Shown here piece by piece: positions 1 to 9,647 of a stretch of 9,647 nucleotides of DNA. The notes beneath the pieces were generated by a model, which saw nothing but the letters and a program-made list of their open reading frames with translations, searched no databases and had not been told where the DNA came from. Position 1 is the stretch's first letter; every line of letters starts with the position of its first letter. Made by a program: the position numbers and the translations under genes. Source of the DNA: a virus (taxonomy: Duplodnaviria > Heunggongvirae > Uroviricota > Caudoviricetes); IMG/VR virus record IMGVR_UViG_2534681656_000013; one strand, 5' to 3'.

Positions 1-39
1 TTAATCATGTCCTTAAATTAATGCAACCTTCGTGCGCAG

Positions 40-58
40 TGCTTTCCCCGCCTCGCCC
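40..58 (-). other. cos: cos site: 19-nt P2/P4-type cohesive-end sequence
   Basis: Plus strand 40-58 is gtgctttccccgcctcgcc; its reverse complement is GGCGAGGCGGGGAAAGCAC, which I recall as the P2/P4 cohesive end. It sits where P4 has cos, just beyond the end of psu. Recalled from memory, not searched. Confidence 0.6.
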
Positions 59-158
59 GCCCGCTTTGCAGGGCGGTTTTAATGCAGTTGCACAGACACG
101 CTCAGACCGCGCCGGGAATGGCGCGGTTTGCAGAAAATGAGGCAGGGAAACGCATGCA

Positions 159-191
159 AAGCCATGCACCTTATCGATGCATGGCTTTTTT
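159..191. terminator. Perfect 10-bp inverted repeat (aagccatgca / tgcatggctt, 9-nt loop) followed by a 6-T run; candidate terminator between cos and psu
   Basis: Arms at 159-168 and 178-187 are exact reverse complements, and T186-T191 follows on the plus strand. The T-run is on the plus strand, so it is better oriented for plus-strand transcripts than for psu. Confidence 0.4.
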
Positions 192-221
192 CAGTAAAAT
201 CGGACGGATTTTCGGGGAGTT

Positions 222-794
222 TTACACAGACTGATGTGATGCCAGTTGCGCACTTTTACGCGAAAAAATCATGTTCTGCGCAGGGGTGAATTTTTCACGG
301 CTGTCATCCACCGAAGCCGCGTCAGGCCTGAATCCGATGGTCGTTAAAATGTCGCTATCCTGTGCGGAATAATTAATTTTTTCCCCCTTCGCAAGCCAGG
401 ACAGAAGGGCTTCACGCAGGGCATCTGTGGCACGCTGTATGGCACAGTTTCGGGCAATGTCCGTCAGTTCACTGTAGCCCATCAACTCCGGTGCCAGTGC
501 GGCCGCCATTACTGTGCCGTGCTGCTGCATAAAATCATTCAGCCGGTCGCGGATGCTGATGTGCTGAACGGCTTCATGCGAACGAATATAACGACCGGCG
601 GCCTGATTCACCTGCCATTTTCTGACTTCGATAATATTGCGTAATTCGTCCAGGCGACTGACGTTTCTGCCTTCTCCTGACAGAAGCCGCAGGTATTCCT
701 GTTCGGCCGCTGCCAGCTCATTTTTGCGTTGCAGCCATGCTGCTTTGTTATTCTGACAGGTGTCAAAGGCCTGCTGTAAGGCTGTGCTTTCCAT
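222..794 (-). CDS. psu: Psu-like protein (polarity suppression / capsid decoration), 190 aa
   Basis: 190-aa ORF, last in a minus-strand sid-delta-psu arrangement. Length matches P4 Psu as I recall it, and it lies next to cos as in P4. Confidence 0.8.
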   Translation of the reverse strand: MESTALQQAFDTCQNNKAAWLQRKNELAAAEQEYLRLLSGEGRNVSRLDELRNIIEVRKWQVNQAAGRYIRSHEAVQHISIRDRLNDFMQQHGTVMAAALAPELMGYSELTDIARNCAIQRATDALREALLSWLAKGEKINYSAQDSDILTTIGFRPDAASVDDSREKFTPAQNMIFSRKSAQLASHQSV

Positions 795-867
795 CGTTAT
801 CTCTTTCTCATCATGCTGAAGAATAAAAATACGGTGTGCGGCGACGGCCGGTGTTAACCGGCAGCCC

Positions 868-1368
868 TCATTCCAGACGCAGCGAATATGATTGTGTTTT
901 TAAGCGTACTGGCGGCAGTTCCTGTTTTTCATACAGGCGTTCTGCCAGTTCGTCCGGCGTGACCGGGCGGACAATGAAACGGTTGATGGTCTGAAGCGTT
1001 TTAAACACCAGACCACAGCCCGGATCCGTGCACACATAAAAACGCTCGGTGACTTCCTGAGACAGACGCCGCGATGTTCTTGACAGTGCAAGGCCTTTAC
1101 ATCTCCGACAACAATATCCGGTAACAAGCATTCTTTTCGGGCGTTTCATACTGCCGGAGGCTGACGTCAGTGAATCGCGGTATCTCTGTTTGCCTGAAAT
1201 GTATTCCATTCCTGAATCTTTACTGTCAGAGAAAAAGCTTTCACTCGCTTCAAATGTCGCAGAGCAATAAATATTCCGGCACTGTGCAATCATTATCTTG
1301 GTGCCATCGTCCATGAAATGTGCGCGACGGGTGTGAGCAACATGTCCACACGACGGGCAGTAAATCAT
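868..1368 (-). CDS. delta: Delta-like late-gene transcriptional activator (duplicated Ogr-type zinc finger), 166 aa
   Basis: Two Cys-rich modules (CPSCGH...C..C and CCRRCKG...CTDPGC) typical of a tandem Ogr-like protein. Length 166 aa matches P4 Delta. Its ATG (1366-1368) overlaps the sid stop (1365-1367) as ATGA. Confidence 0.8.
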   Translation of the reverse strand: MIYCPSCGHVAHTRRAHFMDDGTKIMIAQCRNIYCSATFEASESFFSDSKDSGMEYISGKQRYRDSLTSASGSMKRPKRMLVTGYCCRRCKGLALSRTSRRLSQEVTERFYVCTDPGCGLVFKTLQTINRFIVRPVTPDELAERLYEKQELPPVRLKTQSYSLRLE

Positions 1369-2099
1369 GACAGCAGCCCTCTGGCCTTAAGCTCTGCTCC
1401 CTGCTGGTCTATTTTGTCCTGCCACACCTTGCGCTGTGCCGGTGTGCCTGCCACCTCATAATCCATGTGCGGAAGTGTTGCCGCTGACAGTCCGGTCAGC
1501 CGGAGAACCGGCTCGCCGGTGAGGCTGATTTGCATCTGTTTAATTTTCTGTTCCAGCGATGATTTCACCTGCTGCATGACAGCCTTTTCCGGTGCGACGT
1601 AGCCCTGATGGCCGGTGGTGTTGGCGAGCGGATTTTCCTGTACCAGGATACTCAGATGCATTGCCCGGACAAGCGCCTCACAGGTTTCATTCAGGGCGTG
1701 TTCCAGCTCATGCTCTGCATACAGACTCAGAAGGTGATGATGTGCCTTCCGGTAGGCGGTGGCCGTACTGTCACACGCCCCTTTCAGGCGTTCACGTTCG
1801 AAATTCAGCACCACGGCCAGATTGTCATATTCCTGTACCAGCTCCCTGCGTGCCACGCGCTCAATGTGGCGCTGTTTCAGCTCGTCGCTCAGGACACCAC
1901 CGGCTGCACGAAAGGCCGTGCGCCAGTCGTCAGCGTCGTTTCCGTCGGCCTGCGCCAGCGCATTTTTTTCCTGCTCTGCCCGTTCAATGGCCGTGACGGT
2001 CTCATCCATCAGGCGGGCGTTCTCAAGATGGGCGGCTCTGGCCTTTTCCAGTTGTGCCAGCGCGGGTTGCAGATATTCAGGGATGGTGTTGTCAGACAT
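1365..2099 (-). CDS. sid: Sid-like capsid size-determination (external scaffold) protein, 244 aa from the second in-frame ATG
   Basis: The ORF track gives 250 aa from the ATG at 2115-2117. The second ATG (2097-2099) is preceded by GAGGAG at about 7 nt and yields 244 aa, the length I recall for P4 Sid. Coiled-coil-like, Ala/Glu/Leu-rich sequence; first gene of the minus-strand late operon. Confidence 0.8.
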   Translation of the reverse strand: MSDNTIPEYLQPALAQLEKARAAHLENARLMDETVTAIERAEQEKNALAQADGNDADDWRTAFRAAGGVLSDELKQRHIERVARRELVQEYDNLAVVLNFERERLKGACDSTATAYRKAHHHLLSLYAEHELEHALNETCEALVRAMHLSILVQENPLANTTGHQGYVAPEKAVMQQVKSSLEQKIKQMQISLTGEPVLRLTGLSAATLPHMDYEVAGTPAQRKVWQDKIDQQGAELKARGLLS

Positions 2100-2171
2100 T
2101 TTCCGGCTCCTCGTCACTTCAGGTTAAGAAAATTGTGACGTACACCGGACAACAACACGACGCATTGCAGA

Positions 2172-2189
2172 TGTGCCAGCCCTGACACA
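2172..2189 (-). promoter_or_regulatory. TGT-N12-ACA dyad, candidate Delta/Ogr activator site of a Psid-like late promoter
   Basis: tgt(2172-2174)-N12-aca(2187-2189), centred about 82 bp upstream of the sid ATG at 2099. This fits P2/P4 late promoters with a dyad near -55 and a short leader. A second dyad at 2134-2151 is too close to the ATG to be the same type of site. Chance occurrence of this motif is not negligible. Confidence 0.4.
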
Positions 2190-2261
2190 GGAGACTCATC
2201 CTCAGACCGGCAAGCCAGGAAAAGGTCGCAGGAAAAACCGGCTTACTGTTTGTTTTTTTAT

Positions 2262-2375
2262 ATTTTACTGTTCACCTCTGTTCACCTTAAGAAAAAAGAT
2301 AAGTAATACAGTAAGTTAAAGGTTGAACAATAGCAGTAATGACTGTTCACCGTCTGTTCACCACTGTTCACCCGT
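2262..2375 (+). repeat. ori: ori-like iteron cluster: five perfect direct TGTTCACC octamers with helical-turn spacing, followed by an AT-rich tract
   Basis: TGTTCACC at 2269-2276, 2279-2286, 2344-2351, 2355-2362 and 2365-2372, plus a degenerate copy (gttgaaca, about 2322-2329). AT-rich tract at about 2380-2470. The same octamer recurs in the crr-like region about 4.8 kb away, consistent with alpha-binding type I iterons of P4. Confidence 0.7.
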
Positions 2376-2530
2376 TGATGGACTTTTTGTGCTGTTTATT
2401 ACTTTTTATTTTTATTAATTCACTGAAATAAATAAGAAAAAACAATTTGTATTTCACTATAAAAAATTCCAGGTCCTTCAGAACCCTTTGAGACCCTTCC
2501 AGTCCGGATGGATAAAAAACACACAGCCAT

Positions 2531-2548
2531 TGTAAGGTTGCCGGAACA
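2531..2548 (+). promoter_or_regulatory. TGT-N12-ACA dyad, candidate activator site of a PLL-like late promoter upstream of vis
   Basis: tgt(2531-2533)-N12-aca(2546-2548), centred about 110 bp upstream of the vis ATG (2651). Inference by analogy with P4 PLL, which lies upstream of vis and is late-activated. Confidence 0.3.
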
Positions 2549-2650
2549 AATTCCCCCTGTTGCGTCTGCTGAAAATATTCACAAAATAAAGCGCTACCCG
2601 AAGCCGGACGGACTTATCCGGTGCTGTATGGACATTAACGAGGTATCCCG

Positions 2651-2917
2651 ATGCAAGCTGTTTTTTCTTCCCCGTCTCCCGCCCCTGTTACGCCACTGAT
2701 GCCGCTGCCGGACATCACGCAGGAGCGTTTTTTACGTCTGCCGGAAGTGATGCACCTGTGCGGCCTGTCACGCTCGACCATCTATGAACTCATCCGTAAG
2801 GGGGAATTTCCGCCGCAGGTGAGTCTTGGCGGTAAAAATGTGGCCTGGCTGCACTCTGAAGTCACCGCATGGATGGCCGGGCGCATTGCCGGACGCAAAC
2901 GGGGGTACGACGCATGA
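2651..2917 (+). CDS. vis: Vis / AlpA-family small DNA-binding regulator (excisionase-like HTH), 88 aa
   Basis: 88-aa ORF with an AlpA-type motif ([29 protein letters not shown]) and GAGG about 7 nt upstream of the ATG. Size and position match P4 vis (orf88) as recalled. Confidence 0.8.
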
Positions 2918-3513
2918 TGATGCCCGCTCTGCAAAAACTCCCTTTTTCTGGCTTGCCTTTTTCCGGCATTTGCGGATATAGTTTTTCCGCTGCCGCAAAA
3001 TCGGCAGCCGGGCGTGAGAACCCGAGCAATTCACAGGCGACATATGACGCGCCACGCGTCTTTTTTTGTGTCGCAATCAATGCCACAGAGCGCCAGATTA
3101 TGGTGTGGTGTGTGGTCAGTCGTGCAGATGGCATTCCGTGCATCCTGCCCGCGTCCGCTCATTATGCCGCAGAGTCAATGGTAGCTCAGGCGGGGCAGCC
3201 TCCGGGCTGGCCGGTATCCTGTGAAGCCGGTATTCTCACCCCCGTCTGGGCTATCGCCATCGAGCGTGAGAACTCCGGCGATAGCGTTATTTGCTATTCA
3301 CAGGAGGCTGCCATCATGGCTACAACCCTTACCCCTTCACACCCTGAATTTGTCTTTGTGTTTGCGGCTGTCCGTCGCGCAGACCGTCATCCCCGTATCT
3401 GCATGCTTCGCACCGTCGCCGGTGATGAACGCAGCGCCCGCCGTTCCCTTGTCCGTGACTATGTGCTCTCCCTTGCTGCCCGTCTGCCGGTGGTGGAGGT
3501 GTCCCGTGCGTAA
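2914..3513 (+). CDS. kil: kil-like long open frame (199 codons) spanning the immunity leader; coding status uncertain
   Basis: Three consecutive in-frame ATGs at 2914-2922; the first overlaps the vis stop (ATGA). Reading to the TAA at 3511-3513 gives 199 aa. The sequence is low-complexity and the frame also contains promoter-, terminator- and repeat-like elements, as expected of the P4 immunity leader where nested kil/eta translation modulates termination. The ORF-track start at 2869 lies inside vis and is rejected. Confidence 0.45.
2953..2982 (+). promoter_or_regulatory. Candidate sigma70-type promoter (TTGCCT, 17-18 bp spacer, ATATAG/TATAGT), possible PLE-like early promoter
   Basis: -35-like hexamer at 2953-2958 and -10-like hexamer at 2976-2982, about 400 bp downstream of the putative PLL dyad, matching the PLL-PLE spacing I recall for P4. 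Sequence-only prediction. Confidence 0.25.
3046..3067 (+). terminator. GC hairpin (gacgcg-cca-cgcgtc) followed by 7 T: intrinsic terminator, candidate immunity-type premature terminator
   Basis: Perfect 6-bp GC stem (3046-3051 / 3055-3060) with a 3-nt loop, then T3061-T3067. It lies about 60 nt downstream of the candidate promoter and inside the kil-like frame. Confidence 0.4.
3316..3513 (+). CDS. eta: Nested in-frame internal start within the kil-like frame (65 aa), eta-like
   Basis: ATG at 3316-3318 preceded by AGGAGG (3302-3307) at 8-nt spacing, in the same frame and sharing the stop with the 199-codon frame. P4 is reported to have eta nested in frame within kil; assignment is by analogy. 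Confidence 0.4.
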
Positions 3514-3793
3514 TAAAAAAGCCCCTCAGACCGTCTCAGCACGTCATGACGCCCGTGAACACCTCAGCATTGAGGCTTACCATAAGCTCAACCGCGCCAG
3601 CGCCGTATCCCGGTTTGTTGGGGGTGATTTGATTCACCGTGAACTCTCCGGCCTGCATCAGCTCTACATTCCGCATATTTTCAGCTACCTGAATGAAGAT
3701 ATTGATTTTGTGCTGAATGAGCTGAAAGCCAAAGGCCTGTGCCGCGATTTTCTCGCCCAGCAGAAAGACCGGGGAGACAGGACGCATGTTTGA
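3506..3793 (+). CDS. epsilon: Epsilon-like protein (helper-prophage derepression), 95 aa from a GTG start
   Basis: GTG at 3506-3508 preceded by GGAGG (3495-3499). The start overlaps the end of the kil/eta frame, and the stop (3791-3793) overlaps the orf151 start (3786). Position immediately upstream of orf151 matches P4 order; the 95-aa length fits my uncertain recollection of P4 epsilon. Confidence 0.6.
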
Positions 3794-4241
3794 TTTTCCC
3801 CAGCCCGGTGAGATTTACCGTTCTGCCGGTTTTCCCGATGTGGCCGTGGTCGGCATTCTGGAAGACGGTATTCCGTGGGAAATGCCGTACCGCTGCCCGG
3901 ACATTGTCTGGAACCCGTACCGCCGTAAATTCAGTATCCTTGTGCGTATCCTCGCTGACGGGCGCACCACAGACATCCCGCTGGGGCGTTTTCTGCGGGA
4001 ATTTACCTGTGACCGTCCTGACCTGTTTAAACGCAGCCCCGTAAACCGGCATGCGGTACTGAAAGAAATGGCCGGAGACCCGGAATTACAGAAATGGCGG
4101 GAGAAATATCTGGATATTTACCCGCAGGACACTGTTCCGGCCAGCCGGGCGGCACCGGTGGCGCGGGAATGGCGGGAAATTCCCCGCACGGAGCCTGACC
4201 CAGAAATCACCCCGGATAACAGTTACCGCAATTATCTGTAA
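3786..4241 (+). CDS. Hypothetical protein, P4 orf151-like (151 aa)
   Basis: 151-aa ORF, start overlapping the epsilon stop, in the position of P4 orf151 between epsilon and alpha. Function unknown. Confidence 0.7.
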   Translation: MFDFPQPGEIYRSAGFPDVAVVGILEDGIPWEMPYRCPDIVWNPYRRKFSILVRILADGRTTDIPLGRFLREFTCDRPDLFKRSPVNRHAVLKEMAGDPELQKWREKYLDIYPQDTVPASRAAPVAREWREIPRTEPDPEITPDNSYRNYL

Positions 4242-4376
4242 TTAAAAAACGACACCCGAAAAATTAAATGTGCGTATTCGCGCAGGGATACGCACGTCTT
4301 CAGGAGACGCAGATATGCCTTATCAGTTAATGCAACCGGCACGGAATGCAGTCATCTGTCACAGGGAGGAAAGCAA

Positions 4377-4697
4377 ATGAAACCCCCCTTACCGCCCGTC
4401 TTACGCGCAGCCCTTTACCGTCGTGCTGTCGCCTGTGCCTGGCTGACCGTGTGCGAACGTCAGCATCGCTACCCGCATCTCACCCTTGAGTCACTGGAGG
4501 CGGCCATCGCCGCTGAGCTGGAGGGCTTTTATCTGCGCCAGCACGGTGAGGAAAAAGGGCGTCAGATAGCCTGTGCCCTGCTGGAAGATTTAATGGAATC
4601 CGGCCCCCTGAAGGCCGCGCCGTCGCTGTCCTTTCTCGGGCTGGTTGTGATGGATGAACTCTGTGCCCGTCACATAAAAGCGCCGGTACTGCACTGA
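4377..4697 (+). CDS. Hypothetical protein, P4 orf106-like (106 aa)
   Basis: 106-aa ORF with GGGAGG upstream, ending 14 bp before the alpha start. Size and position match P4 orf106. Confidence 0.7.
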
Positions 4698-4711
4698 AGG
4701 AGAACAACACC

Positions 4712-7045
4712 ATGAAAATGAACGTAACCGCCACCGTCAGCCATGCGCTCGGCCACTGGCCGCGTATTCTCCCGGCGCTGGGGATTCAGGTGCTGAAAAA
4801 CCGTCATCAGCCCTGTCCGGTCTGTGGCGGGAGTGACCGCTTCCGTTTTGATGACAGGGAGGGGCGCGGCACCTGGTACTGCAATCAGTGTGGTGCCGGT
4901 GACGGCCTGAAACTGGTTGAAAAGGTGTTTGGTGTTTCCCCGTCCGACGCGGCCGCAAAGGTGGCTGCCGTGACCGGCAGCCTGCCCCCGGCTGACCCGG
5001 CAGTGACGGCCGCCGCCGGCGCTGAAACAGACGCTGCCCGGAAGAACGCCGCCGCACTGGCACAAACCCTGATGGCAAAAACCCGTCCCGGAACCGGTAA
5101 CGCCTACCTGACCCGCAAGGGCTTTCCCGGCCGGGAATGCCGGATGCTGACCGGCACACACAGAGCCGGTGGCGTGAGCTGGTGCGCCGGTGACCTTGTG
5201 GTGCCACTGTATGACGACAGCGGCGAACTGGTTAACCTTCAGTTAATCAGTGCTGACGGCCGTAAGCGCACCCTGAAAGGCGGACAGGTCAGGGGCACCT
5301 GTCACACCCTTGAAGGACAGAATCAGGCCGGAAAACGTCTGTGGATAGCGGAGGGATACGCGACCGCACTTACCGTGCATCACCTGACCGGTGAAACGGT
5401 GATGGTGGCGCTTTCTTCCGTGAACCTCCTTTCTCTGGCCAGCCTTGCCCGGCAGAAGCATCCGGCCTGTCAGATTGTCCTTGCTGCTGACCGTGACCTC
5501 AGCGGTGACGGCCAGAAAAAAGCCGCCGCAGCCGCAGATGCGTGTGAAGGTGTTGTTGCCCTGCCGCCGGTCTTCGGTGACTGGAATGATGCCTTCACGC
5601 AGTACGGCGGGGGGGCCACCCGTAAGGCCATTTATGATGCCATCCGGCCACCGGCTGAAAGCCCGTTCGACACCATGAGCGAAGCGGAGTTTTCCGCCAT
5701 GAGTACCAGCGAAAAGGCCATGCGTATCTATGAGCATTACGGCGAGGCGCTCGCGGTCGATGCCAACGGCCAGCTTCTGTCCCGCTATGAAAATGGTGTC
5801 TGGAAGGTGCTGCCGCCACAGGACTTTGCCCGGGATGTGGCCGGGCTGTTTCAGCGTCTGCGCGCGCCGTTCTCCTCCGGGAAGGTGGCCTCCGTGGTGG
5901 ACACCCTGAAGCTGATTATTCCGCAGCAGGAAGCCCCCTCCCGCCGCCTGATTGGCTTTCGTAACGGCGTGCTCGACACGCAGAACGGCACGTTCCACCC
6001 GCACAGTCCGTCACACTGGATGCGCACCCTGTGCGATGTGGATTTCACCCCGCCGGTGGACGGTGAAACGCTGGAGACCCACGCCCCCGCGTTCTGGCGC
6101 TGGCTTGACCGTGCCGCCGGTGGCCGTGCGGAAAAACGCGACGTGATTCTGGCCGCACTGTTTATGGTGCTGGCAAACCGCTACGACTGGCAGCTCTTTC
6201 TGGAGGTGACCGGTCCCGGCGGCAGCGGCAAAAGTATCATGGCCGAAATAGCCACCCTGCTGGCCGGTGAGGATAACGCCACGTCGGCCACCATTGAGAC
6301 GCTGGAATCCCCGCGTGAACGTGCCGCGTTAACTGGCTTCTCACTGATACGCCTGCCGGACCAGGAAAAATGGAGCGGCGACGGAGCCGGACTCAAGGCC
6401 ATCACCGGCGGCGATGCGGTGTCCGTTGACCCGAAATACCGGGATGCGTACTCCACGCACATCCCGGCGGTGATTCTGGCCGTGAACAATAACCCGATGC
6501 GCTTCACCGACCGCAGCGGCGGCGTGTCACGCCGGCGGGTGATTATTCACTTCCCGGAACAGATAGCCCCGCAGGAGCGCGACCCGCAGCTTAAGGACAA
6601 AATCACCCGCGAGCTGGCGGTCATCGTGCGTCACCTGATGCAGAAGTTCAGCGACCCGATGCTCGCCCGGTCACTGCTTCAGTCCCAGCAGAACTCAGAC
6701 GAGGCACTGAACATCAAACGGGATGCCGACCCGACGTTTGATTTTATCGGCTATCTGGAAACCCTGCCGCAGACCAGCGGCATGTATATGGGGAACGCCA
6801 GTATCATCCCGCGTAATTACCGTAAATACCTCTATCACGCCTATCTGGCCTACATGGAGGCAAACGGCTACCGGAATGTACTCAGTCTGAAAATGTTCGG
6901 GCTGGGGCTGCCGGTGATGCTGAAGGAATACGGACTGAATTACGAGAAGCGCCATACCAAACAGGGGATACAGACCAACCTGACGCTGAAAGAGGAAAGC
7001 TACGGCGACTGGCTGCCAAAATGTGACGACCCTGCAATAGCCTGA
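4712..7045 (+). CDS. alpha: Alpha-type bifunctional DNA primase-helicase (zinc-binding primase, TOPRIM, superfamily-3 helicase), 777 aa
   Basis: N-terminal CPVCGG...YCNQCG zinc motif, a Walker A box (GPGGSGKS, about 6211-6234), AAGGAG RBS, and a length of 777 aa equal to P4 alpha as recalled. Flanked by TGTTCACC iteron clusters on both sides. Confidence 0.93.
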   Translation: MKMNVTATVSHALGHWPRILPALGIQVLKNRHQPCPVCGGSDRFRFDDREGRGTWYCNQCGAGDGLKLVEKVFGVSPSDAAAKVAAVTGSLPPADPAVTAAAGAETDAARKNAAALAQTLMAKTRPGTGNAYLTRKGFPGRECRMLTGTHRAGGVSWCAGDLVVPLYDDSGELVNLQLISADGRKRTLKGGQVRGTCHTLEGQNQAGKRLWIAEGYATALTVHHLTGETVMVALSSVNLLSLASLARQKHPACQIVLAADRDLSGDGQKKAAAAADACEGVVALPPVFGDWNDAFTQYGGGATRKAIYDAIRPPAESPFDTMSEAEFSAMSTSEKAMRIYEHYGEALAVDANGQLLSRYENGVWKVLPPQDFARDVAGLFQRLRAPFSSGKVASVVDTLKLIIPQQEAPSRRLIGFRNGVLDTQNGTFHPHSPSHWMRTLCDVDFTPPVDGETLETHAPAFWRWLDRAAGGRAEKRDVILAALFMVLANRYDWQLFLEVTGPGGSGKSIMAEIATLLAGEDNATSATIETLESPRERAALTGFSLIRLPDQEKWSGDGAGLKAITGGDAVSVDPKYRDAYSTHIPAVILAVNNNPMRFTDRSGGVSRRRVIIHFPEQIAPQERDPQLKDKITRELAVIVRHLMQKFSDPMLARSLLQSQQNSDEALNIKRDADPTFDFIGYLETLPQTSGMYMGNASIIPRNYRKYLYHAYLAYMEANGYRNVLSLKMFGLGLPVMLKEYGLNYEKRHTKQGIQTNLTLKEESYGDWLPKCDDPAIA

Positions 7046-7052
7046 CCCACCT

Positions 7053-7078
7053 GACCGGCATCTGCCGGTCTTTTTTTT
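7053..7078 (+). terminator. Rho-independent terminator of the alpha operon (gaccggc-atct-gccggtc followed by 8 T)
   Basis: 7-bp GC-rich stem (7053-7059 / 7064-7070) with a 4-nt loop, then T7071-T7078, immediately after the alpha stop (7043-7045). Confidence 0.75.
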
Positions 7079-7089
7079 ATCCCGACATC

Positions 7090-9647: not shown

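What the first reader, a model, noticed from the sequence alone, without database searches (positions are those of the whole stretch)
1..221. cos lies 40 bp from the window edge, so the variable psu-to-int cargo region is off-window
In P4-like satellites, accessory and anti-phage cargo concentrates between psu/cos and int. Here cos (40-58) and psu end at the left boundary, so any such cargo lies immediately to the left of position 1 and could not be assessed. Within the window I found no candidate defence genes.
Basis: partly seen in the sequence, partly recalled or inferred. Interest (0 to 1): 0.45.

Follow-up and report, generated by a model that had tools for sequence, protein, structure and literature searches.

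The report
P4 satellite cos site; cargo off-window
The window starts 38 bases outside the DNA-packaging (cos) site of an ordinary P4-like phage satellite, and near-identical genomes show that the off-window "cargo" is a small, already catalogued two-gene candidate anti-phage cassette followed by an integrase and the selC tRNA gene.

Summary
The 19-nt P2/P4 cohesive-end sequence is exact at window 39-57, one base left of the stated 40-58. The psu gene (222-794, minus strand) ends just inside it. The window is 98.1% identical to P4 from cos to crr.

The variable region starts at base 33 and runs leftward, so bases 1-33 already tag the cargo type. Draft E. coli contigs match the whole window with only 1-2 mismatches. 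They show what lies to the left:
- a 1.74-kb two-gene cassette (361 aa, then a 173-aa four-helix membrane protein);
- a selC-type integrase of 395 aa;
- tRNA-Sec carrying attL;
- host genes yicJ and yicI.

All 30 complete E. coli genomes that carry bases 1-45 carry this same cassette.

The cassette is already catalogued. It is PADLOC candidate PDC-M18 and system #4, "RexA + 4TM", of Rousset et al. 2022. That study cloned it and listed it among the tested systems that were not validated on an eight-phage panel.

The parts
1..33 (-). Edge of the variable hotspot. This is the cargo-specific sequence upstream of cargo gene A. The gene's likely ATG lies 76 bp left of window base 1.
   Evidence: Satellites with other cargo (P4, O157/O145 strains, L009) stop aligning at base 33/34. 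Bases 1-45 occur in exactly 30 of 5426 complete E. coli genomes. Those same 30 carry the 1741-bp cassette at 99.9-100% identity.
34..88 (.). cos packaging block shared with helper phage P2.
   Evidence: Three-way alignment of the window, P4 and the circularised P2 junction. Near-continuous identity to P2 covers only this 55-bp stretch.
39..57 (-). 19-nt cohesive-end sequence GGCGAGGCGGGGAAAGCAC.
   Evidence: Exact single match with 0 expected by chance. It is identical to the annotated cosL/cosR of P2 and to the first 19 bases of the P4 record.
57..76 (+). GC-rich hairpin CCGCCC-N8-GGGCGG followed by TTTT, inside the conserved cos block.
   Evidence: Found by the terminator-like scan. Its fold energy is not unusual against shuffles (z = -0.7), so it may be a protein-recognition element rather than a terminator.
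158..188 (-). Strong 13-bp hairpin just downstream of psu. It is terminator-like in both directions.
   Evidence: RNA fold of -21.5 kcal/mol, z = -4.4, with 0 of 200 shuffles folding as well. Conserved in P4.
222..794 (-). psu, the polarity suppression and capsid decoration protein (190 aa).
   Evidence: Pfam Psu 2.1e-87. Lies under the P4 psu annotation.
868..1368 (-). delta, the Ogr/Delta zinc-finger activator (166 aa).
   Evidence: Pfam Ogr_Delta 6.8e-22. P4 annotation.
1365..2099 (-). sid, the capsid size determination protein (244 aa).
   Evidence: Match to P4 sid. Gene calls in the related loci agree.
2651..2917 (+). orf88 / AlpA-Vis-type regulator.
   Evidence: Pfam Phage_AlpA 7.3e-21.
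2976..3261 (+). P4 immunity RNA region: c4-a1b1 targets, isrK and the C4 (CI) antisense RNA.
   Evidence: Rfam gathering-score hits RF03163, RF01394 and RF01695.
4712..7045 (+). alpha primase-helicase (777 aa).
   Evidence: P4 annotation. Pfam families are listed.
7524..7545 (+). attR, a 22-bp direct repeat of the 3' end of tRNA-Sec (GACTCCTGTGATCTTCCGCCAA).
   Evidence: This is the longest exact repeat between the tRNA-Sec region (L007 2179-2200) and the region downstream of alpha. Counted from attL, the element is 10,656 bp long.
7843..9034 (+). Frameshifted integrase of a second selC island. It is not part of the satellite.
   Evidence: 99.9% DNA identity to the selC island integrase region of ETEC H10407. 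In the window it is split into 278-aa and 158-aa ORFs.

Best explanation
Bases 1-221 are the right-end cos region of an intact P4-like satellite prophage about 10.7 kb long, integrated at selC (tRNA-Sec).

The P2 terminase recognition and cutting site is the 55-bp block at 34-88, with the 19-nt cohesive end at 39-57. A strong hairpin at 158-188 follows psu.

The variable hotspot of the P4 family begins at base 33 and runs off the window. In contigs that match the window almost base for base, it holds one 1.74-kb cassette on the same strand as sid-delta-psu:
- gene A, 361 aa, soluble;
- gene B, 173 aa, four transmembrane helices.
Next come a selC-type tyrosine integrase (395 aa) and attL within tRNA-Sec.

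The cassette is PADLOC candidate PDC-M18, which is system #4, 'RexA + 4TM', of Rousset et al. 2022.

The most likely mechanism is inferred, not shown, and I put it at about 0.35-0.4. It would be a Rex-type abortive-infection pair. The cytoplasmic A protein, with a RexA/RdgC-like fold, would sense an infection-specific DNA or protein-DNA intermediate. It would then activate the membrane protein B, which would depolarise the cell and abort phage growth. That would protect the satellite's host population.

Shown here: the cos site, the hotspot boundary, the identity and order of the off-window genes in near-identical contigs, and the integration site. Inferred: that the source genome has the same flank, and that the cassette is defensive and Rex-like.
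For: cos and P4 identity:
- Exact cos match.
- 98.1% identity to P4.
- The cos block shared with P2 is window 34-88.

Off-window content:
- L007/L024 and L026 differ from all 9647 window bases at one position. L027 differs at two. L029 differs at one over the 9435 bases it covers.
- All of them carry genes A and B, the integrase and tRNA-Sec to the left.
- Bases 1-45 and the 1741-bp cassette co-occur in the same 30 of 30 complete genomes.
- attL and attR are a 22-bp repeat.

Hotspot behaviour:
- Satellites with a 100% identical alpha protein, or a 96-98% identical core, carry other cargo at the same place. Examples are helicase + DUF2290, dCTP deaminase and gop-beta-cII.

Cassette identity:
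- PDC-M18A 1.9e-34 and PDC-M18B 3.3e-16.
- The exact protein sequences appear in Rousset Table S1B as system #4, with 169 loci.
- The Domainator paper maps its cluster 4 to PDC-M18 and Rousset #4.

Rex-like reading:
- AlphaFold model with pLDDT 78 and pTM 0.75.
- Gene order matches lambda rexA-rexB: a soluble protein, then a small membrane protein with several hydrophobic segments (four TM by Rousset's Phobius analysis).
- The A-B pair stays adjacent in unrelated genomic contexts in E. coli and Vibrio cholerae. Adjacent locus tags in Yersinia, Moellerella and Aeromonas show the same.
Against: The true source contig was not retrieved. Every relative has G where the window has T at 2646, so the left flank is inferred from near-clones.

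The cassette was cloned with its native promoter and appears only among the tested, non-validated systems of Rousset et al. (Table S2B).

No sequence method links A or B to RexA or RexB:
- Pfam gave nothing, even at E = 10.
- PADLOC has RexA and RexB models that lambda's proteins hit at 9e-110 and 8.6e-61, but A and B do not hit them.
- PHROGs places A and B in different families from RexA and RexB.
- hhalign probabilities were 0.08-0.14% for A1 vs lambda RexA, A2 vs lambda RexB and A1 vs a RexA-family profile.
- Foldseek against the PDB did not recover RexA.

In L007 a one-base deletion in a T8 run changes the last 9 residues of B.
Confidence: 0.85

Rival explanations
1. The A/B cassette is not an anti-phage system. 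It could serve the satellite itself, for example by modulating the P4 lysis-lysogeny or immunity switch, as lambda RexA does independently of RexB. Or it could be a lysogenic-conversion membrane function.
For: The cassette appears only among the tested, non-validated systems in its one published test. [quoted passage not shown] The cassette sits on the same strand as sid-delta-psu, directly downstream, and no consensus promoter was detected between cos and gene A. That would fit co-expression with the late operon.
Against: The cassette occupies the exact slot where validated defence systems sit in sibling satellites. It also travels as a self-contained pair in non-satellite contexts in Vibrio and E. 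coli, so it does not depend on P4 functions. An eight-phage panel is small. Later work found that most unannotated P4 hotspot loci protect when tested on 28 phages (PMC13586616).
Confidence: 0.25
2. The source genome's hotspot differs from the near-identical contigs. A recent cargo swap, a deletion or an empty hotspot would make the inferred flank wrong.
For: Cargo turnover between almost identical satellites is real. L009 has a 100% identical alpha protein but different cargo. The window carries a private SNP at 2646, so no retrieved contig is the source itself.
Against: Bases 1-33 are cargo-specific. They are linked to this cassette in 30 of 30 complete genomes and in every draft contig retrieved that carries those bases. 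The contigs sharing the window's rare right-hand features (the frameshifted island integrase and the IS2 junction) all carry the cassette.
Confidence: 0.04
3. The cassette is a decaying remnant. Gene B is frameshifted, so the hotspot is functionally empty in this lineage.
For: L007/L024 have T7 instead of T8 near the 3' end of gene B. The last 9 residues are replaced by a 26-residue tail that overlaps the end of int.
Against: L026, L027 and L029 share the same window sequence and the same frameshifted neighbouring integrase, and they have the intact T8 run. The change lies after the last predicted transmembrane segment. It sits in a homopolymer of a 2013-era draft assembly, a typical sequencing error. 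Gene A is intact in all loci.
Confidence: 0.06

Closest known systems
Satellite phage P4 (X51522 / NC_001609): the cos-psu end and the psu-int hotspot
   Same: 98.1% DNA identity from cos through psu, delta, sid, the immunity region, alpha and crr. The 19-nt cos is identical and the same 55-bp block is shared with P2. Cargo sits in the same position, directly beside cos.
   Different: The cargo is the A/B cassette rather than gop-beta-cII. The integrase is only 38% identical to P4 Int. The element sits in selC tRNA-Sec rather than P4's own site; leuX as the P4 site is from my own knowledge and was not tested here. The sequence beyond crr, where P4 has its attP region, does not match P4.
P4 hotspot system #4, 'RexA + 4TM' (pFR81, E. 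coli IAI75), of Rousset et al. 2022; PADLOC PDC-M18
   Same: The protein sequences of A and B appear verbatim in Tables S1B and S2B. Both PADLOC PDC-M18A and PDC-M18B models match. The location between cos and int is the same.
   Different: Nothing material. L007 alone has a one-base homopolymer difference at the 3' end of gene B.
Lambda RexA-RexB exclusion system
   Different: No detectable sequence similarity by Pfam, PADLOC, PHROGs or hhalign. Foldseek does not recover RexA. A is 82 residues longer than RexA (361 vs 279 aa). No exclusion phenotype has been reported.

Membership tests
P4-like phage satellite | Core genes psu, delta, sid, alpA/orf88, epsilon and alpha in P4 order | tested here: met
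   98.1% DNA identity to P4 across all of them. Pfam hits to Psu, Ogr_Delta, Phage_AlpA, Derepression and DUF5375. C4 and isrK RNAs found.
P4-like phage satellite | P2-type cos site next to psu | tested here: met
   Exact 19-mer at 39-57. The 55-bp block at 34-88 is shared with P2.
P4-like phage satellite | Tyrosine integrase and integration into a tRNA gene with flanking direct repeats | tested here: met
   Seen off-window in near-identical contigs. The integrase is 395 aa and tRNA-Sec is present. The attL/attR repeat is 22 bp.
P4 psu-int anti-phage hotspot (Rousset et al. 2022) | Variable gene content between cos/psu and int among satellites with near-identical cores | tested here: met
   Four different cargo types sit at the same boundary, base 33/34.
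P4 psu-int anti-phage hotspot (Rousset et al. 2022) | The cargo confers phage resistance | not testable with these tools
   The published assay lists this cassette in Table S2B, among tested systems that were not validated on the eight-phage panel.
PADLOC candidate system PDC-M18 | Adjacent genes matching the PDC-M18A and PDC-M18B models | tested here: met
   1.9e-34 and 3.3e-16. The genes are 12 bp apart on the same strand.
Lambda RexAB | Sequence membership of RexA (PF15969 / PADLOC RexA) and of RexB | tested here: not met
   No Pfam or PADLOC RexA/RexB hit, although lambda's proteins hit those PADLOC models strongly. PHROG families differ. hhalign probability is at most 0.14%.
Lambda RexAB | RexA/RdgC-like fold of the soluble partner | tested here: inconclusive
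Lambda RexAB | Small multi-pass membrane partner encoded directly downstream | tested here: met
   B is 173 aa. A Kyte-Doolittle scan finds strongly hydrophobic segments, compatible with the four TM helices reported by Rousset et al., and a comparable pattern in the 144-aa RexB. Four TM helices are noted in Table S1B.
Lambda RexAB | Exclusion of superinfecting phage through membrane depolarisation | not testable with these tools
   No phenotype has been reported for this cassette.

The most novel reading that the evidence does not exclude
The A/B cassette is the fourth most common P4 hotspot cargo in E. coli (169 loci). It could be a working Rex-type abortive-infection pair so diverged from lambda RexAB that only its fold betrays the link. 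Its trigger would simply be absent from the eight phages tested. If so, the Rex principle would extend to a widespread gammaproteobacterial family and would give RexA-like sensors a second, tractable model.
Probability: 0.35. Interest if true: 0.4.

Novelty: already known. Interest (0 to 1): 0.15.

Why it matters
It matters little beyond bookkeeping. The finding correctly notes that the informative part of a P4-like satellite lies just outside the window. Checking shows that part to be a catalogued candidate system.

The useful by-products are:
- The first 33 bases of such a window identify the cargo type.
- The cargo here is the still-unvalidated 'RexA + 4TM' / PDC-M18 pair.
- Its RexA link rests on fold similarity only.

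Anyone wishing to validate PDC-M18 now has exact coordinates and intact alleles.

Tried and rejected
- **Locating the source.** No complete E. coli genome covers more than 92% of the window. An exact-protein look-up with alpha, and then with the frameshifted 278-aa integrase fragment, found draft contigs 1-2 mismatches from the window. None has the T at 2646, so the true source was not recovered.
- **Sequence homology of A to RexA and of B to RexB.** I tried Pfam at E up to 10, NCBIfam, PHROGs and PADLOC's RexA/RexB models. I also tried hhalign against single lambda sequences and against a 23-sequence RexA profile. All were negative. Both profiles are shallow (Neff about 2.6-3.3), so this is a weak negative.
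- **A profile of A against PDB sequences.** Only chance-level hits.
- **Foldseek against the PDB.** No match at E <= 0.001 and RexA absent from the list.
- **A promoter for the cassette between cos and gene A.** No consensus match.
- **The small ORFs in 1-221** (5-169 minus strand, 82-234 plus strand, 128-289 plus strand). I treated them as non-coding. The stretch is conserved with P4 as DNA and is annotated as intergenic there.
- **The 386-aa form of gene A,** whose ATG is the base just left of the window. I rejected it as the real start. All homologues begin at the MSEGLV position, and residues 1-22 of the model have pLDDT below 50.

Full report
**1. The observation**

The canonical P2/P4 cohesive-end sequence GGCGAGGCGGGGAAAGCAC occurs once in the window. 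It is exact, on the minus strand, at 39-57. None of 200 dinucleotide-preserving shuffles contained it.

The psu gene lies at 222-794 on the minus strand (Pfam Psu 2.1e-87). Bases 1-221 are therefore the stretch between the psu stop codon and the window edge.

Window 58-7393 aligns to P4 (X51522) positions 11624-4291 at 98.1% identity. That span covers psu, delta, sid, the origin, the immunity region, epsilon, orf151, orf106, alpha and crr. Rfam finds the P4 immunity RNAs C4, c4-a1b1 and isrK at 2976-3261. The element is an ordinary, apparently intact P4-like satellite.

**2. Anatomy of bases 1-221**

I aligned the window with P4 and with the circularised P2 junction. Near-continuous identity to P2 is confined to window 34-88. 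That block comprises:
- 31 nt on the psu side, which contains the GC hairpin CCGCCC-N8-GGGCGG at 57-76;
- the 19-nt cohesive end;
- 5 nt (TGCGC) on the far side.

From 89 to 221 the window matches P4 but not P2. This stretch includes a strong 13-bp hairpin at 158-188, directly after psu (-21.5 kcal/mol, z = -4.4).

Left of base 34 the picture changes. P4 (gop side), an O157:H7 satellite and satellite L009 all diverge completely from the window and from each other. Megablast hits from O157 and O145 genomes likewise begin at base 34. Bases 1-33 are therefore already the variable region. This agrees with Rousset et al. 2022, who describe the hotspot as directly adjacent to cos (PMC9122126).

**3. 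What lies to the left**

No complete E. coli genome covers the whole window; the best reaches 92%. Looking up the exact alpha protein in public assemblies returned L007 (GCA_000355515.2, contig AQEX01000028.1). It matches all 9647 window bases in register, with a single mismatch: window 2646 is T and L007 has G.

A second look-up used the window's unusual 278-aa integrase fragment. It returned three further independent assemblies carrying the satellite (L026, L027, L029), with 1-2 mismatches to the window.

In these contigs the sequence left of window base 1 reads, going leftward:
- gene A, minus strand, 361 aa from the ATG 76 bp left of the window;
- gene B, minus strand, 173 aa, 12 bp downstream of A;
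- a tyrosine integrase of 395 aa on the plus strand;
- tRNA-Sec;
- the core genes yicJ and yicI.

A 22-bp direct repeat, GACTCCTGTGATCTTCCGCCAA, marks attL at the 3' end of tRNA-Sec and attR at window 7524-7545. The element is therefore 10,656 bp long.

The integrase is 38% identical to P4 Int and 70% identical to the selC-island integrase of ETEC H10407.

**4. How safe is the inference for the unseen flank?**

Window bases 1-45 occur in exactly 30 of 5426 complete E. coli genomes. The 1741-bp cassette occurs in exactly the same 30, at 99.9-100% identity and directly adjacent. Every draft contig that contains bases 1-45 also carries the cassette.

The risk is a very recent cargo swap. Such swaps do happen. 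L009 encodes a 100% identical alpha protein but carries a UvrD-type helicase plus DUF2290 in the same slot. An O157:H7 relative carries an anti-phage dCTP deaminase there. Because the first 33 bases are themselves cargo-specific, I put this risk at a few percent.

**5. Identity of the cargo**

Pfam and NCBIfam give nothing for A, and nothing meaningful for B. PHROGs places both in families of unknown function.

PADLOC matches A to PDC-M18A (1.9e-34) and B to PDC-M18B (3.3e-16). PDC-M18 is a candidate system, not a validated one.

The literature settles the rest:
- The exact protein sequences are the representatives of system #4 in Table S1B of Rousset et al. That system has 169 loci and is the fourth most common P4 hotspot cargo in E. 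coli.
- The cassette was cloned as pFR81, 'RexA + 4TM', from E. coli IAI75. It is listed in Table S2B, the 'additional tested systems' that were not among those validated on the eight-phage panel.
- The Domainator paper independently equates its hotspot cluster 4 with Rousset #4 and PDC-M18 (PMC11754643).

The cargo is therefore already catalogued.

**6. Testing the Rex-like idea**

Sequence methods do not reproduce any link to RexA or RexB:
- PADLOC's own RexA and RexB models are hit by lambda's proteins at 9e-110 and 8.6e-61, but not by A or B.
- hhalign of a 35-sequence A profile against lambda RexA gives a probability of 0.14%. Against a 23-sequence RexA profile it gives 0.09%.
- hhalign of the B profile against RexB gives 0.08%.
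- A profile search of PDB sequences gives only noise.

Architecture agrees with lambda. A soluble protein is followed directly by a small protein with several strongly hydrophobic segments; B is 173 aa and RexB is 144 aa.

The A-B pair also behaves as a portable module:
- It sits between tauE and carAB in Vibrio cholerae.
- It sits beside resolvase and HTH genes in other E. coli.
- It has adjacent locus tags in Yersinia, Moellerella and Aeromonas.

I conclude that 'works like RexAB' is the best available hypothesis, at about 0.35-0.4. Membership of the RexA/RexB sequence families was tested and not met.

**7. Mechanism, with status of each step**

Shown:
- The cos site is present and intact.
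- The hotspot boundary is at base 33/34.
- The order cos, A, B, int, tRNA-Sec holds in near-clones.
- A and B lie on the same strand as sid-delta-psu.

Inferred from established P2/P4 biology:
- The P2 terminase cuts at 39-57 after recognising the shared 34-88 block. Whatever lies in the hotspot is then packaged and transferred with the satellite.

Inferred from fold and architecture only:
- A senses an infection-specific nucleic-acid or nucleoprotein intermediate and activates the membrane protein B.
- B collapses membrane potential and aborts infection.

Against the last step stands the absence of this cassette from the validated set in its one published test. That panel had only eight phages. 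Later work with 28 phages found that most unannotated P4 hotspot loci protect (PMC13586616).

**8.

That criterion is unsound, because gop-beta-cII was itself validated as a defence system against lambda and P1. In any case the flank does not contain those genes.

**9. Verdict**

The off-window content is a known, catalogued candidate system of modest size. Nothing here is new, so interest is low.

One open point remains. A very common P4 cargo has no demonstrated function, and its link to RexA rests on fold similarity alone.

Noticed in passing
window 2646: The window has T where all 15 related loci have G. The base lies 5 nt upstream of the orf88/alpA ATG (2651), in the spacer after the GAGG Shine-Dalgarno sequence. 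It is a private SNP of the source and is why no retrieved contig is an exact match.
   Followed up: partly
window 7843-9034: A second tyrosine integrase starts 298 bp right of attR. It is 99.9% identical in DNA to the selC-island integrase region of ETEC H10407 but is split by a frameshift into 278-aa and 158-aa ORFs. Two elements therefore sit in tandem at selC. Downstream in L007 are IS66, a sulfatase-family gene and dynamin-like GTPase genes.
   Followed up: partly
window ~9400-9647: The end of an IS2 copy, with 96-97% identity to IS2 / InsD annotations in many phage and E. coli records. It runs off the right edge of the window.
   Followed up: no
L007 ~3623 (also L024): A one-base deletion (T8 to T7) near the 3' end of cargo gene B replaces its last 9 residues with a 26-residue tail. 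L026, L027 and L029 share the same window sequence and have the intact run. A homopolymer sequencing error is likely.
   Followed up: yes
L004, position equivalent to window 40: This contig stands for 12 further similar places. It carries a T-to-A substitution inside the 19-nt cohesive-end sequence itself. Whether such a satellite can still be packaged is unknown.
   Followed up: no
L009 2555-5306: A satellite with a 100% identical alpha protein carries a UvrD-type helicase plus DUF2290 in the hotspot, on the opposite strand. Rousset et al. validated a helicase + DUF2290 system against T7. This is a clear example of cargo swapping on an unchanged core.
   Followed up: partly
L007 5287-5289 (base just left of window position 1): Gene callers often start cargo gene A at an upstream ATG, giving a 386-aa form that ends exactly at the window edge. 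Homologue N-termini and the low-confidence first 22 residues of the model indicate that the 361-aa form is the real one.
   Followed up: yes
L016-L021: The A-B cassette occurs outside satellites. In Vibrio cholerae it lies between tauE and carAB. In other E. coli it lies beside resolvase, HTH and AAA_13 genes. This suggests it moves as an independent two-gene module.
   Followed up: partly
window 2651-2917: The orf88/AlpA protein gives a weak PADLOC hit to mad1 (2e-06). This is most simply explained by a shared helix-turn-helix domain, not by a defence function.
   Followed up: no

Follow-up and report, generated by a model that had tools for sequence, protein, structure and literature searches.

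Experiments from the early 1990s onwards have established how CI RNA confers immunity in the satellite phage P4, in which the kil protein is toxic. CI RNA arises by processing, and its pairing with seqA and seqC leads to premature termination (PMC4825925); it is an RNase P substrate (PMC5499578), and seqA and CI are homologues of IsrK and C4, respectively (PMC3632133). The immI region of P1 and P7 (Rfam RF01695, RF03163; C4, a1/b1, a2/b2, icd, ant) uses an RNA of the same family: one target copy precedes the antisense RNA, and a second, behind it, covers the ribosome-binding site of the Icd-like gene, with ant translationally coupled downstream. In Salmonella Gifsy-1, the small RNA IsrK (Rfam RF01394) activates translation of orf45-anrP and hence antQ; P4 seqA is a structural homologue of IsrK, and STnc1160, downstream, may act like CI (PMC4825925). 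The linear-plasmid prophages N15, phiKO2, and PY54 carry a C4-like RNA together with icd-antA-antB.

The window, that is the whole stretch of 9,647 nt analysed here, appears from its sequence to hold an immunity region that has been much studied before, that of satellite phage P4, so that the feature is a known one. We put at about 95% the probability that a P4 satellite prophage has its immunity region here, working by the CI antisense RNA; no result of the analysis speaks against this. Phage P4 is collinear with positions 58-7393 over 7.3 kb (98.1% identity; 98.9% for 2600-3800). In an alignment of 2900-3530, the part from the promoter PLE to the kil start is identical to P4 save for one CG/GC swap at 2988-2989; the further differences are three substitutions, all inside kil, and the CI RNA gene is 100% identical. 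The layout PLE - seqA - t1 - cI/seqB - seqC - kil/eta of P4 (GenBank X51522 / NC_001609) marks the two as the same element, and the gene order psu-delta-sid-ori-vis-immunity-epsilon-ORF151-ORF106-alpha-crr is common to both. The arrangement, which the preliminary description had called P4-like, is thus P4's own by alignment, with Rfam C4 between the two motif modules and isrK and c4-a1b1 on module 1. The prophage differs from P4 in its site and flanks: it adjoins the 3′ end of selC, whereas the attP of P4 corresponds to leuX; P4 homology stops at 7393, and the left flank past cos is also unlike P4. The immunity region is unaffected by these differences.

The features described below, from vis to epsilon, lie on the plus strand. 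Upstream is vis (ORF88, 2651-2917), an AlpA-family HTH regulator (Pfam Phage_AlpA, E 7e-21) annotated in P4 as "excisionase and transcriptional regulator"; at ATGA (2914-2917), the vis stop codon and the start codon of eta overlap. The promoter PLE (2953-2982; -35 TTGCCT at 2953-2958, 18-nt spacer, -10 TATAGT at 2977-2982) is the sole sigma-70-like site recovered by the promoter scan in 2300-3900, and its -10 matches the position of the "consensus -10" feature of P4 record X02534. The leader RNA (2989-3066; seqA in P4, IsrK-like in Rfam), of 78 nt, fits the isrK model from end to end, Rho-independent terminator included (69.7 bits, gathering threshold 50; model positions 1-77), with the model start at 2989, 7 nt downstream of PLE; c4-a1b1 matches at 2976-3028 (49.5 bits vs. 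a gathering threshold of 46.7). The leader consists of a hairpin (2989-3008), a small hairpin (3009-3024) whose loop presents the b1 target, the a1 target in single-stranded form, and t1; the leader's helices are 98-100% paired among related loci, with compensatory changes. The b1 target (GUGAGAA, 3014-3020) lies within the first GCGTGAGAAC, the a1 target (UUCACAGG, 3030-3037) within the first ATTCACAGG.

The hairpin-T7 terminator noticed in the preliminary description (3046-3067), an intrinsic terminator that separates PLE from the CI gene, was recovered by the terminator scan and provides the 3′ hairpin in the isrK match: GACGCG-CCA-CGCGTC at 3046-3060, followed by T7 at 3061-3067. It is present in nearly all relatives, and its outermost stem pair switches between G-C and C-G (58 and 42 loci, respectively). 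We take it to be t1 of Briani et al. 2000. The ATG at 3044, just before it, was rejected as a start: its 46-codon ORF (3044-3184) is in the wrong frame, the ATG occurs in 8 of 105 loci, no Pfam match was obtained, and the encoded spacer varies from 18 to 107 nt. Being in a different frame from ATG 3316, it does not belong to the nested in-frame starts that had been proposed, of which ATG 3316 stands.

Between the modules lies the CI RNA gene (C4 family, 3174-3261; Rfam C4, 74.9 bits, gathering threshold 45, E 1e-13), with a 17-bp closing stem (3179-3195 / 3240-3256), hairpin 1 (3196-3209), and hairpin 2 (3210-3231). Its helices are 99.8-100% paired, with compensatory changes in the closing stem and in hairpin 1; hairpin 2 is invariant. 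We infer that the mature CI RNA spans about 3180-3258. A tRNA-like GCCA tail follows the long stem (3256-3259), a succession that would mimic an RNase P substrate; for the processing as such we rely on published work.

A seqB exists here, although no convincing stretch of that kind had at first been seen. Its first half, the a′ box UCCUGUGAA (3217-3225), is part of the hairpin 2 loop of CI and pairs with the ATTCACAGG motif; its second half, the b′ box UUCUCAC (3233-3239), lies in a single-stranded joint of CI and pairs with the GCGTGAGAAC motif. The candidate at 3229-3242, judged unconvincing at the time, contains the true b′ box; ATTCACAGG, complementary to the hairpin-loop UCCUGUGAA at 3217-3225, had been overlooked as a second target. 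The a′ box is a perfect complement to 3297-3305 (9 nt) and, through 3218-3225, to 3030-3037 (8 bp), and covaries with both; the b′ box complements both GUGAGAA copies (7 bp with b1). Flanking pairs included, the seqA-CI duplex comprises about 24 bp (core 3009-3037 / 3218-3244; RNAduplex total -40.9 kcal/mol), and no plus-strand sequence anywhere in the window is a better partner for the CI core than seqA and seqC.

The second target copy, seqC, precedes kil. Its b2 target (GUGAGAA, 3266-3272) lies within the second GCGTGAGAAC, which sits, as described before, in the 18-nt loop of a 9-bp hairpin (3250-3285); the stem, GCUAUCGCC / GGCGAUAGC, is a perfect inverted repeat (3250-3258 / 3277-3285). 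The a2 target UUCACAGGA (3297-3305; 9 bp to 3217-3225) overlaps the kil Shine-Dalgarno sequence AGGAGG (3302-3307), 9 nt upstream of the ATG. Both modules thus contain both motifs, as had been claimed, while the gaps of the shared layout differ (7 nt in module 1, 22 nt in module 2). Likewise, the Shine-Dalgarno sequence ascribed to each holds for module 2 (GGAG in 92 of 105 loci, before an invariant ATG), and module 1 has a conserved GGCGAC in its place; the CAT-ATG common to both is an incidental likeness.

Duplication of both motifs was borne out. GCGTGAGAAC occurs exactly twice in the window (3012-3021 and 3264-3273), against a chance expectation of 0.02, with two copies in 0 of 200 shuffles; ATTCACAGG also occurs exactly twice (3029-3037 and 3296-3304), against an expectation of 0.10, with two copies in 1 of 200 shuffles. 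Whether the copies are conserved targets in related satellites was tested by covariation with the antisense RNA across 105 distinct related loci of Enterobacterales, with slid alignments as controls. In the seqA-CI duplex, 99.5% of cells are paired, with double changes in 12 of 15 pairs and 404 compensated cells; in the seqC-CI duplex, the figures are 96.2%, 12 of 16 pairs, and 376 cells. The slid controls give 35-52% of cells paired. By box, b1 is paired in 100% of cells and b2 in 99.9%, each with compensatory changes in six of seven pairs; for a1, seven contiguous pairs are 99.2% paired, five of them with compensatory changes, and the eighth (98.0% paired) covaries too; a2 is paired in 93.3% of cells, with compensatory changes in six of nine pairs. 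Both motif copies covary with the antisense RNA throughout this set, so they are not chance repeats, the outcome against which the preliminary description had cautioned.

Of 110 enterobacterial loci, 94-110 have exact cognate targets, the number varying with box and side, whereas non-cognate boxes match at 0-4%. Eight pattern matches were without targets (one with a single stray a-target match), and include all listed actinobacterial and Desulfobacterales genomes. The a′ box comes in 18 types and the b′ box in 9; together they form 37 combinations, and in every one of these both targets match. As far as these alignments can tell, two independently exchangeable boxes make up the immunity specificity of P4-like satellites in enterobacteria, and the comparative set offers a clean picture of it.

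The region is also covered by a long eta-type ORF of 199 codons (2914-3513; ATG at 2914, 2917, and 2920), which starts upstream of PLE, runs across all of the RNA elements, and has kil as its final part. kil itself (3316-3513) encodes a 65-codon Icd-like protein (NCBIfam phage_ICD_like NF033153, E 1.6e-21) and is the first gene translated from PLE transcripts. The earlier reading of a nested 65-codon ORF from ATG 3316 agrees with this: the ORF ends at 3513, and its ATG is in frame with 2869/2914-3513, with the same stop. This ATG is invariant in the 105 loci, and the ORFs of relatives are mostly of 63-67 codons. Standard annotation hides the RNA region behind a RefSeq 199-aa "Icd-like" protein, with the Pfam Ash family lying over the RNA genes.

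Such annotation might be taken to mean that the region is merely a long protein-coding gene ("Icd-like" or "Ash", 199 codons) and that the motif modules are chance or relic repeats of no function. RefSeq indeed has 2914-3513 as a single 600-nt "Icd-like" CDS, Pfam Phage_ASH matches residues 22-146 of the eta ORF, and the kil frame is open past the 5′ end of the leader in 71 of 85 relatives (the other two frames in 1 and 10). Yet both motifs are far above chance frequency, three Rfam structured-RNA models score above threshold, the RNA helices carry compensatory changes, and the targets covary base for base with the antisense boxes in 105 loci. Protein-coding constraint cannot yield such covariation; a purely protein-coding region is therefore refuted, and we give it practically no credence. 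The open frame is better explained by eta read-through translation coexisting with the RNA elements of a P4 immunity region.

The comparison with P1-type elements is closer. Their order of elements was seen directly in a P1-like plasmid (L012) and in phage D6 (L016), and the isrK-then-C4 pair of Rfam matches occurs in 15 of 15 diverged loci, including P1-like, D6, phiKO2, and PY54; the P1-type box sequences are unlike those of P4, yet covary in the same way. The spacer from terminator to antisense RNA is 107 nt in P4 and 44 nt in L012 and L016, and the long eta frame is a feature of P4 that sets it apart from P1-type elements. There, icd is followed by an antirepressor (KilAC/Ant), whereas here the icd-like kil is followed by epsilon and replication genes. 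Downstream of kil, epsilon (3506-3793; Pfam Derepression, E 9e-51, and P4 annotation) comes next in the operon under this control and encodes the helper derepression protein; ORF151, ORF106, and the alpha primase follow, with DUF5375 among the domains of these downstream genes. Annotation and Pfam revealed no KilAC/Ant domain or antirepressor gene (ant) downstream of kil. The region is therefore a homologous module and not a P1-type immI. N15, phiKO2, and PY54 share with the window the order isrK-like, C4, icd and the cognate boxes; they differ in a far shorter spacer (24-25 nt), in a-box pairing with wobbles or bulges, and in antirepressor genes downstream.

The region could nevertheless act as immI does: C4 would only block icd translation, an antirepressor downstream would be subject to Rho-dependent polarity, and antisense pairing would not stimulate termination in the leader. 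Both systems have an RNA of this family, the a1b1/a2b2 layout, and a first gene of the Icd-like kind; a2 overlaps the Shine-Dalgarno sequence, and folding gives t1 no clear dependence on CI. In thermodynamic folding, t1 forms about equally with or without blocked seqA boxes (pair probabilities of 0.85-0.98 vs. 0.88-1.0), so that stimulation of t1 by CI is unexplained by simple equilibrium structure; an antiterminator disrupted by CI was considered, and the nascent fold to 3054 shows a transient GGCG/CGCC pairing, but at equilibrium t1 forms anyway. On the other hand, Briani et al. are said to have found, in 2000, that CI enhances termination at t1 in vitro. No antirepressor comes next but epsilon, ORF151, ORF106, and the alpha primase, and the sequence is that of P4, for which CI-dependent termination is reported (PMC4825925). 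Action of the immI type alone is therefore very improbable, and control of the P4 type is preferred. The two mechanisms are not exclusive, a block of kil translation being part of the P4 model as well.

It is also improbable, though less so, that the terminated leader (2989-3066) is a trans-acting activator of the IsrK type, opening an inactive longer mRNA as in Gifsy-1, rather than only a passive target of CI. The full-length isrK match (69.7 bits) with its own terminator would suit such a role. IsrK, which serves both as an sRNA and as an mRNA, is described as homologous in structure to P4 seqA (PMC4825925), and TraDIS in S. Typhi showed a requirement for the IsrK-like elements that P4-like prophages carry (PMC3632133). 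Genes of the orf45/anrP/antQ type, however, were absent from the annotation of the window and of P4; CI pairing fully explains the covariation, and the window offers no independent sign of another target.

On the observed P4 identity, RNA families and structures, bipartite complementarity with covariation, Shine-Dalgarno overlap, and conservation of the nested frame, control by CI would proceed as follows. Constitutive PLE would start an untranslated leader at about 2989, with target copy 1 (seqA; b1 at 3014-3020 in the small hairpin loop, a1 at 3030-3037) and then t1 (3046-3067). Read-through transcripts would include CI RNA (3174-3261), a long hairpin resembling a tRNA acceptor, with a GCCA tail, whose 5′ end would be cut by RNase P and whose 3′ end would be trimmed (from the literature or by inference). 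Mature CI would expose a′ in the hairpin 2 loop and b′ in the adjacent single-stranded joint, and these would pair antiparallel with copy 1 and with copy 2 (seqC; b2 at 3266-3272, a2 at 3297-3305). Pairing with seqA would raise t1 termination and so autoregulate CI, again partly on literature grounds; pairing with seqC would cover the kil Shine-Dalgarno sequence, leaving kil untranslated, and transcription would end before epsilon and alpha. The prophage would thus keep its replication and helper-derepression genes silent, and any incoming P4 whose boxes are the same would be shut down. Transcripts from the upstream late promoter (PLL) would include vis; translation from the eta start at 2914 would run through the leader, and late transcripts would thereby escape CI control.

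As a discovery the region carries little weight, all three of its RNA elements being already in Rfam; a bipartite antisense control region had been recognised correctly from the letters alone. A third pairing is unsupported: CI hairpin 1 (3194-3203) has a 10-nt perfect complement in the kil Shine-Dalgarno region (3303-3312), which is kept in 86.8% of cells (86.2% in shuffles), with compensatory changes almost nil, and which one locus (L013) lacks.

The seqC hairpin is 98.9% paired, with compensatory changes in five of nine pairs. It was considered as an intrinsic terminator; its tail is not U-rich in most relatives, and such a role is therefore not claimed. Its 5′ arm doubles as the 3′ arm of the CI closing stem with the GCC tail, so the precursor may form either of two predicted folds. 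In one, the CI stem of the RNase P type is complete; in the other, the CI stem is shortened and the hairpin forms, displaying b2 in the loop. Watson-Crick pairing of the downstream arm stays perfect where the CI stem tolerates mere G-U, and the two folds are nearly isoenergetic across the 105 loci. The hairpin (3250-3258 / 3277-3285) is conceivably half of a conserved and possibly undescribed two-state RNA switch, an idea we regard as doubtful but not negligible. If true, the switch could couple target presentation to CI maturation, and could be the structural basis of t4, which we take to be the atypical, factor-independent terminator of P4.

The stretch belongs to the immunity system of bacteriophage P4, every testable defining feature of which was found in it. 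The feature is one already known; the earlier observation was real, and its interpretation is supported and completed here. Phage P4 was the match to 2600-3800 in a BLAST search of phage records (98.9% identity) and is collinear with window 58-7393, from the cos end to crr (98.1% identity). Rfam models for isrK (2989-3066, 69.7 bits), c4-a1b1 (2976-3028, 49.5 bits) and C4 antisense RNA (3174-3261, 74.9 bits) matched above their curated thresholds. The likeness to the P4 arrangement noticed in the preliminary description is thus one of identity: in a direct alignment of 2900-3530 with the P4 reference, mismatches were limited to 2988-2989 (CG vs GC) and three positions in kil, and all RNA determinants are therefore P4's own. 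This stretch is present in about one in five complete E. coli genomes, where its annotation consists of proteins only (an HTH regulator, a ~199-aa 'Icd-like' protein, and a derepression protein).

At 2988-2989, the P4 reference (X51522 / NC_001609) reads GC; the window's version, CCGCTGCC, is common to roughly half of 104 related loci, the P4 reading to none of the 104, and GC in the P4 record is probably an old sequencing error. With the window's version, the first leader hairpin has 7 bp.

The duplicated motifs, the hairpin-T7, the 9-bp hairpin, and the nested 65-codon ORF at 3316 were all confirmed. The 9.6-kb window has two copies of GCGTGAGAAC (3012-3021 and 3264-3273; 0.02 copies expected by chance) and two of ATTCACAGG (3029-3037 and 3296-3304; 0.10 expected), and the second GCGTGAGAAC is enclosed by a perfect 9-bp inverted repeat (3250-3258 / 3277-3285). 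The two modules were described as sharing one layout, which holds for the presence of both motifs in each; the spacing between motifs is 7 nt in module 1 vs 22 nt in module 2, and module 1 lacks the Shine-Dalgarno ascribed to it. A sigma-70-like promoter, TTGCCT-18-TATAGT (2953-2982), is the sole such site in 2300-3900, and the terminator scan returned the hairpin GACGCG-CCA-CGCGTC followed by T7 at 3046-3067. Converted to window positions (11681 minus the P4 record coordinate), P4 record X02534 annotates a -10 at 2977-2982 and a 'region of dyad symmetry' coinciding exactly with the stem of the CI RNA (~3180-3255).

The CI RNA, a member of the C4 family of antisense RNAs, was modeled on the Rfam C4 fold, with a closing stem of 17 bp (3179-3195 / 3240-3256), hairpin 1 (3196-3209), hairpin 2 (3210-3231), and an 8-nt single-stranded joint holding UUCUCAC (3233-3239). 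The loop of hairpin 2 carries UCCUGUGAA (3217-3225, box a'), perfectly complementary to TTCACAGG (3030-3037) in the upstream target seqA and to TTCACAGGA (3297-3305) in the downstream target seqC; UUCUCAC (box b') complements both GTGAGAA copies (3014-3020 and 3266-3272). Each of the two motifs is thus a target, and the antisense element is bipartite. The seqB-like stretch that could not be found earlier between the modules is thus present (3217-3225 plus 3233-3239); the weak candidate then proposed (3229-3242) does hold its second half, the first having been overlooked. The seqA-CI duplex comprises ~24 bp in the core 3009-3037 / 3218-3244, flanking pairs counted (RNAduplex total -40.9 kcal/mol), and nowhere in the window does the CI core have better plus-strand partners than seqA and seqC.

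Conservation of the targets was assessed in related loci. In 15 diverged loci (E. coli chromosomes, P1-like plasmids, phages D6, phiKO2, PY54, and an Enterobacter phage), isrK was followed by C4 in all 15, and both boxes and both target copies change in concert in each. A structure-only pattern of hairpin 2, used in one scan of a one-genome-per-species collection, yielded 117 stretches; fetched loci, earlier loci, and the window together gave 118 pattern matches with full flanks. The cognate b-target was found upstream in 110 and downstream in 109 of these, and the exact a-target in 94 and 100, respectively; control boxes taken from other loci matched in 0-4%. Targets were missing from eight pattern matches (one of which has a lone stray a-target match). 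All the actinobacterial and Desulfobacterales genomes listed are among these eight, which therefore serve as negative controls. Covariation was measured over 105 distinct loci aligned with MAFFT: for seqA-CI, 99.5% of cells are paired, with changes on both sides in 12/15 pairs and 404 compensated cells (35-52% of cells paired in slid controls); for seqC-CI, 96.2%, 12/16 pairs, and 376 compensated cells. Within the leader and within CI, the cis helices covary too. The copies of each motif are thus conserved targets that determine specificity, and not the unconserved chance repeats considered as the alternative. Among 110 real enterobacterial loci (L004-L134), 18 a' types and 9 b' types occur in 37 combinations, matched at both targets; the boxes therefore reassort independently, and immunity specificity in these loci is modular. 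Few loci of the species-level sample have the P4 combination, CCTGTGAA with TTCTCAC.

The hairpin at 3250-3285 displays the b-target of seqC; its 5' arm doubles as the 3' arm and GCC tail of the CI stem, and the hairpin competes with the base of that stem. It covaries (98.9% of cells paired, 5/9 pairs compensated), its downstream arm compensating to Watson-Crick where the CI stem merely tolerates G-U, and the two folds are nearly isoenergetic (mean difference +1.2 kcal/mol; alternative better in 34/105 loci). It may act as a switch in processing or target presentation, and is the sole loose thread with some potential for novelty.

The ORF at 3316-3513 is P4 kil, and its 65-aa product has a match to NCBIfam phage_ICD_like (E 1.6e-21). 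The kil ATG is invariant, is preceded by GGAG in 92/105 loci, and follows a Shine-Dalgarno, AGGAGG (3302-3307), overlapped by the a-target of seqC. ATG 3044, previously taken for a nested in-frame start, lies in a different frame, is present in 8/105 loci only, and opens an ORF without a family match; the start assignment is rejected. Hairpin 1 of CI, GGCAGCCUCC (3194-3203), is perfectly complementary over 10 nt to the kil Shine-Dalgarno region, GGAGGCUGCC (3303-3312); this complementarity is widely retained but missing in the related locus L013, and the pairing gave no covariation signal (86.8% of cells paired vs 86.2% in shuffles).

The kil frame and stop are common to a long ORF (2869/2914-3513) beginning at ATGATGATG (2914-2922), which overlaps the stop codon of the upstream gene vis (ATGA). 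This frame is open past the leader 5' end in 71/85 distinct P4-like loci (the other two frames in 1 and 10), and the leader length is divisible by three in 70/85. Selection therefore acts on a nested eta-type frame although it crosses two RNA genes, and an eta-like read-through ORF is conserved well beyond P4. Pfam PF10554 ('Ash protein family') matches 2977-3352 (aa 22-146 of ORF 2914-3513), i.e., the isrK/seqA leader and CI/C4 stretch, and also 510-629 of L012, a P1-like plasmid; RefSeq 'ash family protein' CDSs directly overlie C4 genes in P1-like plasmids. Much of this family seems to consist of translated RNA genes.

P4 keeps its replication genes off by premature termination, and its CI RNA arises by processing of an untranslated transcript and pairs as antisense with seqA upstream and seqC downstream of cI (PMC4825925). 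IsrK and C4 are structural homologues of seqA and CI (PMC3632133), and hairpin-type RNase P substrates include CI RNA and P1/P7 C4 (PMC5499578). As far as can be read from sequence, the features of the window are consistent with each of the steps described for P4 immunity. The terminator between the immunity promoter PLE and cI is called t1, the efficiency of which reportedly depends on CI and seqA; in equilibrium folding, no reason was visible for its stimulation by CI. Another terminator, t4, which is atypical, and the Rho-dependent timm are said to lie downstream of cI, overexpressed kil is reportedly toxic, and transcripts from the late promoter PLL are reportedly insensitive to immunity because eta is translated on them.

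Here icd is not followed by an antirepressor, so the region does not count as a P1-type immI, although it is homologous to c4-icd-ant of P1/P7. Its leader belongs to the isrK RNA family, and the Gifsy-1 downstream genes are absent from the window. The t1-to-CI-gene spacer (3067-3173) is 107 nt in P4 and 18-98 nt in relatives, and is poorly conserved.

P4 homology ends at 7393, beyond which lie the 3'-terminal 21 nt of tRNA-Sec (selC, ~7524-7544); the prophage therefore abuts selC, not the leuX site of P4, with its own integrase outside the window. After the selC end follow a selC-island tyrosine integrase (7843-9034), 99.9% identical to its counterpart in ETEC H10407 and split by a 1-nt insertion into ORFs of 278 and 158 codons, and an IS3-family element. 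In window 1-57, only the last ~25 nt match P4 across the joined cos ends, and 1-32 diverge, which is consistent with a variable cargo/defence hotspot beside psu; the close relative L001 carries an nSTAND1 NTPase gene at this place.
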